A stretch of 64,000 nt of DNA from Chloroflexota bacterium. Its GTDB lineage: Bacteria > Chloroflexota > Dehalococcoidia > UBA2979. The position numbers and the translations under genes are program-made. The notes under the pieces were generated by a model that worked only from the letters and a program-made list of their open reading frames with translations, did not search any database and was not told where the DNA came from. The stretch is from the NCBI GenBank assembly GCA_027593235.1, contig JAQCIU010000001.1:191660-255659 (forward strand). The letters are read 5' to 3'. Of the stretch, positions 1 through 64,000 are shown piece by piece. How positions within the stretch are numbered: the first letter of the stretch is position 1; each line of letters opens with the position of its first letter.

Positions 1-210
1 GTCGGAGCGGATGCCCGGGTAGCGGTGTGTCCACCACGTGCCACCGAAGCTATCGAGGCTGTCCAACACCACGAAGCTCGTGCCGGGGCGCTGCTGCGTC
101 AGGTGGTAGGCGCCACCGACGCCGGAGATTCCGGCGCCCACGATCAACACGTCGAAGTGCTCGGTGGTTACGCCGTCGGTGGTTGCTGGGACCGCTGCGG
201 TTGTCGTCAT
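1..210 (-). CDS. Flavin-containing (Baeyer-Villiger/EthA-like) monooxygenase, 5' part only (runs off window)
   Basis: Manual translation from ATG at 210: MTTTAAVPATTDGVTTEHFDVLIVGAGISG...FGGTWWTHRYPGIRSD; GxGxxG plus GGTW..RYPG.RSD fingerprint. Not in the ORF track. Confidence 0.9.
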   Translation of the reverse strand, partial: MTTTAAVPATTDGVTTEHFDVLIVGAGISGVGGAYHLTQQRPGTSFVVLDSLDSFGGTWWTHRYPGIRSD

Positions 211-361
211 CGATCTTCACCCATCCTCGGGCGATGAACGTCGTCGCCCCGCGGGATGGTGCCACCGTTGGTCCCCCTAGGCCAAGGCCAGAGGTGAGTG
301 AGTGTCAGGGACGATCGGCCCCGCCCCTCCGGGCCTTCGCTCGGACGGCGGGTCGGTTTCC

Positions 362-946
362 CTAGTCGGAAGCCAGCGCACGCCCGACGATCGCGGCGGC
401 CTCCTCCGAGAGCTTGAGCTGCAGCGCGACCGCGTGTCCGGCGTCGCTCATCTTCGTCCAGGTCCGCCGCAGCGCCCGCATGAGCTGGTCGTCGCTGACC
501 GACGGCGCGAAGTCCGCTAACCGCAGCTCGAGGAAGGCGAGGCTGACGGCGTCTTCGTAGCTCTGCGCGTCCGCGTCGGTCTTGATCCCGCCCTTGCCCA
601 TGAGGCGACCCGCCTCGGCGATGTCGTCCTCGCCGTACCCCGCCGCTCGCATCAGCTCGCCGAGGGCGGTCGCGTGGAACGCGTACAGGCGGCCGCGCCA
701 GGCGTGGTAGCCGGCCCGCGTGCGCGGGTAGGAGTCGCGCGGCACCTCCCAGCGTCGGAGGTGATGGGCGCGCGCGGCGAGCCGCAGCACCTCGGGGACG
801 TCGGGGCGGAGCTGATCGAGCCAGTGCTGCGCCCGTTCGCCCTCGATTCCCGCGCGCGGGCGGGCGACACCATCGAGGTGAATCGAGTCCGGATCGCCAG
901 CGTTTGCTGCGTCGATTGCGTCTGTGGTGGTGGTGAAGCGGGTCAT
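362..946 (-). CDS. DUF4202-family protein
   Basis: IDAANAGDP, LRLAARAHHLRRWEVPRDSYPRTRAGYHAWR, EDAVSLAFLE and RTWTKMS motifs; start chosen at MTRF (946). Confidence 0.8.
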   Translation of the reverse strand: MTRFTTTTDAIDAANAGDPDSIHLDGVARPRAGIEGERAQHWLDQLRPDVPEVLRLAARAHHLRRWEVPRDSYPRTRAGYHAWRGRLYAFHATALGELMRAAGYGEDDIAEAGRLMGKGGIKTDADAQSYEDAVSLAFLELRLADFAPSVSDDQLMRALRRTWTKMSDAGHAVALQLKLSEEAAAIVGRALASD

Positions 947-964
947 GAGTTCCAATACTTGACG

Positions 965-987
965 TTGTTGATCGATTAATTCAACAA
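965..987. promoter_or_regulatory. Inverted repeat TTGTTGA-N9-TCAACAA, candidate operator
   Basis: AT-rich dyad in the divergent intergenic region, next to TTGACG (959-964). Confidence 0.5.
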
Positions 988-1075
988 TAGGCACGTTCAC
1001 ACGACCGAGCAATCGATTCAGCCTGCCATGGACCGCTCCACGTGCGGTTGCCGTCAGTCACCAGAGGGAAGCCCG

Positions 1076-2884
1076 ATGACCACAGCCGAGCGTTCGACCG
1101 TCTCCTACACGAACGACCCCGGTCGGGTGATTCCGATCATCGAAGAGGAGTTCGCGGACTTCGAAACCGAGGCGACCGCCTTCCTCGACGGCCAGCGGGA
1201 GGAGCGGCAGTTCATTGGCTTCCGCCTCAAGCAGGGCGTCTACGGGCAGCGGCAGGCGGACCGCCAGATGATGCGCGTGAAGCTGCCGTTCGGCGGCGTC
1301 ACCGCCGACCAGCTCGACGCCTTCGCCGTGATCGCCGAGGACTACGCACCGCTCGGCAAGGGCCACATCACCACCCGCGAGAACTTCCAGTTCCACCACA
1401 TCCCCCTCGTGCGATCGGTCGAGGCGCTGCGCCTCCTCGGCGACGCCGGCCTCTCCACCCGCGAGGCCTGCGGCAACGTCGTTCGCAACGTCACCGGCGA
1501 CCCCTGGGCCGGCATCCGCAGCGACGAGCCGTTCGACATCACGCCCTACGCCGGCGCGTTCATTCGCTACTGGGTGCGCAACCCGCTGACGCAACTCCTG
1601 CCTCGGAAGTTCAAGGTCACCTTCTCGGGCTCCGACCAGGACGAGGCGTTGGCGACGATCCACGACATCGGCTTCATCCCGAAAATTCAGGTGATCGACG
1701 GCCAGCAGGTGAAGGGCTTCAAGCTCGTCACCGGCGGCGGTCTCTCGACGATGGCCCGCGAGGGCGTCGTCCTCTACGAATTCGTACCGGTCTCCGATTT
1801 CCTCCGTGTGTCGCACGCGATCCTCCGGATCTTCCAGGCGGCCGATGAACTGCGGAAGAACCTCGCCAAGGCGCGCATGAAGTTCCTCGTTCACCGGCTC
1901 GGCGAGGAGGGCTGGCGCGCCCGCGTCGACGAGGAGTTGCAGGGCGACTGGGCGAAGAGCGACGAGTTCGACCCGGAGAAGCTCCTCTACGTCGACGACG
2001 AGCAGGCCGATGCCCCGGGCCTCGACGTCACCGGCACCGCGGTCCCCGATAGCGACCGCGCGGCCTTCGAGGCCTGGGCGTCCACCTCCGTCCGCCAGCA
2101 GAAGCAGGCGGGCTACGTCGCGATCGAGCTGCGCGTCCCGCAGGGCGACCTCAACCCGGCGCAGTTCCGAGGCCTCGCCGAGATCACGAGGAAGTACGGC
2201 GCCAGCCGCGCCCGTGCCACCCAGTGGCAGAACCTCGTGCTGCGCTGGGTCCCGGAGCAGTGGGCCTACGACGTCTACCAGGCGCTCGGCGCGTTGGGCC
2301 TCGATGGCCGCGGCGCGCGCGAGATCGAGGACATGGTCTCCTGCCCCGGTACCGACTCCTGCAAGCTCGGCATCACCTCGTCGATGGGCCTCAACCGTGC
2401 GATCGGCGAGAAGCTCGCCACGCTGAACGTGGTCGACCCGCTGACCCGCAAGATCCAGCTCAACGCCAGCGGCTGCCCCAACTCGTGCGGCATGCACCAC
2501 CTCGGGAACATCGGGTTCCACGGGGCGTCGATCAAGGCGGCCAACAACCCGGATCGCCAGGTGCCCTCGTACAACGTCTTCGTCGGCGGCAGTCGAAAAG
2601 ACGGCGCGAGCCTGCGGCTGGGCCAGATCCTGAAGCTGAAGATCCCGGCCAAACGCGCCCCCGAGGTCGTCGAGCGCTTCATCGCCCTCTACGAGCGCGA
2701 GCGCACCGCTGGCGAGGAGTTCAACGACACCCTGGATCGCGTCGGCGCGAAGACCTTCGAAGACGAGATCCGCGACCTCTCCATCGCGCCGGACTTCGCC
2801 CCGACCGATATCCAGGAGTTCATCGACTGGGAGCGTGAGGCGCTCTACGTGCTCGAGCGAGGCGAAGGCGAGTGTGCCGTCTAG
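1076..2884 (+). CDS. sir: Ferredoxin-dependent sulfite/nitrite reductase (siroheme-[4Fe-4S])
   Basis: FRLKQGVYGQR, HITTRENFQ, EACGNVVRN, SCPGTDSCKLG and SGCPNSCG motifs; adjacent to APS reductase, so sulfite is favoured. Confidence 0.9.
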   Translation: MTTAERSTVSYTNDPGRVIPIIEEEFADFETEATAFLDGQREERQFIGFRLKQGVYGQRQADRQMMRVKLPFGGVTADQLDAFAVIAEDYAPLGKGHITTRENFQFHHIPLVRSVEALRLLGDAGLSTREACGNVVRNVTGDPWAGIRSDEPFDITPYAGAFIRYWVRNPLTQLLPRKFKVTFSGSDQDEALATIHDIGFIPKIQVIDGQQVKGFKLVTGGGLSTMAREGVVLYEFVPVSDFLRVSHAILRIFQAADELRKNLAKARMKFLVHRLGEEGWRARVDEELQGDWAKSDEFDPEKLLYVDDEQADAPGLDVTGTAVPDSDRAAFEAWASTSVRQQKQAGYVAIELRVPQGDLNPAQFRGLAEITRKYGASRARATQWQNLVLRWVPEQWAYDVYQALGALGLDGRGAREIEDMVSCPGTDSCKLGITSSMGLNRAIGEKLATLNVVDPLTRKIQLNASGCPNSCGMHHLGNIGFHGASIKAANNPDRQVPSYNVFVGGSRKDGASLRLGQILKLKIPAKRAPEVVERFIALYERERTAGEEFNDTLDRVGAKTFEDEIRDLSIAPDFAPTDIQEFIDWEREALYVLERGEGECAV

Positions 2885-2984
2885 CAGCGGCGAACGGCCG
2901 CCGCTGCTAGCACCTCTGCCGCCCATTCCCCCACTCGCGCCGGTCCTCCGGTGCGAGATACCGACTCCGAGGAGCACCAAGACC

Positions 2985-3731
2985 GTGACCACAGCCGCAA
3001 GTGACGACATCGAGACGTTAGCGCGCCAGCTCGAGGGCGCTCCGCCACGCGAGATCCTGGCCTACGCCGTCGGCGCCTACTCGCCCCACATCGCCGTCTC
3101 CTTCAGCGGCGCCGAGGACGTCGTCCTGATCGACCTCGCGAAACGCGCCGGCCTGCCGTTCCGTGTCTTCTCGCTCGACACCGGGCGGCTGCACGCGGAG
3201 ACCTACCGCTTCATCGAGCGGGTCCGCGATCACTTCGACATCCCGATCGAGCTGTTCTCACCGCAGGCGGAAGCAGTCGAACGCCTCGTGCGTCAGAAGG
3301 GCCTGTTCTCGTTCTACGAGGACGGGCACAGCGAGTGCTGCGCGATCCGCAAGGTCGAGCCGCTCGGCCGCGCCCTCGAGGGCACTCGCGCCTACGTCAC
3401 CGGCCTGCGCCAAGACCAGAGCCCCGCGACCCGCGATCAGCTCCCCGTCGCGGAGCTGGACCAGGGCCGTCGCGCCCTCGATGGCAACCCGCTGGTGAAG
3501 TTCAACCCGCTGGCTCACTGGACCGCGGCGGACGTCTGGCAGTACATCCGCGAGCGCGACATCCCCTACAACGAGTTGCACGACCGAGGGTTCCGCTCGA
3601 TCGGTTGCGAGCCCTGCACGATGGCGACCAACCCCGCCCAGCAAGAGCGCGAGGGCCGCTGGTGGTGGGAAGAGGCGACGCAGCGCGAGTGTGGCCTGCA
3701 CCTCCCCACGATCGCCGCGGTACGGAGCTAG
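2985..3731 (+). CDS. cysH: APS/PAPS reductase ([4Fe-4S] APS-type)
   Basis: SFSGAED, LDTGRLH, ECCAIRK, SIGCEPCT and C-terminal ECGLH; GTG start after GGAG. Confidence 0.93.
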   Translation: MTTAASDDIETLARQLEGAPPREILAYAVGAYSPHIAVSFSGAEDVVLIDLAKRAGLPFRVFSLDTGRLHAETYRFIERVRDHFDIPIELFSPQAEAVERLVRQKGLFSFYEDGHSECCAIRKVEPLGRALEGTRAYVTGLRQDQSPATRDQLPVAELDQGRRALDGNPLVKFNPLAHWTAADVWQYIRERDIPYNELHDRGFRSIGCEPCTMATNPAQQEREGRWWWEEATQRECGLHLPTIAAVRS

Positions 3732-3735
3732 CGCC

Positions 3736-4029
3736 GTGGAAGTCGTAGTGATCTCGGTGCTGCTGGTGACGGCGTTCTGCCTGCTGACGGTGCTGCCGAC
3801 CTCGATCTGCCTGCGCGCCGCCGAGGAGCGCGGCGTTGATCCGTTGATCGGCCTCTTCGTCGGTGTGCTGCTGAGCTGGGTCGGCGTGATCGTCTTCGCG
3901 CCGGCCGCGGGCCGTCGCCGGGCCTCGAGCGGTGCGGGCGAAGCACCGAGGCCGTCACCGCCGTCCGAGGCGTTCGTCGCCCCGGACCGCGGCAGCTCGC
4001 CCGTCATCTCGGGAACGCGAGGGCGGTAG
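3736..4029 (+). CDS. Small hypothetical membrane protein (2 TM)
   Basis: Two hydrophobic segments; GTG start 4 nt after the cysH stop. Confidence 0.5.
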   Translation: MEVVVISVLLVTAFCLLTVLPTSICLRAAEERGVDPLIGLFVGVLLSWVGVIVFAPAAGRRRASSGAGEAPRPSPPSEAFVAPDRGSSPVISGTRGR

Positions 4030-4037
4030 CCCGCTCG

Positions 4038-4079
4038 GCTGGCCAGCCCCGCTGGCCGGCCCCGCTGGCCGGCCCCGCT
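4038..4079. repeat. 13-bp tandem repeat GCTGGCC(A/G)GCCCC x3
   Basis: Units at 4038, 4051 and 4064 between convergent genes. Confidence 0.8.
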
Positions 4080-5181
4080 ACGTCGCGACGGTCACCCGCG
4101 CGCCGGTCTCCGAGGAGCGCTCGATCGCCTCGAGGAGCCGGTGCCGCTGCACCGCCACCGCGAAGTCCGGCGCGAACGGATCGTTGGCGCCCAGCGCGTC
4201 GGCCATCCGCGTGTACGCGTGCGCCACGTTCCGAGGCGGCCCCGCCGGCGTCCCTTCGGGCACGGCCTCGTACTCGTCGGGCGGCGCCATCTCGACCATC
4301 GCCTCGGTCCCTTGCGCGCCGAGCAGTGTCACCGGGCCGATGTTCATCGAACCCGCGCTGAGGAACAACGAGCCCTTGGTGCCGTAGATCTCCAGCCGGG
4401 TCCCGGTCGGGCTCGATGGCACCGTCGCTACCTGAATCCCGATCTCCGCGCCGCTGGCGGTGCGCCCCGCGACCGTGATGTTGTCGGGCGCATCGACGGC
4501 GATGGTTTCGTTTGTGTCGGTGTCGTGCCACTCGGCGATCTGCGTCGTCACGCGCCCGGCTACCTCGGTGATTTCGCCGACGATGAAACAGAGCGCGTCG
4601 ATCGCGTGGCCGCCGGGGATGGTCAGCGGGTTCGCGCCGTTTGCGCGCACCGCCTGCCAGCTCCGGCCAGAGCCACGCTCGGTCACTGCCTGGGTCATCA
4701 CGCTCAGGTTGGCCGTCAGCACCTCGCCGATGTGGCCCCGCGCGACGAGGTCACGCGCATAGCGAACGCTCGGATCGCTGCGCGCCTGTAGCCCCACCGA
4801 GGTGCGCAGACCTCGGTCCCGCGCGAGGTTCGCCATCTCCTCGGCCTCCGCGAGCGTCGCGCCCAGCGGCCACTCACAGAACGTCGGCTTGCCAGCCTCC
4901 AGCGAGGCCATCACGAGCTGGTGGTGCAACGGCACGCGTACTGATACCGACACGATGTCGACCTCGTCGCTGTGCACCATGTCGTTGATGTCGTGGAACG
5001 CGAGCCGCGCGCCGAACTGCTTGGCGGACGCCTGCGCGGTGTCCTCGTGAGCGGTGCAGACCGCCGCCAGTTCGAAGTCGGGCAAGACGTTGAGCGCCGG
5101 CACGTGCGCGTTCGCACCCCAGCCGCTGCCGCCGGGGGTCACCGTCGCGCCGACGATGCCCATGCGGATCGGGTTAGCCAT
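4078..5181 (-). CDS. Gfo/Idh/MocA family oxidoreductase
   Basis: IRMGIVGA...WGANAHVPAL and GKPTFCEWPL motifs; AAGGAG RBS before ATG 5181. Confidence 0.9.
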   Translation of the reverse strand: MANPIRMGIVGATVTPGGSGWGANAHVPALNVLPDFELAAVCTAHEDTAQASAKQFGARLAFHDINDMVHSDEVDIVSVSVRVPLHHQLVMASLEAGKPTFCEWPLGATLAEAEEMANLARDRGLRTSVGLQARSDPSVRYARDLVARGHIGEVLTANLSVMTQAVTERGSGRSWQAVRANGANPLTIPGGHAIDALCFIVGEITEVAGRVTTQIAEWHDTDTNETIAVDAPDNITVAGRTASGAEIGIQVATVPSSPTGTRLEIYGTKGSLFLSAGSMNIGPVTLLGAQGTEAMVEMAPPDEYEAVPEGTPAGPPRNVAHAYTRMADALGANDPFAPDFAVAVQRHRLLEAIERSSETGARVTVAT

Positions 5182-5262
5182 CGTTCTCTCCTTCGTGGGT
5201 TTGAAATGGGACGCAACACTACGCCTTCGGCGCGGCGTCGTTCGCGGCATGGGCGCGAACGC

Positions 5263-7200
5263 CTACTCCGAGGTCGTGACCTCGATCTCCAACCAGCCGT
5301 AACCCGGCGAGCTCTCCAGCGTCTCGACGCGCAGATAGCGCACCGTCCATTCGCCGGCGACGGACAGCTCCTGCCCCCACGCCGTGTCGCCCTCGAGGAT
5401 GGCCAACTCCCCCGTCGGTGCCGGGTCCGGACCGCCGAGGATGCGGTGTCGGCTCAGCGACGCCGGATCCTGATCGACCCAGAGCCGCACCTGCGTCACC
5501 GTCACCTCCGAGCCGAGGTCGATCTCGATCCAGCCCGGCGGCGGCCCCGCGGCGACCCAGCCACCGAGGTCGTGGCTGCCATCGACCGCCCCCGCCGGAG
5601 GGAACGCCGGGGCGAACGAGGACGCCGTGACCGCGCTCGCCTCGGTGGTCGCTCCGCCCCCGCCTCCGAGGTCGCCCTCGCGGAGCGGCGCTAGCGTCGT
5701 CTCGTCAAGCAGCCGCTCTGGGATCGCCTGCCCGAACCCCGCGCACCACCCGTCGCGGTCGAACCCGCACCAGAGCAGCTCACCATCGATGAACGTCGCA
5801 TCGACGCTGATCGCGCGCAGCGCCTCCGGGTCGGCCGCTCCTTCGCGGAGGTCGCCCGACATCACCACGAAGTCCGCCAGCATCCCCGGCTGCAGGCTGC
5901 CGCGCGTGTCCTCCTCGAACGTGGAGAAGGCGGCGCGCCAGGTCAGACTCTCCAACGCCTGATCGATCGTCATGAGCTGTTCAGCGCGGCCCGGCCACGG
6001 CTCGTTGCCCACCTCGCTCACCCCGGTCAGCGCACCGTGGAGCATCTGCATCACCGAGATCGTGAACGGCGAGCGCAGCCCCTCCAGCGGCGCGACCGCC
6101 ATGCTCCCGGCCACCGGCAGGCCGGCCTCGAACATCTTCGAGAACGGCCACGCAACCTCGACGCCGTCGTCGCTGACCATCTCGTCGAAGCCAGATTCGA
6201 GGCGGAAGTCGGCCTCGATCGCCCCGAGTTGCACGACAGGCACGAGGCCCGCCGCGGCCACGCGCTCGATCTGGTCATCGCGCAGCTCCAGCGCGTGCTC
6301 CAGCCGGTGGCGCCGGTCATCTTCGGCGCTCGTGACGCCCTCGAACGCGACGAGTGCCATATCGAGGACATCGTCGCTGAGCTGCTTCACCGCGATCTGC
6401 CAGCCGGCGGCGTGGTGCTCGGCAACGACCGCGTTCAGCTCCGCCTGCGTCCACTTCCGCACGCTGTCCCAGTCCGAGGCGACGAAGATCTTCACGCCCG
6501 GGATCGTCAGTCGCTCGCCGATCGTGTCGCCGGGCTGGATCCCGTATGCCTCGTACCAGTTGCCGTGGCGGTCCTGGTCGGTGCCCGGTGTGTTCAGGCT
6601 GAGGTAGGCGTTCATCCGCAGCGCGATCCGGCCGTCGCGGTGCCAGCCGAAGAACTCGTCCGCGAAGTGCGGCTCGATGTTCGCGTCATTCGTGCCGGTC
6701 CAGCCGCGGCTGAGCAGCACCTGGTTCACCTGCTCCGGCCCGTAGTCGCCCAGCCGCCCGGCCTGGTACCAGTGCGAGTGCGCATCGATGAAGCCGGGGA
6801 ACACCACGCGATCCTCGAGGTCGACGATCAGCGCCTCCGGACCGGCCAGCGCGAGCACGGAGTCCGCGTCGCCCACCGCGACGATCAGGTTGCCGTCGAT
6901 GGCCATCGCTTCGGCCTCGGGCGGCGCGCCGGCGATCCCGTCGGCCATCGTGACGATCGTGCCGCCGGTCAGTACGAGGTCAATGACACCGTCCAGCGCA
7001 CCGACGGAGCGCACCTCGATCGGCCCGCGCGCTGCGCCGGTAGCGGGGCCGGCGGTCGCCCCCGCCGCGGCGGTGCTCGAGGCCGTGGCCTCCGGCGTCG
7101 GCGATCCGGCGTCCGAGGTGCTTGAACACCGGATCGCTAGCAGGGCGCAGAGCGCTGCCAGAATCGCTAGTTGCCGCATCGTCAGTCGCCGCATCGCCAC
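5263..7200 (-). CDS. Exported amidohydrolase-3 family protein with C-terminal discoidin/F5-8-like domain
   Basis: Signal-peptide-like N-terminus; PGFIDAHSH, RHRLEHA and GSLQPGMLADFVV; C-terminal TASS..AVDG..W..WIEIDLG..VRYLRV; start may be 7194 or 7179. Confidence 0.8.
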   Translation of the reverse strand: MAMRRLTMRQLAILAALCALLAIRCSSTSDAGSPTPEATASSTAAAGATAGPATGAARGPIEVRSVGALDGVIDLVLTGGTIVTMADGIAGAPPEAEAMAIDGNLIVAVGDADSVLALAGPEALIVDLEDRVVFPGFIDAHSHWYQAGRLGDYGPEQVNQVLLSRGWTGTNDANIEPHFADEFFGWHRDGRIALRMNAYLSLNTPGTDQDRHGNWYEAYGIQPGDTIGERLTIPGVKIFVASDWDSVRKWTQAELNAVVAEHHAAGWQIAVKQLSDDVLDMALVAFEGVTSAEDDRRHRLEHALELRDDQIERVAAAGLVPVVQLGAIEADFRLESGFDEMVSDDGVEVAWPFSKMFEAGLPVAGSMAVAPLEGLRSPFTISVMQMLHGALTGVSEVGNEPWPGRAEQLMTIDQALESLTWRAAFSTFEEDTRGSLQPGMLADFVVMSGDLREGAADPEALRAISVDATFIDGELLWCGFDRDGWCAGFGQAIPERLLDETTLAPLREGDLGGGGGATTEASAVTASSFAPAFPPAGAVDGSHDLGGWVAAGPPPGWIEIDLGSEVTVTQVRLWVDQDPASLSRHRILGGPDPAPTGELAILEGDTAWGQELSVAGEWTVRYLRVETLESSPGYGWLEIEVTTSE

Positions 7201-7290
7201 CCGTCCCGTCCGTCGCCCGGAAACCTACCCGAGCTGCCGCGCCGGTCGAGTCGAGCTTCAGGGACCGGGCCCGCTACCTCCCGACCCTCG

Positions 7291-8463
7291 CTAGGCGAAC
7301 CGGGGCGCCAGCCGTGCGTCGACATCCTCGCCCTTCAGTACCGCCGCGCCGAGCCGCCCAATCTCGTCCGAGGACTTCGCACCCTTGCCGTTCCCGCCAA
7401 TCGCGACCGCCAGCCGCTGGCTGACCATCCCGACGTATGGGTGCCCCGAGGCGGTGATGGTGTAGACGCAGTTCGCCGTGTGGCGCGGGGCGCCGGCGAG
7501 TGACGGGATCATCGCACTCAGCGCCTCTTCGGCGGCCAGCCGCTCTAGCGGATCGCCGTTCTCGGATCGGAACCACGCGGTGATCGCCTCCGGCGTCCGC
7601 AGCGCGCCGTCCCACTCGTCCATGCCGATCTTCACGTAGGTCTCGCCATCCGGGTACGTCACCGGTGGCAGCAGGTAACTCGCGCGCCCGTCCGCGGGCA
7701 CGTGGATGATGCTCGGCATCCCGGCCAGCGCCTCGCGCTGCGCGGCATCGAGGCGTGCGAACAGCAGTGTCCGCGCCTGCACCTCGAGCGCGAGCGGGCG
7801 GATCAGCAACTCGTTGGCGAACGCGCCCGCCGTGATCAGCGCGCGCCGCGCCAGCACGCGTGTCGCGTCGTCGGTCAGGACGTCCACCGCGTCGATCGCG
7901 TCCGTCACGGTGATCGCTGTCCGCGGCAGGATTGTCGCGCCATGCTTCTTCGCCGCGGCGAGCTGCGCTCGCACCAACGCCCGAGGGTTGATCCGCCCCG
8001 CCGGCCCCGGTTCCAGGAACGCCTTGAGCTGTGGGTCGAAGCGGAGAAACGGAAACCGCGCGGCGAGCGCCGCCGCGTCGAAATGCTCCGCTGTCGCGCC
8101 CTCGGCCTGTCCGACCTCCTCGGACGGCGCCAGCAGCCGCCCCTGCGGGGAGCCGACCCCGAGGTACCCGTTCGGCGTGTGGAAGGTGATCCCCGAGTCC
8201 GCCTCGATTTCTGCGTAGCGATCGATCGAGGCGCGGGCCAGCCGCGACCACAGCGGATCCGCGTCGTAGACGCGCGTGATCCGCCCCTCGTCGTAGTGAC
8301 TGGCGAACGGCCCTCGATGCGTCGCGCGGTCCTCGGGCTCCGGCGGCGCCAGTAGCACCACGTCGTGCCCGTCGCTCGCGAGGTGGCGCGTCGCCGCCGA
8401 TCCGAACAGCCCGCCGCCGATCACCGCGAACTCGAAGATGTGGTTTGGCCCGTAGACGATCAT
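7291..8463 (-). CDS. FAD-dependent oxidoreductase (sarcosine oxidase/DAO family)
   Basis: VIGGGLFGSA, SHYDEGRITR and GGNGKGAKSSDEIG motifs. Confidence 0.85.
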   Translation of the reverse strand: MIVYGPNHIFEFAVIGGGLFGSAATRHLASDGHDVVLLAPPEPEDRATHRGPFASHYDEGRITRVYDADPLWSRLARASIDRYAEIEADSGITFHTPNGYLGVGSPQGRLLAPSEEVGQAEGATAEHFDAAALAARFPFLRFDPQLKAFLEPGPAGRINPRALVRAQLAAAKKHGATILPRTAITVTDAIDAVDVLTDDATRVLARRALITAGAFANELLIRPLALEVQARTLLFARLDAAQREALAGMPSIIHVPADGRASYLLPPVTYPDGETYVKIGMDEWDGALRTPEAITAWFRSENGDPLERLAAEEALSAMIPSLAGAPRHTANCVYTITASGHPYVGMVSQRLAVAIGGNGKGAKSSDEIGRLGAAVLKGEDVDARLAPRFA

Positions 8464-8619
8464 ATCGCTCCTCGCGGGTCGCACCGGGGCGTCGCGCGTT
8501 GGCCGGGCGTGGCCGCGCGCTCACCCTGGGCGGCGGAGCACACGATACTAGGCAGGGCACTGCGCGGGGCGTCCGTGTTTCGGGCGCCACTGATTCGAGC
8601 GCGCCGTCGGGAGTCGTCC

Positions 8620-9486
8620 GTGGAAGTCCGTCGCTTCGACGACATCGACGCGTTCGCCGCGCGCGCCGTGCCGCACCTCGCGGCGCACGAGGCCGAGAGC
8701 AACCTCGAGCTCGGCATCATCGCCGCGATCCAGGCGGGCCGCTTCGCCGACGCTGCCCCGCTGCTCCTGTCCGTGGAAGCCGCTGGCGAGGTGCTCGGCG
8801 TGGCGATGCGTACGCCGCCCTTCGGGCTGCTGCTGTCCTCGCTGTTGCCGCCTGCCGCTGTGGCAGCGGTCGCCACCTGGCTGCGCGCATCCGACGACCC
8901 CGCTGCCGCGATCCCCGGAGTGCAGGGCGAGGTCTCGGTCGCGGCCGCATTCGTCGAGGCCTGGCATCGGATCGCGGGCCCTCGAATGGCGGTTCACCGC
9001 GAGGAGCGGATCTACCGCCTGACGGCGGTGCGCCCCCCGACACCGCTTCCCGCGGGCACCCTCCGCGAGGTGCGGGCAGACGACCTCGCGCTTATCGTCG
9101 ACTGGTTCGCGGCGTTCGCCGTCGACACCAACGACCCCGATCCGATCGATCCGGCGGTCGCCGCCGGCCGCGTCATCAGCGCTGGCTCTCCGGACTTCGG
9201 CCTCGCGATCTGGGACGTCGACGACACACCTCGATCGATGGCCGGCTACGGCGGTCCGACGGCCCACGGGATCCGCGTCGGTCCCGTCTACACGCCGCCG
9301 GAGCAACGCCGTCGCGGCTACGCCGGCGCGCTGGTCGCGGCGCTGAGCCAGCACCTCCTCGATGGCGGCCGGCAGTTCTGCTTCCTCTTCACCGACCTGT
9401 CGAACCCGACCTCGAACCACGTCTACCAGCAGCTCGGCTACGAGCCGGTCAGCGACGTCACCCAGTGGCGGCTCATCGAGGGCTGA
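8620..9486 (+). CDS. GNAT family N-acetyltransferase
   Basis: RVGPVYTPPEQRRRGYA and LFTDLSNPTSNHVYQQLGY. Confidence 0.9.
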   Translation: MEVRRFDDIDAFAARAVPHLAAHEAESNLELGIIAAIQAGRFADAAPLLLSVEAAGEVLGVAMRTPPFGLLLSSLLPPAAVAAVATWLRASDDPAAAIPGVQGEVSVAAAFVEAWHRIAGPRMAVHREERIYRLTAVRPPTPLPAGTLREVRADDLALIVDWFAAFAVDTNDPDPIDPAVAAGRVISAGSPDFGLAIWDVDDTPRSMAGYGGPTAHGIRVGPVYTPPEQRRRGYAGALVAALSQHLLDGGRQFCFLFTDLSNPTSNHVYQQLGYEPVSDVTQWRLIEG

Positions 9487-9510
9487 CCGCGCGTCCCCGA
9501 CGGCCGCCGC

Positions 9511-10266
9511 CTATCGCATCAGCCAGCGCAGCGAGTCGGCGAAGATCGCGCCGCCATGGCGGCGGCTGTGCCCGCCCTCCCCGAAGACGAAGCGGTAGTC
9601 GTACCCGGCGTACTCGAGGGCCGCGACCAGCTGCTTGTTGGCGAGCGGCCAGTTGCCGACGGGATGATCGAGGTCGTTCGTGCCGCTGGTGAGGAAGAGC
9701 CGGAGCGGCTTCGGCTCGGTGGTGCGGACGAGGTAGGGGTAGTTGTGGCCACCTCGGATGTTGGCGAAGGAGCCGCAGTGGCTGAGCACACGGCCGAAGG
9801 CGTCCGGGCGATGCCAGGCGGCGGTGAACGCGGCGATGCCGCCGCTGGAGATGCCACCGATCAGGCGCTGTGCCGGGTCGGTCGAGAGCGGGCGACCGAT
9901 CCGCTCCTCGACGAACGGGAGCAGGTCATCGAGGAGGAACGTGACGTACGCATCGGTCAGCGTGTCGTACTCGATGCTGCGCTGGTCGCCGAGCGTTGCG
10001 TCGATCGTGGGGTTGGGTGGGTTGCGGACGCCGGGGTCGACGAACACCGCGACCGTGGGCGGCAACTCCCCGGCGTGGACCAGCGTGTCGAGGACGGCGG
10101 GGACGCGGACGGCGCCTCCGTTGTCGACATAACCATTGCCGTCCTGGAACACCATCAGCGCAGGCGGCTCCGCCGAGCCTGCGAGTTGAGCTGAACGGTA
10201 GATCCAGACGTTGCGGGTAGTACCGGCGAAGACGTCGGTGTCGGTCCATGCCTCCGCCGATCGCAA
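9511..10266 (-). CDS. Enterochelin-esterase-like alpha/beta hydrolase (possibly N-truncated)
   Basis: LMVFQDG, RSIEYD, GGISSGG nucleophile and GEGGHS; weak TTG start immediately after the hup terminator. Confidence 0.75.
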   Translation of the reverse strand: MRSAEAWTDTDVFAGTTRNVWIYRSAQLAGSAEPPALMVFQDGNGYVDNGGAVRVPAVLDTLVHAGELPPTVAVFVDPGVRNPPNPTIDATLGDQRSIEYDTLTDAYVTFLLDDLLPFVEERIGRPLSTDPAQRLIGGISSGGIAAFTAAWHRPDAFGRVLSHCGSFANIRGGHNYPYLVRTTEPKPLRLFLTSGTNDLDHPVGNWPLANKQLVAALEYAGYDYRFVFGEGGHSRRHGGAIFADSLRWLMR

Positions 10267-10294
10267 CCGCCGTGCCGATCAATCGACGCGAGGC

Positions 10295-10330
10295 ATAAAG
10301 AAAGGCGGCCCGCTGGATGCGAGCCGCCTT
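10295..10330 (-). terminator. Rho-independent terminator of hup
   Basis: Minus strand GGCGGCTCGC-ATCCA-GCGGGCCGCC followed by TTTCTTTAT. Confidence 0.8.
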
Positions 10331-10356
10331 CCTGGCGATCAGCGGGTTGGGGAGGG

Positions 10357-10650
10357 CTAGACGGCGACCCGGTCGCGCAGGCCCTTGGCGGCCTTGAACG
10401 CGGCAACCTTCTTCGCCGCAATCTGGATCGTCGCACCGGTCGCCGGGTTGCGACCTTCGCGTGCACCACGGCTTCGCGTCTCGAACTTCCCGAAGCCCGC
10501 GATCGTCACGTCGCGTCCCGCGTCCAGTTCAATCGCGATGATGCCCTTACCGTCTTCCACGCTGAACAGCGTGTCGACGATTTCCATTGCCTTCGCTCGC
10601 GTCAGGTCAGTCTTCCCTGCGAGCTTCTCGGCCAGTTCCGTCTTGTTCAT
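10357..10650 (-). CDS. hup: DNA-binding protein HU
   Basis: MNKTEL...GFGKFE..R.AREGRNPATGATIQI...FKAAKGLRD; AGGAGG RBS. Confidence 0.97.
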   Translation of the reverse strand: MNKTELAEKLAGKTDLTRAKAMEIVDTLFSVEDGKGIIAIELDAGRDVTIAGFGKFETRSRGAREGRNPATGATIQIAAKKVAAFKAAKGLRDRVAV

Positions 10651-10828
10651 CGATCCTCCTCGGCTGCTCCTGGGCCCCGCCGACTCCAAAAAAATGCCCA
10701 TACTGACGGGCTGAATTGAAAATAATCCTAGCGCGCGGCTGTCCGGTTGTCGATGGGGATCGGCTGAATAGCTGCGCGAATGATCATTTGAGGGGACCAC
10801 CCACCCTCGGTGATACACTCCGCGCACC

Positions 10829-12280
10829 ATGGTCGGAACCGCTACGTCTCCCCTCGTGCGAGACCTCCAGGCCGCTCTCGGAGACGAGGCCGTCCTCTTC
10901 GCGCCGGAAGATCTGCTCCCTTACGAGTACGACGCCTCCATCGATCGACACTCCCCCGACGCCGTCGTCCTGCCGCGCACCACCGCCGAGGTTGCCGCCG
11001 CCGCGCGCATCGCCGAGGAGCATGGCGTCCCCGTCGTCCCGCGCGGATCCGGGACCGGCTTCGCCGGCGGCGCCATCGCCGTCCAGGGCGGCGTGCTGGT
11101 GGTGCTGACGAGGATGAACGCGATCCGCGAGATTGATGTCGCGAACCGCATCGCCGTCTGCGAACCCGGCGTGATCAACCTCGACCTGCAGGAAGCGCTC
11201 GCTCCGCACGGGCTCCTCTACGCGCCCGATCCCTCGTCGCAGCGCATCTGCACCATCGGCGGCAACGTCGGCACCAACTCCGGTGGCCCCCACACGCTGG
11301 CCCACGGCTCCACGGTCAACCACATCCTCGGCCTCGAGGTCGTGTTGCCCGGTGGCCGCATCACCAACCTCGGCTCGCGCCAGCTCGACGCGTCCGGCAT
11401 CGACCTCCGCGGCCTCTTCGTCGGTTCCGAGGGCACGCTCGGCATCGTCACCGCCGTCACCGTGCGGCTGATCCGCACCAACGAGGCGATCCGCACGATG
11501 CTGGCGATCTTCGACACCGTCGACGACGCCTCGAACGCGGTCTCCGAGGTGATTCGACGCCGCGTCATCCCGATGGCGATGGAGATGCTCGACCAGGAAA
11601 CGATCCGCGTTGTCGAACCCCGCGTGCACGCGGGCTACCCGCTCGAAGCGGGAGCGGTGCTGCTGATCGAGGTCGAAGGGCTGGCCGAGGCCGTCGAGCA
11701 TGACGCCGCCGTCGTCGTCGATGCTTGCCGCAGCCAGGGCGCCCGCGAGGTCCGCATCGCCGAGGAGGCCGCCGAGCGCGAGGCGCTCTGGGAAGGCCGC
11801 AAGTCCGCAATCGGCGCGCTCGGGCACACCGCGCCCGCGCTCTATCTCCTCGATGGCGTCGTGCCGCGCACGCGGCTGCCGGAGGTGCTCAACCGCGTGC
11901 TCGCGCTCAGCGCGGAGTACGGCTTCAAGTGCGCCAACATGTTCCACGCCGGCGACGGCAACCTGCACCCCACCGTGCTCTTCGATCCCGAGGAAGAAGG
12001 CGCGACCGAGCGCGTGCTCGAACTCGGCGGCAAAATCATGCGGCTCTGCGTGGACGCCGGCGGCTCGATCACCGGCGAGCACGGCATCGGCACCGAAAAG
12101 CGCGAGTACATGAGCTGGGTCTTCAGCGAAGCCGATCTGGAAGCGATGAACCGCGTCCGCCTCGCCTTCGATCCCACCCAGCGCTTCAACCCCTGCAAGG
12201 TCCTGCCGATGGGCCACGGCTGCGCGCAGGGCCACTTCGCCCCAATCCGCCAGCACCTCGGATCCGGTTCCTATGTGTAG
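10829..12280 (+). CDS. glcD: Glycolate oxidase FAD subunit GlcD
   Basis: PRGSGTG, APDPSSQRICTIGGN, GSEGTLG, FHAGDGNLHP and GEHGIG; first gene of D-E-F operon. Confidence 0.9.
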   Translation: MVGTATSPLVRDLQAALGDEAVLFAPEDLLPYEYDASIDRHSPDAVVLPRTTAEVAAAARIAEEHGVPVVPRGSGTGFAGGAIAVQGGVLVVLTRMNAIREIDVANRIAVCEPGVINLDLQEALAPHGLLYAPDPSSQRICTIGGNVGTNSGGPHTLAHGSTVNHILGLEVVLPGGRITNLGSRQLDASGIDLRGLFVGSEGTLGIVTAVTVRLIRTNEAIRTMLAIFDTVDDASNAVSEVIRRRVIPMAMEMLDQETIRVVEPRVHAGYPLEAGAVLLIEVEGLAEAVEHDAAVVVDACRSQGAREVRIAEEAAEREALWEGRKSAIGALGHTAPALYLLDGVVPRTRLPEVLNRVLALSAEYGFKCANMFHAGDGNLHPTVLFDPEEEGATERVLELGGKIMRLCVDAGGSITGEHGIGTEKREYMSWVFSEADLEAMNRVRLAFDPTQRFNPCKVLPMGHGCAQGHFAPIRQHLGSGSYV

Positions 12281-12307
12281 ATCCCACCTCCGTCGATCGG
12301 CCACCGC

Positions 12308-13570
12308 GTGACCAACGCCTCCGTCGCCAACCTCGATGGCCTGCGCGCCGCGCTGCCGCCCGATGTCCAACGCGCCCCCGAGGGCTATGCCCTCGATGGC
12401 GTGACGCCCGCGCTCGCGGTTCGCCCGCGCTCCGCCGCCGAACTCGCCGCGACGCTACTCGCCGCGGATCAAGCCGGCCTCGCCGTCTCGCCGCAGGGCG
12501 GCCGCACCGCGATCACGCTTGGCCGCCCACTCGCGCGCTACGACGTCGCGCTGGACACGACCGCCCTCGATCGCGTCGTTGAATACGCCCCCGAGGACCT
12601 CACCATCACTGTCGAGGCCGGCATGACGCTGGCCGCACTCCAGGCCACGCTCGCCGCGGAGGGGCAGTACCTGCCGATCGACCCGTCGCCCGGGGATCAG
12701 CTTACTATCGGTGGCCTGCTCGCCACCGCGCGCTCCGGCGCCTGGCGTGGCCACCTGCCCGCCGCGCGCGACCTCGTGCTGGGCGCCAAGGTGGCACTCT
12801 GCGACGGCGCGCTCACCAGCAGCGGCGGTCGCGTCGTGAAGAACGTCAGCGGCTTCGATATGCATCGCATGCACACCGGCGCTCTCGGGGCGCTGGGCGT
12901 GATCGTCCAGGCCAGCTTCAAGCTCGCGCCGCTGCCGGCCGAGACCGCCACCCTCGCGCTGGACTGTGGCTCACTCGCGAACGCCGGGACCATTGCGCAC
13001 GCCCTCTGGGATCGCAATCTCTCCGCGCGCGCCATCACCATCCTCGATCCCGAAGCGGCCTCCGCCGTCGGCCTGCGCCGCTCACCAGCCGTCCTCGTCG
13101 ACTTCGCTGGTGGCGAGACCGTCGTCGAGCGCTGCGTGCGCTCCGCAGGCGAGGTCGCGCGTGCCCACGCCGCGATCGTCGAGCGCGTGGATCCAGAGGC
13201 CTGGACGCGGCTGCGGACGCTCGCACGCGGCGGGACCGACGGCACCGTGGTCAGGCTTGGTGTGCCTGCCTCGGACGTCGCTACGCTCGTCGGACAGGCC
13301 GCTGCGATGATGGGCCCCGCCTGGGGGCACATCGCCGCTGGCGCCGTCTGGGCGCGACCGGCTGCAGACGCCCGTGCGCTCGCCGAGTTGCGCGCTACCG
13401 CCGAGGCGCGTGGCGGCTACCTCCAGGTCGAGGCCGCCTCCCGCTCCCTCCGCGAGGCGTTCGATCCCTTCGGCTCCGGTGACGCCGAACTCGTGCGTTC
13501 CTTGAAGTATCAGTTCGATCCAAACGGCACGTTGAACCCCGGACGCTGGGGAGCGGGGGAGCAATCGTGA
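12308..13570 (+). CDS. glcE: Glycolate oxidase FAD subunit GlcE
   Basis: YAPEDLTITVEAG, GGRVVKNVSGFD and FDPNGTLNPGR. Confidence 0.9.
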   Translation: MTNASVANLDGLRAALPPDVQRAPEGYALDGVTPALAVRPRSAAELAATLLAADQAGLAVSPQGGRTAITLGRPLARYDVALDTTALDRVVEYAPEDLTITVEAGMTLAALQATLAAEGQYLPIDPSPGDQLTIGGLLATARSGAWRGHLPAARDLVLGAKVALCDGALTSSGGRVVKNVSGFDMHRMHTGALGALGVIVQASFKLAPLPAETATLALDCGSLANAGTIAHALWDRNLSARAITILDPEAASAVGLRRSPAVLVDFAGGETVVERCVRSAGEVARAHAAIVERVDPEAWTRLRTLARGGTDGTVVRLGVPASDVATLVGQAAAMMGPAWGHIAAGAVWARPAADARALAELRATAEARGGYLQVEAASRSLREAFDPFGSGDAELVRSLKYQFDPNGTLNPGRWGAGEQS

Positions 13571-14892
13571 CCACCACCGGATGGCGCTTTGTCGGCCCGG
13601 ACATCCCGTCCGCCGACGATCTCCGAAACTGCATCCACTGCGGCTTCTGTCTGCCCACCTGCCCCACCTACGTCGCGACCGGTCACGAACTTGAGTCGCC
13701 GCGCGGGCGCCTCCACCTGATCGACGCCGTCCGCGACGGCCGCATCGCCGCTACGGAGCGCGTGCTCGGCCACCTCGATCTCTGTTTGCAGTGCCGCGCT
13801 TGCGAGACCGCCTGCCCCTCCGGCGTCCCCTACGGCCGGATCATGGAAGACGCGCGCGCCTCGATCATGGCGAACGAGCCCGGACGCCAGCCGGAAAAGT
13901 GGCGCCTGCGCGTGCTCGCCCTGCAATACGTGCTCGCCAAGCCACGCGTGCTCCGCGCGATGCTGCTTCCGGCCCGCATCTACTCCCGCTCCCGCGTCCA
14001 GTCGCTCGTCCGCCGCACCGTCGGTCCGCGGCTGCCGTCCATCCTCGGCAACCTCGAGTCGCTGGCGCCGGATCTGCGACGCCGCCCGTTTCGTCGGCGC
14101 GGCAACCTCGCGCGTCCGCGCGGCGCCACCTCGCGCGTCGCGCTGCTGACCGGCTGCGTGCACGGCGAGTTCTTCCCGCAAACCCACGTCGCCACCGTCC
14201 GCGCACTCGTCGCCGTCGGTGCCGAGGTGGTTGCGCCGCCGGAGCAGGGCTGCTGCGGTGCGCTGCACTCGCACGCCGGTGACGCGGAGATGGCGCGCAC
14301 CCTCGCCCGTACCAACATCGCCGCCTTCGAGGCCGCGGGCGTCGACGCCGTGATCGTCAACGCCGCCGGCTGCGGCGCCGCGATGAAGGAGTACGGCCAC
14401 CTGCTCCGCAACGATCCAGACTGGGCGGAGCGCGCCGAACGCTTTGCCGCCACTGTCCTCGATGTCACCGAGTTCGTCGCGGAACGGCTGGAGCAGTCAG
14501 GCATCGCCTCGAAGCTCGGCACGCTCGATATCGACGTCACGCTGCAGGACTCCTGCCACCTCGCCCACGGCCAGGGCGTGCGCGCTGCCCCGCGCGCGAT
14601 CCTCGAGGCCATTCCGGGGCTTCGCCTCCACGAGATGCTGACCCCGGACCGCTGCTGTGGCTCCGCCGGGATCTACTCCGCCGTGCAGTCGGAGATGTCC
14701 GCGACCGTGCTCGAAGCGAAGATGATCGATATCCAGGGCACCGGTGCAGACGTCATCTGCACCGCGAATCCCGGCTGCACCATGCAGCTCCAGGCCGGCG
14801 TCCGCCGCAACGGGATGGACGCCGAGGTGAAGCACGTCATCGAACTACTCGATGAGTCCCTGCAGGCCGGACGCGCTAGCGCGTCGTCATAA
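13567..14892 (+). CDS. glcF: Glycolate oxidase iron-sulfur subunit GlcF
   Basis: CIHCGFCLPTCPT, ESPRGR, CLQCRACETACPSG and two CCG domains; GTGA overlap with glcE. Confidence 0.92.
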   Translation: MTTTGWRFVGPDIPSADDLRNCIHCGFCLPTCPTYVATGHELESPRGRLHLIDAVRDGRIAATERVLGHLDLCLQCRACETACPSGVPYGRIMEDARASIMANEPGRQPEKWRLRVLALQYVLAKPRVLRAMLLPARIYSRSRVQSLVRRTVGPRLPSILGNLESLAPDLRRRPFRRRGNLARPRGATSRVALLTGCVHGEFFPQTHVATVRALVAVGAEVVAPPEQGCCGALHSHAGDAEMARTLARTNIAAFEAAGVDAVIVNAAGCGAAMKEYGHLLRNDPDWAERAERFAATVLDVTEFVAERLEQSGIASKLGTLDIDVTLQDSCHLAHGQGVRAAPRAILEAIPGLRLHEMLTPDRCCGSAGIYSAVQSEMSATVLEAKMIDIQGTGADVICTANPGCTMQLQAGVRRNGMDAEVKHVIELLDESLQAGRASASS

Positions 14893-15020
14893 CGACACCG
14901 ACGTGCGGGCGCGTCGTCATGACGACGCCGACCCGGTCGGACACGGCATAACCACAGCGACAGATAGTCGTGTCGTGGTAACGGGACAAACCACCTGAAA
15001 GTTGTCATAACGGAACGGAT
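14881..15020. repeat. Five degenerate ~29-30 bp units with core GTCGTCATAACGAC
   Basis: Units start at 14881, 14911, 14940, 14970 and 14999; unit 2 contains the perfect palindrome GCGTCGTCATGACGACGC. Confidence 0.55.
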
Positions 15021-15076
15021 GCGCCCTCGCGTCCTAGCTCTACGGTTCCACCCCCGCGCGAGCCGATAATCGCCGA

Positions 15077-16321
15077 GTGACCAACTCGCGTGCCCGTTCC
15101 GCACTTCTGGTGCTCGTCAGCGCGTTTGTCGCCGCGTCATGGGCTGCGGGCGCCGGCGCACAAACGCCGCCGCCACCACCGTTCCAGGCCGTCCTGCCGT
15201 CGGCCGGCGGCGTGGTCCTCGTCACGACCATCACTGACGCGACGCCGGAGCAGCTCGTCTCCTATGCCGGCGCCAACGGTTGCGCCGCACGATCGCTCTG
15301 GGTCGACGGCGGAGGCGCCCTGATCGGCTACGTCGCCGTTGCGCCTGACATCGTCAATATCGACTTTCCCGGCAACGTTGCGTCCGGATCGCCGCTGCTG
15401 ATCGCCTGCGCACGTCCCGCACCCACCCTCGTCGCCGCGCCCGGCCTCTCCTGTCCGCTGTTCCCCGCCGACAACGTTTGGAACGCCCGCGTGGATGGGC
15501 TGCCGGTGCATACGCAGTCCTCGGCGTGGGTCAACACCATCGGCGCCAGCAAGACCTTCCACCCCGATTTCGGCTCCGGCGAATGGCCGCCCGGGAGCGG
15601 GTCACCGATCGGCATCCCCTACATCGAGGTCAACGGCGGCGCCGCCGTCACCGTGTCCTTAGACTACGCCGACGAAAGCGATGTCGGCCCGTACCCGATT
15701 CCCGCCAACGCCCCGATCGAGGGCGGTCCCAACGGCGACGGCGATCGCCACGTCCTGATCGTCGATCGCTCTGACTGCACGCTCTACGAGCTGTTCGATG
15801 CGCGCCGCCAGGCCAACGGGAACTGGACCGCCGGCTCCGGCGCGATCTGGGATCTCACCTCGAACGCGCTGCGCCCGTCGGGCTGGACCTCCGCCGACGC
15901 GGCGGGCCTGCCGATCCTCCCCGGCCTCATTCGCTACGACGAAGTTGCCACCGGCGAGATCACCCACGCGATCCGCTTCACCGCGCCACAGACCCAGCGC
16001 GCCTTCGTATGGCCGGCGACGCACTACGCCTCCAGCCTGACCGGTGCCGCGTACCCACCAATGGGCGCGCGCTTCCGCCTGCGCGCCGATTTCGATCTCA
16101 GCGGCTACGATCCCGATGTCCAGGTCATCCTCCGCGCCATGCAGCGCTACGGCATGATCCTCGCCGACAACGGGTCGTCCTGGTATCTCTCCGGCGCCCC
16201 TGATGATCGCTGGGACAACGACGTGCTGCGCGAACTCAAGACGCTGCAGGGCAGTGACTTCGAAGTGATCGATTCCAGCGGGCTCCAACTGGCCGCCGGG
16301 AGCGCAGAAATTCGCCCGTAA
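15077..16321 (+). CDS. Secreted conserved hypothetical protein
   Basis: Signal peptide (AGA-Q); C-terminal domain FPADNVWN..GIPY..GDRHV..SADAAGLPI..HAIRFT..YGMILADNG; GATAAT 6 nt before GTG. Confidence 0.8.
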   Translation: MTNSRARSALLVLVSAFVAASWAAGAGAQTPPPPPFQAVLPSAGGVVLVTTITDATPEQLVSYAGANGCAARSLWVDGGGALIGYVAVAPDIVNIDFPGNVASGSPLLIACARPAPTLVAAPGLSCPLFPADNVWNARVDGLPVHTQSSAWVNTIGASKTFHPDFGSGEWPPGSGSPIGIPYIEVNGGAAVTVSLDYADESDVGPYPIPANAPIEGGPNGDGDRHVLIVDRSDCTLYELFDARRQANGNWTAGSGAIWDLTSNALRPSGWTSADAAGLPILPGLIRYDEVATGEITHAIRFTAPQTQRAFVWPATHYASSLTGAAYPPMGARFRLRADFDLSGYDPDVQVILRAMQRYGMILADNGSSWYLSGAPDDRWDNDVLRELKTLQGSDFEVIDSSGLQLAAGSAEIRP

Positions 16322-16440
16322 AGGGAACCGACCGAACCTCCGCTTCGTATCCTCCCCTATCAACGGGCTAAACGACTGTGATATACAGCTCATATCTCTG
16401 GTCCCGAACGGGCCCAGAGCAGGGGGGGTTGGAGGCAAGA

Positions 16441-18327
16441 ATGGCTGAGGGACGCAATTACTGGACCCGCCAGCGAGTTTCGCGGCGTGGAATGTTGCGT
16501 GGGGCCGCGGTTGGGTCAGCAGGCCTAGCTGGAGCGGTGCTCATTGGCTGCGGCGGCGATGACGATGGAACGGCGACGCCAGGTGCAAGCGGAACGGCCG
16601 CAGCAACCTCGACGGCCGGCGGCGGTGGTGCCGCCACCGCGACGCCAGATGGCGGCGGCGCTGGTGCGATGACGCCCGTTAGTGGCGGGATCCTCAGCCT
16701 CGTCTCAAACCCGGTGTACGACTCGGTCGACGCACAGACCTCTGTGTCCAGCCCGGTGTTGACGATTACCTCGCGCGCCCAGTCGAAGCTCCTGCGCTTC
16801 ACGAACCCGAACAGCGGCGAAGTGGTCGGCGACCTGATCGAGAGCTGGGAAGTCGTCAGCCCCACCGAGGTCGTGCTCAACATGCGGCAGGGTGTGACCT
16901 GGCACGACGCTGGTCCCGGCGCTGACAACCCGGCCTCGACGGCCGGTCGCCCGCTGACGACCGAAGACATCAAGTGGAACATCGAGCGCCAGCAGAAGGC
17001 GGTGTTCGCGGACGGCAGCGCTGGCAACTTCGGCCGCAAGTCGTTCTGGAACAAGATCCAGTCGATGGAGATCACCGACAAGGAACTCCGATTCACACTG
17101 GGTGCTCCTGACGCCACGTTCGTTGAGGGCATGGCGAATGAGTTCAACACGATCAACCAGCCCGAGCTGGCTGAGTCGGTTGGCGCGAACTTCAGCGAGA
17201 TCACGCCGGATAAGGTGATCGGGACCGGCCCGTTCATCCTGACCGAGTGGCGTCCTGGTGAGCGCGTCTCCGGTGTCCGCAACCCCAAGTACTACGACCC
17301 TGCCCGACCCTATCTCGACGGGTTCGTGCTCGGCGCGGTGTTCGATGACCCGACGGCGTACCGGATCGGCTTCGAGCAGAACCAGATCGATTACTTCTCT
17401 GATCCGGACCCGGACACCACGCTGGCGATCCAGGCCAGCAATGCGGACACGACCAACATCCGCTGGTCGGGCGTCGCGAACACGGTGGCGGCCTACACCA
17501 ACACCAACATCGCGCCCTTTAACGACCTCAGGCTGGCTCAGGCGATTGATCTCGCGCTAGATCGCCGCCTGATCATTCAGCAGCTCCACAACGGCTATGG
17601 GCGCGTCAGTGGCCCGATCTCCTGGTTGCAGGAGAAGTGGGCGTTCTCGCAGGAGCGACTCCAGACACAGCCCGGTTACCAGAGTGGTGCGGAGCGCGAC
17701 GCGGACGTCGCCGAAGCGAACAAGCTGTGGCAGGCCGCGGGCGGTGCAGACGTCGGCGAGATTAGCTGGACGATCGCGGATTCATGGGCATCTCGCGCGT
17801 CCTGGAATGCGACGCCGGAGCTGATCGTCGGGATGTTCAACGACGCGTTCAGCACGAAGCAGTTCGTGGCCAAGACCGCGCCGTACGGCGAGATCATTCC
17901 GAGTTGGGCCAATGGGACGTTCGACAACTTCTTCGCCTGGATCTCGAATGTCGAGATTCCAGACGCTCGGGCCGACCTGTTGGCGGCGTTCGGTACCGGT
18001 TCGCCGGCGAACTTCTGGAACATCAGCAAGCCGGACGAGATCGACGCGCCGCTGGCAGCAGCGGTGGCGACCACCGATCTCGATGAAGCGCTCGAACTCG
18101 TCAACGGAGTCCAGGACTACATCCTGGAGAACGGCCAGTTCGGCCGGCACATCGCCTACAACTACATCTTCCCGAGCATCACTTGGAACCACTACCACAC
18201 GACGGGCCCGGCGGATGGAGAGGGTTGGAACTTCATCTCTTCCAGCCTGGGTGCGGTAGAAGAGTGGATCGACCAGACCGACCCGTCCTTCGATGGTCGA
18301 CAGTCGCCGTCGGTGACGCCGGTCTAG
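16441..18327 (+). CDS. Peptide/nickel ABC transporter solute-binding lipoprotein (family 5), Tat signal
   Basis: SRRGMLR Tat motif, LIGC lipobox, IGTGPF, RNPKYY, PYLDG; GGAGG RBS. Confidence 0.9.
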   Translation: MAEGRNYWTRQRVSRRGMLRGAAVGSAGLAGAVLIGCGGDDDGTATPGASGTAAATSTAGGGGAATATPDGGGAGAMTPVSGGILSLVSNPVYDSVDAQTSVSSPVLTITSRAQSKLLRFTNPNSGEVVGDLIESWEVVSPTEVVLNMRQGVTWHDAGPGADNPASTAGRPLTTEDIKWNIERQQKAVFADGSAGNFGRKSFWNKIQSMEITDKELRFTLGAPDATFVEGMANEFNTINQPELAESVGANFSEITPDKVIGTGPFILTEWRPGERVSGVRNPKYYDPARPYLDGFVLGAVFDDPTAYRIGFEQNQIDYFSDPDPDTTLAIQASNADTTNIRWSGVANTVAAYTNTNIAPFNDLRLAQAIDLALDRRLIIQQLHNGYGRVSGPISWLQEKWAFSQERLQTQPGYQSGAERDADVAEANKLWQAAGGADVGEISWTIADSWASRASWNATPELIVGMFNDAFSTKQFVAKTAPYGEIIPSWANGTFDNFFAWISNVEIPDARADLLAAFGTGSPANFWNISKPDEIDAPLAAAVATTDLDEALELVNGVQDYILENGQFGRHIAYNYIFPSITWNHYHTTGPADGEGWNFISSSLGAVEEWIDQTDPSFDGRQSPSVTPV

Positions 18328-18368
18328 GGCGACCGCTCGACCGAGGTCGAATCGTTGACCGGTATTCA

Positions 18369-18396
18369 AGCGGCCGCGCCGTTGGGCGCGGCCGCT
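18369..18396 (+). terminator. 12-bp GC stem-loop between SBP and permease (mRNA-stabilising/attenuating hairpin)
   Basis: AGCGGCCGCGCC-GTTG-GGCGCGGCCGCT; no U-tract. Confidence 0.5.
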
Positions 18397-18415
18397 GCGC
18401 AATAAGGGAGCTGGC

Positions 18416-19375
18416 ATGGGGACGTACATCCTCCGCCGCCTGATCCTCAATATCATCGTGCTGTGGCTCGTCGCTACCATGGTCTTTCTGTCGATCAGGG
18501 TGCTCCCGGGGAACTACGCCAGCCAGCAGTTCGCTGGAGCGAACCTCGGCGGCGTGACGCCTGAGGCGATCGCTCAGGCCGAGAAGGCGCTGGGCCTCGA
18601 CAAGCCGGTCGGCGAGCAATACGTCAACTTCATGGGAGATCTGCTGACGCTCGATCTCGGTGAATCGTTCCGTACGAGGAAATCGACGTGGAGCGAGCTT
18701 GCGACGGCGCTGCCGTACAGCCTTGAGCTTGGTCTGTTCATCGTGCTCGTCGGGTTCTCGGTGGCGATCCCGGTCGGGGTGGTGAGCGCCGTCAAACAGG
18801 ACCTCGCACCGGACTACATCCTTCGAGCGATCGCGATCACGGCGTTGGCGGCACCCGTCTTCTGGACTGCCTCGATTGCCGTGCTCTTTGTTCTCAAATG
18901 GGATCTGATCCAGATCAACGTGACCGGGCAGCCGCACTACTGGACCGATCCCTGGAGCGCGTTCCAGTGGTATCTGATCCCAGGGGTTGTGGGAGGGTTC
19001 GCGTCAACGGCAACCGTGATGCGCCTCCTGCGGTCGGAACTCCTCGAGGTCTTGCGTCAGGACTACGTCCGGACAGCCCGGGCGAAGGGACTCACCGAAC
19101 GCGCGGTGATCATGCGGCACGCGATGCGGAACGCGTTCCTTCCGGTGTTGACGGTTATGGGCTTGACCCTGGCCACCCTCATCAGCTCGCAGATCGTGCT
19201 AGAGCAGATGTTCAACATTCCGGGCGTCGGCCGCATGTTGTTCCGCTCGATCTCCCTGCGCGACTACCCGCTCTTCCAGGGCCTGGTGATCGTCACCACC
19301 TTCGTGATTGTGACGACGAATCTGGCCGTTGATGTGCTCTACGGCTTCCTGGACCCACGTGTGAGGTTGTCCTAA
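18416..19375 (+). CDS. DppB/OppB-type ABC permease
   Basis: YILRRL, LGLDKP, DYVRTARAKGL, FNIPGVG, RDYP and LDPRVR. Confidence 0.93.
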   Translation: MGTYILRRLILNIIVLWLVATMVFLSIRVLPGNYASQQFAGANLGGVTPEAIAQAEKALGLDKPVGEQYVNFMGDLLTLDLGESFRTRKSTWSELATALPYSLELGLFIVLVGFSVAIPVGVVSAVKQDLAPDYILRAIAITALAAPVFWTASIAVLFVLKWDLIQINVTGQPHYWTDPWSAFQWYLIPGVVGGFASTATVMRLLRSELLEVLRQDYVRTARAKGLTERAVIMRHAMRNAFLPVLTVMGLTLATLISSQIVLEQMFNIPGVGRMLFRSISLRDYPLFQGLVIVTTFVIVTTNLAVDVLYGFLDPRVRLS

Positions 19376-20346
19376 TGGCCGAGGCCACTGCACCGATCCT
19401 CGGCAAACCGGAAGGCCGTGCGCTCTCGATTCCAGGGTTGCGCTGGCTGATCTCGTTCTCACGGCGCAAGCCGCTCGGCGGGATCGCACTCGTCATCGTC
19501 GTGTTGCTCGTTGTCACGGCGATCTTTGCCCCGTTCATCGCGCGGTACGACCCTGATTTCATCTTCAAGCGAGAGAACCCCGTCTACGAGGCCAACCCGT
19601 CGTTCGCGCAGCTCGCGGCGAACCCCGACATCGGATCGCCGGTGATCGTCGATTCGTTCGAGACGCCGAATCCGACGCACTGGTTTGGGACTGACAAGGT
19701 TGGTCACGACATCTACGCCCGCGTCGTGCACGGCACGCGACTGTCGCTGATCGTCGGCCTCGGCGCCTCCGCGATCGCGGTCAGCATCGGACTGTTGATC
19801 GGCGTCGTATCAGGCTTCTATCGAGGCTGGTTTGACATCATCATGCAGCGCCTGATCGACGCCCTCCAGGCGTTTCCCGGGCTGGTGTTGCTGCTGCTCT
19901 TGGTGCAGGTCGCCGAGCCGTCCGTGCGGAATACGGTCATAGCGATGGGGGTGATCGGCGTGCCGACGGTGACGAGGATCATCAGATCCTCGACGCTCGT
20001 CGTGCAGAGCACCGACTATGTCGAGGCAGCTCGGTCGATCGGCGCCACCAACAACCGGATCTTGTGGCGCCACATCATCCCCAACATCTTCTCCGTCGTG
20101 TTGATCGCGTTCTCGATCGGCATCGGCGCCTACATCATCTTCGAGGCGACGATCTCCTTCCTCGGAGTTGGCCCGCGTGGCGTCGTCTCCTGGGGAAAGA
20201 TGGTCCAGGAAGGCAGAGGGTCGCTTGACCTCCATCCGTGGTTGACGGTGTTTGCCGGAATGGCGATCGCCATCGTCGTGATCGCGTTCAACTTCCTCGG
20301 TGATGCCGTCCGCGATGTACTCGACCCGCGCCTCCGAGGCCACTAG
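19375..20346 (+). CDS. DppC/OppC-type ABC permease
   Basis: HWFGTDKVGHD, YVEAARSIGA, HIIPN, LGDAVRDVLDPR; 1-nt overlap with preceding stop. Confidence 0.93.
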   Translation: MAEATAPILGKPEGRALSIPGLRWLISFSRRKPLGGIALVIVVLLVVTAIFAPFIARYDPDFIFKRENPVYEANPSFAQLAANPDIGSPVIVDSFETPNPTHWFGTDKVGHDIYARVVHGTRLSLIVGLGASAIAVSIGLLIGVVSGFYRGWFDIIMQRLIDALQAFPGLVLLLLLVQVAEPSVRNTVIAMGVIGVPTVTRIIRSSTLVVQSTDYVEAARSIGATNNRILWRHIIPNIFSVVLIAFSIGIGAYIIFEATISFLGVGPRGVVSWGKMVQEGRGSLDLHPWLTVFAGMAIAIVVIAFNFLGDAVRDVLDPRLRGH

Positions 20347-20471
20347 CCGGAAGAATTACGAGTGATCAGATACAGCACGAGGCCCAGTCAATGACCGGGC
20401 CTCGTGCTCGTTGGCGTCTGGTGACGGCGCGGTCCCGCCGGCGGGACCGCGCCGGCCTCGTTCGGCCTCAG

Positions 20472-21839
20472 CTAGCGCATCGCGTGGCAAACCTCGTAGC
20501 GCCGGCCCGAGCCGCACGGACAAGCGTGGCTCAGCGCGGCCGGAGGAACCGATCGATGAGCGACGTCGGCGGGAGCGGCCGCACGGCGGCGGGTCGGTTC
20601 GGCGCTGCCGCGCCCGACGATTCCCAGCCTAGTCGGACCGGTCGCCTCACCAGTCAGAAGCTCCAGACGACCGCTGGGGATCAGCTCGGGGAACTTGTCC
20701 AGCAGCAGCCCGATACTCTCTTCGGCGACGAGGCGCGCGACCGGCGCGCCCAGGCAATGATGGCTGCCCCAACCGAAGCTCAGGTGGGTGCGGTCGTTCC
20801 GCTGCAGATCGAACCGGTGTGGGTCATCGAAGACCGCCGGGTCGCGATTCGCGGCCGGAACGACGATCTGTAGCTGGTCACCGGCACGGATGGGCCGCCC
20901 ACCCAGTGCAGTGTCCTGGCCCGCGAACCTGCGCAACACGCGGAGCGGCGGCTGGAAGCGTACGGACTCGTCTATGACGTGGGAGAGGAGGGCTGGCTCT
21001 GCGCGCAACGCCTCGAATTGATCGGTGTTCCGCATCAGCGCGAGAATCGCATTGCCGATTGCGAACGCCGTCGGTGCCTGCCCTACCGTCGCGACGAACA
21101 CGAGCGTCGCTGTCAGCTCATCATTGCTGATTCTGCCGTTGGCCCGATCTGCCCGGAGCGAGGCGATGAGGCTTCCGTCACCGACCTGCAGGCCATCGAT
21201 CAGCGAATCGAACTCATCCCGTTGCGTTGCCAGTTCTTCGGCGGACTGGCTCGATTCACCGTGTTGCGCGGCAGCCATCAGCCGGTTCGCGAGGTGCGAG
21301 ACTTCGGCCATGTCGGCCACCTCGACGCCCATCAGCTGCAGCGTCACGGCGAGTGCCAGGGGCCTCGTGTAGCTGGTGATCACGTCCAGTTCGTCGCCAG
21401 ATACCGCTGCCAGCAGCTCCCGTGCAAAACCGCGGGTGGGAGCTCGCATCGCTTCTACCGAGGTCGGCGTGAACGCCCCCGCCAGTGCGCGCCGCAGCCG
21501 TGCGTGGTCCTCGCGATTCGCCGACGAGAGCAGGGTGTCGTACGGGAGCGGTGAATGATCTGCCGCTGCTCGAACCTGCTCGCCAGCGAGGCCGCTGGCA
21601 TTCCGGCCATCCGTCGCGAAGGTCCGGTCATCGCGGAGCACCACTTGCGCGTCAGCGTGGCGAGTGAGCACCCACGATTGCTCAAGGTCGCTCCAGTGCA
21701 CCGGATCTTGCATCCGAAGCTGACGCATGTGGCCGTCTGGATCGGACCAGACCTCGTCGACCGTCGAGTCGAACGGGTCGAGTTCCCCGTGGCCGTCGCT
21801 CGGGGTCGATCCGATTGGCGATTCTCCGTCGGCAGGCAC
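20472..21839 (-). CDS. Cytochrome P450 with C-terminal SEC-C motif
   Basis: ESVR (ExxR), ANRDP..F..P, FGWGSHHCLG heme ligand; tail CPCGSGRRYEVCH. Confidence 0.92.
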   Translation of the reverse strand: MPADGESPIGSTPSDGHGELDPFDSTVDEVWSDPDGHMRQLRMQDPVHWSDLEQSWVLTRHADAQVVLRDDRTFATDGRNASGLAGEQVRAAADHSPLPYDTLLSSANREDHARLRRALAGAFTPTSVEAMRAPTRGFARELLAAVSGDELDVITSYTRPLALAVTLQLMGVEVADMAEVSHLANRLMAAAQHGESSQSAEELATQRDEFDSLIDGLQVGDGSLIASLRADRANGRISNDELTATLVFVATVGQAPTAFAIGNAILALMRNTDQFEALRAEPALLSHVIDESVRFQPPLRVLRRFAGQDTALGGRPIRAGDQLQIVVPAANRDPAVFDDPHRFDLQRNDRTHLSFGWGSHHCLGAPVARLVAEESIGLLLDKFPELIPSGRLELLTGEATGPTRLGIVGRGSAEPTRRRAAAPADVAHRSVPPAALSHACPCGSGRRYEVCHAMR

Positions 21840-21938
21840 GCATCCCCCGTCGATCGTCGCGGTGTCCCGGCGGTTCCCGAGGAGCGCAACATACCTCGAT
21901 TCAGCAAAGCGGCGGGTGCGGTCTCTCGGCGTGCTGAG

Positions 21939-23675
21939 TCAGACAAGGCCGATCGCCTGCCAGAGGCCGGCGCCTGCGAACACCAGCAGCAGCACGCCGA
22001 CTGCGTCCAGCACGATGCCGGCACGGAAGATCTGCGGCGCCGTGAAGAGGTTGGTCGAGTAGGCGATCATCGTCGGCGGCGTGCCGATCACCAGCGCGAA
22101 GTCAATCGAGGAGGCGACGGCGACGGTCACCACCAGCAGTGTCGGATCCAGTTCCAGCACACCGGCCAGCGGCACCGCGATCGGGATCATCATCGCGGCG
22201 CTCGCCGTGTTCGACGCGACCGTGGTCAGCGCCAGCGCGAGCAGCGCGACGGCGCCGAGCGCCAGCAGCGGTGGCACGCCCTCGAGGACCGTCAGGCTGC
22301 CCGCGATCCAGTCGGCGCTACCCGAGTCGACGAGCGCGACCCCCAGCGCGAGTCCGCCGCCGAACGTGAGCAACGAGGCCCAGGAGATGCGCCCGAGGTC
22401 CTCCTGCTTCACGTACCCCAGCACCGCGAGCATCACCGCGCCACCCAGCGCGATGATCCCGGTATCCAGGTCGTGCCAGGTCTGCGTCAGCCACAACCCG
22501 ATCACGCCGCTGAAGACCGCCAACACCGCGAGTTGGTCGCGGGTCGGCCGTCCCGTGGCTGCCAGTTGCGCCGCCGCCACCCGCCGTGCCGCCACGAATT
22601 GCGCGCGCTCGATCCGCACGCCAAAGCGCCACCAGAGGTAGCCCCCCATCACTGGGAGGAACAGCGCCACCATCGGCAGCCCGAAGGCGAACCATTCCAC
22701 GAAGCTGATCTGGCGGTCCGCGAACTCCTCCAGGAACTCAATCGCCAGCGGATTGGCTGGCGTGCCGATCGCGCTGCCGACCCCGCCGATCGTCGCCGCG
22801 TAGGCGATGCCAAGCACGAGGGCGCGTCGGTAGTTCACGCCCGCCGTCCCGCCGAACGGCTCCGTCACCGCGATCGCGATCGGTACCAACACCGCCGCCG
22901 CGGCGGTGTTCGACATCCACATCGAGAGGAACGCCGCGACCGCGATCATCGCTGCGAACAACGTTGCTGGCGTCCGTCCGAACCGCGCGACCAGGTTGAT
23001 CGCCGCCAGCCGATCGAGGCCGACCCGGCGCATCGCCTCTGCCATCAGGAAGCCACCGAAGAACAGCGCGATGATCGGGTGGAAGAACGGTGCGAGTGCG
23101 GTGGTGGCGTCCTGAACGCCGGTCACCGCCAGCACCAGCGGCACGGCGAGCGCGGTCACGAACAGTGGCAACACCTCGGAGACCCACAGCACCACGACCA
23201 GCGCGAGCAGCCCGAGGACCACCGCCGCCTCGACCGGAGGCCGCCGCCCGACGATCAGCGCGCCCGCGGCGGCGTCCCAACGGAGCGCCGGGACCGCTTC
23301 CTCCCGGCCGTCCGCGAGCAGCAGCCGCACCGACACATCCGCCAGTTCCGGCCGCACGCGCTCCTCGCCGCGCTCGACGCCAAGCTGGCCCCGGACCTCG
23401 CGGCCCGGCGACAGCCCCTCCGCTAGCTCCAGTGACACCACCGCGCCGTCGGTCGTCCCGAGGAGCGCCAGCGGCGCGCCATCGAATGCGACTGCCTCGT
23501 CGATCACGGTGCTGCCGAGGTAGGCGACCTGCAGCCGCGCGCCGTCCTCGGGCCACGCGCTCGGCGCGAGTTGCGCGGCGGCGAGCGCCGCCACGACCGC
23601 GAGGATCGCCACGATCCAGCGCGTCGGCCCGCGACCGCGTGCCTCCGGTTCAGTGACTGCTTCGTCCTCGTTCAC
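21939..23675 (-). CDS. SLC13/DASS family anion transporter with N-terminal extra domain
   Basis: LSMWMSNTA, IGTPAN, ASNTASAA and GTPPT motifs. Confidence 0.9.
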   Translation of the reverse strand: MNEDEAVTEPEARGRGPTRWIVAILAVVAALAAAQLAPSAWPEDGARLQVAYLGSTVIDEAVAFDGAPLALLGTTDGAVVSLELAEGLSPGREVRGQLGVERGEERVRPELADVSVRLLLADGREEAVPALRWDAAAGALIVGRRPPVEAAVVLGLLALVVVLWVSEVLPLFVTALAVPLVLAVTGVQDATTALAPFFHPIIALFFGGFLMAEAMRRVGLDRLAAINLVARFGRTPATLFAAMIAVAAFLSMWMSNTAAAAVLVPIAIAVTEPFGGTAGVNYRRALVLGIAYAATIGGVGSAIGTPANPLAIEFLEEFADRQISFVEWFAFGLPMVALFLPVMGGYLWWRFGVRIERAQFVAARRVAAAQLAATGRPTRDQLAVLAVFSGVIGLWLTQTWHDLDTGIIALGGAVMLAVLGYVKQEDLGRISWASLLTFGGGLALGVALVDSGSADWIAGSLTVLEGVPPLLALGAVALLALALTTVASNTASAAMMIPIAVPLAGVLELDPTLLVVTVAVASSIDFALVIGTPPTMIAYSTNLFTAPQIFRAGIVLDAVGVLLLVFAGAGLWQAIGLV

Positions 23676-23734
23676 CCGCGTCGCCTGCCTTCCCGGCTGG
23701 CGACATCATGCACAAAGGTCCGGTGCGGGCGTCG

Positions 23735-24943
23735 CTAGAACCAGCGCTCCGGGTGGTGGCGGTCGGCGACCCGCAGGCCACGCTCGATCGCGCGATCGAC
23801 GATTTGCACGCCGCGTTCGTGACTCAGGTCCAGCGTCCCGATCAGCGTCACGCCCCGGTGCAGTACCCAGAGCTGCGCTAGTTCATACTCCTCGCGCAGC
23901 GTCTCCAGCGGGTAGTCCGTTACGCCGTGCTGGACTAGGCCTGCGTGGTAGCGGACGAGCAGGTCTTCCTCGACCGCGTCGGCTAGATCGGGATCCATGT
24001 TTGGCCGAATGAAGTAGGCCAGGTCCGTCAGCGGGTGGCCTACTGTGATTCCCTGGAAGTCGATCATCCCGGCCGGCGGGTCGCTCCCATCGAAGAACGC
24101 CAGGTTGTCCATCCGGTAATCGCCGTGCAGCAGCGTCAGCGGCCCCTGGCACGTCCGACGCAGCAGCGCCGGCCCGCGCTCCGTGATCGCCTTGAGCACA
24201 TCGCGCGTCTGGCCATCGATCTGATCGCGGAAGCGCGCCTCGAATACCGGCCACGCCCGCTGGTAGAGGCCATGCGCGACGAGCACCGCGTCATCTAGGC
24301 GCGTCAGCCACTTCTCGGAGAGCACTGGACTGTTCCAGAACAACGCGTGGAACTCGGAAAGCATATCGATCGCGTGTTCCGCGTCCGCTTGGTTCGCGCC
24401 GGCCACCTGATCGCCGATCCGCGCATCGCCGAGGTCCTCGATCATCACGATCGCGCGACGATCGGACTTCCCGGCGGCCGCCGCCAGCCGCTCCAACAGC
24501 ATCAGCGTGACGCGATCCGGCAGCACCTCGAGTACCCGCTCCACGATCGCCGAGGCGCGCGCGTTCGGTTCAATCGCGGAGAAGTAGTTGGCGGGCGTAC
24601 GCACCGTCACGCGCGAGGCCAGATCGTTGTAGAAGCGTGCCTCGTTCTCGTAGGCCTTGATCAACAGCCCAAAGCCACGGTTCTGCGGCTTCCGGGTCGG
24701 CACCTTGACCACCGCGGTAGCCGGTCCGGTCCCCGCGTCGTACGACATCCGCACCCGCGCGAGGTCGCCGAGGAAGCCCTCGCCCTCGCCAAGCAGCTCC
24801 CAGCTGAACTCACTCACGCTTGTGCGCTGGTCGATGGTGCCGGTCGAGCGCAGCGCGCTGGTCAGCCACCCCGTACTCAGTTCATCCAGCCAACCGGGCA
24901 TCCTCGAGCGGTCGGCTGCGGAGGGGACCTGCGCCGTTGTCAT
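23735..24943 (-). CDS. Choline/aminoglycoside-kinase-like phosphotransferase (EcKL/DUF1679-like)
   Basis: VVKVP, EARFY, LLHGDYRMDN and IDFQ kinase motifs. Confidence 0.85.
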   Translation of the reverse strand: MTTAQVPSAADRSRMPGWLDELSTGWLTSALRSTGTIDQRTSVSEFSWELLGEGEGFLGDLARVRMSYDAGTGPATAVVKVPTRKPQNRGFGLLIKAYENEARFYNDLASRVTVRTPANYFSAIEPNARASAIVERVLEVLPDRVTLMLLERLAAAAGKSDRRAIVMIEDLGDARIGDQVAGANQADAEHAIDMLSEFHALFWNSPVLSEKWLTRLDDAVLVAHGLYQRAWPVFEARFRDQIDGQTRDVLKAITERGPALLRRTCQGPLTLLHGDYRMDNLAFFDGSDPPAGMIDFQGITVGHPLTDLAYFIRPNMDPDLADAVEEDLLVRYHAGLVQHGVTDYPLETLREEYELAQLWVLHRGVTLIGTLDLSHERGVQIVDRAIERGLRVADRHHPERWF

Positions 24944-25018
24944 CAGCTGGCCTCGCTTTGGCGGAAGGTGGACGCGCAGCCTAACGCATGGCGCACGTGA
25001 TAGGCGTGCCGCCGCACA

Positions 25019-25834
25019 CTAACCCCGGCGCGTGATCACCCACGCTGTCACCAGCCACGAGCCGATCGCCCACACTCCGAGGATCGCGAACGACTCCCAC
25101 AATGGAGCCTCGAGGAGGCCATCGGTGAGGGTGCCGCGCATCACGTTGGCGGCGTGCTCCGCGGGGAGCCACTGGTGCACGGCCTGGAGCCATCCCGGGA
25201 GCCGTTCCGCGGGGAAGGAGATCGGCGAGAAGAGCGTGATTACGAAGATCAGAAGCTGTGTGATCAGGTTCGTGAGCCGCGGATTCGGCAGCGCGTGCGA
25301 GAAGGCGAACCCGATCGCCGACGCGACGGCCACCACCAGCAGTGCCGCCGGGACGACCAGCGGGCTGATCGAAAGCTCGAGGTCGTAGCGCCACGCCGCC
25401 ACGCCGAGGGCCATCACCGCCGAGGGCAACGCGATCACCGACCAGACGCTCAGTCCCGCGAAGTACATCGCCATGCGCGGCACCGGCAGCCCGAAGATGT
25501 AGTCGTACGTGCCATCGATCTTCTGCTGCGCGATGGTCTGCGGAACCATCACGAGCCCCAGTGTCATCATCGGAATCACGGTGGCCCCGGTCGCCAGGTA
25601 GAGCGTTGCCGGGCCGCTCGCGTCGGCGATCAGGAACCCGAAGCCGATCGCCATCCCCGCGCCCAGGAAGACCTGCAACGCGACCATGATCGGGAGCTGC
25701 AACCGCAGGTTAAGCAGCTCCCAGCGGACCATCAGCAAGTACGAACGCAGCCAGTAGCCTGGCCCGGCGCGTAGCTCGTCGCCGACCGCGGTGATGCTGC
25801 CGCGCGGCGCCTCGATCGTTGCGACGTTAGCCAC
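25019..25834 (-). CDS. ABC-2 type exporter permease
   Basis: Six TM segments, FSPISFPAERLPGWLQ; GTG start overlaps the ATPase stop. Confidence 0.87.
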   Translation of the reverse strand: MANVATIEAPRGSITAVGDELRAGPGYWLRSYLLMVRWELLNLRLQLPIMVALQVFLGAGMAIGFGFLIADASGPATLYLATGATVIPMMTLGLVMVPQTIAQQKIDGTYDYIFGLPVPRMAMYFAGLSVWSVIALPSAVMALGVAAWRYDLELSISPLVVPAALLVVAVASAIGFAFSHALPNPRLTNLITQLLIFVITLFSPISFPAERLPGWLQAVHQWLPAEHAANVMRGTLTDGLLEAPLWESFAILGVWAIGSWLVTAWVITRRG

Positions 25835-26846
25835 CGCTGGCCTCCCCTGTGTCCGACCCGTTCGTCGCCTCGTCCTCCCCGGCCGCCGGGCCAACGAGGC
25901 GGACGTAGGTGTCCTCGAGGGAGGTCGCGCCGATCTCGAACTCCTGCACCGCACCGTTCGAGGCAAGGCCGCGGACCCATTCGAGGGCGCGCGGCGCGTC
26001 CGCCTCCGCGAGCGTGGTGAAGGCACGCCGGCCAACCCGGACCGGGTCCGCGAGGTAGGACGGGAACGGCGGCAGGTCAGCCCGCGGCTCCACGGTCACC
26101 TCTAGCCGCAACCGGTCGCGCTCCCCCGCCTTGAGCGACGCGGGCGAACCCTGCGCGACGACGCGGCCGTCGTTGATCACGGCGAGCCGGTCCACCGCGC
26201 GCTCAGCCTCCAGGACGTTGTGGGTCACCAGCAGCACCGCCGACCCACGGTCCGCGAGTTCCCGGATCTCCTGCCACAGCAGGCGCCGGCGCAGCGGGTC
26301 CACGTCGTTGGTCGGTTCGTCCAGGATGACCAGCGGGCTTGGCGTCACGGCTGCCATCATGAATCCGACGAGGCGCTTCACGCCGCCGGAGAGGCGAGCG
26401 CCCATCTCCCGCTCCCAGCGCTGCAATTCCAGCAGGGCGAACAGTTCGTCGGTGCGGCGTCGGACATCCACCGCGCTGCCGCCGTGGATGCGCGCCACCA
26501 GTTCGACGGCTTCGCGCGCGCGCAGCGACTCGATCGGCAGCTCGCCCTGTGGCAGGTACGCCGTGAGTTGGCGCGCGGCCTCGGGACGGGCGATCAGGTC
26601 GACGTCGCCGAGGTGGATCGCGCCGCCCGTCGGCAGCAGCAGGCCCATCACCTGACTGACCAGCGTCGTCTTGCCCGCGCCGTTCGGACCCAGCAGCCCG
26701 AACACCTCGCCCGGTTCGACCGTGATCGAGATGTCGTCGTTGGCGCGGGTGCCGCCGGAATACACCTTCTCCAGATGCTCGATCCGCAACGCCGCGTTCC
26801 AGCGGCGGGGAGTGTTGGCTGGAGTCGGTGAGAGCTGTGCGGTCAT
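25827..26846 (-). CDS. ABC-2 type exporter ATP-binding protein
   Basis: GPNGAGKTT, LSGG, ILDEPT and VTH motifs; RBS before MTAQ. Confidence 0.92.
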   Translation of the reverse strand: MTAQLSPTPANTPRRWNAALRIEHLEKVYSGGTRANDDISITVEPGEVFGLLGPNGAGKTTLVSQVMGLLLPTGGAIHLGDVDLIARPEAARQLTAYLPQGELPIESLRAREAVELVARIHGGSAVDVRRRTDELFALLELQRWEREMGARLSGGVKRLVGFMMAAVTPSPLVILDEPTNDVDPLRRRLLWQEIRELADRGSAVLLVTHNVLEAERAVDRLAVINDGRVVAQGSPASLKAGERDRLRLEVTVEPRADLPPFPSYLADPVRVGRRAFTTLAEADAPRALEWVRGLASNGAVQEFEIGATSLEDTYVRLVGPAAGEDEATNGSDTGEASGG

Positions 26847-26860
26847 TCCTCTTCCAACCC

Positions 26861-26923
26861 TGACATAAGTCATATCGATGTCATTGCGATGGCACTATGA
26901 CCTCAAATATGAGGTCGTGTCAA
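26861..26923 (-). promoter_or_regulatory. sigma70-type promoter of the ABC-2 operon with two dyads
   Basis: Minus strand TTGACA (26918-26923), 18 nt, CATAGT (26894-26899); GACCTCA-N4-TGAGGTC in the spacer; TGACAT-N11-ATGTCA at 26861-26883. Confidence 0.65.
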
Positions 26924-27009
26924 GCCCGCGTGAGATCCGGGCTGTCCGTTCGATCTGGGGGCCAGCGGGCGATCGGGCATGATGCGGGGGAGACGAAGGG
27001 AGCGGTCCA

Positions 27010-27867
27010 ATGTCTGACCTCAGCGCCACATTCCGCCTCGGCGGATTGCACGTCGCCGCGCTCTCGGACGGGCTCGGTGAGCAGCGCCCCGCCGACTGGT
27101 TCGCGGGCGTCCCGGCCACCGAATGGATGGCCGCGCTCGCCCTCATCGAGGAGCCGGCGACGCTCCCGGTCAACTTCGGCTCATTCCTCGTTCGTGGAGG
27201 TGGCCACACCGTCTTGATCGACACCGGCAATGGTCCGCGCACACGCGGACAGCACCCCGGCGCGGCCGGCCTCCCGGACCGCATCGCCGAGCTGGGCGTC
27301 GCGCCCGAGGAGATCGACCTGGTCCTGCTGACCCACTTCCACGGCGACCACGTCGGCTGGAACCTCCACGAGGACGGCGAGACCGTCACCCTTCCGAACG
27401 CGCGCTACTACCTGAACGAAGCGGATCTCGCCTACCTGCGAGACCCGGCAACGCCGGGCACGGCGGGAACCGAGTTCTCACGTACGCGGGTGGAACCGCT
27501 GGTCGCCGCGGATCGAATGGAGATCTTCACCGGAGAGTTTTCGCCCGCTCCCGGCATCGTCATGGTGCCGACGCCGGGCCACACGCCCGGCCACTGTTCC
27601 GTGCTGATCGAGTCGCGGGGCGAACGCCTCTTCGTCGTCGGCGACGCCGCTCCCAGCGTCACCCACCTCGAACACCCCGAATGGACGCCGGTCTTCGACC
27701 TTGATCCCGCGCGTTCCTCGGAGTCGCGCCGCGCACTGGCCGATCGGGCGATCCGCGAGGAGGCGCTGCTGACGGGCGGGCACTTCCCGATCCTCACGGT
27801 CGGCCACCTCGAGAGTGCCGGTGATGGTTACCGCTGGTCGGACGTAGCGGTGGAGCGGGTGGGGTAG
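27010..27867 (+). CDS. MBL-fold metallo-hydrolase
   Basis: LIDTG, THFHGDHVG, PGHTPGH, GD and GGHFP. Confidence 0.92.
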   Translation: MSDLSATFRLGGLHVAALSDGLGEQRPADWFAGVPATEWMAALALIEEPATLPVNFGSFLVRGGGHTVLIDTGNGPRTRGQHPGAAGLPDRIAELGVAPEEIDLVLLTHFHGDHVGWNLHEDGETVTLPNARYYLNEADLAYLRDPATPGTAGTEFSRTRVEPLVAADRMEIFTGEFSPAPGIVMVPTPGHTPGHCSVLIESRGERLFVVGDAAPSVTHLEHPEWTPVFDLDPARSSESRRALADRAIREEALLTGGHFPILTVGHLESAGDGYRWSDVAVERVG

Positions 27868-27872
27868 CGGCT

Positions 27873-29348
27873 CTACCGCCGTCCGAACCGCACCGGCCGT
27901 CCGACGCGCGCCCCCGTGTGCGCGCCGTCGCGCACCACCGGCTCGCCATTCACGAGGACCCACGGCATCCCCGCTGGTGCGCGCTTCGGATCCTCGTACG
28001 TCGCCACGTCGATCACCGTCGCCGGGTCGAAGATCACGAGGTCGGCGACCGCTCCTTCCTCGATCGCGCCGCGGCCCTCGAGGTGGAACTTCGCGGCGGG
28101 CATGCCGGTCATCTTGTGGATGGCGCTCTCGAGGCTGAGCAGACCCTCATCGCGGACATAACGACCGAGGATGCGCGGGTAGGTGCCGTACAGGCGCGGG
28201 TGGGGGCGCGAGCCGGCGCCGATACCGTCGGTGCCGATCATCGTCGTCGGGTGCTTCAACACGGTGCGCACGTCGTCCTCGGCCATCGAGAACATGACGG
28301 CGAAGACGCCGTGGCCCGCTTCGTCGAGGATGCGGTTCACCGCCTGGTCGATCGGCAGGTCGAACTCCGAAGCGAGGTCGGATACGGACCGCCCCTCCCA
28401 CTCTGGCCGCTCGGCGACCGCGGCGAGCAGAACCTCCATGTCGCCTTCCTCGGGTTCGAACCAGCCGTTCTGGCGCATCGCGTAGAGGCGGGTGCTGCCC
28501 GCGGTGTAGGGATACTGATCGGCGGTGACGTCGAACCCGTCGGCGCGGGCGCGCTCAATCTGCGCGAGTGACTCGCTGACGAGGCCCCACCACCTCTTGC
28601 CGGACACCTTGTGGTGCGAGATCTGCACCGGCACACCCGCGCGCCGCCCGATCTCGATCGCCTCCCCGTGGGCTTCGAGGAGCGTCTCGCCTTCCCCTCG
28701 CACGTGCGACGCGTAGATCGCGCCGAACGGCGCCAGCTCCTCGGCGACCGCGGCCACCTCATCGAGCGAGGCGTAGCGGTCCGGTTCGTAGATCAGCCCC
28801 GTCGAGAGACCGACGCAGCCCGCCTCGAGGGACTCGCGCATCCACGTCCGCATCTGGTCGCGCTCGCTGTCGGTCGCCGGGCGCGGATCGGCGCGGTCCC
28901 CGATCACCGCCGCGCGCAGTGCACCGAAGCCGACGAGGGTGGCGACGTTCACCGAGGGCGGATGCGCCTCGATCGCGTCAAAGTACCCGGCATAGCTGTC
29001 CCAGTCGGGGATGCCCTCGTCGCCCGTGATCGTGCGGCGGAACGCCCGAGGCACGACCCCTGATCCGCAGTTGCCGTTGATCACCGTCGTGATGCCCTGC
29101 ATCGATTTGCCGAACATCTCCGGCTCGGTGAACACGAGGGTGTCGTCGTGCGAGTGCACGTCGATGAATCCCGGCGACACCGCGTGGCCGGTGGCGTCGA
29201 TCGTCTCCGACGCCTCTGCGTCGGCCGGGATCGCACCGACGCGGGCGATCGTGTCGCCTCGGATGCCGAGGTCGGCAGCGATGGGTGGCGCCCCCGAGCC
29301 GTCGTAGACGGCGCCGTTGCGGATGATCCGGTCGTAGTGCTCGGGCAT
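27873..29348 (-). CDS. N-acyl-D-amino-acid deacylase (D-aminoacylase)
   Basis: PGFIDVHSHDD, GNCG, STGLIY, SHVR, ISHHK, DQYPYTAGST and HPRLYGTYPR. Confidence 0.9.
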   Translation of the reverse strand: MPEHYDRIIRNGAVYDGSGAPPIAADLGIRGDTIARVGAIPADAEASETIDATGHAVSPGFIDVHSHDDTLVFTEPEMFGKSMQGITTVINGNCGSGVVPRAFRRTITGDEGIPDWDSYAGYFDAIEAHPPSVNVATLVGFGALRAAVIGDRADPRPATDSERDQMRTWMRESLEAGCVGLSTGLIYEPDRYASLDEVAAVAEELAPFGAIYASHVRGEGETLLEAHGEAIEIGRRAGVPVQISHHKVSGKRWWGLVSESLAQIERARADGFDVTADQYPYTAGSTRLYAMRQNGWFEPEEGDMEVLLAAVAERPEWEGRSVSDLASEFDLPIDQAVNRILDEAGHGVFAVMFSMAEDDVRTVLKHPTTMIGTDGIGAGSRPHPRLYGTYPRILGRYVRDEGLLSLESAIHKMTGMPAAKFHLEGRGAIEEGAVADLVIFDPATVIDVATYEDPKRAPAGMPWVLVNGEPVVRDGAHTGARVGRPVRFGRR

Positions 29349-29366
29349 GGGTTCCTCGGAGTTTCG

Positions 29367-29861
29367 TTAGCCCTCGGCGGTGACGCGTTCCTGGTGCTCG
29401 CGGTCGGCGCGCTTACCTCGGTAGACGGACATGTCGATCGCGCGCCACACCTCGGGCTCCAGGCGGAAGAGCATCCGCGGCTCGGTGCGCATGTTGTCGA
29501 AGAACTTGTCGACGGCCTCGGCGTTGGCGCGGTCGCCGCGACCGACGTACTTCTCGGCGAGCATCCTCGAGATCGGCCAGATGTCGAACTCCGGCAGCTC
29601 GTGCGCCGTCACCGTGCCGTCGATGCCGACGTGCCCGGGCATCGGCGCGCCCGCCTCGATGCAGAGCGACGCCCGAGGATCGCGTTTCAACTGCTTGCAC
29701 CAGACGCGGCTCGTGGTGCCCGTGATCCAGATCGCGTCCTCGTGCCAGAGCCACCAGATCGGCACGGTGTACGGCCGCCCGTCCTCGCGTAGCGTGGCGA
29801 TCACGCCGACGAACGGCTGCTGAAGAAACTTGTCGAGGAGTTCCTGGGACATTCGAGGCAT
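29367..29861 (-). CDS. Pyridoxamine-5'-phosphate oxidase-like (PPOX class, probably F420-dependent) protein
   Basis: IATLREDGRPYTVPIW...LKRDPRASLCI. Confidence 0.8.
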   Translation of the reverse strand: MPRMSQELLDKFLQQPFVGVIATLREDGRPYTVPIWWLWHEDAIWITGTTSRVWCKQLKRDPRASLCIEAGAPMPGHVGIDGTVTAHELPEFDIWPISRMLAEKYVGRGDRANAEAVDKFFDNMRTEPRMLFRLEPEVWRAIDMSVYRGKRADREHQERVTAEG

Positions 29862-29971
29862 GGCACGCCACCCGGGCTGCGGTACGAGCTGGTTTCGCGG
29901 AGTCTAGCGGGTGCCGGTCGAGGCTCGCCGTTAGACTCACCTCCCAGAGCAAGCGCGGAGGAGGCGGACAT

Positions 29972-30916
29972 ATGCGAGGCATCGGAGTCACGGAGTTCGG
30001 TGGACCCGAGGTCCTCCACATCGTCGATCTGCCCGAGGTGCACGCAGGGCCGGGCGAGGTGCGCCTGCGCATCCACGCCGCGACGGTGAACCCGACCGAC
30101 ACCGGCATCCGCGACGGCTCCCGTGAAGAGCGCCTGAAGGTGAACCCGCCGCCGTACATCCCGGGGATGGACGCGGCCGGTGTGATCGACGAGATCGGCG
30201 AGGGCACGGAGACCGACCTGGCGATCGGCGACGCGGTGATGGCGATGGTGGTGCCTGTCGGCGCGCACGGCGCGTACCGCGAAAGCATCGTGCTGTCCGC
30301 CGACGCGGTGGTCCGCGCGCCCGCGGGCGCGTCGCACGCCGAGGCGTCCACGCTGCCGATGAACGCGCTGACGGCTCGCCAGAGCCTTGACCAGCTCGCG
30401 CTGCAGCCGGGCCAGACGATCGCCGTCACCGGCGCGGCCGGCTCCTACGGCGGCTACGTCGTGCAGCTCGCGAAGATCGATGGCCTGCGGGTGATCGCCG
30501 ACGCATCCGAGGCCGACAAACAGCTCGTGCGCGACCTCGGAGCCGACGTCGTCGTGCCGAGGGGCGACGACATCGCCGACCAGATCCGAAAGGTCGCGCC
30601 GGACGGCGTCGACGGCCTCGCCGACGGCGCGGTGCAGAACGAGCTGGCAGTTGGCGCGGTGAAGGACGGTGGCGGCTTCGTCTCGGTGCGCGGCTACGCG
30701 GGTAACGAGGAACGCGGCGTCACCTTCCACCGCACGATGGTCGTCAGCTACGACCACCGTGCTGACCTGCTCAACCAGCTCCGCGAGCAGGTCGAGGCGG
30801 GCAAGGTCACGCTGCGCGTCGCCGCCACCTATCCGGCCGAGCAGGCCTCGGACGCGCATGCTCGCCTCGAGGCTGGCGGCACTCGCGGTCGTTGCGTGAT
30901 CGTCTTCTCCGAGTGA
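29972..30916 (+). CDS. NADPH:quinone reductase-like MDR oxidoreductase
   Basis: FGGPEVL, VNPTD, PGMDAAG, TGAAGSYG and GGTRGR; GGAGG RBS. Confidence 0.9.
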   Translation: MRGIGVTEFGGPEVLHIVDLPEVHAGPGEVRLRIHAATVNPTDTGIRDGSREERLKVNPPPYIPGMDAAGVIDEIGEGTETDLAIGDAVMAMVVPVGAHGAYRESIVLSADAVVRAPAGASHAEASTLPMNALTARQSLDQLALQPGQTIAVTGAAGSYGGYVVQLAKIDGLRVIADASEADKQLVRDLGADVVVPRGDDIADQIRKVAPDGVDGLADGAVQNELAVGAVKDGGGFVSVRGYAGNEERGVTFHRTMVVSYDHRADLLNQLREQVEAGKVTLRVAATYPAEQASDAHARLEAGGTRGRCVIVFSE

Positions 30917-30947
30917 TGGATTCGCGTAGCGAACGGCGGTTCGGCCG

Positions 30948-32132
30948 GTGATCGATCTCGAACGCGTCCGTGCCGACACGCCCGGTGTCGCGGAGGTCGC
31001 GCACTTCAACAACGCCGGCGCCGCGCTGATGCCGCAGCCGGTGATCGACGCCGTCATCGATCACATCCAGCTCGAGGCGCGCATCGGCGGATACGAGGCG
31101 GCCGAGCAGCGGTCCGCCGCGCTGGAGCACACCTACGACGCGATCGCCACGCTGCTGAACTGCCGCCGCGAGGAAGTGGCGCTCCTCGAAAGTGCCACCC
31201 GTGCCTGGGACATGGCCTTCTACTCGATGCCGTTCGGTCCGGGCGACCGCATCCTCACCGCGACCTCCGAGTACATCGGCAACTACATCGCCTACCTCGA
31301 GGTGACCCGAAAGACCGGCGCCGAAGTCGTGCCGGTCTCCGACGACGAGCACGGCCAGCTCGACGTGGACGCGCTTGCCTCGATGATCGACGAGCGGACG
31401 AAGCTGATCGCCGTCACGCACGTGCCGACCAACGGCGGCCTCGTGAACCCCGCGGCCGCGATCGGCCGCGTTGCGCGCGAGGCGGGCGTGCCGTTTCTCC
31501 TCGATGCGTGTCAGTCGGTCGGGCAGATGCCGATCGACGTGCAGGAGATTGGCTGCACGATGCTCTCGGTCACGTCGCGGAAGTTCCTGCGCGGCCCGCG
31601 CGGCGTCGGCTTCCTCTACATCGACCTCGACTTCGCCCGCCAGCTTGAGCCGATCCTCCTCGATGGTCGCGCCGCGAACTGGATTGCGCCCGACCGCTAC
31701 GAGCTGCGTCCGGACGCGCGCCGCTTCGAGGAGTGGGAATCGAACATCGCGAACCGTATCGGCCTCGGCGTGGCCGTCGACTACGCGCTCGAGGTCGGCC
31801 TCGCGCCGACGTACGAGCGCATCCAGACGCTCGCTTCCCAGCTACGCGCGGGCCTCGAGGGCGTGTCCGGCGTGACCCTTGCGGATCAGGGCGCCGAGCG
31901 CTGCGGCATCGTCACCTTCTACGTCGATGGCGTCGCACCCGCCGAGGTGAAGGCCGCACTCCGGGCACAGCGGATCAACGTGAACACGATCCAGCCCGGC
32001 GACACGCTGCTGGACTCGCAACGCCGCGGGCTGCCGGAGCTGGTCCGCTCCTCGGTGCACTACTACAACAGCGAGGACGAAGTAACGCGGCTGATCGAGG
32101 CGGTCGCGGAGCTGGCGCCACCCTCGAGGTAG
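30948..32132 (+). CDS. Class V PLP aminotransferase / cysteine desulfurase-like protein
   Basis: FNNAGAAL, THVPTNGG, DACQSVG, RKFLRGPRG and RSSVHYYN. Confidence 0.9.
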   Translation: MIDLERVRADTPGVAEVAHFNNAGAALMPQPVIDAVIDHIQLEARIGGYEAAEQRSAALEHTYDAIATLLNCRREEVALLESATRAWDMAFYSMPFGPGDRILTATSEYIGNYIAYLEVTRKTGAEVVPVSDDEHGQLDVDALASMIDERTKLIAVTHVPTNGGLVNPAAAIGRVAREAGVPFLLDACQSVGQMPIDVQEIGCTMLSVTSRKFLRGPRGVGFLYIDLDFARQLEPILLDGRAANWIAPDRYELRPDARRFEEWESNIANRIGLGVAVDYALEVGLAPTYERIQTLASQLRAGLEGVSGVTLADQGAERCGIVTFYVDGVAPAEVKAALRAQRINVNTIQPGDTLLDSQRRGLPELVRSSVHYYNSEDEVTRLIEAVAELAPPSR

Positions 32133-32136
32133 CGCG

Positions 32137-32574
32137 TTACGCCGAGGCCAGCGCCGCGCGGATGCGCTCGGCGACGGCGTGCTGGTGGGCCTCGTCGTCG
32201 TAGGCGTGCCGAGGCCAGAAGAAACCTCGGAGGCCGTCGCCCTTCGTGCGCGGCACGACGTGGACGTGCAGGTGCGGCACGCTCTGGCTGACCACGTTGT
32301 TGATCGAGACGAAGGTCCCCTGTGCCTCCATCGCGACGGGCAGCGCCGCCGCTACCCGCTGCACCGTCTCGAAGAACGGGCCGACAAGGTCGCCCGGCAA
32401 CTCCGGCAGCGTCCCCACATGCTCCCGAGGCGAGACGAGCACGTGACCCGGAAACAGCGGCCGGTGATCGAGGAACGCGACCGCGTGCGGCTCATCGAGG
32501 ACGATCTCCGCGTTGAGCTGGCCGTCGATGATTCGGCAGAACGTGCAGCTCGCGCGGTCGGCGGATGGCGGCAC
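32137..32574 (-). CDS. HIT family nucleotide hydrolase
   Basis: CTFC, FPGHVLV and QSVPHLHVHVVPR. Confidence 0.93.
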   Translation of the reverse strand: MPPSADRASCTFCRIIDGQLNAEIVLDEPHAVAFLDHRPLFPGHVLVSPREHVGTLPELPGDLVGPFFETVQRVAAALPVAMEAQGTFVSINNVVSQSVPHLHVHVVPRTKGDGLRGFFWPRHAYDDEAHQHAVAERIRAALASA

Positions 32575-32647
32575 GACGGCTCCCCGGGGGTGTACTTACG
32601 TGTCGATCGTCAGTTTCGCACGGGGACGGTGACGCGACCCCTCTGCG

Positions 32648-33190
32648 ATGATGGCGCCCATGTTGGAGCCGGCACCCGGACATTTGCTGGTCGCCAGTCC
32701 CCTCCTCGAGGATCCCAATTTCCGACGCACCGTCGTGTTCATCGGCGATCACGGGCCGGATGGCACGTTCGGCCTGGTACTCAACCGACCACTCGGCATC
32801 GATCCCAGCGACGAGGTACCGGAGTGGTCGTCGCTCCTCACCACCCCCTTGACCCTGTTCAGCGGCGGTCCCGTTTCTCCTGACACGATGATCGGCGTCG
32901 GACTGGGCAGCGTCGCGGAACGGGCCGCTCCTGATCCGATCACACTCGTTAATCTGACCGCGTCGCCGGCCGCTGATCTCGAGCGGGTGCGCCTCTTCGC
33001 CGGTCATGCCGGGTGGGGCGCCGGGCAACTCCAGTCCGAACTCGATCAGGAGGCGTGGTTCGTCGTGCACCGCGCGCCGGGCGACGTCTTCACCGCCGAA
33101 CCGGAGTTGCTCTGGCAGTCCGTCCTGCGACGACAACCTGGCGAACTGCAAATGCTCAGCTTCTACCCGCGCGATATCTCTTCGAACTAG
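32648..33190 (+). CDS. YqgE/AlgH family protein
   Basis: LLVASP.LEDPNFRRTV, GLVLNRP, GGPV and FAGHAGWGAGQL. Confidence 0.93.
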   Translation: MMAPMLEPAPGHLLVASPLLEDPNFRRTVVFIGDHGPDGTFGLVLNRPLGIDPSDEVPEWSSLLTTPLTLFSGGPVSPDTMIGVGLGSVAERAAPDPITLVNLTASPAADLERVRLFAGHAGWGAGQLQSELDQEAWFVVHRAPGDVFTAEPELLWQSVLRRQPGELQMLSFYPRDISSN

Positions 33191-33277
33191 CCCGCGGAGT
33201 GACCATCTGCGAGGGCACAAGCCTTCGTCGCGCCGGGCCCGGATCGGGTGCCGAACCGTTTGTCACTTGAGGGTTTT

Positions 33278-33303
33278 CTACTTTCACGTCTACGTGAAGG
33301 TAG
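33278..33303. promoter_or_regulatory. Dyad CTACTTTCACGT-CT-ACGTGAAGGTAG, MerR-family-like operator
   Basis: 11/12-bp inverted repeat 37 nt upstream of the MFS gene; CACGT-N2-ACGTG core. Confidence 0.6.
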
Positions 33304-33340
33304 GAGTAGACTTTCGGGGTGCGCGGACCGTAGCCGCGAC

Positions 33341-34891
33341 ATGAACAGGACTACCGTGGCCAGCGACTCTTCACGTTCGCTTCAGACGGGCCAGATCGTG
33401 GCCCCTCCCACCGCGCCACCCGCCACGGGCGGCGCGCCGAACGGTGCCGGTTCAGGCCTCGGGCCTCCCGGAGGCCCACCGAACGGTCGCGGGGGCGGGA
33501 TGCCCGGTGGCGGTATGCCCGGTGGTGGCATGGGACGCCCGGGGATGGGCCCACCGATGGGTGGAAACCGCCCATCGCTGCGCAAGGCGCTCGCTGTCTT
33601 CAGCAACCGTGACTACCGGTTCCTCTGGACCTCCTCGCTGGTTTCGTTCACCGGCATGCAGATGCAACAGATCGCGCGCGCGGTGCTGGCCTGGGATCTC
33701 ACCGGCAGCTACTCCTCCGTGGGAGCGGTCTTCCTTTCCTTCGGCGCGCCAATGCTGCTGTTCTCGCTCATGGGCGGCGCGTTCGCGGATCGCCTGAACA
33801 AGCGCAATCTCACCCTGATGACCCAGATCGGCACCGGCGTGCTAATGCTGGTCACGGCGGTCCTGATCGTCACCGACATGATTACGATCGAACTGCTGAT
33901 CATCGTCGGGCTCGCGCAGGGCACGTTCTTTGCCTTCGGGATGCCCGCTCGCTCGCCGCTGATGGCGGTGGTGGTCGGTCCCGAGCACCTGATGAGCGCG
34001 ATGGCGCTGCAGAACGCGGCGATGAACATGACCCGCCTCGGCGGACCCGCGATCGCGGGCATCCTGATCGGCGTCTGGGGCGTCGAGGCCGCCTATTTCA
34101 CCCAGTCCGGCCTCTACATCGTGAGCGTCGCGCTGCTGCTGATGGTGCCCAGTTCCCGAGGCGTCGCCGAGCAGGTGAAGCGCGGCAGCATGTTCCGGGA
34201 GATCGTCCTCGGTGTGCGTTACGCCTGGGGCGACTCGATCCTGCGGATGCTGCTGATGCTGGCCTTCACGACGGCGCTCTTCGCGATGCCGTACCAGATC
34301 CTGCTCAACGGCTTCGTTGACGAAGACCTCGGCCGGAGCGAGGGCACCTACGCGTTCCTCCAGATGCTCACCGGCATCGGCGCTGTGATCGGTTCGTTTG
34401 GCGTTGCCGCCTTCACCGAGTACGACCGCAAGCCACTGCTACAACTCGTCTCGGGGCTACTCGGTGCCGCTGGACTGCTGGTCTTGGGCCTCGGATCGTT
34501 CGCGTTCGGCTTCCCGGGCGCGGTCGTCGGCATCCTGATCCTCGGGTTGATGCTGACCATCTACCAGACGCTGAACCAGACGATGATTATGGCCGCGGCG
34601 AAGCCGGAGTATTACGGCCGCGTGATGAGCATGATGATGCTGACCTTCAGCACCATGCCGCTGATGGGCGTCCCGCTGGGCATCCTGGCGGACCGGGTCG
34701 GGGCAACGAACGTCTTCATCGGCCAGGGCGTCCTCGTCGCGGTCGTGCTGGGGCTGCTGGCGCTCATGAACCGGTCGTACACCTTCGAGCGGCAGGACAT
34801 GCGCCACGTCAACGACCGCACGCCCTCCGAGGATGCAGCCGGCGCCCAGCCGATCGCGGAGCGCGAGGGCGCCTCGACCGGAGCGCGCTAG
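33341..34891 (+). CDS. MFS transporter (MFS_3/DHA3-like) with Gly/Pro/Met-rich N-terminal extension
   Basis: GGAFADRLNKR motif A, about 12 TM segments, YYGRVMS. Confidence 0.9.
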   Translation: MNRTTVASDSSRSLQTGQIVAPPTAPPATGGAPNGAGSGLGPPGGPPNGRGGGMPGGGMPGGGMGRPGMGPPMGGNRPSLRKALAVFSNRDYRFLWTSSLVSFTGMQMQQIARAVLAWDLTGSYSSVGAVFLSFGAPMLLFSLMGGAFADRLNKRNLTLMTQIGTGVLMLVTAVLIVTDMITIELLIIVGLAQGTFFAFGMPARSPLMAVVVGPEHLMSAMALQNAAMNMTRLGGPAIAGILIGVWGVEAAYFTQSGLYIVSVALLLMVPSSRGVAEQVKRGSMFREIVLGVRYAWGDSILRMLLMLAFTTALFAMPYQILLNGFVDEDLGRSEGTYAFLQMLTGIGAVIGSFGVAAFTEYDRKPLLQLVSGLLGAAGLLVLGLGSFAFGFPGAVVGILILGLMLTIYQTLNQTMIMAAAKPEYYGRVMSMMMLTFSTMPLMGVPLGILADRVGATNVFIGQGVLVAVVLGLLALMNRSYTFERQDMRHVNDRTPSEDAAGAQPIAEREGASTGAR

Positions 34892-34956
34892 ACGACGGCC
34901 GTCAGCCGGTCGCCGTTCAAGACGGGTTTGCGACGCGTGCTCGTCCCAGTTCGCGG

Positions 34957-35220
34957 CTAGTTGATGCTCATTCGCGCGCGCTGGACGCTTTCGCGCGTGC
35001 GCCGCTCGGTGGTGCGGTTGAGCGGGGCGTGCTGGACGCCGGCACAGGCGCCGTCATGCACATAGGTGATCGCGGGCCGCTGGTGGAGTCGCTTCAGCGG
35101 TAGCCGGCAGGGCTCGAAGCGGAAGTTGAACTCCGCGCTGGCGCCGTTCTCGTGCCAGGGGGCGCCTTCCGGGGCCCCACAGCGCCGGCACGCGATGCAG
35201 TGTCGTTCTGGTGTTGCCAT
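34957..35220 (-). CDS. Small Cys/His-rich hypothetical protein
   Basis: 87 aa with CIACRRC; GAGGGG RBS and upstream TATGAT -10. Confidence 0.45.
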   Translation of the reverse strand: MATPERHCIACRRCGAPEGAPWHENGASAEFNFRFEPCRLPLKRLHQRPAITYVHDGACAGVQHAPLNRTTERRTRESVQRARMSIN

Positions 35221-35268
35221 GGCCGCCCCTCACGTGTGGTGTGTCGGGATAGGCAGTTCGCCAGAATC

Positions 35269-35290
35269 ATATACGTCATATCAATGACAT
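35269..35290. promoter_or_regulatory. Operator-like dyad GTCAT-N4-ATGAC, also found at 26863-26884
   Basis: 18/22 identity to 26863-26884. Confidence 0.55.
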
Positions 35291-35344
35291 GGGTACCGTG
35301 ATGGACCGGAGCAGTCGCTCGGCAGCCTGTTCGTCCGCTCCCGC

Positions 35345-36082
35345 CTACACCCCGAGCTTCGAGGCGAGATCGGGGAAGTCCGAGGCGACGACGTCGAACT
35401 CGGGTGCGCCGTCAGCGGCTGGGCCGGGGAACGGCGCGGCTGCCTGGCCGTCGCCGCTCTCCGTCGGGCGGGGGACGTAGCCGGTGCGGAGGCCGGCGGC
35501 CGCAGCGGCGCGCAGGTCGCCGGGGTGACAGGCGACCATCATCGCCTCGTCGGGGGCGACGCCGAGGAGCTTCACGCCGGCGAGGTATGCCTCCGGATCG
35601 GGCTTGTAGTGGTCGAAGACCTCGCACGAGGAGATCGCGTCCCAGGAGAGGCCGTTGTGCTTCGAGCAGTCGACGACGATCGCGAAGCTGAGCACCGTGA
35701 GCACCGTCGTGGTGTAGCGGGTGCGGAGCCGCGGGAGCACCTCGGGGAAGTCGGGCCACGCCTGGAGGCGGTGCCAGATCGTGTTCAGCTCGTCCTTGTC
35801 GGACTCGGACAGCGCGAGCGCGGCGTGGTTCGGTGCGACCACATCGAGGGCGCGCCGGTGCAGTTCGTCGGCGTTCATCCAGGGGAGCGCGCCGGATCGC
35901 ACCTGCCCGAGCTGCATAAACATCTCGCGACGCCACTCGTTCGCGAACTTCGGAGCATCGACCTCGACGCCGCGTGTCGAGGCGAGGCGCGCGACCTCGT
36001 CGCGGATGCCGTGGTGCCAGTCGAAGACGGTGCCGCCGACATCGAAGGTCAGCGCGCGGATTCGGGTCAGATCGAAGGTCAT
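35345..36082 (-). CDS. Haloacid dehalogenase type II (HAD superfamily)
   Basis: LTFDVGGTVFDW, WHRL..WPD, YKPDP and MMVACH; AAGGAG RBS. Confidence 0.92.
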   Translation of the reverse strand: MTFDLTRIRALTFDVGGTVFDWHHGIRDEVARLASTRGVEVDAPKFANEWRREMFMQLGQVRSGALPWMNADELHRRALDVVAPNHAALALSESDKDELNTIWHRLQAWPDFPEVLPRLRTRYTTTVLTVLSFAIVVDCSKHNGLSWDAISSCEVFDHYKPDPEAYLAGVKLLGVAPDEAMMVACHPGDLRAAAAAGLRTGYVPRPTESGDGQAAAPFPGPAADGAPEFDVVASDFPDLASKLGV

Positions 36083-36190
36083 GTGAGTCTCCTTGGAGCG
36101 GATGATAGGCCGCGGCGGCGACGAGGTTGGACTTGTGGGCGAGAATGGGCGTCCGTTCGCCGTTGAGCGGGATCGCTGAAGGGCCCGCGG

Positions 36191-36652
36191 ATGCCGGCGT
36201 GGCGCGAGATTCAGAACGCAGAGCCGGAGTTCGCGGCGCAGGTGCAGCGCGTCTTCGACGCGCATTTACATAAGACGATGGCAACGCTGCGCCTCGATGG
36301 TGGCCCGCGCATCAGCGGCACCGAAGCAACGTTCAAGGACGGTGAGCTGTGGTTGGGCATGCTGGCCACATCGAGGAAGGCGCAGGACCTGGCCCGCGAC
36401 GGGCGAGTGGCGCTGCACAGCGCGACGGTCGATGCGGAGATGAGCGAGGGCGACGCGAAGCTCTCGGCGGTCGCGGTGCGCGAGACCGACGCGGCGAAGC
36501 TGGCAGCGGCGTTCGGCGAGGCTGAGGACGGCTCGATCTTCTTCCGACTCGACATCCACGAAGTGGCACTGACGCAGCCCAGTGACTCGGCCGGGCTGGC
36601 TGTGAGCAGTTGGAACGCGACGCGGGGGCTGCGCGCGCTGGTCGGCGGCTGA
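36191..36652 (+). CDS. Pyridoxamine-5'-phosphate oxidase-like FMN/F420-binding protein
   Basis: MATLRLDGGPRISG, KAQDLARDGRVALHS and GDAKL. Confidence 0.85.
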   Translation: MPAWREIQNAEPEFAAQVQRVFDAHLHKTMATLRLDGGPRISGTEATFKDGELWLGMLATSRKAQDLARDGRVALHSATVDAEMSEGDAKLSAVAVRETDAAKLAAAFGEAEDGSIFFRLDIHEVALTQPSDSAGLAVSSWNATRGLRALVGG

Positions 36653-36843
36653 GGGCGTCCAGACCGTGTCCAGGCGCGGCCCACCTCGCCAGATCGGCGT
36701 GGCGCACCTGCCTGGATGGGCGATGGCGGCCGCATCGGGCGGTGTCACGATGACGGCATGACGAACGACCGGTTCCCGCCCTCGCACGAGCGGCGCTGTC
36801 CCCAGCCCCCGGTTCACACCCCCGCGGGCGGTAGGATTCGCAG

Positions 36844-38685
36844 ATGGGGATGATGGGCGGCGGCGGGCGAAGAACCCGCGACGGCAGACCAGAGGGACCG
36901 AAGCGGAGCATTCTCTTCCGCGCGGCGGGTCGGTTCCGACCGTACCGCTGGCACTCGCTCGCCCTCGTGGTGCTCGTGTCGCTGACGGTGGGGCTCAGCC
37001 TCTTCTCGCTCACTGTGCTCGCCGGCCTCGTCGGGGAGATGACGAAGCCGGACGGTTCCAAATCGAACCTGACGCGGTTGTTCCTGACGTACGGCGGGCT
37101 GATCGCGCTCGGCGGGTTCCTCGGCGTGGCCGAGTCGTACGTGAATCAGCTCATCGGTCAGGGCGTGATGCACCGGCTGCGCACCGACCTGCACGATCAC
37201 CTGCAACGCGTATCCGTGCGCTTCTACACCTCGAACCGAACGGGCGAGATCCTGTCGCGTGTCGGTACCGACGTGAACGCGGTACAGGGCTCGGTCACCG
37301 GGACGTTCACCGAGTTCCTGACGAACATCCTGACACTGGTCATCGCCTTCGGGATCATGCTCTCGATCGAGTGGCGACTGGCGATCGCGACGCTGGTGAT
37401 CCTGCCGCTCTGGGTGCTGCCCACCGTGCGCGTTGGCCTGGTGATGCGACGGCTGATGCGCGAATGGCACGACGAGATGGGCGAGATGACCGCCCACCTG
37501 GAAGAGACGCTGTCCGTCTCCGGTTCGATGCTGGTGAAGTCGTTCGGGCGCGTTGATCACGAGCGCGAGCGATTTGCGCGGTCGAACGATTCGCTGCAGT
37601 CGTTGTCGATTCGCCGAATGATGGCCGGTCGCTGGTTCAACATGGGGACCGGCCTCTTTGGCGCGATCATTCCGGGCATCGCTTACTGGTACCTCGGCGG
37701 CAAGGTGCTGGACGGCGGGATCGGGGTCACCGAGGTGGTGGCTTTCGCGATGCTGGCTCAGCGTGTCTTTGGCCCATTCGCCAGTATCGCGCGAATCAAC
37801 ACGACGCTGCTCTCCTCGCTGGCGCTCTTCGAGCGGATCTTCGAGTACCTCGATCTGCCGGTCGAGGTCGAGGAGAAGGACGACGCGCAAACGCTGGAGC
37901 ACCCACGCGGCGCGCTGGCCTTCGATGCGGTGACCTTCGGCTACGTACCCGGCCGGAACGCGCTGGGGGATGTCACGTTCGAGGCGGCGCCGGGCTCGAT
38001 GCTGGCACTGGTCGGACCTTCGGGCGCGGGCAAGACGACCGTTACCTATCTGATTCAGCGCTTCTATGACCCGGTGTCGGGCGCGATTCGCCTCGATGGG
38101 CACGATCTCCGCGATCTGACGCTCGATTCGGTCAGCCGCACCGTCGGTGCGGTGATGCAGGACACCTATCTCTTCCACAGCTCGCTGATGGAGAACATCC
38201 GTTACGGACGGCTGGACGCGACCGACACCGAGGTGCGCGCCGCCGCCGATGCCGCGGGCCTGGAGGAGATGATCGACCGGCTCTCGGATGGCCTCGACAC
38301 CGTCGTCGGTGAGCGCGGCTACCGGCTGTCCGGTGGTGAGAAGCAGCGCGTGGCGATCGCGCGGGCGATCCTCAAGGATCCGCCGGTGCTGATCCTCGAT
38401 GAGGCGACCGCTTCGCTGGACTCACGCCTCGAGCGCGTGATCCGCGAGGCGATGGAGCAACTGGCGGCGGGCCGCACGACGGTCGTGATCGCGCACCGGC
38501 TCTCCACGGTGCTGAAGGCGGACCAGATCCTGGTGCTCGATCAGGGCCGCGTCGTGGAGCGCGGACGGCACGAGGAGCTGCTGGCCCTCGGTGGGTTGTA
38601 CGCCTCGCTGTACCGCGAGCAGTTCGAGGACGCGACACGCGCCGCCGCGGAGGCCGAGGCGGCTGGCGTGACCGGCGGCGACTAG
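36844..38685 (+). CDS. ABC transporter fused permease/ATPase (MsbA-like exporter)
   Basis: TM domain plus GPSGAGKTT, LSGGEKQR, LDEAT and IAHRLST; TAGGAT 6 nt before ATG. Confidence 0.94.
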   Translation: MGMMGGGGRRTRDGRPEGPKRSILFRAAGRFRPYRWHSLALVVLVSLTVGLSLFSLTVLAGLVGEMTKPDGSKSNLTRLFLTYGGLIALGGFLGVAESYVNQLIGQGVMHRLRTDLHDHLQRVSVRFYTSNRTGEILSRVGTDVNAVQGSVTGTFTEFLTNILTLVIAFGIMLSIEWRLAIATLVILPLWVLPTVRVGLVMRRLMREWHDEMGEMTAHLEETLSVSGSMLVKSFGRVDHERERFARSNDSLQSLSIRRMMAGRWFNMGTGLFGAIIPGIAYWYLGGKVLDGGIGVTEVVAFAMLAQRVFGPFASIARINTTLLSSLALFERIFEYLDLPVEVEEKDDAQTLEHPRGALAFDAVTFGYVPGRNALGDVTFEAAPGSMLALVGPSGAGKTTVTYLIQRFYDPVSGAIRLDGHDLRDLTLDSVSRTVGAVMQDTYLFHSSLMENIRYGRLDATDTEVRAAADAAGLEEMIDRLSDGLDTVVGERGYRLSGGEKQRVAIARAILKDPPVLILDEATASLDSRLERVIREAMEQLAAGRTTVVIAHRLSTVLKADQILVLDQGRVVERGRHEELLALGGLYASLYREQFEDATRAAAEAEAAGVTGGD

Positions 38686-38719
38686 CCGCGGTGCGTCGGC
38701 CGTTGGCCGGCCTCGAGGG

Positions 38720-40123
38720 CTACTCGATCACGAGGTAGTAGGCCCCGACATCCGTGAAGCGGACATCGGTCACGACGATCAGGTAGCGCCCGGCGGTGGG
38801 TGCGGTGAACGTGAACTCCGCGTCGGTGCCGAAGAGGCCACCGGCGCTGTCGTCGTCGTAGGCGAGCGATTCGTCCGCGTTGTCCGCGCTGTCGAGCGTG
38901 ACGTCCGGATCGATGTTCAGCGATTCGACGCGGACGGTGATCGTCTCACCATCGATCAGATCGATCTCGTACATGTCGATGTCAGCCGGGTAGTCGATGT
39001 TGCCGGCGAACACGCCACGACCGAGGCGACGCCCGTCATCCGCGTCGGCGAAGCGGGCGAGTCCCGGTGAACCGCTGATCTCGAATGCGCCGGGCCCGAT
39101 GTCGAACTGGTTTGCAACCACGATGAATGGCACGTCGAAGTCGATCTCGAAGTCGACCCTCTCCTCGCCGCCGACGGTGGTGTCCGCGGTGGTCAGGTAG
39201 ACGCCGGTGGCGTCATACACATCGAGGGCTGCGTCGTTGTCGCTGCTGACCGTGACTGAGACCGAGGTGCCGACGGGCCCGCGAACGACGAACGCCCGCT
39301 GGTCGTAGTAGTTAGCGAGGTCGAAGGTCAGCGGACCGCTGGTCGCGTCGCCGGAGAACCGGCGATCGCTGAACGCGTCCACCGATGTGCCGTCGATCAG
39401 CGCGTGCGCGCGCTCGTCGACGATCGGCGCTGCGAGCGCGAGACCGAAGGTATCGGCGAACTTGAAGCCGGAGAGCCCAACCACGGCCCCGTGATCGGAG
39501 ACGAGCGCGCCGCCGCTCTGCCCGCCGGTGATCGCGGCGTCGGTCTGCACGTAGGACAGCCCCGCGAGCGACCACTCGCGGAAGCGCGAGATGACCCCGC
39601 TGCTGATCGTCGGCTGCGGGAACGATTCCGTCTCGGCCGGGAAGCCGATCAGGAACACCTCACTGCCGGTGGAGAGCGCGGCGGGATCGGCGAACTGGAC
39701 CGGCGGGATGCCGTGCCCGGCGGGGAGCCGGATCACCGCGAGGTCTGCCATCAGATCCCAGGAGTAGACCTCGGCATTCAGGAACTCGGTGCCGTCGCTG
39801 AAGACGACGCGGACAGTGTCGAACGGCCAGACGACGTGGGCATTGCTGACCAGCTATTCCTCGGAGATGACCATGCCGCTGCCAGTGCCGGCCGGCGTTT
39901 CGATGAAGGCGATGGACGGCGAAACGGCGGCGAAGATCGCCTGCGGGGTCATCGCCGCGTCGGTTGCGGCGGCGGTGGCGACCGCGGTGCCCGTCGTCTG
40001 CGCGGTACCGGTGGCTTCCGAGGTCGCCTCGCCGGTCGCGGTGGCGGTGCCGTCGTCACCGCCGGTGCAGGCGGCGAACGCGAACGCGACAAGGATGGCA
40101 CAGGGCAGCAGCAGGCGACTCAT
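38720..40123 (-). pseudogene. Trypsin-like serine protease lipoprotein with PPC-like C-terminal domains, interrupted by one in-frame TAG (39854-39856)
   Basis: FAAC lipobox; GTGSGMVISEE*LVSNAHVV...ADLAV...GGQSGG; both ORF-track pieces lie in the same frame. Confidence 0.8.
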
Positions 40124-40217
40124 CAGGATCCTTCCTCAAGCCGGTCGCCCAATCGTCGGACAGCGGAGCCGTTGCCGCTAGCGAGAGGTAAGCAGAACCA
40201 CTCGATCGGTTGGCCGA

Positions 40218-40709
40218 CTAGCCGCCGTAGTTCAGGCCAAGCTCCTTCAACGTGAGCACGTCTGGCGCTTCATGGCGGAGGCCGACCTCGGTGACTTCGG
40301 CGATCACGACGGCGTGATCGCCCTTCTCGACGACCTCGACCAGCCGCAGGTCCGCCCAGGCCGGGGCGTCCGTGAGCACGGGCGCACCCGAGGGCGCGCG
40401 CTCTGTGGGGACCCGCGCGTTCTTCGTCACGAACTCATCGCCCTCAAGCGGTGCGTCGCCGAAGAAGGCGAAGGCGAGATCGCCTTGTCCGCTGCCGAGG
40501 AAGGACATCGCGAACGCGCCGCCGGCTTTGATGTTGGCGAGCGAGGCAGTGCCGTCCTTCACGCCGATCGCCAGGAGCGGCGGCTCAAAGGCCATCTGCG
40601 AGACCCAGTTCACGGTCCCAGCGCCGACGGAGTCGCCATCGATCGAGGTGAGGACATACGGGCCGTACGGAATCATGCGGAGAGTGGTCTTGCGGGCGGC
40701 GGCGTCCAT
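40218..40709 (-). CDS. Flavin reductase-like protein
   Basis: IPYGPYVLT, WVSQMAFEPP, GAPVL, GDH and C-terminal YGG. Confidence 0.9.
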   Translation of the reverse strand: MDAAARKTTLRMIPYGPYVLTSIDGDSVGAGTVNWVSQMAFEPPLLAIGVKDGTASLANIKAGGAFAMSFLGSGQGDLAFAFFGDAPLEGDEFVTKNARVPTERAPSGAPVLTDAPAWADLRLVEVVEKGDHAVVIAEVTEVGLRHEAPDVLTLKELGLNYGG

Positions 40710-40800
40710 GGACGCTCCTTTCGACGGGGTCACGGCGTGAGCATACCGACGGCCCGGTTGGCTGCGTGCCGCCGAGGTGCATCATCGTCGTGGGGGCGAC

Positions 40801-41403
40801 GTGACGGTCGAAACCTTCGAGCTGTTGGTATTGCTGTCGCTGATCGCGTTCACGATGAACGTGGTGCCGGTGCTCGGCCCACCGCTGTGGACAGTGGTGG
40901 CGCTGTTTGTCGTGCAGTTCGACGTGCCGCTGTTCCCGGCGACCATCACCTCCACCGCCGCTGGCGGGGGCGGCCGGATCGTGCTGGCGCTGATCTCGAG
41001 GCGCCTCGGTCGCCCGGTGATCCGCGCGCAGCAGCGCGACGTCGACGAGCTATCGGCGCTGTTGCAGCGGCACCGCCGCCGCCTGTTGCCCGCGGCGTTC
41101 GTCTATTCGGTGGCGCTGCCGACGAGCTGGATGTTCATCGCGGCGGGGATCGTGGGCTCGCCGCTGCGCGGGATCTACCTCGGCTACTGGTGGAGCCGCG
41201 CGGCGACAGACACCGTGCTGGTGCTGGGAGCGCGGACGGCGAGCGAGGAGCTGGTCCGCGACGCCTCACTGGGACCGGTGGCGCTGGTGATGCAAGGCGT
41301 GGGCATCCTGACCTTCTTGATCTTCCTGCGGGCGCCATGGGTGCGCTGGCTACACCGGGTCGTCGTCAAGAACGGCGGGGAGGATCCGACGACCGCAGTC
41401 TGA
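40801..41403 (+). CDS. Hypothetical membrane protein (VTT/DedA-like)
   Basis: Several TM helices; NVVPVLGPPLW motif. Confidence 0.65.
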   Translation: MTVETFELLVLLSLIAFTMNVVPVLGPPLWTVVALFVVQFDVPLFPATITSTAAGGGGRIVLALISRRLGRPVIRAQQRDVDELSALLQRHRRRLLPAAFVYSVALPTSWMFIAAGIVGSPLRGIYLGYWWSRAATDTVLVLGARTASEELVRDASLGPVALVMQGVGILTFLIFLRAPWVRWLHRVVVKNGGEDPTTAV

Positions 41404-41518
41404 CTGTCGTCACGCGCGAGGGCATGACGGACTGCGAACGTAGCCGCGATCGGGGTACATTCGCGCGGCGTCGAGCGCCGCGGAGCGCCGGCGACAGGCA
41501 CGACCGAGGGGGGTACCG

Positions 41519-42313
41519 ATGGTCCTCGAGAAATTCGAACTCAAGGGCAAGACCGCGATTATCACCGGCGCTGGCACCGGGCTGGGCCGCGCGATGGCGC
41601 TGGCCATGGCCGACGCCGGCGCTGACATCTACGGCGCAGCGCGCCGCCTCGAGCCGCTCGAGGAGACGAAGGCACTCGTCGAGGCGAAGGGCCGCCGGAT
41701 GGAGGTCGGGACGACCGACGTCACCGACACGGCCCAGGTCAACGCGATGGCCGCGGATGCGATCGCCAAGTTCGGCCGGATCGACATCCTCGTGAATAAC
41801 GCCGGCATCACCGACCGTGGGCGCGGCAAGACGTTTCCGGAGCTGGACGACGAGGACTGGCGCGTCGGCATCGACGTGAACCTCAGCAGCGCCTTCTACT
41901 GCTCGCGCGCCGTGGTGCCGCACTTCCTGGAGAACGGCGGCGGCAACATCATCAACCTCACCTCCGGGTGGGGCTTCCGAGGTGGCCGCAACAACTTCAT
42001 GTACTCGGTCGCCAAAGGCGGCGTCATCCAGCTCACGAAGGCGCTGGCGATGACCTACGCGCGCGAGAACATCCGCTGTACTTGCATCGCCCCCGGCTTG
42101 ATTCCGAAGGGTATCGAGGAGAATCGGCGCGACCAGATGAACGGCTTCCAGCCGGTCGGTCGTGTCGGCTGGCCGCGTGAGATGGGTCCGCTGGCCGTGT
42201 TCCTCGCCTCCGACGCGTCGGCGTACATGTCCGGCGAAACGGTGCTCCTCGATGGCGGTGCGATCGCGGGTGGCTTGCTGCCCGCCGGGTACGCGCCGGA
42301 AGCGGAAGGCTAG
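41519..42313 (+). CDS. SDR family oxidoreductase
   Basis: TGAGTGLG, NNAG, YSVAK. Confidence 0.93.
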   Translation: MVLEKFELKGKTAIITGAGTGLGRAMALAMADAGADIYGAARRLEPLEETKALVEAKGRRMEVGTTDVTDTAQVNAMAADAIAKFGRIDILVNNAGITDRGRGKTFPELDDEDWRVGIDVNLSSAFYCSRAVVPHFLENGGGNIINLTSGWGFRGGRNNFMYSVAKGGVIQLTKALAMTYARENIRCTCIAPGLIPKGIEENRRDQMNGFQPVGRVGWPREMGPLAVFLASDASAYMSGETVLLDGGAIAGGLLPAGYAPEAEG

Positions 42314-42317
42314 ACCG

Positions 42318-43148
42318 ATGGCAGTCCAGATCCCTGTTCCTCCGATGGACATCCCCGCCGACGAGTACGACAGCGGCGGCAACCCGTTCGACCTCAGCGG
42401 CCGGCACGCGCTCGTCACCGGCGCGACCGGCCCGCTTGGCCGCGCGCTCGCCGTTGGCCTGGCCGAGGCCGGCGCCGACGTCTCGCTGACTACGCTCGGC
42501 GACGATGCGACCGAGGAGCTTGCCGCCAGGAGCATCTCAGCGGCGGTGACCGCCCTCGGACGGCGGAGCGCGGTTCGTCGCGTCGACCTCACCGATCCCG
42601 CCGCTGTCGCGGCGGCGGTCGCGGGCATCGAGAGCGACGTCGCGCCGCTCGACATCCTCGTCAACGCGCAGCACGGCGCGAACATCAAGAGCGTGCTCAA
42701 GGCGAGCCTCGCCGACTGGCAGCGCGAACTCGATCGCAACGCCACCTCGGTCTTCGTCGCCACGCAGGCGGTTGGCAAGGGCATGGTCGAGCGCGGCTAC
42801 GGCCGCATCATCACCCTCGTCTCGATCCTCCACGACCGCGGCGTCCCGAACGCCGCGATCTACGGCGCGTCCCAGGGCGCGGTACTCGGCTTCACCAAGT
42901 CGCTGGGTCTCGAATGGGGCCGCAACGGCGTCACCGTGAACGCGCTGGGCCTCGGGTTCTACGACGACATCCCGGGCATCCAGAGCGACGAGGAGATCCA
43001 CGCGATCCTCGAGAAGTACATCCCGTTGCGGCGGCTCGGCAAGCCCGAGGATCTGCAGGGCGCGGTGGTGTACCTGTCCTCGGAGTTGGCGGCCTTCGTC
43101 GATAGCGAGTCGTTCGTGATCGACGGTGCGATTCAAGTGCACGCCTGA
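42318..43148 (+). CDS. Atypical SDR (YxxxQ)
   Basis: TGATGPLG, VNAQ, YGASQ and IPLRRLGKPEDL. Confidence 0.87.
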   Translation: MAVQIPVPPMDIPADEYDSGGNPFDLSGRHALVTGATGPLGRALAVGLAEAGADVSLTTLGDDATEELAARSISAAVTALGRRSAVRRVDLTDPAAVAAAVAGIESDVAPLDILVNAQHGANIKSVLKASLADWQRELDRNATSVFVATQAVGKGMVERGYGRIITLVSILHDRGVPNAAIYGASQGAVLGFTKSLGLEWGRNGVTVNALGLGFYDDIPGIQSDEEIHAILEKYIPLRRLGKPEDLQGAVVYLSSELAAFVDSESFVIDGAIQVHA

Positions 43149-44074
43149 TGTACGGCGTTGCGATTCAGTCCTCGAGCGGCCCGGCCTGCGTGGCCGAGAT
43201 CCAGCAGGCCGAGGCGGCCGGCGTCCAGGCGGCGTGGGCGACGATGGGCGGCGCCGGTGGCGTCGACATGTTGCCGGTGTTCGCCGTCGCGGCAGCGCAG
43301 ACGGAGCGCATCCTCCTCGGCAACTGCATCGTCCACACGTGGTCACGCCAACCGGTCGCCTTCGCTCAGGAGGCGATGGCGATCGAGGGCTTCGGGCCGG
43401 GGCGGTTCCGCCTCGGGATCGGGCCGACCACCCAGTTCTTCGTGGAGCGGATGTACGGCCAGCCGTACACCCGCCCGCTGACCAACCTGCGTGAGTACCT
43501 CACCGTGATCCGCGCGCTGCTGCACGAGGGTAGCGTCTCGTTCGAGGGCTTCCACGTCAGCGCGAAGGCGCGGATCAGTCCGCACGCGCCGGTGCCGGTA
43601 ATGGCCTCGGCGTTGCGCCCGAAGTCGTACGAGCTGTGCGGCGAACTGGCCGACGGTGCGATCTCGTGGATGAGCCCGCTCAAGTACCTGACGGAGACGG
43701 CCTTGCCCGCGTTGCAGGCGGGCGCCTCGGCGGCTGGTCGCGAAGCGCCACCGCTGGTCGCGCACGTGCCGATCGCGGTGACGACCGACCGCGAGGCCGC
43801 GCGCCAGATGGCTCGCGAGCAGCTCTCGATGTACGCCCGCGTCCCGAACTACCAGGGCATGTTCGCCGCCGCCGGCTACGAGGTGACCGACAGCTACACC
43901 GATCCGCTGCTCGACGACCTCGTCGTCTCGGGGACGGAAGCAGAGGTGGCCGCCGGTCTCCAGCGCTGGATCGGTGCCGGCATGGGCGAGGTGATCGCCC
44001 ACCCGCTGATCGGTCCGGATCGCGAGGGCTCACTGGCCGCGTCGTTCGCGGCGGTCGCGCGGGCGGCACGATAG
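43148..44074 (+). CDS. LLM-class (luciferase-like, probably F420-dependent) oxidoreductase
   Basis: TERILLG, GRFRLGIG, ALRPK and GELADG; TGATG overlap. Confidence 0.9.
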   Translation: MYGVAIQSSSGPACVAEIQQAEAAGVQAAWATMGGAGGVDMLPVFAVAAAQTERILLGNCIVHTWSRQPVAFAQEAMAIEGFGPGRFRLGIGPTTQFFVERMYGQPYTRPLTNLREYLTVIRALLHEGSVSFEGFHVSAKARISPHAPVPVMASALRPKSYELCGELADGAISWMSPLKYLTETALPALQAGASAAGREAPPLVAHVPIAVTTDREAARQMAREQLSMYARVPNYQGMFAAAGYEVTDSYTDPLLDDLVVSGTEAEVAAGLQRWIGAGMGEVIAHPLIGPDREGSLAASFAAVARAAR

Positions 44075-44077
44075 GCG

Positions 44078-44425
44078 GTGCGAACAGTCGTCGGGGCGGT
44101 CGCGATCCTCATGAGCGTCGCGCTCGCCGCCTGTGCCGCGGCGGCGGACACCTCGACGCCGGTGCCGGACGACGGCGGACCGCTGTTCGACGGGCGCAGT
44201 GCGGCCACGTACTACCGCGAAAACTGTTCGTCGTGCCACGGGTCGGACCGGGCGGGGCAGATTGGCCCCTCGCTCCGGCCGGAGGCGCTGACGAAAGATG
44301 ATTCGATCTACCTCGAAACGATCGCGAACGGTCGGTCGGGGACGGCGATGCCGGCCTGGCGCCGGTCCGGTCTCACCGATCGGGAGATCGAGGCGCTGGT
44401 CGAATTCCTGCACACGGAGCCGTAG
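44078..44425 (+). CDS. Monoheme cytochrome c lipoprotein
   Basis: LAAC lipobox, CSSCH, GPSL and distal Met in TAMPAW. Confidence 0.88.
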   Translation: MRTVVGAVAILMSVALAACAAAADTSTPVPDDGGPLFDGRSAATYYRENCSSCHGSDRAGQIGPSLRPEALTKDDSIYLETIANGRSGTAMPAWRRSGLTDREIEALVEFLHTEP

Positions 44426-44486
44426 CGGCTCCGAAACCGAGCGTCGGGCCTGTATTCTCAGGCCCGCTGAGAAGGGGAGGCCGCCG

Positions 44487-45794
44487 ATGAGCCGTTGGAG
44501 CGATGTCTACAAGGAGAAGCTGCGGACGCCGGACGAGGCAGCCGCGCTGATCCCCGACAATTCCTACGTCATGCAAGGCCTGGCGGTGAGCGAACCCCCG
44601 GCAATGCTGGAAGCGGTGGCGAACCGCGCGAAGGCCGGCGGGTACACCAGCCTGCGAATGACCAGCTTGCTGCCGATGGGCGCGAGCGCGCGCACGATCC
44701 TCAGCCCCGAGGTGCGCGACGTCATCCACTGGGAGTCGCTGTTCGCCAGCGGCGCCGACCGCGGCCTGATCACCGAGGGCCACGCGGTCTTCAATCCGGC
44801 CTACTTCCACCAGATCCCCCGCCTGATCACCGAGTTCATGGACATCAATGTCACGATGATGTGCGTGTCCCGGATCGACGAGCACGGCTACATGAGCCTC
44901 GGTACCAACGTCGACACGGCGAAGGCGTCGATCGCCAAAGCCGACGTCGTCATCCTCGAGGTCAACCAGAACATGCCGCGCGTGCACGGCGACTCCTGGG
45001 TGCACATCTCCGAGGCGACGGCGGTCGTTGAGCACGACGCACCGCTGAACGAGCTGCCCGTGCCGCCCGATCGCGACGAAGACATCGCGATGGGCAAGCT
45101 GATCTCGGAGATGATCCCGGACGGCGCCTGCATCCAGCTCGGTATCGGCGGCGTGCCCAACGCCGTCGCGAAGAGCCTGACCAACCACAAGAACCTCGGC
45201 ATTCACACCGAGATGTTCGTCGACTCGATGGTCGACCTCGTGGAGAACGGCGTCGCGAACGGGTCGCAGAAGAGCTTCCACCCGGGGAAGGCGCTCTATG
45301 CCTTCGCGGCAGGTTCGCGGCGGATGTACGAGTTCCTCGATGACAATCCGTACATCGAGGCGCACCCGGTCTCGTACACGAACTTCCCGCCCAACATCGC
45401 GAAGAACGACAACCTGATCTCGGTGAACTCGACGATCGAGATCGACCTGACGGGGCAGTGCGACTCCGAGTCGATGGGTCCGGCCCAGTTCAGCGGCACC
45501 GGCGGTCAACACGACTACGCCCGCGGCGCATTCGACTCAAAGGGCGGGAAGTCGATCATCGCCTTCTACTCGACGGCGAAGAGCGGCGAGGTGTCGCGCG
45601 TCGTGCCGATGCTCAAGCCCGGCGCGGTCGTGACCACGCCCCGCAACGAGGTGCACTACGTCGCCTCCGAGTACGGCGTGGCCTGCCTCAAGGGCATGAC
45701 CACCGCGGACCGCGCGAAGGCGCTGATCGGCCTCGCTCACCCCAAGTTCCGCGAGGAACTGACCGCCGAGGCACGCAAGCTGCGCTACCTCTAG
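44487..45794 (+). CDS. Acetyl-CoA hydrolase / 4-hydroxybutyrate CoA-transferase family
   Basis: EVNQNMPR, IQLGIGGVP, GIHTEM, SGTGGQ.D and AHPKFREEL. Confidence 0.93.
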   Translation: MSRWSDVYKEKLRTPDEAAALIPDNSYVMQGLAVSEPPAMLEAVANRAKAGGYTSLRMTSLLPMGASARTILSPEVRDVIHWESLFASGADRGLITEGHAVFNPAYFHQIPRLITEFMDINVTMMCVSRIDEHGYMSLGTNVDTAKASIAKADVVILEVNQNMPRVHGDSWVHISEATAVVEHDAPLNELPVPPDRDEDIAMGKLISEMIPDGACIQLGIGGVPNAVAKSLTNHKNLGIHTEMFVDSMVDLVENGVANGSQKSFHPGKALYAFAAGSRRMYEFLDDNPYIEAHPVSYTNFPPNIAKNDNLISVNSTIEIDLTGQCDSESMGPAQFSGTGGQHDYARGAFDSKGGKSIIAFYSTAKSGEVSRVVPMLKPGAVVTTPRNEVHYVASEYGVACLKGMTTADRAKALIGLAHPKFREELTAEARKLRYL

Positions 45795-46026
45795 CGCGAC
45801 GTGCTCCCGGCGCTGGCCCGGGGCACGCGAGGTGTCGTCTAGACGTCCGGGCAGCCTGCATTCGCGCCAAACTGCGGCGGACACGCTGTTCCGGATGACG
45901 CCAATGGCAATCCTGCTGGCGTCGCCGTGTCCGCCAACTGGTCGACGCCGACGGGGACGGGTGCCGTGACCGATCGAACGGCCGCGGTTCGCGCAGTTCC
46001 TTGACATCGAGGGTGGAATCGGTCCT

Positions 46027-46043
46027 CTAGAATTTTGTTCTAG
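46027..46043. promoter_or_regulatory. Dyad CTAGAA-N5-TTCTAG overlapping a TAGAAT -10 (probable TetR operator)
   Basis: AT-rich palindrome 50 nt upstream of the MFS gene. Confidence 0.6.
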
Positions 46044-46093
46044 TACGGATCGTCCACAGATCCGCTGAACCGCGCGGCGACAGGAATCGACAG

Positions 46094-47374
46094 ATGGTCG
46101 CGTCACCACCCTCGCTCCGGGCACAGCGGACCGTCCTGACGTTCGCGCTGCTGATGGGTGCGGTCACCGTCGCGCAATCCTTCGGACGGTTTACCTGGGG
46201 GTTCGTGTTGCCGGGGGCGCGTGACGACCTGCTCGGCGGATCGAACGCTGCGGCCGGGCTGCTGGGCAGCGCCAACCTCGCGGCGTACCTCGTCGGTGCG
46301 CTGGTGGTCGGGGTGCTCGCGACGCGGCTGTCGCTCGGCGCGGTCATGCGGATGGGGCTGGTCACCTCGATGGTCGGCCTGGGGCTGGCGTCGGTTGCGC
46401 CGTCGCCGACGGTGCTCGCCGCCGCGCTGATGCTGATGGGTCTGGGCGGCGCGGCGGTCTGGATTCCCGGTCCCGCGCTGACCGCCGCGCTGGTCGCGCC
46501 GGAACGCCGAGGGTTCGCGATGGGGCTGCTGGCCGCCGCGATCGGCAGCGGGTCGCTCTTGATCGGACAGATGGCCGCCGTGCTCGGGGACAGCGCGGAC
46601 ACAGCGCTCTGGCGGCGCATCTATGCCCTGGAGTTCGTGATCGCCCTCGTGCTCTGCGTCGCGGTGTTCGCGCTGCTATGGACGCCAGACCGGCGGCCGA
46701 GGCGGGGCGCGACCGGCGAGGATCGAGCGGCGAGCGGGGGCGGGGGTACGCGCGGCCTGCGCACGATCGCGGGCTGGGTGCCGCTCACACTGACGTACGC
46801 GTGTTTCGGCTTCAGCTACATGCTGGTCGCCGCGTTCTTGATTGCCCGCGTCCGCGACGACGCCGGGTTCTCGCTCGCCCAGGCCTCGATGATCTTCTCG
46901 TTGCAGGGTGTGGCGAGCGTGATCGGGGCGCTCGCCCTCGGGCGGATGTCCGATCGCTTCGGCCAGCGACGAACGCTGATCGCCGCGTTCGCCTGCGCCG
47001 CCGTGGCGACGCTGTTCGCGCTGTCTCATAGCCCGCTCGTCGTCGCGATCGCGGCGGTGGCGATCGCCAGCACCTCGACACCGACGCCGGCGGTGGTGAC
47101 CTCCTACGTCATCGAGCACACGACGGCGGCGACCTACGCGTCGGCGTTCAGCGCGCTGACCTTCGCCTTCGGCGTCACCCAGATGGTGGCGCCGCAGATC
47201 GGCGGATTGCTCGCGGACGCCACCGATTCCTTCGCGGCGGTGCTGGTGCTGTCCGCGCTGGTGCGCGTGCTGGGCTTGATCGCGGCGACCCGTCTCCCTC
47301 GAGGGCCGCGCGTGGCGACCGAGGTGCCCGGTACAGCGCCTCCGGAGCCTGCTGCGCTGGGCGTTGGGCGATAA
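46094..47374 (+). CDS. MFS transporter (YbfB/YjiJ-like)
   Basis: FGRFTWG, LGSANLAAYLVG and GRMSDRFGQR. Confidence 0.88.
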   Translation: MVASPPSLRAQRTVLTFALLMGAVTVAQSFGRFTWGFVLPGARDDLLGGSNAAAGLLGSANLAAYLVGALVVGVLATRLSLGAVMRMGLVTSMVGLGLASVAPSPTVLAAALMLMGLGGAAVWIPGPALTAALVAPERRGFAMGLLAAAIGSGSLLIGQMAAVLGDSADTALWRRIYALEFVIALVLCVAVFALLWTPDRRPRRGATGEDRAASGGGGTRGLRTIAGWVPLTLTYACFGFSYMLVAAFLIARVRDDAGFSLAQASMIFSLQGVASVIGALALGRMSDRFGQRRTLIAAFACAAVATLFALSHSPLVVAIAAVAIASTSTPTPAVVTSYVIEHTTAATYASAFSALTFAFGVTQMVAPQIGGLLADATDSFAAVLVLSALVRVLGLIAATRLPRGPRVATEVPGTAPPEPAALGVGR

Positions 47375-47405
47375 CAGTCGAGATCGGCTGAAGGTGGGAG
47401 CGGCG

Positions 47406-48167
47406 ATGGGTGACGTCTTTGAACAGCGGAGCGATGGGGCCTGGGTGCCAAGCGAGTACGCCCGAGGGCCGTTCGCCGGTCTCCAGGACGGAGCGGTCGC
47501 CGGGCTGCTGGTTGCTGAACTGGAGCGCGAAGCCGAGCGAAGCGACCTGGGGACGGCGTTGTCGGCCTCGATCCAGTTCCTGCGGCCCGCTCCGCTGGCG
47601 CCGCTGCGCACCGCCTTCCAGTCGCTGCGGACCGGCCGCCGGGTTTCCACGCTGCGCAACGAGCTTCGCCACGAAGATGCGTTGCTGGCGGTCGCAACGG
47701 TCACGTTCGCGCACGCAAGCGAGACCGCCGAGGTGTCGGTTCCAGACCACCTGACTCACGATCCCGCCCGGTTCGGCGCGGCGCCGGAGCGCGCGAATCC
47801 GCACGAGGGTGGCCCGTGGTTCATGGACACCTTCGACGTTCGCAGCGGCGCCGAGGGGATTCGCTGGTTCGGGATCACGCGACCACTGGTCACCCCGGCG
47901 ATGCCACTGGCGAAGGTGTTGGGCCCGGCGGACTGGGCGCACGGGATCGGCCGCCCGCTCCAACCCAAACTTGCCGACCCGAACCTCGATCTCAACGTTC
48001 AACTCACCCGGCAGCCTGACGGTGGTTGGATCGGCGTGCGCGCGGAGGCCCGTTGGACCCGCTCCGGGGTCGGTCGCGGCGGCGGGACGCTCTTCGACCG
48101 CCACGGTGAGATTGGCGCCGTCTCGATGGGTGTCGTGCTGACCCCGTTCGCCGTGCCCGGCGCCTGA
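47406..48167 (+). CDS. Double-hotdog thioesterase family protein
   Basis: ARGPF...QDGAVAGL, IQFLRP, GRR, ADW and NLDLNVQLTR.P.GGW. Confidence 0.85.
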   Translation: MGDVFEQRSDGAWVPSEYARGPFAGLQDGAVAGLLVAELEREAERSDLGTALSASIQFLRPAPLAPLRTAFQSLRTGRRVSTLRNELRHEDALLAVATVTFAHASETAEVSVPDHLTHDPARFGAAPERANPHEGGPWFMDTFDVRSGAEGIRWFGITRPLVTPAMPLAKVLGPADWAHGIGRPLQPKLADPNLDLNVQLTRQPDGGWIGVRAEARWTRSGVGRGGGTLFDRHGEIGAVSMGVVLTPFAVPGA

Positions 48168-48198
48168 TGGCGCGACCCCCGAGGGTGCGCCGCGGCGG

Positions 48199-48801
48199 CT
48201 AGGCCGGGGCCGCGGGACGGACGGCGCGCCACGCCGCGTCGGCAAGCTCAGCGGCGGCGTCGTCGACCGGACTGTCGAACCGTCCGGCCAGCCAGCGTCG
48301 CGTGAACGCTTCCGCTGGGCCGATCACGATTGCCCGGAACAGCTCCGGCGACAGCGGACGGAGCTGCCCGGCATCGATGTTGCGATCCCCCCACCCGGTG
48401 CTCACCTCGAAGAAGCGCCGATTGAGGGCAGCGAGTTCGGGATCGGTTGCCGCGCGGACCGCTGGCTCGCGTGCCGTCAGCATGAACCGCGCCAGGCGCG
48501 GGTTCTCGACGGCCCAGCGCAGGTAGAGGTGGACGATCGCGCGGACGCCATCCTCCGCGCCGGGGTGCTGTTCGTAGACCTCGATCGCCTGCTGTTGGAA
48601 GGCGGCGAGGCCGTCGAGGAACAGCGCCGCCGCCAGCGCCTGCTTACTGCCGAAGTGGTGGTAGATGCTCCCGGTGCTGGCGCCCGACTGCTCGCGCACG
48701 TCCTCGATCGTGGTCGCTTCGTAGCCGCGCGCCGAAAACAGTTCGAGGGCGGCGTCCAGGATCGCGCCACGTGTGCTCTGGGTGACGGGTTCGCCGGGCA
48801 T
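48199..48801 (-). CDS. TetR/AcrR family transcriptional regulator
   Basis: ILDAALELF..GYEATTIEDV...GSIYHHFGSK; TATACT 6 nt before ATG. Confidence 0.95.
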   Translation of the reverse strand: MPGEPVTQSTRGAILDAALELFSARGYEATTIEDVREQSGASTGSIYHHFGSKQALAAALFLDGLAAFQQQAIEVYEQHPGAEDGVRAIVHLYLRWAVENPRLARFMLTAREPAVRAATDPELAALNRRFFEVSTGWGDRNIDAGQLRPLSPELFRAIVIGPAEAFTRRWLAGRFDSPVDDAAAELADAAWRAVRPAAPA

Positions 48802-48951
48802 GCCGGGAGTATATGGAGCGCCCCGACACCGTGGATGGTGCCGACTGCCGTGCGGCGGGAGGCATCGAGCTGGCCGACGATGCGCGCGACGTAGGCCGTC
48901 ACCGATCGGCGAATCCGGATCGCGACGGTCGGCGAGTAGGGGCGTTGCCGG

Positions 48952-48982
48952 GCGGGCGCCCTCGCTAGCGAGGGACGCCCGC
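48952..48982 (-). terminator. GC-rich stem-loop downstream of the cyclophilin gene
   Basis: GCGGGCGCCCTCGC-TA-GCGAGGGACGCCCGC; no clear U-tract. Confidence 0.4.
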
Positions 48983-48993
48983 GCTGGCCGCGG

Positions 48994-49578
48994 TTACTCG
49001 ACGCGAATAGTGGCGGTGGTGATCTCCAGCGGGGTCGTCGTCTGGCCGCTCTCGGAGCCGCCGGCCTCGAGGGTCTTGACGACATCGATGCCCTCGACGA
49101 CTTCGCCGAAGATGCTGTGCTTGCCGTCCAGCCACGGGGTCGGGATGAACGTCAGGAAGAACTGGCTGCCATCGGTGCCGGGGCCGGCGTTCGCCATGCT
49201 CAGCAGACCGGGCTTGTCGTGCTTCACGCTGTTGTCGAACTCGCCGGCGTACTGATAGCCGGGACCCCCGGTACCGGAGCCTAGCGGGCAGCCACCCTGC
49301 GCCATGAACTGCGTGATCACGCGGTGGAACTTCAGCCCGTCGTAGAAACCGAGGCGGGTGAGATAGATCGTGCTGGAGACGTGCATCGGCGCGACGCCCG
49401 GCAGCAAATGCACGACGATCTTGCCGACGTTGGTCTCCAGGTCCCAGAAGTAGCTGCTGTCCGCGTCGAACTCGGCCTGCGGCGGCTTGCTGAGCTTCGT
49501 GCGCCAGCCAGACCCTGAGGTGTCCACGCTCTGTCCGGTGATGAATTCGTCGATTGCGGCGACCGCGGCGTCTGCCAT
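48994..49578 (-). CDS. ppiB: Cyclophilin-type peptidyl-prolyl cis-trans isomerase
   Basis: [28 protein letters not shown] and [10 protein letters not shown]. Confidence 0.93.
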
Positions 49579-49765
49579 CAGGATGCTCCTTCGAATGAGA
49601 CGCCCCGCCCGCTCGAAGAGCTCGACCAAGACATCAGTGAGTACGTGTGTCTGTCCAGTCTCACCCGCGCGGGCCGGGGGCGCCAGACGCCGCGCCCAAA
49701 CGGCGCCTCCGGCGGCGGGGCGAACAGCGGCCGAACAGCGGCCGCGGGGCGCGAATCGTCGAGGG

Positions 49766-50443
49766 CTAGCGGAACTGCTGCAGCCAGGCCCTGGCGCGCT
49801 CGACTGCCTGCGGCTCTTCCTTGAGCACGGAGTGACCGATGCCCGGGTAGATCTCCAGTTCCGCGTTGGGGATACAGCGGCTCATGATGACGGAGCCGCC
49901 GGCTGGCGTGGTCTTGTCCGCGTCACCCACGAGGATCAACGTCGGCACGGTGAATGCCTTGATCTCCTCGTCCATGTGGTACTTCGCGACGGCGCGTTGC
50001 GCCGCGGCGAGGCGCGGTTGCCCGCCGGCCTCGGTGCGTTCCGCCTGTGCCATCCAGTTCTCCGTGGCGGCCGGACCGACGCGGCTGGAGGTCGAGAGCA
50101 GCAGCAACCCCTTCACCTTGGCGGGGTGATCGATCGCCAGACGCTGCGTGATCGCGCCGCCCATCGAGTGACCGGCGATCACTGCTTGGGTGACGCCCAA
50201 TCCATCGAGGAGGGCGTTGCAGTCGGCCGCCCACGTTTCGAGCGAGACCGGGCCGTCAGTGCCTTCGGACTCGCCCATCCCGCGGACGTCCACGGAGATG
50301 TGGCGAAACCCGGGGAACTGCGGCAGCAGTTCGTCCCAGTAGTGGTGCGAGTTCCCGATGCCATGGATCCAGAAGATCGTTGTCGGGCCGTCCCCGGTGA
50401 TCTCGTAACGCAGCTTGATCCCGTTCGCGACGACCTCTGGCAT
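49766..50443 (-). CDS. Alpha/beta fold hydrolase
   Basis: [23 protein letters not shown] and GH. Confidence 0.9.
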
Positions 50444-50548
50444 ACCGATCTCCCTCGCTGAGCTGGCTCGGCGAGAGTATACGGATGGCGGCGGTCAGGC
50501 CGAACGCGGTACCAGCGGCACCAACCTCACCGAGCGAAAGGCGCGCCG

Positions 50549-52321
50549 ATGACACGAGGCCACTACCTCCCGATCGCGGACTACGCGCTGATCGGCGATA
50601 CGCGCAGCGCGGCGCTGGTTGGGCGCGACGGCGGGATCGACTGGTGCTGCCTTCCGGCGTTCGACAGTGCCTCGCTGTTCGCGCGGATCCTCGATGACCG
50701 GCGGGGTGGGCACTTCACGATCACGGTGCCAAACGCCGAGGTGACCCGCCGCTACCTCGGCGACTCGATGGTCCTCGAGACGACCTTTCGCACTGCCAAG
50801 GGCGTGGCGACGCTGACGGACGCGATGCCGATCGCGAGCGAGGGCGCGTCGTTCTTCGAGGGGCCGTGGCTCCTCCGCGTGCTGCGTTGCATCGAGGGCG
50901 AGGTCGATTACGAGGTCCAACTGGCTCCGGCGCCGTTCTACGCCGGGGAGCGACCGCCACGGCCGGAGGCGGGAGCCGCGAATGCGTTCCTGCTGGCGTT
51001 CGGCATCGTGGCGTCCGACCCGGGCGCGCTCGCGCCGGGCGCCGGGCATTCGCTGGCGAGCGGCGAAGCGATCGTAATCGCGCTGGGGGCTCCGCGCGGC
51101 GGTGCACCCTCGACGCTCTCGGTCGCCGAGGCGGAGACGATCCTCGAGGGCACGCGCGACTGGTGGGAGCGCTGGGCCGCCGCGCTTGATTACGACGGCG
51201 CCGATCGCGACTCGATCGTGCGCAGCTCGCTCGTGCTGAAGGCGCTGACGGCGTCGGCGCACGGCTCGATGGTTGCCGCGCCGACTGCCTCGCTGCCGGA
51301 GCGGATCGGTGGCGAACTGAACTGGGACTACCGCTACGCGTGGCTGCGCGACGCGACGCTCGGGGTTGCAGCCGTCGATGCATTGGGCTGCCGCACCGAG
51401 AGCGAGGCGTACTGGGACTGGATCGAGCGCGCGACCGGCATGGATCCGGCGGCGCTCACGCTGATGTACCGGATCGATGGCGGGCCGGAGCTACCGGAAT
51501 CGACGCTGAACTTCAGTGGCTATCGCGACTCGCGCCCGGTGCGGATTGGCAACGGCGCCGCCGCACAGTTCCAGCTCGACACGCTGGGCTGGGCGCTGGA
51601 CGCCGCGGATCGGGCGACCTCGAGGGGTGGCGTTCTGAGCAAGGAGCGCTGGGCCTTCATCCGCGGGATCGCGGAGCGCGCGCTGCTTGAGTGGACCGAA
51701 CCGGACGCCGGGATCTGGGAGGTGCGCACGGGCGACGCGCACCTCGTCTACTCGAAGGCGATGTGCTGGTACGCCCTCGATCGCGCGATCGCGATCGGCG
51801 AACGCTGCGGGCGGCGGGCGGACCTCGATCGGTGGCGCGCAGGCTGCGCGCTGATCCACGCCGAGGTGATGGAGCGCGGCATCGATCGCGCGTCCGGGCG
51901 GTTCGTCCACGCCTACGGGACCACGGAGCTGGACGCCAGCCTGCTGCAGCTACCGCGGATTGGCTTCATCGCGGCGGGGCATCCGGCGATGCGCGCAACC
52001 ATCGAGGCCCTGCAGGCAGATCTGACGGCGCCGGATGGCCTGCTCTACCGCAACGAGTACCACGGGCCCAAGGGCTTCGAGGGCCTGTTTGCCCTCGTGA
52101 GCTTCTGGCTCGCCGACTGCCTGATCGACCTCGGGCGGGCGGAAGAGGCGCGCGCGCTGGTCGATCGGGTGTGGTCGTACGCGAACGACCTCGGGCTGAT
52201 GAGCGAGGAGTTGGATCCGGGCACACGGGAGCAGTTGGGCAACTTTCCGCAGGCGTTCAGCCACACCGGCCACATCCTGACCGCGCTGCGGCTGCGCGCC
52301 TCGGAAGTCGGAGCTGGATAG
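50549..52321 (+). CDS. Glycoside hydrolase family 15 (glucoamylase/trehalase-like)
   Basis: IADYALIGD, NWDYRYAWLRD, GIWEVR and SEE..LGNFPQAFSH. Confidence 0.93.
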   Translation: MTRGHYLPIADYALIGDTRSAALVGRDGGIDWCCLPAFDSASLFARILDDRRGGHFTITVPNAEVTRRYLGDSMVLETTFRTAKGVATLTDAMPIASEGASFFEGPWLLRVLRCIEGEVDYEVQLAPAPFYAGERPPRPEAGAANAFLLAFGIVASDPGALAPGAGHSLASGEAIVIALGAPRGGAPSTLSVAEAETILEGTRDWWERWAAALDYDGADRDSIVRSSLVLKALTASAHGSMVAAPTASLPERIGGELNWDYRYAWLRDATLGVAAVDALGCRTESEAYWDWIERATGMDPAALTLMYRIDGGPELPESTLNFSGYRDSRPVRIGNGAAAQFQLDTLGWALDAADRATSRGGVLSKERWAFIRGIAERALLEWTEPDAGIWEVRTGDAHLVYSKAMCWYALDRAIAIGERCGRRADLDRWRAGCALIHAEVMERGIDRASGRFVHAYGTTELDASLLQLPRIGFIAAGHPAMRATIEALQADLTAPDGLLYRNEYHGPKGFEGLFALVSFWLADCLIDLGRAEEARALVDRVWSYANDLGLMSEELDPGTREQLGNFPQAFSHTGHILTALRLRASEVGAG

Positions 52322-52396
52322 GAATTCGTAAGGTGCGGTCGCCGAGGGACGGCGTACCTCCGGTACGATCCCGCCGCAATCCGAGGAGGCTTCGCC

Positions 52397-53761
52397 ATGG
52401 TCGAGGATCAACCCACCGCGCTGCGTATCCCCGATCCGGGACTCCGCGCGCTGCTCACGCGCGATGCCCGCTGGCAGGCGTGGCTCGATGTCGAGGTCGC
52501 GCTCGCGCAGGCGGAGGCGGAGATCGGGATGATCCCCGCCGCGTCGGCTGAGGAGATCGCGCGTAAAGCCCGCCTCGAGCTGTTCGACATCGATCGCGTC
52601 ACCGAGGGATTGCGCGTCACCGGACACGGGCTCGTGCCGCTGATCTGGGAGCTGGATCGGCTCTGCGACGGCGATGCCGGTGGCCACCTGCACTGGGGCG
52701 CCACGACGCAGAACATTACCCAGACCGGGACGGTGATCCAGGTCCAGAAAGCGCACGCGATCATCCTCGCGCTGATCGCAGAGCTGCTCGAAACGCTCGC
52801 CGGCCTCGCGGAGCGCACGAAGGACGACGCGCTGCCGGGGCGGACGCACGGGCAGCACGCGGTGCCCTCCACCTTTGGCGCGAAGGTCGCGGTCTGGATC
52901 GACGAACTCTGTCGCCACGTCGAACGCCTGCACCAGGCGGAGCCGCGGGTCTTCGTCGCGATGCTCGGCGGCGGCGCCGGGACCGGCGCCTCGTTCGAGG
53001 GCCATGGCCCGCGGCTGCAGGAGCGCGTCGGCGAACTGCTCGGCCTCGGCTCGATGCCCGTGCCCGGTCGCACGATCCAGGATCACCTCGTCGAGTACGT
53101 GATGATCCTCGCGATGCTCGACACCACCTGCGGCCGCGCGGCGCGCGAAATCCGCGAGCTGATGAAAGAGGAGTTCGGCGAGGTCGAGGAGCCCGTGCCG
53201 CCTGGCAGCGTTGGCAGCAGCACGATGCCGCAGAAGCGGAACCCGAAGCTCTGTCAGGACATCATGGCGGACGAAACCCACGTCCGATCGCTGGTGCCGT
53301 TGGCGATGGAAGCGATGCTCTCCGATCACGAGGCGGACGGTAGCCGTGCGGTGATGATGGGCCGCGCGCTGGCGCCGGCGATCGAAATGACCGGCGACAT
53401 CCTCGTACGCATGAACGAGCTCTTCGCGGGGCTCCGTGTCTTCCCGGAACGGATGCGCCAGAACCTCGATCTGTCGGGCGGTCTGATCATGTCGGAGAGC
53501 CTGATGCTGACGCTCGGCCGCGAGCTGGGACGCCAGCGCGCGCACGACGCGGTCTACGAGGCGGCACAGGAGGCGGCGGTGTCCGGCGAATCGTTCGCGG
53601 CGCTGCTGGCGGCACGCCCGGAGGTGCAGGGACACCTGGACGCGGAGCGGATCGACGCGCTCCTGGATCCTGTCGCGTACACGGGCGACAGCGCCCGGCA
53701 GGCGACCGAGCAGGCGACGCGCGCGCGCGATCTGGCGGCGCGGATCGCGAACGGGGGATGA
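52397..53761 (+). CDS. Adenylosuccinate-lyase/PcaB-like fumarase-superfamily lyase
   Basis: HWGATTQ, GRTHGQHA and GSSTMPQKRNP. Confidence 0.88.
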   Translation: MVEDQPTALRIPDPGLRALLTRDARWQAWLDVEVALAQAEAEIGMIPAASAEEIARKARLELFDIDRVTEGLRVTGHGLVPLIWELDRLCDGDAGGHLHWGATTQNITQTGTVIQVQKAHAIILALIAELLETLAGLAERTKDDALPGRTHGQHAVPSTFGAKVAVWIDELCRHVERLHQAEPRVFVAMLGGGAGTGASFEGHGPRLQERVGELLGLGSMPVPGRTIQDHLVEYVMILAMLDTTCGRAAREIRELMKEEFGEVEEPVPPGSVGSSTMPQKRNPKLCQDIMADETHVRSLVPLAMEAMLSDHEADGSRAVMMGRALAPAIEMTGDILVRMNELFAGLRVFPERMRQNLDLSGGLIMSESLMLTLGRELGRQRAHDAVYEAAQEAAVSGESFAALLAARPEVQGHLDAERIDALLDPVAYTGDSARQATEQATRARDLAARIANGG

Positions 53762-54618
53762 GCGACCTCGACGGGTTGCAGCCGGCCGCGCGCGAGTTGC
53801 TGCGCGGCGCGATCGATCTGCACGCGCACGCGAGCCCCGATCCGTTCGCCGAACGGCGAATGGACGCGCGGGTGCTGGTCGCCGCGGCGCGCGAAGCGGA
53901 GATGGCCGCGATCGTGCTGAAGAGCCACGAGTACCCAACGCAACCGCTCGCGTGGGCGCTGGCCTCGGAAGCCGCACCGCTCGAGGTGTACGGCGCGGTC
54001 GCGCTCGATCACGGCGTTGGCGGTCTCAACCCGGACGCACTGGAGGTCGCGCTGCGGATCGGAACGCGCGTCGTCTGGATGCCGACGTTCGACTCGGCCT
54101 GGTCGCGCGAGACCTTCGGCCGCTTCCACAGCAAGGCCGGTCCGATCACCATCCTCGACAGCGCCGGCGCGCTGCTGCCGGTGGTGCACGATCTGCTCGC
54201 GCTGATCGAAGAGCACGACGCGCTCTTGTGCAGCGGGCACCTCAGCCCCGCGGAGACGAGCGCCCTGATCGAGGCCGCGCGCCAGCGCGGCATCCGCACC
54301 CTGGTGACGCACGCGACCGCGTTCGGCATCCCGCTGGAGGTGCAGCAACGCGCCGCCGCGTTGGGTGCGCTGGTGGAGCAGTGCGGCAACGTGCTGTTCC
54401 GCGAAGAGGGCGCCGAGGTGGCAACCGCGGCAATCCTGCGAGAGGTCCGTGCGCTGGGCCCCGAGCACGTGGTGCTGTCGACAGACCTCGGTCAGGTGGC
54501 GAACCCGCCACCGCCGCTCGGCTTCGGTCGCTGGATCGAGCGCTTCCTCGCGAGCGGGTTCAGCGAGGACGAGCTGGCGCGGATGGTGCGGGTGAACCCG
54601 CGCGCCGCGCTCGGGTAG
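53758..54618 (+). CDS. DUF6282-like amidohydrolase-fold protein
   Basis: IDLHAHASPD, VLKSH, GGLNP, VWMPT, SGHLS, VTH and STDLGQ; ATGA overlap. Confidence 0.75.
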   Translation: MSDLDGLQPAARELLRGAIDLHAHASPDPFAERRMDARVLVAAAREAEMAAIVLKSHEYPTQPLAWALASEAAPLEVYGAVALDHGVGGLNPDALEVALRIGTRVVWMPTFDSAWSRETFGRFHSKAGPITILDSAGALLPVVHDLLALIEEHDALLCSGHLSPAETSALIEAARQRGIRTLVTHATAFGIPLEVQQRAAALGALVEQCGNVLFREEGAEVATAAILREVRALGPEHVVLSTDLGQVANPPPPLGFGRWIERFLASGFSEDELARMVRVNPRAALG

Positions 54619-54866
54619 CGGCCGAAGCGCGCCACATGCGGAGAACGGCCCGCCTCGTAGTCTGACGTTTCGCTGTCGTCCTGCTCGAACGTGATACTCC
54701 GGTGATCCGGGTTCTTCGTCCGCTCGTCCGGCAAACGTTCGCCACGGACAGGGGAAATCCCGACCTTGCGACTGTCTGAATAGTGTCCGTGGACCGAAGA
54801 TCGGCTGAGCGGGCGCATCGATGCGCCCCCATTCTTCGGTCGATCGAGCATTCAGCGGGACGTACG

Positions 54867-55730
54867 ATGGCTTTCGCCTCCCAGCACCCACCGCAGCGCA
54901 TGGAAGACGAGGCGCCTGCTCCCGTGACAGGCGAACACGTGCCCCGCGATCTGAACGCGGGCTACTACGATCTGCTTGGCGTACACGTCAGCACGACGTC
55001 GTTCGAGGCGGCGCGTGATCGCGTGCTCGCCGCACCGCGCAACGGTACGAAGCTTGCCGTGCACTACGTCTCCGTGAACACCATCGTCGAGGCGAACAGC
55101 CAGCCCGATCTCAAGGAGCTGTTGAACCGCGGTGACCTGGTCGCCCCGGATGGCGTGCCGCTGGTCTGGCTCGGACGGCTCCACGGCCACACGATGACCC
55201 GCACCTACGGCCCCGACTCGATGCTTGCGATCATCGATCGCGGTCGTGAGCACGGCTACACCCACTACTTCTACGGCGGCGGTCCCGGGGTTCCAGAGCT
55301 GCTCAAGGAGCGCCTGGAATCGCTGTACCCCGGCATCGCGGTCGTGGGGGTGTACTCACCACCGTTCCGCGCGCTCACGCCCGAGGAAGATGAAGCCGTC
55401 GTCCGCCGCATCAACGAGGCGAATCCGGACTTCGTTTGGATCGGCCTCGGATCCCCGAAGCAGGACCGCTGGGTCGCCGACCACCGGTCGCGCCTGAACG
55501 CCGCCGCGGTGCTCGCGGTCGGCGCGGCGTTCGATTACAACGCCGGTCTCTTGCGGAAGGCGCCGGGCTGGATGCAGCGCAGTGGCCTGCAGTGGTTCTT
55601 CCGCCTCGTCACGGAGCCCCGCCGCCTCTGGAAGCGCTACACCGTCTCCAACGCCCGCTTCCTCTGGCTGCTCGCCCAGGACGGGGCGAAACGCATCGTG
55701 CGGCGCCTCCCCCTCGTTGGCGGGCGCTAG
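54867..55730 (+). CDS. WecB/TagA/CpsF family glycosyltransferase
   Basis: PDGVPLVW, YGPD, SPPFR, GLGSPKQ, VGAAFD and EPRRLWKRY; start may be 54900. Confidence 0.92.
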   Translation: MAFASQHPPQRMEDEAPAPVTGEHVPRDLNAGYYDLLGVHVSTTSFEAARDRVLAAPRNGTKLAVHYVSVNTIVEANSQPDLKELLNRGDLVAPDGVPLVWLGRLHGHTMTRTYGPDSMLAIIDRGREHGYTHYFYGGGPGVPELLKERLESLYPGIAVVGVYSPPFRALTPEEDEAVVRRINEANPDFVWIGLGSPKQDRWVADHRSRLNAAAVLAVGAAFDYNAGLLRKAPGWMQRSGLQWFFRLVTEPRRLWKRYTVSNARFLWLLAQDGAKRIVRRLPLVGGR

Positions 55731-55745
55731 CCGCCACTCACCCCG

Positions 55746-56120
55746 CTACCGCGGCTTCGGCTTCGGCTTCGGCTTCGCTCGCGTGGTCGCCTTCGGGCGC
55801 AGCGTGCGGGCGTGCGCCACGCTCTGCGCAAACAACAGCTCGCACTCCTCGACAGCCTCCAGGATCGCGTCGGGGACCGCGACGTAGTCCTTCATCACGC
55901 GCCCGTACTGCTCGACGATCGCGTCCGGGTGGCGTTCGAGGAACGCGGTGCGGGCCGCTGAGGGAAGAAGGAAGGCGAGTGCGCCGTCCGGCGCCAGGAA
56001 ACTGAACATGTTCCCGTTCAGCGCGGTGTACGGCATGGTCTGGCCCTTGCGGTCCACGTCCGGCAGCGCGCTGACGAGCGCTTCGTAGATCGCGAGCTTC
56101 CTGTCCCGGGACAACGGCAT
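55746..56120 (-). CDS. TfoX-N-like hypothetical protein
   Basis: MPYTALNGNMFSFL...YGRVMKDYVAVP; KPKPKPKP tail. Confidence 0.7.
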   Translation of the reverse strand: MPLSRDRKLAIYEALVSALPDVDRKGQTMPYTALNGNMFSFLAPDGALAFLLPSAARTAFLERHPDAIVEQYGRVMKDYVAVPDAILEAVEECELLFAQSVAHARTLRPKATTRAKPKPKPKPR

Positions 56121-56474
56121 GCGGTCATTCCCCGTTCGCGTTCGCGGTTCGCGCGCCCTCAGCGTAGCGTCGACGCTTGCTCCCACCCGCGCGCGCGGTC
56201 ACTCCGCTTCTGTGTACCCAGACCATAGACTTCCCCCGATCAGCACGAATACGATCGGGGTTCCGGTGCCGGCCGCGCGGCGGCACCGCGAGGGTCCGCG
56301 ATCGCCGCTCGGCGATCGGTGCGGAGGCCCGCGGGCACGAGGGATCGTGCCCGACGACAGAGCCCGGATGGATCGATGGTGTGTGCAGACGACCAAGGTG
56401 AATCGCGTGAAGAACGCTGGTGATCCCCGGTCGTGGCGGCACATCGCCGAAGGTCCAATCGCGGGGCCTCGCTA

Positions 56475-57299
56475 ATGGAAGAGCGAATCGAACAGCTCCG
56501 ACGCCTGCTCCAGCAGACGGTGCGCGGCGCCTCGATCTGGTGGAAGGCGCAAACCGTGATGGTTCGTCGTGGATTGCTCGGAGCGCTGGGCGCCCTCGGG
56601 CTGATGGTCGTGCTCGGCGCGTTGGTTGCCAGCAGCGCGGATGGCGCTCCGGGCGTCGTCGCCCGCCTTCGCTCCGGCGCCACGCCGGGCGGCACACCCG
56701 GTGGGTCCGCTACCGGTTCGCCAACCGCCTCGGAGACACCGACACCGGAGCCGCCGATCGGGAGCATCTCCGAACTAGTCTCGGAGTTCGGCGATCCGCC
56801 GGGGTACAACTTCGCGCGCCTGCGAATACCGCTGCTGGCGGTTGATGCACCCGTGGGGATCAGCATTGTCGATGGATCGGCCGGTGCACAGCTCGGCATT
56901 CCGGAGGGTCCTGCCACCGTCTTCTGGTACGACATGAGCGCCTGGCAGGACCTGGGTGGTCGTCCCGGTGAGGGACGCAACGCCATCTTCGGCGCCCACG
57001 CAGACATCTCCGGATACCTTCCCTACGCGGACGTGAATTATCACGGCCCTGCCGTCTTCCGGGATCTGGCCCTGCTGCAGCCCGGAGACCAGATCTTCAT
57101 CGACTACAACGGTGAATCGCTCCAGTACGTGGTTCAGTGGAGCGATCAGGTGGAGCCAGGCAACCTCTCGCGCTGGAGCGAGATCTGGAGCGACTCAGTC
57201 GAGACGGATTCGATCACCCTTTATACCTGCGGTGGCGATTTCGACTACGACTCGCGGGAATACGCCGACCGCGTTGTCGTGCGCGCCGCGCGTTCGTAG
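56475..57299 (+). CDS. Class F sortase
   Basis: N-terminal TM, LRIP, WY, GRPGEGRNAIFGAH, L..LQPGD, ITLYTCGG and RVVVRA. Confidence 0.88.
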   Translation: MEERIEQLRRLLQQTVRGASIWWKAQTVMVRRGLLGALGALGLMVVLGALVASSADGAPGVVARLRSGATPGGTPGGSATGSPTASETPTPEPPIGSISELVSEFGDPPGYNFARLRIPLLAVDAPVGISIVDGSAGAQLGIPEGPATVFWYDMSAWQDLGGRPGEGRNAIFGAHADISGYLPYADVNYHGPAVFRDLALLQPGDQIFIDYNGESLQYVVQWSDQVEPGNLSRWSEIWSDSVETDSITLYTCGGDFDYDSREYADRVVVRAARS

Positions 57300-57388
57300 C
57301 CCCTCGACCCGCCCGTCGTCCGATCCGCGAGTTGCCTCGCGACTGTCGAGGCGCTTCGGCGCTCCGTGACCCGACGGGGTGGCGCGCG

Positions 57389-57516
57389 TCAGAGGCGGCA
57401 CGCCTCGGCGCCACGCGCGCCCTCGGTCATCGGCGCGCCGTGTGGCAAGTGACGTCGTAGAGGTAGATCCCCTCCACGGTTGCGCCGCTGAAGTTCGCAC
57501 CGGTGAGGTCGACCGC
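57389..57516 (-). pseudogene. 3' remnant of a pentapeptide-repeat gene cut by the element at 57517
   Basis: Reads AVDLTGANFSGATVEGIYLYDVTC, then with a one-base shift (P)HGAPMTEGARGAEACRL*. Confidence 0.6.
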
Positions 57517-58347
57517 TGTGGGGCGCCAAAACCTCATCCGCTATTCTTCGGGCCATTGATCAGTGAGCTGATTGGCACGGAACCGCATGAAGAGCCTGCG
57601 TGCCCGTCTCGCATCGCGACTCGACCTCGTGCTCCAGAACGTCGCTCTGCACCATCAGCTGATGGTCCTCGAACGCAGCAACCGGAGGTTGCGTGCTCGG
57701 ACGTTCGACGGCTCTGACCGCTGGTTGTGGGTCCTCCTCTCCCGGTGGTGGCCTCGCTGGCGCGAGGCCCTGACGATCATTCAGCCGCAAACGGTTGTGC
57801 GCTGGCGGCGCACTCCCTGGTGGCGGCACGCATTCCAAAGACGAACGCGCCGCGGCGGCCGTCCGCGCATCTCAGCGGAACTCCAGGCCCTGATCCCAAG
57901 GATGCAGGCGGAGAACCCGCGCTGGGGAAGCATGCGCATCCTCGGGGAGCTGAAGAAGCTCGGTTTCGAGGTGAGCAACTCAAGCGTGAGGCGCTACCGG
58001 GGCAGGGCTCACCAACGCCCTTGGGGCCAGAGTTGGCGGACGTTCTTCTACAACCACGCGCCCTACGCGCAGGAAGCACTCCAGGAGGCGATCGACGAGC
58101 GCACGCGACGCGCGTTGGAGACGTTGCTGAGTCGGTTCGGCCTATGGCGCCGCGCTCGACGACGGTCGCTGCCGACCGGTGAACCGGTGCTGATTCGGGA
58201 ACTCCCGCTCAAGCCGACCGCTGTCACAGGCGTCAGCCGGCAACGGTCGTCCGAAGCGGGTACCTCGAACTCCCAGCAGTCGCGTGCCAGCCCCGATGGT
58301 GGCTCGCGGGCCGCGTAGTGCTGAAGATGAGGTTTTGGCGCCCCACA
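57517..58347 (+). mobile_element. Non-autonomous IS481-like element, copy 1 (831 bp)
   Basis: Perfect 22-bp TIRs TGTGGGGCGCCAAAACCTCATC (57517-57538 and 58326-58347); transposase N-terminal ORF. Confidence 0.85.
57587..58318 (+). CDS. Transposase N-terminal/HTH half with no DDE (rve) domain
   Basis: NVALHHQL..DR..W..LSRWW..IIQPQTVVRW..GRP..M.AENPRWG..RILGELKKLG..SWRTFFYNH; no catalytic core follows. Confidence 0.8.
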   Translation: MKSLRARLASRLDLVLQNVALHHQLMVLERSNRRLRARTFDGSDRWLWVLLSRWWPRWREALTIIQPQTVVRWRRTPWWRHAFQRRTRRGGRPRISAELQALIPRMQAENPRWGSMRILGELKKLGFEVSNSSVRRYRGRAHQRPWGQSWRTFFYNHAPYAQEALQEAIDERTRRALETLLSRFGLWRRARRRSLPTGEPVLIRELPLKPTAVTGVSRQRSSEAGTSNSQQSRASPDGGSRAA

Positions 58348-58424
58348 GGTTGAGCTTTAGTGCGCGACGCATCCTCGACCCGCTCGGTGCCGCCGACGAT
58401 CGCCCGCTGCCGCTCCGAACCGTC

Positions 58425-61400
58425 TCAGGACTTGGGAACCTCAAGAAGCTCGGCCAGCTGATCCGAGAGCGGGTTCTGAAGCCTCCAGCGGACCGTGATC
58501 GGCTTCTGGCCTTCCCACCCTACGAAGTGGACGTCACCACAGAAGATGAAGGGCGCGGCTTGCCCACCCAGCTTTCCCGTCTTGCGAATCAGCAGGTGCA
58601 CCGGGATATTGCGTTCGGCGTGCTGGCTGATTGCTTGGCCCGCTCCGCTCTCCTGCGTATGCCGGTTCTGACTCCTCCACTCGAACAGATCGCGGCTCAA
58701 AAACCGATCAGCGTATCGGTGCTCTTGCGGCATTCCACTCTTGTCGAGCGTAACCAACAAGAAGAGGTGACCGCCCTCCGAGATATATCCCTGCTGCCAG
58801 AGCGCGCTTCTGAATTCAAGCCCAAACGCTGGGGGGATGTCGGCTCGCATGTAGCTTCGGCCCACCTCCAAGCCCTCCTCGACTGCCGTGCGTTGCATCG
58901 GCTCAAGGGCCCAGATATCGTCCCGCCGGACGAACCGGACTTGGTAGCCCGTGCCCGGCAGGCCGGCGTCTTCTCCGAACCAGCTGCGTAGCAGCTCCGG
59001 AAGTACGTTCTCGCGACTGCCAGGGCGACGCATGATGTTGACCGCTACCTTGGCGAAGTTGGCCTCGTATTCCTTGTCGGCGATTACAACCTGCGTCCAG
59101 TCGGAGGGGATCGCCGGGCGAGTCTCGCGCGGAGGCAAGAAGAGCAGAGGGCGCCCGCCCGCATGGCTCACCCGGCACACGAACGATCCGGTGTCCTCGT
59201 CCGATGATCCATCGCCGGTCCGCAGTCGGTCGATGTATTCGGCAAGCCGCCACTCGGCGATCTCCTGCACTAGGTCACCCAGCGCCTCACGGTCATCGTC
59301 TCCGACTTTGAGGGTCGTGCGGAAGATCCCTTCCTCGTACTCGAAGAATGAAGCTGCCCCGGTTCCCTTGCCCTCGATCCACGCAGCGATGGGCTGCGTG
59401 ACGAGCGTTCTCTCGAGCGCCTGGTCGTCGTCGAGTGGGATCGAAAAGTCGCGCTGAAGGATCGCGGATCGTCGCGCCAGGCGACGGATACCATCACGGA
59501 GGATGTCGATTCGAATCTCGCCCGGGAAACAGTTCGCCTGCAGCATCGCCTCCAACACGAGGAACTTGTAACTGCGCGTCATCGGAGTGGTCTCGAGAAC
59601 CTTCAGAAAGCTGGCGCTCGGCTCGTCGCGGACCAGCCGCTTCGAACGCTCATTCAGGTCTCCCATCGCGTCGACGAAGCGGAGCCACGAGCCGTAACCC
59701 TGGCGCACCGACCTTGGGCGGTAGCCCTCGTGGTGCATCTCAGACGCTGTGGGCCGAGCGCCGTACCGCTCGCGGAAGTCCTCGTAGAAGAAACGAATCG
59801 CGGCGTCGCCTGACCCCAGGCGAAGGAGTGATTGCAGAATGTCAATTGCCTCGAGGTCGTATGTGACTTCACAGCCCGGAGGAAGATCGGCTTCTCCCCG
59901 CTGCAACCGCTCGAGTTGGCGGGCAATCTCTGCATCCCCGCCGGACAGATCGAACAGCGTCTGTGGCTTGAGCAAGAATGTTCGATGGTTGCCGATGTAA
60001 TCGACGACCGTGAGCCGTTGCTTGCCCACCGCCTTGCGAAGTCCGCGGCCAAATTGCTGCAGCCAGAGGATCCTCGATTCGGTTGGCCGGAGCATCATCA
60101 CGGTGTCGACGTTGGGGAGGTCCACGCCCTCGTTGAACATGTCTACCGCGAATACGACATCGAGTTCGCCGCCGGCCAGCTGCTCGAGGGATCCAACTCG
60201 AGGATCGCTGGTCGTGTCCGAGTGCACGGCTGCCGCCCGCACGCCCGCGCTCAAGAAGAACTCTCGCATGAAGTCCGCGTGACGCGTCGAGCAGCAAAAA
60301 GCCAGCGTCTGCTTTCCGCCACGCAGACGGTACTGTTCCAGAACGTTCTCCGCGCGTGCTCTTGTGGCGACTGCTTCGGTGAGCGCTGTCTCATCGAACC
60401 GGCTGCTGCGCCAGGGAATGTTGGCGTAGTCGACCTCATCGGGAACACCAAAGTAATGGAACGGGGAGAGCAATTCCTCGCGGATGCCCTCAGCCAGATC
60501 GCAGCGAAAGACCATGTTCTCCTGACACAGCGTGAGGAGGTCTCCACCATCCGTTCGCTCGGGAGTGGCCGTCAGGCCGAGCAGGAACTTCGGCTCGAAG
60601 TAGTTAATGAGTCGCCGATAGGTCCGGGCAGAAGCGTGATGGAACTCGTCCACCACGATGTAGTCGAAGTCTTCCCGTGCGAAGCGACCCAGGTGCGCCT
60701 CTCGTCCAATCGTCTGGATCGAAGCAAAGACGACTTCCGCATCCGGAGTCTTCTCTTGTCCCGTGTAGAGGCCTAGATGTGCGGTGGGACGGATCCGTCG
60801 GTAGGTCGCCATCGCCTGACGGAGGATCTCATCGCGGTGCGCGACGAAGAGGACGCGACGGTATTCGGGTCGCGTACTGTCGAAGGCTGAGAGCCACGTC
60901 TTGCCGAGTCCGGTGGCCAACACCACAAGACCTGCGGAGTTGCCAGCCTCCCGGGTGGCTTCGAGGGCGGCAAGGGCCTGCCGCTGGATCGAGTGGGGTT
61001 CCGGAGGCGGAGGAGCGGGTTCGGGTACGACTTCCGCGGGTGCGGCTCGAGGAACCCGTGTCGCGCGGTACTCGTCGACCCACGCCGCGTCGATCACGCG
61101 AACCTTTGGGTGGTTGAGCAGGTCCTCGAACGCGACCCGTACGTCCGCGAACCTCGTCTCATCTCGGGAAGGAATGATCCGGTAATTCCACTCGAGTCCC
61201 GTGGTCAACGCGGGGCGGGTGAGGTTCGAGCTTCCGACGAGCGCGACGCCCGGTCCTTCTCGATCCGCCTGGTCGTAGAAGAGGTAGGCCTTGGGATGAA
61301 AGCTCTGCTCGTCCGCCTCGAAAGCGCGCAAATCCAATCGGTCGGGCCACCGTTCCTTGAGATCTAGGAGTTGAAGGAGCGCTGTGGGATCGGTGACACC

Positions 61401-62051
61401 GAGGTACGTCCCGGTCACGATCCGCAGGTGACCGCCGCGCTCGATGAGGTCCTGCAGATGCGCTCCGAGCAACTGCACCCCGCTCTCGAGCAGGAACGCG
61501 ACCGCGAAATCCGCCGCGTTCGCGAGATCGAGGTAGGCACGGACATGTGGCAGGAGCGGATCGTCTCCTCCCGTGATGAGTGCAGGCCGATGCGGGAGAT
61601 GTCGCGCTAACGCAGATTCCCCCTCGACACCCCCGAGGTGCCCAGCTTCACCTTGGGGCCGTGACACCGCTGCGAGGTAGTCTGCCTTGTCCGGCAGCAC
61701 GGATCGGACGCCGCCGCGCGGATTCGCGATATCGCCCGCGAACCGTGGAATCACATGCAGGTGGAGGTGCTCGACAGTTTGTCCCGCAGCCTCACCAATG
61801 TTGACGCCGATGTTGAAGCCGTCAGGACGCCGCACCTTTTCGATCTCTTGCTTCGCGAGGTTGATGCCGGCGAGCAACTCCGCTTGTTCGTCAGAGGTAG
61901 CGTCGAACCACGACACGACGTGGCGCTTCGGAATCAGAAGCGCATGCCCTGGACTCACGGGAAATGCGTCCCACAGACCAAGCGTGAGCGAACCAGCTTG
62001 GAAGATGCGCTCCGCTGCGGGCGCACAGAACGGGCACAGCGCTTCGCTCAT
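58425..62051 (-). CDS. HIT-PLD nuclease-SF2 helicase-DUF3427 protein (SauUSI-like type IV restriction enzyme with HIT fusion), 1208 aa
   Basis: CPFC..SPGH..HLHLHVIPR; FHPKAY..GSSNLT; LATGLGKT, DEFHH, GLTATP, QQFGRGLR; MTRSYK; LLVTLDK..Y.DRF...FEWRSQN. Confidence 0.9.
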   Translation of the reverse strand: MSEALCPFCAPAAERIFQAGSLTLGLWDAFPVSPGHALLIPKRHVVSWFDATSDEQAELLAGINLAKQEIEKVRRPDGFNIGVNIGEAAGQTVEHLHLHVIPRFAGDIANPRGGVRSVLPDKADYLAAVSRPQGEAGHLGGVEGESALARHLPHRPALITGGDDPLLPHVRAYLDLANAADFAVAFLLESGVQLLGAHLQDLIERGGHLRIVTGTYLGVTDPTALLQLLDLKERWPDRLDLRAFEADEQSFHPKAYLFYDQADREGPGVALVGSSNLTRPALTTGLEWNYRIIPSRDETRFADVRVAFEDLLNHPKVRVIDAAWVDEYRATRVPRAAPAEVVPEPAPPPPEPHSIQRQALAALEATREAGNSAGLVVLATGLGKTWLSAFDSTRPEYRRVLFVAHRDEILRQAMATYRRIRPTAHLGLYTGQEKTPDAEVVFASIQTIGREAHLGRFAREDFDYIVVDEFHHASARTYRRLINYFEPKFLLGLTATPERTDGGDLLTLCQENMVFRCDLAEGIREELLSPFHYFGVPDEVDYANIPWRSSRFDETALTEAVATRARAENVLEQYRLRGGKQTLAFCCSTRHADFMREFFLSAGVRAAAVHSDTTSDPRVGSLEQLAGGELDVVFAVDMFNEGVDLPNVDTVMMLRPTESRILWLQQFGRGLRKAVGKQRLTVVDYIGNHRTFLLKPQTLFDLSGGDAEIARQLERLQRGEADLPPGCEVTYDLEAIDILQSLLRLGSGDAAIRFFYEDFRERYGARPTASEMHHEGYRPRSVRQGYGSWLRFVDAMGDLNERSKRLVRDEPSASFLKVLETTPMTRSYKFLVLEAMLQANCFPGEIRIDILRDGIRRLARRSAILQRDFSIPLDDDQALERTLVTQPIAAWIEGKGTGAASFFEYEEGIFRTTLKVGDDDREALGDLVQEIAEWRLAEYIDRLRTGDGSSDEDTGSFVCRVSHAGGRPLLFLPPRETRPAIPSDWTQVVIADKEYEANFAKVAVNIMRRPGSRENVLPELLRSWFGEDAGLPGTGYQVRFVRRDDIWALEPMQRTAVEEGLEVGRSYMRADIPPAFGLEFRSALWQQGYISEGGHLFLLVTLDKSGMPQEHRYADRFLSRDLFEWRSQNRHTQESGAGQAISQHAERNIPVHLLIRKTGKLGGQAAPFIFCGDVHFVGWEGQKPITVRWRLQNPLSDQLAELLEVPKS

Positions 62052-62581
62052 GTTCCTGCGCCATCCCGCAGCGGCAGTCGTGTTATGACCAGTTGTCCTT
62101 CGAGCCCGTCGCTGCGGCACGCCGCGCAGCGCCAACGGCGAACTACTCTCCGCGCAACGCGCGATGCGTGGCAAACAGGGCAGCGATGTGCCCAGACCGG
62201 CCGAGATCGCCTGCGCGAGGGAGCGAGTCCTTCTAGAAGCTCAGCGGGCACCCGTGTGCGCGGCTCGAAGCCGGCTGCTTGGACTAGTTCTCGCCACTCG
62301 GGTCCGTGTGGCCTCGGCCCGAGCCCGTGCAGCTCGTGGATCGCCGCGTGAGCGGCCTCGTGACAGAGCGCCTCGTGAAGGAGCACCAACGGCCCATCGA
62401 GTAGAAACGCCGCCAGTCGGATCTCACCCGAAGCAGGTGCGCATCGACCCAGAGACGTCTGGAATCGCCGGCTGAACGACAGGGAGAGACGGTCATGGAG
62501 GCCAGGGAGCCCCCACAGCCCGCCGTAGCGCGCGATGATGGTGCGTAACTCCTCAGCTTGTGGATCGGGCCGATCCCTCAT
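62048..62581 (-). CDS. SprT-like zinc metalloprotease
   Basis: FSRRFQTSLGRC..IRL, LCHEAAH (HExxH), HGPEWR and C-terminal CPVC..CAAC; ATGA overlap with the downstream gene. Confidence 0.85.
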   Translation of the reverse strand: MRDRPDPQAEELRTIIARYGGLWGLPGLHDRLSLSFSRRFQTSLGRCAPASGEIRLAAFLLDGPLVLLHEALCHEAAHAAIHELHGLGPRPHGPEWRELVQAAGFEPRTRVPAELLEGLAPSRRRSRPVWAHRCPVCHASRVARRVVRRWRCAACRSDGLEGQLVITRLPLRDGAGT

Positions 62582-62588
62582 GTGGGCC

Positions 62589-62597
62589 ACGCTACCA
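62589..62597 (-). promoter_or_regulatory. Extended -10 (TGgTAGCGT) 7 nt upstream of the SprT ATG: leaderless promoter
   Basis: Same geometry as other -10/start pairs in this window; no SD. Confidence 0.45.
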
Positions 62598-63138
62598 TGC
62601 GTCGGCCAGCGGGCGCGTTGCCAGTCAGCGGCAGCCCGTCCGTTCCTCTCCGTCCCTACGCATCAGTCTGATCGAGATTCCGGAGATCGGCGATGATGCC
62701 GACGAGTCCGTCGATTACAGCCTCCGGGTTGTCGCTGACCTGGGCAGGCGTCATTCGCCGGGCAGAAACTCCTTCGCTTGACGTATCGGCGCCCGGACCG
62801 CCGCGGAAAGTTCCGGGCCGCTCGCAACCACGTTCATGTCAGATCAGCTGGCGCTCTGCCCGGAGACCGAGAAACGCCGTCACTGCTGGACGGATGCAGT
62901 TTTGCCGCCCTATACGGGCGAGATCGACTGGCGGGACAGAGCATCGACTAGCGGATCGCCCAGACCCTGCGCCTCGCGCCTTCCCGGTGAGGCTCAAGGA
63001 GCGGGTACTCGGCACGCGGCTCCATCAGCCTTGCCCAGTAAAGCTCCGGAAGGTCGATGATCGCGTCTTCGTCGAACTGCCTGCTTCTGTTGACTCAGCA
63101 TCGCCGCGTGGACCAGCCACCCGGCTTTCTGGCCATCC

Positions 63139-63952
63139 TGTGGGGCGCCCCGCATCTGCAGTGTCACGCGGCCCGCGCGCCACGGTCTGGGCTGGCACGG
63201 GACGGATGAGAGTTCGAGACAGCTGCCCTGCGGAAACGTTGACGGACACCTGTGACGGCGGTCGGCCTAAGCGGGAATCCCCGACGTAGCAGCGGGCCAC
63301 CAGCAGGCGGCGGCCGTCGTCGAGCGCGGTGCCGACTCAGCAATGTCTCCAACGCGCGCCGCGTGCGCACGTCGACCGCCCCTTGCAGCGCCTCCCGGAC
63401 GTAGGGAGCGTGGTTGTAGAAAAACGTCCGCCAACTCTGGCCACGAGAGTGGCGGCGCGTGGTGCGCCGGTAGCGCCGCACGCTTGAGTTGCTTACCTCG
63501 AAACCGAGCTTCTTCAGCTCCCCGAGGATGCGCATGCTTCCCCAGCGCGGATTCTCCGCCTGCATCCGCGGAATCAGGGCCTGGAGTTCAGCTGAGATGC
63601 GCGGACGGCCGCCGCGACACCTTCGTCTGTGGAGTAGGTGTCGCCACCAGGGAATGCGCCGCCAGCGCACGACCCTCTGCGGCTGGACGATCGCTAGCTG
63701 TACTGACGCCAGCGAGGCCACCACCGGGAGAGAAGGATCCACAGTGAGCGGTCCGAGCCGTTGAACGTCCGAGCGCGCGACCTGCGGTCGCGGCGCTCGA
63801 GCACCGTCAGCTGATGATGCAGAGCCATGTTCTCGAGCACGAGGTCGAGCCGTGACACGAGGCGGGCACGCAAGCTCTTCATCCTGTTCCGTGCCGATCA
63901 GCTCATTGATCATTGGCCCGAAGAATAGCGGATGAGGTTTTGGCGCCCCACA
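63139..63952 (-). mobile_element. Non-autonomous IS481-like element, copy 2 (814 bp), inverted
   Basis: Intact TIR at 63931-63952; degenerate TIR at 63139 (AAAA deleted); colinear with copy 1. Confidence 0.85.
63164..63882 (-). pseudogene. Frameshifted copy of the DDE-less transposase ORF
   Basis: ORF-track pieces 63694-63882 and 63164-63913 join at a frameshift near 63700; ends ..RAA* like copy 1. Confidence 0.8.
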
Positions 63953-64000
63953 GCCCCGCGTTCCTTCGGATGATTCGTGCAGCGAAAGAGGGGCAGTTCG

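Follow-up and report, generated by a model that had tools for sequence, protein, structure and literature searches.

Non-autonomous elements of bacteria are usually described either as noncoding (MITEs, which are often numerous) or as cargo cassettes, and the cis preference of transposases normally keeps them rare. Transposase products that only bind DNA are known as regulators from autonomous elements, and inhibitors of this type include InsA of IS1 and the Mu repressor, which acts against MuA. In IS911, OrfA modulates OrfAB through a leucine zipper. The KP derivative of the Drosophila P element is internally deleted, retains the N-terminal DNA-binding part and both ends, and encodes a repressor. 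The terminal inverted repeats of the IS3/IS481 superfamily end in 5'-TG..CA-3'. Published work on IS911 reports that a truncated protein without the DDE domain, OrfAB[1-149], binds the end in stable and specific complexes, which full-length OrfAB forms inefficiently (PMC2909936). In PIF/Harbinger elements, the published account describes a Myb-like DNA-binding ORF1 protein that is separate from the transposase (PMC2836001).

Here, we analyzed a 64,000-nt stretch of a Dehalococcoidia genome (the window), in which a first-pass annotation had pointed to a block of a transposase-like gene fragment lacking any amino acid replacement between two copies. Judging from the sequence, this block is the second helix-turn-helix (HTH) of a 243-aa protein encoded by a non-autonomous but protein-coding element of ~0.83 kb with inverted ends of 24 to 26 bp, which we call a mini-IS.

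A replacement-free block in two diverged mini-IS copies

The window contains two copies of the mini-IS, A and B, in inverted orientation (Table 1). Their identity of 82.4% extends over 834 aligned columns (blastn and alignment), and they are sister lineages diverged by 18%, not twins. Within the 50 codons of the block, the seven synonymous and zero nonsynonymous differences that had been counted in the first pass were reproduced by the Nei-Gojobori method (7.0 S and 0 N, for 37 S and 113 N sites; dS 0.22). The flanks were as rich in replacements as had been claimed, with 6 S and 12 N differences in 57767-57850 and 26.5 S and 38.5 N in 58001-58315; the total over the 236 codons compared was 55 S and 62 N. 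The longest replacement-free run between A and B is exactly the 50 block codons, and none of 20,000 shuffles of the codon columns contained any 50-codon window with zero replacements.

Table 1 Features of the mini-IS locus (positions in the window)
Feature	Position	Strand	Details
Pentapeptide-repeat gene end, last 29 codons and stop	57427..57516	-	Severed by copy A
Mini-IS copy A	57516..58348	+	833 bp, intact; 23-nt arms 100% complementary
Copy A left inverted end, (C)TGTGGGGCGCCAAAACCTCATCCGC	57516..57541	+	Followed by a TAnAAT-like box (TATTCT in A)
Copy A ORF, 243 aa	57587..58318	+	ORF listing, Pfam, AlphaFold2
Replacement-free block, codons 89-138	57851..58000	+	GRPRI motif and three helices of the second HTH
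Copy A right inverted end	58326..58348	+	ORF stop codon 8 nt inward
1249-aa gene	58425..62174	-	HIT, PLD-like nuclease, ResIII/helicase, DUF3427 (Pfam)
SprT-like zinc-metalloprotease-family gene, 180 aa	62048..62590	-	Pfam SprT-like, E 6.3e-13
Mini-IS copy B	63138..63953	-	816 bp, decayed, sister lineage; 82.4% nt identity to A
Copy B counterpart of the block	63467..63616	-	Alignment with copy A
2-nt insertion in copy B relative to A	63698..63699	-	Frame shifts after codon 60

Copy B has decayed. Due to its 2-nt insertion the first 60 codons are out of frame, and its inner inverted repeat is missing 4 nt near 63150. The pieces of its frame are nonetheless 98.3% (60 aa) and 92.8% (181 aa) identical to those of an intact 242-aa protein from elsewhere (P0003). 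Beyond copy B, 47 nt of flank precede the end of the contig.

In copy A, the inverted arms at 57516-57538 and 58326-58348 read CTGTGGGG.. and ..CCCCACAG, and 30 nt lie between the stop codon and the end of the element. The encoded C termini, ..SRASPDGGSRAA in A and ..SRASPDRGARAA in B, each followed by the stop codon, lie just inward of the right inverted repeat. The mini-IS ends run 5'-TG...CA-3'. The 24- to 26-nt end is common to the left ends of the nine distinct A-type elements listed, and elements with proteins just ~58% identical carry GTGGGGCGCCAAAAC[CT][TC]CATC[CT]GC at both ends; one subclade has an ..AATATT.. variant instead, again at both ends. No target-site duplication was found at A, at B, around the pair, or at the other mini-elements and full-length relatives listed. 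Such duplications could be masked by old insertions or rearrangements. A scan of 57400-58500 for sigma-70 promoters and terminators found none, and an Rfam scan of 56000-64000 returned no family.

Predicted structure of the 243-aa protein

AlphaFold2 predicted a long N-terminal helix (residues 2-32), a first helical DNA-binding subdomain (42-82), and an HTH_32 domain (97-142) with helices at 97-109, 115-124, and 131-142, followed by a long helix specific to the clade (150-183) and a disordered tail (189-243). The protein is thus predicted to be all-helical with a disordered tail, and no catalytic fold is evident in the model. HTH_32 was the sole Pfam match in the copy A product (residues 82-137, E 6.6e-4, below the Pfam cut-off); in another member of the clade, P0023, it scored 37.3 bits against a cut-off of 33.7. 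The NCBIfam IS481 model gave 20.6 bits (cut-off 224) and covered the N-terminal part only. Both copies lack the integrase core (rve), as proposed earlier, given this single Pfam match in A and element lengths of 833 and 816 bp.

Residues 85-147 showed weak fold matches to the end-binding domains of the TnsB (Z 7.5) and Tc3 (Z 6.9) transposases, which are within the noise range; VIA-align against all representatives gave no Z above 7.5, likewise within noise. Foldseek found no match in the PDB at E <= 0.001, with a Pax paired domain coming closest (E 0.35), and a profile search of PDB sequences gave 0 matches at E <= 1. Homodimer predictions for residues 1-190 scored 0.23 and 0.20 (mark 0.42), values that count neither for nor against a dimer. 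Matches in the protein atlas were solely unnamed clusters of 166 to 194 aa with HTH_32. Gene callers name such proteins "hypothetical" or "putative transposase," and in the source genome the caller retained just an internal 138-aa piece (P0006).

Descent and distribution of the DDE-less clade

All 26 of the DDE-less rows in a 77-row tree fell into one clade (SH-aLRT 99), and so did 28 rows in a 212-row tree (local support 100). This clade of ~0.8-kb elements is nested among full-length IS3/IS481-like (rve) transposases, comprises at least three subclades, and spans identities down to 47%. Its DDE-less members all share the deletion junction ..W.TF..NH[AG]PY.. and the subsequent helix. These sequence features indicate that an ancestor of the IS3/IS481 superfamily (rve, DDE) lost its entire catalytic core once, founding a long-lived clade. 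P0150, which carries a DDE core, lies outside the DDE-less clade in the 212-row tree.

Neither A nor the other A-type loci had a downstream DDE match in any frame. The tail gave nothing significant against full-length proteins by blastx in three frames (best E 1.3), and hhalign of its profile (20 rows) reached E 0.24 against a 48-row full-length profile and E 0.33 against the clade's own N-terminal part; these searches revealed no source for residues 156-233. The replacement C terminus that the first-pass annotation had described is indeed common to both copies; however, the last two codons, the stop, and the adjacent sequence are also common to full-length relatives, so the very end of it is original. 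A programmed frameshift, considered for other DDE-less tails, was rejected, as the two loci whose frame changes near the junction, L029 and L085, do so at different positions and apparently by ordinary mutation.

Among the 11 loci with DNA, the frame is intact in six (A and L123-L127) and broken in five (B, L093, L128, L129, and L130, the last two with the same stop). The source genome, an 89.7%-complete assembly, carries two copies and, where contig C21 ends, a fragment of 69 nt; genome G001 carries one copy. Among reference genomes the A-type clade is rare: it was present in 2 of 31 relatives, the source genome counted. A search of genome contigs returned mostly full-length relatives, the sole A-type locus (L013) being the G001 copy. 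In 400 other genomes of the phylum, no further clade members were found at E <= 1e-50; the three foreign matches in that search (401 genomes) were of full-length size (349-aa frames) or of a frameshifted full-length type (L207). G014 has 250-aa frames that were rejected as clade members, being full-length-type genes with a common premature stop.

A second, unrelated DDE-less mini-IS was found in the same IS group (L024 and L143-L145). It is ~1.0 kb long, encodes 299 aa, and repeats the pattern of the A-type clade independently, with pN/pS of 0.07 to 0.13 in the N-terminal 170 codons and 0.44 to 0.46 in the tail (two of three pairs, those with more than two differences).

Purifying selection on the N-terminal half

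Across 21 pairs from seven elements with DNA, dN/dS was 0.16 to 0.45 for residues 4-155, 0.07 to 0.60 for the junction helix, and 0.33 to 1.2 for the tail; these are pairwise Nei-Gojobori estimates, with many pairs saturated at synonymous sites and with uncertain tail alignments. In residues 4-155 the third codon position changes more than the first or second. Fisher tests of pS versus pN in four pairs gave p values between 3e-8 and 4e-12 in the core and between 0.17 and 0.001 in the tail. Proteins in the databases are biased toward open frames.

The selection on the HTH block that had been claimed from the two copies was confirmed when dN/dS was computed by region over more copies, the core values not being near 1, but it is not confined to the block and covers the whole of the N-terminal 155 to 183 residues. 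Together with the single clade, the family-wide values also bear out the claim that the DDE-less protein, a putative end-binding protein, was selected after the loss of catalysis. As far as the sequences tell, purifying selection acts on the matched ends and, within the protein, on the N-terminal helix and the two DNA-binding subdomains; the tail is near neutral. Because selection preserved it across the whole family, the DNA-binding half seems to have a job of its own.

Full-length relatives as helpers or conversion donors

The source genome carries three complete full-length relatives (C31, C49, and C2) and one split by a contig break (C50/C2). Matches to the parent IS family number 11 in this genome and 42 in G001. 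The full-length IS3/IS481-superfamily IS of Dehalococcoidia-type genomes (C31, C49, C2, L010, L003, L004, and L032) are 45 to 55% identical to the mini-IS in the N-terminal 155 residues, have the same type of end ((C/T)GTGGGG..GCAAAACC), and also have an ..AA-stop that abuts the right end. They differ from it in their length of ~1.1 kb, in their proteins of 340 to 360 aa, and in having rve_3 (Pfam E 1.7e-14 for L010). Their scores are below the NCBIfam cut-offs (100 versus 160 bits for IS3 and 91 versus 224 bits for IS481). Compared with the mini-IS, the C31 end CGTGGGGTGGCAAAACC has 3 mismatches in 17 positions, and the end GTGGGGAGGCAAAACCTCATCCGC of L010, a full-length IS from the same genus, has 2 in 24. 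No full-length element with identical ends was found in the 89.7%-complete assembly.

When 1.84 billion representatives were searched, a DDE core was present in 23 of 142 further representatives among the best 150, and those 23 were at most 52% identical to A. Since no DDE-bearing protein above this identity was found among the best 150, gene conversion from an autonomous twin is unlikely by sequence. The first-pass annotation had itself raised conversion from autonomous copies as an explanation of the block: no close enough donor was found, and the dS of the block, at 0.22, is not close to 0.

Neighborhood and possible insertion polymorphism

Between the inverted copies A and B lie a 1249-aa gene and a SprT-like gene, in a stretch of 4789 bp with a GC content of 0.634, versus 0.682 for the genome. 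The larger gene resembles that of a Type IV methyl-directed restriction enzyme in sequence (PADLOC mREase_IV, E 4e-113), and it was not found in the 30 relatives searched, save for a partial helicase match in G025.

On the left side, the remainder of the pentapeptide-repeat gene forms the end of contig C37, which overlaps the left flank by 73 nt, the overlap stopping exactly at 57516. In a contig from run X1, the probable source sample, the element is absent and the left flank continues into the C37 sequence; the pentapeptide-repeat gene is intact in this contig, and the break is exactly at the tip of copy A. Another contig of the probable source sample omits 74 nt from the right tip of copy A. 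Copy A thus shows recent mobility or polymorphism. One half of a contig from run X8 matches B and the other half matches A; this run is labeled metatranscriptomic, yet it may be DNA, since it was made by whole-genome amplification.

Discussion

We favor, with moderate confidence, the explanation that the locus holds a DDE-less mini-IS with an end-binding protein of its own, for which catalysis is provided in trans. Through binding and pairing of ends, the protein most likely would be needed for, or would regulate, mobilization by a related transposase. It would bind the mini-IS's own ends and pair them through the N-terminal helix, acting as a natural equivalent of the engineered IS911 OrfAB[1-149]. 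Catalysis would come from a related IS of the host cell, whose full-length transposase would be recruited to the pre-loaded ends, perhaps via the homologous N-terminal helix. Since only copies with a working protein would have moved, selection on the reading frame would act copy by copy, and immobile copies, such as B, would decay. As a side effect, or as an alternative main effect, the same protein may titrate or block the helper transposase. A broader and more tentative proposal, which we would not yet bet on, is that mini-IS are hyperparasites of IS with their own adaptor: the DDE-less protein would load its own ends in cis and capture the transposase of a related IS, overcoming the cis preference, and this strategy would have arisen more than once (in the A-type clade and in L024/L143-L145).

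Three roles had been suggested for the protein in the first-pass annotation, namely, inhibitor, recruiting helper, and cargo regulator. The sequence does not decide among them, and it supports cargo regulation least. We regard it as rather unlikely that the protein is primarily a transposition inhibitor, which would block related full-length IS by occupying their ends or by forming dead hetero-oligomers, like KP, IS1 InsA, or IS911 OrfA; hosts would then suffer less IS damage, and the element would spread only as a passenger of the transposase that it restrains. The architecture is that of known DNA-binding-only inhibitors, the parent IS family abounds in the genomes with mini-IS (G001 has 42 matches and the source genome 11), the low copy number suits a regulator more than a successful parasite, and purifying selection is equally expected. 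However, a repressor kept by the host needs no perfect or matched ends, which most copies have and which co-vary within a subclade; 5 of 11 copies are broken, which would be unusual under host-level selection; and the mini-IS ends differ at two to three positions from those of the full-length IS. A host-beneficial repressor under selection would give an identical dN/dS pattern. It is very improbable that the inverted copies are a composite transposon that moves the restriction-like gene, with the HTH protein controlling this cargo. The lower-GC stretch with its two genes between A and B, and the absence of the large gene from the 30 relatives searched, are compatible with such a carrier, but the pair is without a flanking direct repeat, the frame of copy B is broken and its inner end damaged, the two copies are 18% diverged sister lineages, and the sequence to the right of B does not continue the gene interrupted to the left of A. 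What was found is not the pair of functional IS copies with one common target duplication that makes up a composite transposon, and the other family members examined occur singly, as 0.8-kb elements with unrelated surroundings.

We see hardly more merit in the idea that the element is autonomous by means other than a DDE transposase, e.g., with a host recombinase recruited by the HTH protein. It would accord with the lack of a cognate full-length element and of target-site duplications among the sequences searched, but the ends are of the type seen in the DDE relatives, the 3' end of the transposase gene has been kept, and the predicted all-helical structure with its disordered tail has no sign of a catalytic fold. 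Least credible is the possibility that the block reflects no function and arose by chance, by recent common descent, or by gene conversion, either from an autonomous element or between copies. There are only two copies in the window, the window boundaries were picked after the data had been seen, and recombination between copies does occur, as mosaic differences in the second family and the half-B, half-A contig of run X8 illustrate. This explanation is nevertheless largely refuted by the shuffles (0 of 20,000 reproduced the block), by a block dS of 0.22 rather than 0, by the family dN/dS of 0.16 to 0.45 with the near-neutral tail as an internal control, and by the lack of a DDE-bearing protein above 52% identity in the best 150 matches.

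If the mini-IS does carry its own end-binding protein, a long-lived clade with a selected end-binding half would be a third kind of element, besides noncoding elements and cargo cassettes. A full-text literature search aimed at such prokaryotic elements found no description of them, which is not proof of absence. The clade would be a natural system in which end recognition and catalysis are split between elements, and it bears on the ways in which the cis preference of transposases may be circumvented or put to use and on whether IS expansions in IS-rich genomes are kept in check by such proteins. Annotation is affected as well, in that gene callers give these proteins generic names and, in the source genome, retained just a piece of one.

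With autonomous IS3/IS481 elements, the mini-IS has in common the TG..CA ends and a homologous N-terminal HTH, but it lacks the DDE core, and no target-site duplication was found. Like OrfA of IS911 and the engineered OrfAB[1-149], its protein comprises the HTH and putative multimerization modules of an rve-type transposase and has no DDE domain. However, IS911 is a single autonomous element that makes both OrfA and OrfAB, by frameshifting, whereas the mini-IS is without any DDE frame, including the downstream overlapping one that accompanies an OrfA-type gene; its long helix comes before the HTH rather than after it, and it has a conserved helix of its own at residues 150-183. KP and the mini-IS are alike in their internal deletion, in having kept both ends and the N-terminal DNA-binding part, and in persisting and spreading non-autonomously; KP is eukaryotic and recent and has a THAP domain, whereas the mini-IS is prokaryotic and its deletion is old (clade identities down to 47%). 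Bacterial MITEs and mobile insertion cassettes resemble the mini-IS in being short, in having inverted ends derived from a parent IS, in lacking a transposase, and in their presumed mobilization in trans, but the mini-IS differs from MITEs in its intact, selected 243-aa ORF and in its number, just one or two copies and a fragment. In PIF/Harbinger elements, as in the model proposed here, end binding and catalysis reside on separate proteins; there, both proteins are encoded by one autonomous element, whereas the putative binding protein of the mini-IS stands alone on an element of its own.

Selection on the helix-turn-helix block and its extension to the family

Across the 50 codons of the block (codons 89 to 138 of the copy A ORF), copies A and B of the mini-insertion sequence (mini-IS) differ by 7 synonymous and 0 nonsynonymous changes (dS 0.22), which reproduces the count from which the first-pass annotation had proposed purifying selection and function without catalysis. 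The replacements that it reported on either side were also found, with omega values of 0.64 (57767-57850) and 0.50 (58001-58315); the whole gene gave 0.35. The longest replacement-free run among the 236 comparable codons was exactly the block, and 0 of 20000 codon-column shuffles produced any 50-codon window without a replacement; the observation is therefore real and not due to chance.

Omega was estimated by region for all 21 pairs of the seven elements whose DNA was available and whose frame could be aligned (copy A, loci L123 to L127, and L130; see the table). The tail serves as an internal near-neutral control. In the core, differences fell at codon positions in the order 3 > 1 > 2 (21 pairs). 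In Fisher tests of pS versus pN, run on four pairs, P ranged from 3e-8 to 4e-12 in the core and from 9e-3 to 7e-7 in the junction helix; the tail gave 0.17 to 0.001. Purifying selection acts on the helix-HTH-HTH part of the mini-IS protein.

Gene conversion from autonomous copies would be another way to keep the block uniform. In an exhaustive phmmer run against 1.84 billion representatives, 17930 matches reached E <= 1e-3. The best 150 of these included 142 new representatives, of which 23 had a DDE core; those 23 were at most 52% identical to copy A, and hence no conversion donor carrying the signature residues of the clade was found among the 150.

Features of the window and of the mini-IS protein (residue numbers refer to the protein; omega values are pairwise Nei-Gojobori estimates over 21 pairs, many with dS > 1, and alignment of the tails is uncertain)
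Feature	Position	Strand	Description
Sortase-domain gene	56433-57299		288 aa, just upstream of the interrupted pentapeptide-repeat gene
Pentapeptide-repeat gene, last 29 codons	57427-57516	-	Gene cut by copy A 29 codons before its stop
Mini-IS copy A	57516-58348	+	833 bp; 23-nt arms CTGTGGGGCGCCAAAACCTCATC, perfectly complementary
Copy A ORF	57587-58318	+	243 aa, intact
Block (second HTH), copy A	57851-58000		Counterpart in copy B, 63467-63616
A-B interval	58349-63137		4789 bp; GC 0.634 vs 0.682 for the genome
A-B interval gene 1			1249 aa; HIT + PLD + helicase + DUF3427; PADLOC mREase_IV, E 4e-113
A-B interval gene 2			SprT-like protein
Mini-IS copy B	63138-63953	-	816 bp, inverted relative to copy A
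Core	residues 4-155		omega 0.16-0.45
Junction helix	residues 156-183		omega 0.07-0.60, 3 pairs saturated
Tail	residues 184-243		omega 0.33-1.2, 5 pairs saturated
Long helix (AlphaFold2)	residues 2-32		Leucines at 14, 21, and 28
First helical subdomain (AlphaFold2)	residues 42-82
Three helices of the block (AlphaFold2)	residues 97-109, 115-124, 131-142		pLDDT near 90
Second long helix (AlphaFold2)	residues 150-183
Tail (AlphaFold2)	residues 189-243		pLDDT < 50

Anatomy of copies A and B

The two copies are 82.4% identical in DNA alignment, and the window (G000:C35:191660-255659) ends where the contig ends. The sole Pfam match in the 243-aa copy A protein was a weak HTH_32 at residues 82-137, with the integrase core absent, as had been read from the sequence beforehand. 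Copy B is not intact: its frame shifts after codon 60 because of 2 extra bases at 63698-63699, and its inner inverted repeat lacks 4 bases near 63150. The copy A protein is 89% identical to database proteins P0001 and P0002. For copy B, the closest comparison is the intact P0003, to which its two frame pieces show 98.3% and 92.8% identity. This places A and B in two sublineages, each also intact elsewhere; the copies are not twins that diverged in place. The last 69 nt of contig C21 (8870-8938), preceded by unrelated sequence, are 100% identical to copy A positions 325-393; this stretch is a third copy that was truncated, or else marks the edge of an assembly.

The A-type elements, i.e., the clade of copies A and B, have a TA.AAT-like box some 26 nt in from their left end (57541-57546 in copy A), which reads TATAAT in L126, TAGAAT in six loci, TACGAT in L128, and TATTCT in A and B. 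It is followed by a GTGAT motif about 43 nt inside the end, and no partnering -35 box was found in A-type elements.

A single clade of DDE-less elements

When 5.8 billion clustered proteins were searched, 107 of 2435 candidates matched, and the best matches had 235 to 250 aa and 99 to 100% query coverage, with identity to the copy A protein down to 48%. From copy A and 19 database proteins we built a 20-row set (225 to 262 aa, AA at the end, junction motif present), and all 20 rows share the junction NH[AG]PY followed by the helix PY.[RQ][ED]AL.E..D.RTRR.LE.L. Further members with DNA from metagenome contigs (L123 to L130) are elements of 0.80 to 0.84 kb with GTGGGGCGCCAAAAC[CT][TC]CATC[CT]GC at both ends, and the subclade of L124, L127, and L093 has ..CGCCAATATTCCATC.. 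at both; matched ends are conserved across the family. A Cys/His motif, WLCRC..C....H, lies about 35 residues before the end in the tail of the L123, L126, L130, and P0015 subclade; it is absent from the lineage of copy A, and the surrounding tail is variable.

In a first tree from 146 N-terminal columns and 77 rows, 26 DDE-less rows formed one clade (SH-aLRT 99) nested among full-length enzymes of the Dehalococcoidia type. After 135 representatives were added, a FastTree phylogeny of 212 rows again grouped 28 A-type rows in one clade, with local support of 100; P0150, which bears a DDE core, is not A-type. The mini-IS lost its DDE core in a single origin. Individual copies decay: 6 of the 11 loci with DNA have open frames and 5 are broken (B, L093, L128, L129, and L130), L093 being frameshifted and abutted by another IS end, and L129 and L130 carrying the same stop. 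Such birth and death of copies is the pattern of mobile elements, not of a host gene. Few reference genomes contain the clade: it occurs in 2 of 31 relatives with the genome under study counted, and a search of 400 other genomes of the phylum at E <= 1e-50 added no member. Among named loci, the closest is in a Dehalococcoidia metagenome-assembled genome, and sequencing runs of aquatic, estuary, and marine-sediment origin from several studies contain near-identical DNA.

Parent element and independent derivatives

Full-length relatives of 340 to 356 aa are encoded in the same genome on contigs C31, C49, and C2, with one more split across C50/C2; their N-terminal 150 residues are 45 to 55% identical to the mini-IS protein and are followed by the DDE core. 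A full-length element of the same genus (L010) matched Pfam rve_3 and HTH_32, and fell below the NCBIfam cutoffs for both IS3 (100 vs 160 bits) and IS481 (91 vs 224 bits), so that the parent is an IS of the IS3/IS481 superfamily, placed at that level and not in a named family. Homology to the full-length enzymes ends at ..WRTFFYNHA, and residues 156-233 had no detectable relative (hhalign E 0.24 and 0.33; blastx E at least 1.3). In both full-length and mini elements the frame terminates in ..AA-stop adjoining the right inverted repeat, and the motif TCAGGCGGCCC (reverse strand) is common to L010 and L124 or L127; the mini-IS keeps the right end of its parent.

The same IS group includes another mini-IS without a DDE core, unrelated to the first, on four metagenome or genome contigs (L024 and L143 to L145). 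It is about 1.0 kb long with ends TGTCCCTACCAAATATTCG.., and its 299-aa protein has the N-terminal module of the A-type and a different tail. The copies are 95.5 to 98% identical with different flanks. In the 2 of 3 pairs with >2 differences, the N-terminal 170 codons gave pN/pS values of 0.07 and 0.13, and the tail 0.46 and 0.44. The differences among these copies form a mosaic, suggesting that copies have recombined with one another. In a third, independent case (L098, the same as L008; G007:C1, about 1885447-1886211), an in-frame deletion has fused the N-terminal part directly with the last 62 residues of the enzyme, giving a derivative of 255 aa. Taken with the A-type, these show that DNA-binding-only derivatives arise repeatedly in this IS group.

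In the related genome G014, L105, L109, L111, and L119 share a premature stop after ..FLIRDRDRS, with frames of 243 to 251 aa, and L113 and others have equal frame length by tabulated lengths alone; the stop is either a nonsense mutation spread by trans-mobilization or a recoding site. Many of the nearest 50%-cluster representatives also lack a DDE core (P0126, P0133, P0145, P0155, P0179, P0187, P0212, and others), with recurrent alternative tails directly after W.TF..N[HQ], such as ..NHLGQ....GDDVVD.. and ..NQALGIG..; known here from protein sequences alone, these are either real families or shifted frames.

Insertion site and neighborhood

The last 73 nt of contig C37 are identical to 57444-57516 and continue into the upstream part of the pentapeptide-repeat gene, and a 3342-nt contig from X1, the probable source run of the assembly, passes from the left flank of copy A into C37 sequence precisely at 57516. 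Occupied and unoccupied forms thus coexist in the sample. A second X1 contig (depth 3) skips 74 nt from the right tip of copy A (58347 to 58422) and appears to record a deletion next to the element. The breaks fall at the tips of copy A, and together these contigs are signs of its recent activity. The sequences to the right of A and of B do not continue the interrupted gene, so a single simple insertion does not fit the present arrangement. No target-site duplication was seen flanking the mini or full-length elements examined in this IS group. Several insertions, e.g., L127, L128, and L130, adjoin sequences resembling the element's own end.

The A-B interval resembles an acquired island with IS remnants at its borders. 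A search of 30 relatives for its 1249-aa gene turned up nothing beyond a partial helicase match in G025. The fusion of an N-terminal HIT domain to a type IV restriction-like enzyme is unusual. A working composite transposon was unsupported, as a shared flanking repeat is absent, copy B carries damage, and the rest of the family occurs as single elements.

Possible role of the mini-IS protein

The AlphaFold2 model, built from 23 sequences, had a mean pLDDT of 66. Its residues 85-147 resembled domains that bind transposon ends, those of TnsB (Z 7.5, rmsd 2.8, 63 aligned) and of the Tc3 transposase (Z 6.9), scores in a range common for helical models, and these predicted fold matches are weak. 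A precedent for a DDE-less protein that forms end complexes is IS911 OrfAB[1-149], for which one study describes stable, specific complexes, the full-length enzyme forming them inefficiently (PMC2909936). We infer that the mini-IS protein may bind and pair the ends of its own element, with catalysis supplied by a related full-length transposase; selection would then maintain the frame, as a copy would be mobilized only if its protein works. Candidate helper ISs in the same genomes have ends that differ from those of the mini-IS at 2 to 3 positions. We lean slightly toward an adaptor or regulator of the element's own mobilization. The main rival, a pure inhibitor, KP-like or InsA-like, predicts the same sequence pattern and seems to us rather unlikely; the two readings are not mutually exclusive.

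Transposase products that only bind DNA include OrfA of the IS3 family, InsA of IS1, and KP in flies, and nonautonomous IS derivatives include MITEs and insertion cassettes. Full-text literature searches directed at prokaryotic elements combining the two, with subscription journals outside the scope, turned up no description of one. A nonautonomous prokaryotic element that retains exactly the DNA-binding protein, selected over a deep clade, is unusual.

What the first reader, a model, noticed from the sequence alone, without database searches (positions are those of the whole stretch)
58425..62581. Candidate new defence system: SprT-like protease coupled to a HIT-PLD-helicase-DUF3427 nuclease
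Seen: a two-gene operon with ATGA overlap at 62048-62051, intact catalytic motifs (HEAAH; HLHLH; HPK..GSSN; GKT/DEFH), no methyltransferase, inside a mobile island. Established: PLD + SF2 + DUF3427 is the SauUSI type IV (modification-dependent) restriction architecture; SprT/Spartan proteases are DNA-activated and remove DNA-bound proteins. I know of no described system pairing them. Inference A: the protease strips or degrades phage DNA-protecting or anti-restriction proteins, or activates the nuclease by cleavage. Inference B: SprT + HIT + PLD parallel eukaryotic SPRTN, aprataxin and TDP1, suggesting a module for protein-linked or adenylated DNA ends.
Basis: partly seen in the sequence, partly recalled or inferred. 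Interest (0 to 1): 0.85.

Follow-up and report, generated by a model that had tools for sequence, protein, structure and literature searches.

The report
Restriction enzyme with a protease partner
A horizontally acquired two-gene unit couples a Spartan-like DNA protease to a SauUSI-type restriction enzyme carrying an extra nucleotide-hydrolase (HIT) domain; the pairing recurs across many bacterial phyla and I found no published description of it.

Summary
A 177-aa SprT-like gene (62048-62581, minus strand) overlaps by ATGA a 1208-aa gene (58425-62051) that encodes HIT + PLD + SF2 helicase + DUF3427.

- **Core enzyme:** it is collinear with the solved type IV restriction enzyme SauUSI (7clg, E 1.3e-92). 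PADLOC calls it mREase_IV.
- **What is unusual:** the N-terminal HIT fusion and the SprT partner.
- **The pairing is not chance:**
  - SprT lies directly upstream in 44 of 72 informative homologous loci from many phyla.
  - 33 of those 44 share the 4-nt start/stop overlap.
  - In a 401-genome Acidobacteriota sample, 9 of 9 HIT-bearing genes have SprT, against 0 of 11 HIT-less SauUSI-like genes.
- **SprT is dispensable:** whole clades lack it yet keep an intact HIT motif.
- **Optional third gene:** a MutT-like NUDIX gene sits in 13 of 80 loci, all 13 with SprT. SprT-NUDIX fusion proteins also exist.
- **Recent acquisition:** the module has lower GC, is bounded by two inverted IS-like repeats, and is absent from 60 relatives.
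- **Prior description:** SprT matched no PADLOC model, and my paper searches found no named system that pairs these genes.
- **Mechanism:** what SprT, HIT and NUDIX do remains inference.

Verdict: a new variant of a known kind.

The parts
62048..62581 (-). SprT/Spartan-like zinc metalloprotease gene (177 aa): protease subdomain plus C-terminal 4-Cys zinc ribbon
   Evidence: Pfam SprT-like 6.1e-13. H74, E75, H78, H92 and C134, C137, C152, C155 are invariant in 42 of 42 aligned homologues. The profile matches human Spartan 6mdx at E 2.5e-6. The AF2 model has pLDDT 92.3, and its top Foldseek hits are 6mdx and 6mdw.
62048..62051 (-). ATGA start/stop overlap (translational coupling of SprT to the nuclease gene)
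   Evidence: Read directly. The same 4-nt overlap occurs in 33 of 44 homologous adjacent pairs.
58425..62051 (-). HIT-PLD-SF2 helicase-coupler-DUF3427 protein (1208 aa), a SauUSI-family type IV restriction enzyme with an N-terminal HIT fusion
   Evidence: PADLOC mREase_IV 3.5e-113; 7clg_A E 1.3e-92; catalytic residues invariant in 35 sequences.
61677..62051 (-). HIT domain (residues 1-125): CPFC motif and HLHLH histidine triad
   Evidence: Pfam HIT 4.3e-20. The nearest solved structures are 6af2, the Ap4A phosphorylases 3wo5 and 3ano, Fhit and Hint. HxHxH is intact in 65 of 66 HIT-bearing homologues.
61047..61574 (-). PLD-family nuclease domain (about residues 160-335), with a single HxK motif (H252, K254) and GSSN
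   Evidence: H252, K254 and G273-N276 are invariant.
59952..61001 (-). SF2 helicase-like ATPase (about residues 351-700): Walker A GLGKT, DEFH, motif VI
   Evidence: ResIII 2.9e-36 and Helicase_C 2.3e-14. Motif residues are invariant.
58884..59951 (-). Region between the ATPase and DUF3427 (about residues 701-1056), presumed coupler; no confident family match
   Evidence: Only a weak HNH_repeat hit at 0.0023. Its position corresponds to the SauUSI coupler domain as described in PMC7913695 section 24. That correspondence is inference.
58446..58883 (-). DUF3427 C-terminal domain (residues 1057-1202), presumed reader of modified DNA
   Evidence: Pfam DUF3427 5.4e-21. It aligns to the SauUSI recognition-domain region 801-903 at E 7e-5.
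62582..63133 (.). 552-nt region upstream of SprT, inside the IS-bounded segment; the promoter is presumably here
   Evidence: The sigma-70 scan found no promoter-like site. ORF 62693-63289(+) has no family match.
57516..58348 (+). Left IS-like repeat (833 nt) with perfect 23-nt terminal inverted repeats; encodes a 248-aa HTH-only protein
   Evidence: I5; HTH_32 only; weak match to the IS481/IS3 N-terminal region, far below cut-off.
63134..63953 (-). Right IS-like repeat, inverted relative to the left copy and 82-88% identical; lies about 50 nt from the contig end
   Evidence: I1-I4; the window end is the contig end.

Best explanation
This is a mobile two-gene anti-foreign-DNA module. Its core is a SauUSI-type, modification-dependent (type IV) restriction enzyme.

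**Core enzyme (by homology with SauUSI).** The C-terminal DUF3427 domain recognises modified DNA. Recognition switches on the SF2 ATPase, which translocates along the DNA. A PLD nuclease, presumably dimeric, then cuts. Two accessories have been added.

**Accessory 1: a catalytically intact HIT domain.** It is fused to the N-terminus and defines this clade.

**Accessory 2: a translationally coupled upstream Spartan-like protease.** It is a zinc protease with a zinc ribbon. It occurs only with HIT-bearing enzymes, in about two thirds of them. Sometimes a MutT-like NUDIX hydrolase joins it.

**Most likely role of SprT (inference).** It is a DNA-activated protease that acts on protein sitting on the same DNA as the translocating nuclease. 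There are two options.
- It degrades stalled or covalently trapped copies of the nuclease itself. This would limit self-damage, much as I recall ClpXP-dependent restriction alleviation doing for type I enzymes. I put this at about 0.3.
- It strips DNA-bound proteins of the invader that block translocation or cleavage. I put this at about 0.25.

**Likely role of HIT and NUDIX (inference).** They most likely hydrolyse a nucleotide-linked species: a dinucleoside polyphosphate, a modified dNTP or a phosphoramidate adduct. The substrate is unknown.

**Shown versus inferred.** Shown: the domain content, the conserved catalytic residues, the conserved gene pairing and coupling, the HGT context and the similarity to SauUSI and Spartan. 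Inferred: the defence role, the substrate, every step that involves SprT, HIT or NUDIX, and any physical contact between the proteins.
For: **Core enzyme**
- PADLOC mREase_IV 3.5e-113.
- SauUSI 7clg E 1.3e-92 over residues 158-706. The C-terminal domain matches 7clg 801-903 at E 7e-5.
- H252/K254/GSSN, Walker A, DEFH and motif VI are invariant in 35 sequences.
- The SauUSI mechanism comes from the abstract and section 24 of PMC7913695.

**Pairing**
- SprT lies directly upstream on the same strand in 44 of 80 loci, which is 44 of 72 with enough upstream DNA.
- 33 of 44 junctions have a 4-nt overlap, and 40 of 44 overlap by 1-11 nt.
- Pairwise identities of SprT and the nuclease correlate: Mantel r 0.68, with 0 of 2000 permutations as high, over 33 pairs.
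- In the 401-genome Acidobacteriota sample, 9 of 9 HIT-bearing genes have SprT next to them. None of 11 fetched HIT-less SauUSI-like loci has it at E<=1.
- Seen from the SprT side, 9 of 17 SprT matches in that sample abut the full gene, and a tenth is cut by a contig end.

**SprT is a live Spartan-like protease**
- HExxH...H and the four Cys are invariant in 42 of 42 sequences.
- Spartan 6mdx is the best match by sequence profile and by fold.

**Defence and HGT context**
- 0 of 60 relatives carry the gene.
- The region has low GC and IS-like flanks.
- The family is patchy: 9 of 401 Acidobacteriota genomes.
- Flanking ORFs hit defence models: mREase_IV 6, PbeA 8, DpdF 5 and GajB 3 of 125.
- Neighbours include SLFN-g3 helicases, and SIR2 and relaxase genes on plasmids.
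- The own genome, 89.7% complete, has no C5-cytosine methyltransferase match.

**NUDIX link**
- NUDIX is present in 13 of 80 loci, all 13 SprT-positive.
- SprT-NUDIX fusion proteins exist: P0123, P0124 and P0204.
Against: - No experiment and no expression data support any of this.
- SprT is absent from 28 of 72 informative loci. That includes a 7-row alphaproteobacterial clade and a 6-row Pirellula clade.
- The two whole genomes checked from those clades have no SprT of this subfamily anywhere, yet HIT, PLD and ATPase motifs stay intact. SprT is therefore not needed for the core activity.
- The closest relative of the window protein (L033, 67% identity) has no adjacent SprT. Its genome keeps a 59%-identical SprT at an unrelated locus.
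- Four intact orphan SprT genes occur in the Acidobacteriota sample, so SprT may also work alone.
- No SprT fusion to the nuclease was found, though that search is weak.
- Neighbour hits to defence models have no baseline for comparison. Many are generic helicase cross-hits.
- Counts across related genomes are not independent.
- The recognised modification is unknown. DUF3427 matched only the second half of the Pfam model (positions 123-278 of 280).
Confidence: 0.6

Rival explanations
1. DNA repair module rather than defence. SprT proteolyses DNA-protein crosslinks, the PLD domain removes the peptide-DNA remnant as TDP1 does, HIT cleans adenylated or nucleotide-capped ends as aprataxin does, and the helicase and DUF3427 find the lesion.
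For: - SprT is Spartan-like by sequence and by fold.
- PLD nucleases work through a covalent histidine-phosphate intermediate. This is stated for BfiI in PMC7913695 section 24.
- HIT and NUDIX are nucleotide-adduct hydrolase families.
- All catalytic motifs are conserved.
Against: - The distribution is patchy and HGT-driven, unlike a housekeeping repair pathway: 0 of 60 relatives, 9 of 401 Acidobacteriota genomes, and IS-like flanks.
- The PLD-to-DUF3427 body is collinear with a proven restriction enzyme, SauUSI.
- There is one HxK motif per chain, as in SauUSI and BfiI. I recall that TDP1 has two.
- The nearest HIT structures are Ap4A phosphorylase, Fhit and Hint. No aprataxin appears among the 60 listed.
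- Neighbours include other restriction and defence genes.
Confidence: 0.1
2. SprT activates or regulates the nuclease by cleavage. For example, it could cut the variable linker between HIT and PLD (about residues 126-160) once DNA is bound. That would release an autoinhibitory HIT domain.
For: - SprT occurs only with HIT-bearing enzymes: 9 of 9 against 0 of 11, plus 0 of 3 plasmid genes with a decayed HIT.
- The HIT-PLD linker is the least conserved stretch of the N-terminal third in the 35-sequence consensus.
- The SauUSI authors discuss a possible regulatory role for the nuclease-ATPase linker (PMC7913695 section 24).
Against: - 24 of 66 HIT-bearing enzymes in the tree lack SprT yet keep HIT and all other motifs. 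HIT therefore cannot be an inhibitor that strictly needs SprT for release.
- No cleavage site or contact has been shown.
Confidence: 0.12
3. SprT is a DNA-damage-sensing regulatory protease of the IrrE/ImmA/CapP type. It cleaves a repressor to switch on the module.
For: Foldseek lists IrrE/PprI at ranks 5-6 (E about 8e-3) and CapP at rank 46, E 1.0.
Against: - No conserved HTH repressor gene accompanies the pair. The only recurrent third gene among 80 loci is NUDIX.
- Spartan is clearly the better match, at E 1.5e-4 over 182 columns and E 2.5e-6 by profile.
- The zinc ribbon is a SprT/Spartan feature.
Confidence: 0.06
4. The adjacency has no functional meaning. SprT is a passenger that merely travels with this mobile gene.
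For: - SprT is dispensable in many lineages.
- Intact orphan SprT genes exist.
Against: - The 4-nt coupling overlap is conserved in 33 of 44 pairs across phyla.
- The two proteins have diverged in step.
- The association is specific: 9 of 9 against 0 of 11.
- The protease catalytic residues are invariant.
Confidence: 0.07

Closest known systems
[quoted passage not shown]
   Same: It has the same order of PLD nuclease, SF2 helicase-like ATPase, coupler and C-terminal DUF3427-type recognition domain in one chain. The match is E 1.3e-92 over residues 158-706, and E 7e-5 for the C-terminal domain. There is no cognate methyltransferase. PADLOC files both under mREase_IV.
   Different: The window protein has an extra N-terminal HIT domain of about 125 aa with an intact histidine triad. 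It also has a translationally coupled upstream SprT-like protease, and a NUDIX gene in some relatives. Neither accessory occurs in the 11 HIT-less SauUSI-like loci examined. Identity to the HIT-less SauUSI-like genes found is only about 29-41%. The substrate modification is unknown.
Spartan/SPRTN and Wss1 (eukaryotic DNA-dependent DNA-protein-crosslink proteases; PDB 6mdx)
   Same: It shares the HExxH plus a downstream His within an HGPE motif, followed by a zinc-binding subdomain. Spartan is the best sequence-profile match and the best fold match.
   Different: The window protein is only 177 aa and has none of the eukaryotic regulatory tails. It is encoded in an operon with a restriction enzyme on a mobile segment. 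DNA-dependence and substrates are untested. Identity to 6mdx is 19%.
ArdC (plasmid anti-restriction protein with a Spartan/Wss1-like metalloprotease domain; PDB 6sna, 6i89)
   Same: It is another case of a SprT-type protease in the restriction/anti-restriction arena.
   Different: ArdC acts for the invader and carries an ssDNA-binding N-terminal domain. It is only a weak fold match here, at ranks 30 and 50 with E 0.5-1.2.
Ap4A phosphorylase / Fhit / Hint branch of the HIT superfamily (PDB 3wo5, 3ano, 6af2, 1fhi)
   Same: These are the best solved matches of residues 17-108, at E 7e-19 to 2.5e-11. They share the HxHxH motif and the N-terminal CxxC motif.
   Different: Here the domain is fused to a nuclease-helicase. 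It scores far below the NCBIfam equivalog cut-offs (71.8 against 290 bits for ATP adenylyltransferase). Its substrate cannot be inferred.
sprT-endA neighbourhood of Enterobacteria
   Same: It is a SprT-family gene next to a nuclease gene. PMC5714182 section 22 notes sprT-like genes beside His-Me finger (Endonuclease_1) genes (passage read).
   Different: The nuclease family is different (periplasmic Endonuclease I). The locus is chromosomal and conserved, and has no helicase, HIT or DUF3427.

Membership tests
SauUSI-family type IV restriction enzyme | PLD-family nuclease domain with an HxK motif, N-terminal to the ATPase | tested here: met
   FHPK (H252, K254) and GSSN are invariant in 35 sequences. 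The region aligns to 7clg residues 32-575. Pfam PLDc_2 alone is just under its cut-off, at 24.8 against 27 bits.
SauUSI-family type IV restriction enzyme | SF2 helicase-like ATPase with Walker A, DExH and motif VI | tested here: met
   ResIII 2.9e-36 and Helicase_C 2.3e-14. GLGKT, DEFH and QxxGRxxR are invariant.
SauUSI-family type IV restriction enzyme | C-terminal DUF3427-type target recognition domain after a coupler | tested here: met
   DUF3427 scores 5.4e-21 but covers only model positions 123-278 of 280. The domain aligns to 7clg 801-903 at E 7e-5.
SauUSI-family type IV restriction enzyme | No cognate methyltransferase | tested here: met
   No methyltransferase domain was found in the ORFs scanned in the IS-bounded segment. 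The own genome, 89.7% complete, has no PF00145 match. Only the C5 family was searched.
SauUSI-family type IV restriction enzyme | ATP-dependent cleavage of DNA carrying 5mC/5hmC; dimer through the PLD domains | not testable with these tools
   This needs biochemistry. The properties are those reported for SauUSI in the abstract and section 24 of PMC7913695.
SprT/Spartan/Wss1 metalloprotease family | HExxH plus a third zinc-ligand His downstream | tested here: met
   H74, E75, H78 and H92 are invariant in 42 of 42 sequences. They align with the HEMIH...HGPEF of Spartan 6mdx.
SprT/Spartan/Wss1 metalloprotease family | Zinc-binding subdomain or zinc ribbon after the protease core | tested here: met
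   C134, C137, C152 and C155 are invariant. Zn_ribbon_SprT scores 3.7e-4, below its cut-off. The full-length model aligns to 6mdx over 182 columns with TM 0.48.
SprT/Spartan/Wss1 metalloprotease family | Protease activity switched on by DNA | not testable with these tools
   This property is known for SPRTN (abstracts of PMC7826251 and PMC7534798, seen in the listing). It is untested for this protein.
HIT superfamily | Histidine triad H-x-H-x-H-x-x | tested here: met
   The window protein reads HLHLHVI. The motif is intact in 65 of 66 HIT-bearing homologues. The exception is L037.
   No aprataxin appears among the 60 listed PDB matches. The best matches are 6af2, Ap4A phosphorylase, Fhit and Hint. 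The HIT domain is followed by a variable linker and then the PLD domain.
   There is one PLDc_2 stretch and one HxK motif per chain. The best solved relative is the single-motif dimeric nuclease domain of SauUSI (PMC7913695 section 24).
Any named multi-gene defence system in PADLOC-DB v2.0.0 | Both proteins match models of one system | tested here: not met
   SprT matches 0 families at E<=0.01. The large protein matches the single-gene mREase_IV. DefenseFinder and REBASE were not available.
Composite transposon | Two copies of one IS, each with terminal inverted repeats and a transposase, bracketing the cargo; target-site duplication at the outer ends | tested here: inconclusive
   Two inverted copies with 23-nt terminal repeats bracket the module. 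Each encodes only an HTH protein with no recognisable catalytic domain. The copies are only 82-88% identical. Target-site duplication was not examined, because the right copy lies at the contig end.

The most novel reading that the evidence does not exclude
The module is a defence machine in which three activities that eukaryotes use to clear DNA adducts work together on invader or self DNA. They are a Spartan-like protease, a PLD phosphodiesterase/nuclease and a HIT (plus NUDIX) nucleotide-adduct hydrolase. For example, SprT could digest proteins covalently or tightly bound to DNA, including the PLD enzyme's own phosphohistidine-linked intermediate or phage terminal or protective proteins. 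HIT would then hydrolyse the remaining phosphoramidate- or nucleotide-linked stub. That would make proteolysis of DNA-bound protein a new step in restriction, and a prokaryotic counterpart of SPRTN-coupled adduct processing.
Probability: 0.12. Interest if true: 0.85.

Novelty: new variant of a known kind. Interest (0 to 1): 0.58.

Why it matters
Type IV restriction enzymes are usually treated as single-protein systems. This work points to a large branch of the SauUSI family with added parts.

- **Size and spread:** the best 120 of 6845 database homologues all carry HIT and DUF3427. Members come from many phyla.
- **Added parts:** the branch has acquired a nucleotide-hydrolase domain. In about two thirds of cases it also has a dedicated Spartan-like protease, and sometimes a NUDIX hydrolase.

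If the protease acts on DNA-bound protein, there are two possible pay-offs:

- It could be a built-in way to limit self-damage by a translocating nuclease.
- It could be a way to defeat DNA-protecting proteins of phages.

Either result would be a new principle for restriction systems. It would also give bacterial SprT proteins, whose function is poorly understood, a testable role. In practice, annotation pipelines now label the pair only as 'DUF3427 domain-containing protein' and 'SprT family metalloprotease'.

Tried and rejected
- **Complex prediction:** SprT with residues 1-345 (HIT+PLD) of the large protein, both as alignments, gave no verdict (score 0.00, controls not run). It says nothing either way about binding.
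- **RNA evidence:** no RNA holder was listed for the 4.2-kb stretch.
- **SprT alignment as a locus query:** The single SprT protein then gave only 8 loci. Those were SprT beside HIT remnants or with unrelated genes downstream, plus one locus (L085) beside the large gene.
- **Stand-alone SprT-HIT units:** I considered them and rejected them.
  - L110 is the full gene split by a ~1.85-kb insert that encodes a reverse transcriptase.
  - L082 keeps only residues 1-52.
  - L081 (NUDIX-SprT-HIT, 210 aa) abuts a convergent gene and looks truncated.
- **Alternative conserved partner in SprT-less loci:** all-against-all clustering of ORFs of at least 100 aa found none. Apart from overlapping-frame artefacts, only SprT (45 loci) and NUDIX recur.
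- **Viral contigs:** no relative was found. The search is pattern-based.
- **Plasmids:** 46 records match, but none covers at least 80% of the query.
- **Promoter and terminator scan:** 0 promoter-like sites. Terminator-like sites were no more frequent than in shuffles.
- **SprT fused to the nuclease:** not found in the 'longer' search, which is weak evidence.
- **Paper searches that found nothing naming the pair:**
  - 'SprT' + 'DUF3427' gave 1 unrelated paper.
  - 'SprT-like' + 'SauUSI' gave 0.
  - 'SprT', 'anti-phage', 'HIT domain' and 'type IV restriction' gave 1 unrelated paper.
  - 'SprT-like', 'defense system', 'phage' and 'helicase' gave 2 unrelated papers.
  - 'SauUSI', 'DUF3427' and 'HIT' matched 16 papers, 13 of them listed; none pairs them by the listing and the passages read.
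- **Not searched:** A description there cannot be excluded.

Full report

Yes. On the minus strand a 177-aa ORF runs from the ATG at 62581 to the stop at 62048-62050. A 1208-aa ORF starts at the ATG at 62051 and ends with the stop at 58425. The two overlap as ATGA at 62048-62051.

Pfam finds SprT-like (6.1e-13) and a sub-threshold SprT zinc ribbon in the small protein. In the large protein it finds:
- HIT, residues 20-104
- PLDc_2, residues 196-292, just under its cut-off
- ResIII, residues 351-499
- Helicase_C, residues 574-672
- DUF3427, residues 1057-1202

No methyltransferase lies in the segment.

**2. What is the large protein?**

PADLOC's best model is mREase_IV, the type IV methyl-directed restriction enzyme, at 3.5e-113 over residues 168-736.

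The best solved relative is SauUSI (7clg_A), at E 1.3e-92 with residues 158-706 aligned to 32-575. The C-terminal domain aligns to SauUSI residues 801-903 at E 7e-5.

SauUSI is a dimeric PLD nuclease with an SF2 ATPase, a coupler and a recognition domain. Target recognition switches on ATP-driven translocation, and the DNA is shredded (PMC7913695, abstract and section 24).

In an alignment of 35 homologues these residues are invariant: the HxK and GSSN of the PLD site, Walker A, DEFH, motif VI, and two of the three HIT histidines. The middle HIT histidine is conserved in at least 90%.

From the PLD domain onward the protein meets every sequence-level feature of the SauUSI family. The N-terminal HIT domain is extra. 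Its nearest solved relatives are 6af2, the Ap4A phosphorylases 3wo5 and 3ano, Fhit and Hint. No aprataxin appears in the list.

**3. What is the small protein?**

In an alignment of 42 homologues, H74, E75, H78, H92 and four cysteines are invariant. The profile's best PDB match is the human Spartan protease domain (6mdx, E 2.5e-6). The alignment places HEAAH on Spartan's HEMIH and HGPEW on its HGPEF.

An AlphaFold2 model (pLDDT 92.3) has 6mdx and 6mdw as its top Foldseek matches over the whole length. Minigluzincins follow, then IrrE/PprI more weakly.

It is therefore a compact Spartan-like protease with a zinc-binding subdomain, and it is under purifying selection.

**4. Is the pairing more than chance?**

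*Locus survey.* A scan of one genome per species found 318 relatives. The best 80 were kept. They are 48-68% identical, all begin with the HIT domain, and they come from many phyla.

An HMM of the SprT subfamily finds the gene directly upstream on the same strand in 44 of the 80 loci. Eight of the other 36 have under 450 nt of upstream DNA. That leaves 44 of 72 informative loci with SprT. One further locus, L047, has SprT 1.7 kb upstream.

*Junctions.* Of the 44 junctions, 33 have the same 4-nt start/stop overlap. Seven more overlap by 1-11 nt, three have gaps of 15-17 nt, and one could not be placed. The start codon was chosen as the nearest one to the aligned N-terminus, which slightly favours overlaps.

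*Co-divergence.* Pairwise identities of SprT and of the large protein correlate. Mantel r is 0.68, with 0 of 2000 permutations as high, over 33 pairs. This fits joint inheritance and transfer.

*An independent sample.* In 401 Acidobacteriota genomes:
- The SprT profile (E<=1e-20) hit 17 places in 15 genomes.
  - Nine abut the full large gene. One of these genes is split by a reverse-transcriptase-encoding insert.
  - One shows the HIT start at a contig end.
  - One is uninformative.
  - Two are SprT fragments.
  - Four are intact orphans beside unrelated genes.
- The large protein (E<=1e-40) hit nine HIT-bearing genes, all nine with SprT.
- It also hit 13 HIT-less SauUSI-like genes at 36-41% identity. 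None of the 11 fetched has SprT, even at E<=1.
- Nine stand-alone HIT-like matches at 53-61% identity lie in genomes that have no SprT of this subfamily.

A raw Fisher test of 42 of 66 against 0 of 14 gives p = 6e-6. The rows are related, so this number overstates the evidence.

**5. SprT is an accessory, not a requirement.**

A tree of 66 near-full-length proteins has 42 rows with SprT and 24 without. It needs at least 7-9 gains or losses.

SprT-less clades include 7 alphaproteobacterial rows and 6 Pirellula rows. The Rhizobium and Pirellula genomes checked have no SprT of this subfamily anywhere.

The closest relative of the window protein (L033, 67% identity) lacks an adjacent SprT. Its genome holds a 59%-identical SprT beside a sulfotransferase gene instead.

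The HIT triad is intact in 24 of 24 SprT-less rows and in 41 of 42 SprT-positive rows.

Three Paracoccaceae plasmid genes are 53-58% identical over the core. They have only a decayed HIT remnant and no SprT. They nest inside the SprT-less alphaproteobacterial clade with local support of 97 and 99.

**6. A third, optional partner.**

A MutT-like NUDIX gene lies beside the module in 13 of 80 loci. All 13 are SprT-positive, and the NUDIX gene is usually immediately upstream of SprT.

Pfam confirmed the NUDIX domain in the six that I scanned and in L081. SprT-NUDIX fusion proteins exist: P0123 and P0124 and P0204.

**7. Context.**

The two genes sit between inverted copies of an ~820-833-nt element with 23-nt terminal inverted repeats. 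Each copy encodes only an HTH protein. The copies are 82-88% identical, and only fragments occur elsewhere in the genome.

GC falls to 0.61-0.65. The window ends at the contig end.

None of 60 relatives has the gene. A 96%-identical large protein and a 92%-identical SprT both have an 8490-nt longest contig on record, so they probably lie on the same contig.

Among 125 ORFs flanking homologues, PADLOC models hit several. The counts are mREase_IV 6, PbeA 8, DpdF 5, REase_I 5 and GajB 3. There is no baseline for these counts, and many are helicase cross-hits.

Other neighbours are SLFN-g3 helicases, and a SIR2 protein and relaxases on plasmids. The own genome, 89.7% complete, has no C5-methyltransferase match.

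**8. Mechanism.**

*What rests on homology.* The body of the enzyme should work like SauUSI.

*What is inference.* SprT is a Spartan-like protease that is co-translated with a DNA-translocating nuclease. The simplest reading is that it acts on protein bound to the same DNA.

I favour two versions:
- It destroys stalled or trapped nuclease molecules to limit self-damage. The PLD chemistry goes through a covalent histidine-phosphate intermediate in BfiI, as stated in PMC7913695 section 24. From memory, ClpXP-dependent restriction alleviation of type I enzymes is a precedent.
- It removes invader proteins that block the enzyme.

Placing the protease gene first, with coupling, would suit a protective role on arrival in a new host.

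HIT and NUDIX probably hydrolyse a nucleotide-linked compound. Nothing here identifies which.

*Rivals.* These are a true DNA-repair module, activation by cleavage of the variable HIT-PLD linker, an IrrE/CapP-type regulatory protease, and mere hitch-hiking. Each is weighed in its own section of this report.

**9. Novelty.**

The core enzyme is a known kind. I did not find the HIT fusion with a dedicated Spartan-like protease, and the optional NUDIX, described anywhere:
- SprT has no PADLOC-DB v2 model match.
- Five paper searches found nothing that pairs them. I read passages from three of the returned papers.

Sources label the proteins only generically. Supplements, subscription journals, DefenseFinder and REBASE were not available, so prior mention elsewhere is possible.

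I rate this a new variant of a known kind, of moderate to good interest.

Noticed in passing
window 57516-58348 and 63134-63953: Two inverted copies of an ~820-833-nt IS-like element bracket the module. They have perfect 23-nt terminal inverted repeats and an ORF with only an HTH (weak IS481/IS3 N-terminal similarity, no catalytic domain). Elsewhere in the genome there are only fragments: 69 nt on C21 and 112 nt on C50.
   Followed up: partly
L001 3141-3752, L016 3919-4470, L036 4075-4476, L002 8470-9057, L024 6113-6625 and 8 other loci; proteins P0123, P0124, P0204: A MutT-like NUDIX gene accompanies the module in 13 of 80 loci, always with SprT and usually just upstream of it. Three database proteins are SprT-NUDIX fusions.
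   Followed up: partly
L119 (G418:C5), about 8719-10572: The large gene is interrupted after about residue 105 by a ~1.85-kb insert that encodes an RVT_1 reverse transcriptase. It looks like a group II intron. The rest of the gene resumes downstream.
   Followed up: partly
L150, L151, L152 (Paracoccaceae plasmids): These relatives are 53-58% identical in the core and keep only a decayed HIT remnant: CPIC and RHV remain, but the triad is lost. They have no SprT and lie beside relaxase/MobC, SIR2 or Fic genes.
   Followed up: yes
L008 11462-13575: A second SprT copy lies 3 kb downstream of the module. It is followed by an ORF with an N-terminal NUDIX domain and about 320 further residues that match no family.
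   Followed up: partly
L034, L065, L062 and others (flanks of homologous loci): Six of 125 flanking ORFs are themselves mREase_IV-type genes, so two SauUSI-like enzymes lie in tandem in some genomes.
   Followed up: no
L032 2911-4926, L056 2-1540: In two SprT-less loci, a Schlafen group 3 (DUF2075-type) helicase gene lies directly upstream of the large gene.
   Followed up: no
L146, L147, L149 and six further places: Nine Acidobacteriota genomes have short matches (residues 4-138) that are 53-61% identical to the HIT domain alone. This is as close as full-length orthologues are, and none of these genomes has a SprT of this subfamily. It is not known whether they are remnants or stand-alone HIT proteins.
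   Followed up: no
L037 (HIT motif region): One SprT-positive homologue has the middle histidine of the triad replaced (H-F-R-I-H).
   Followed up: no
window 62693-63289 (+): A 198-aa ORF in the region upstream of SprT overlaps the inner end of the right IS-like copy. It has no Pfam or NCBIfam match and may not be a gene.
   Followed up: partly
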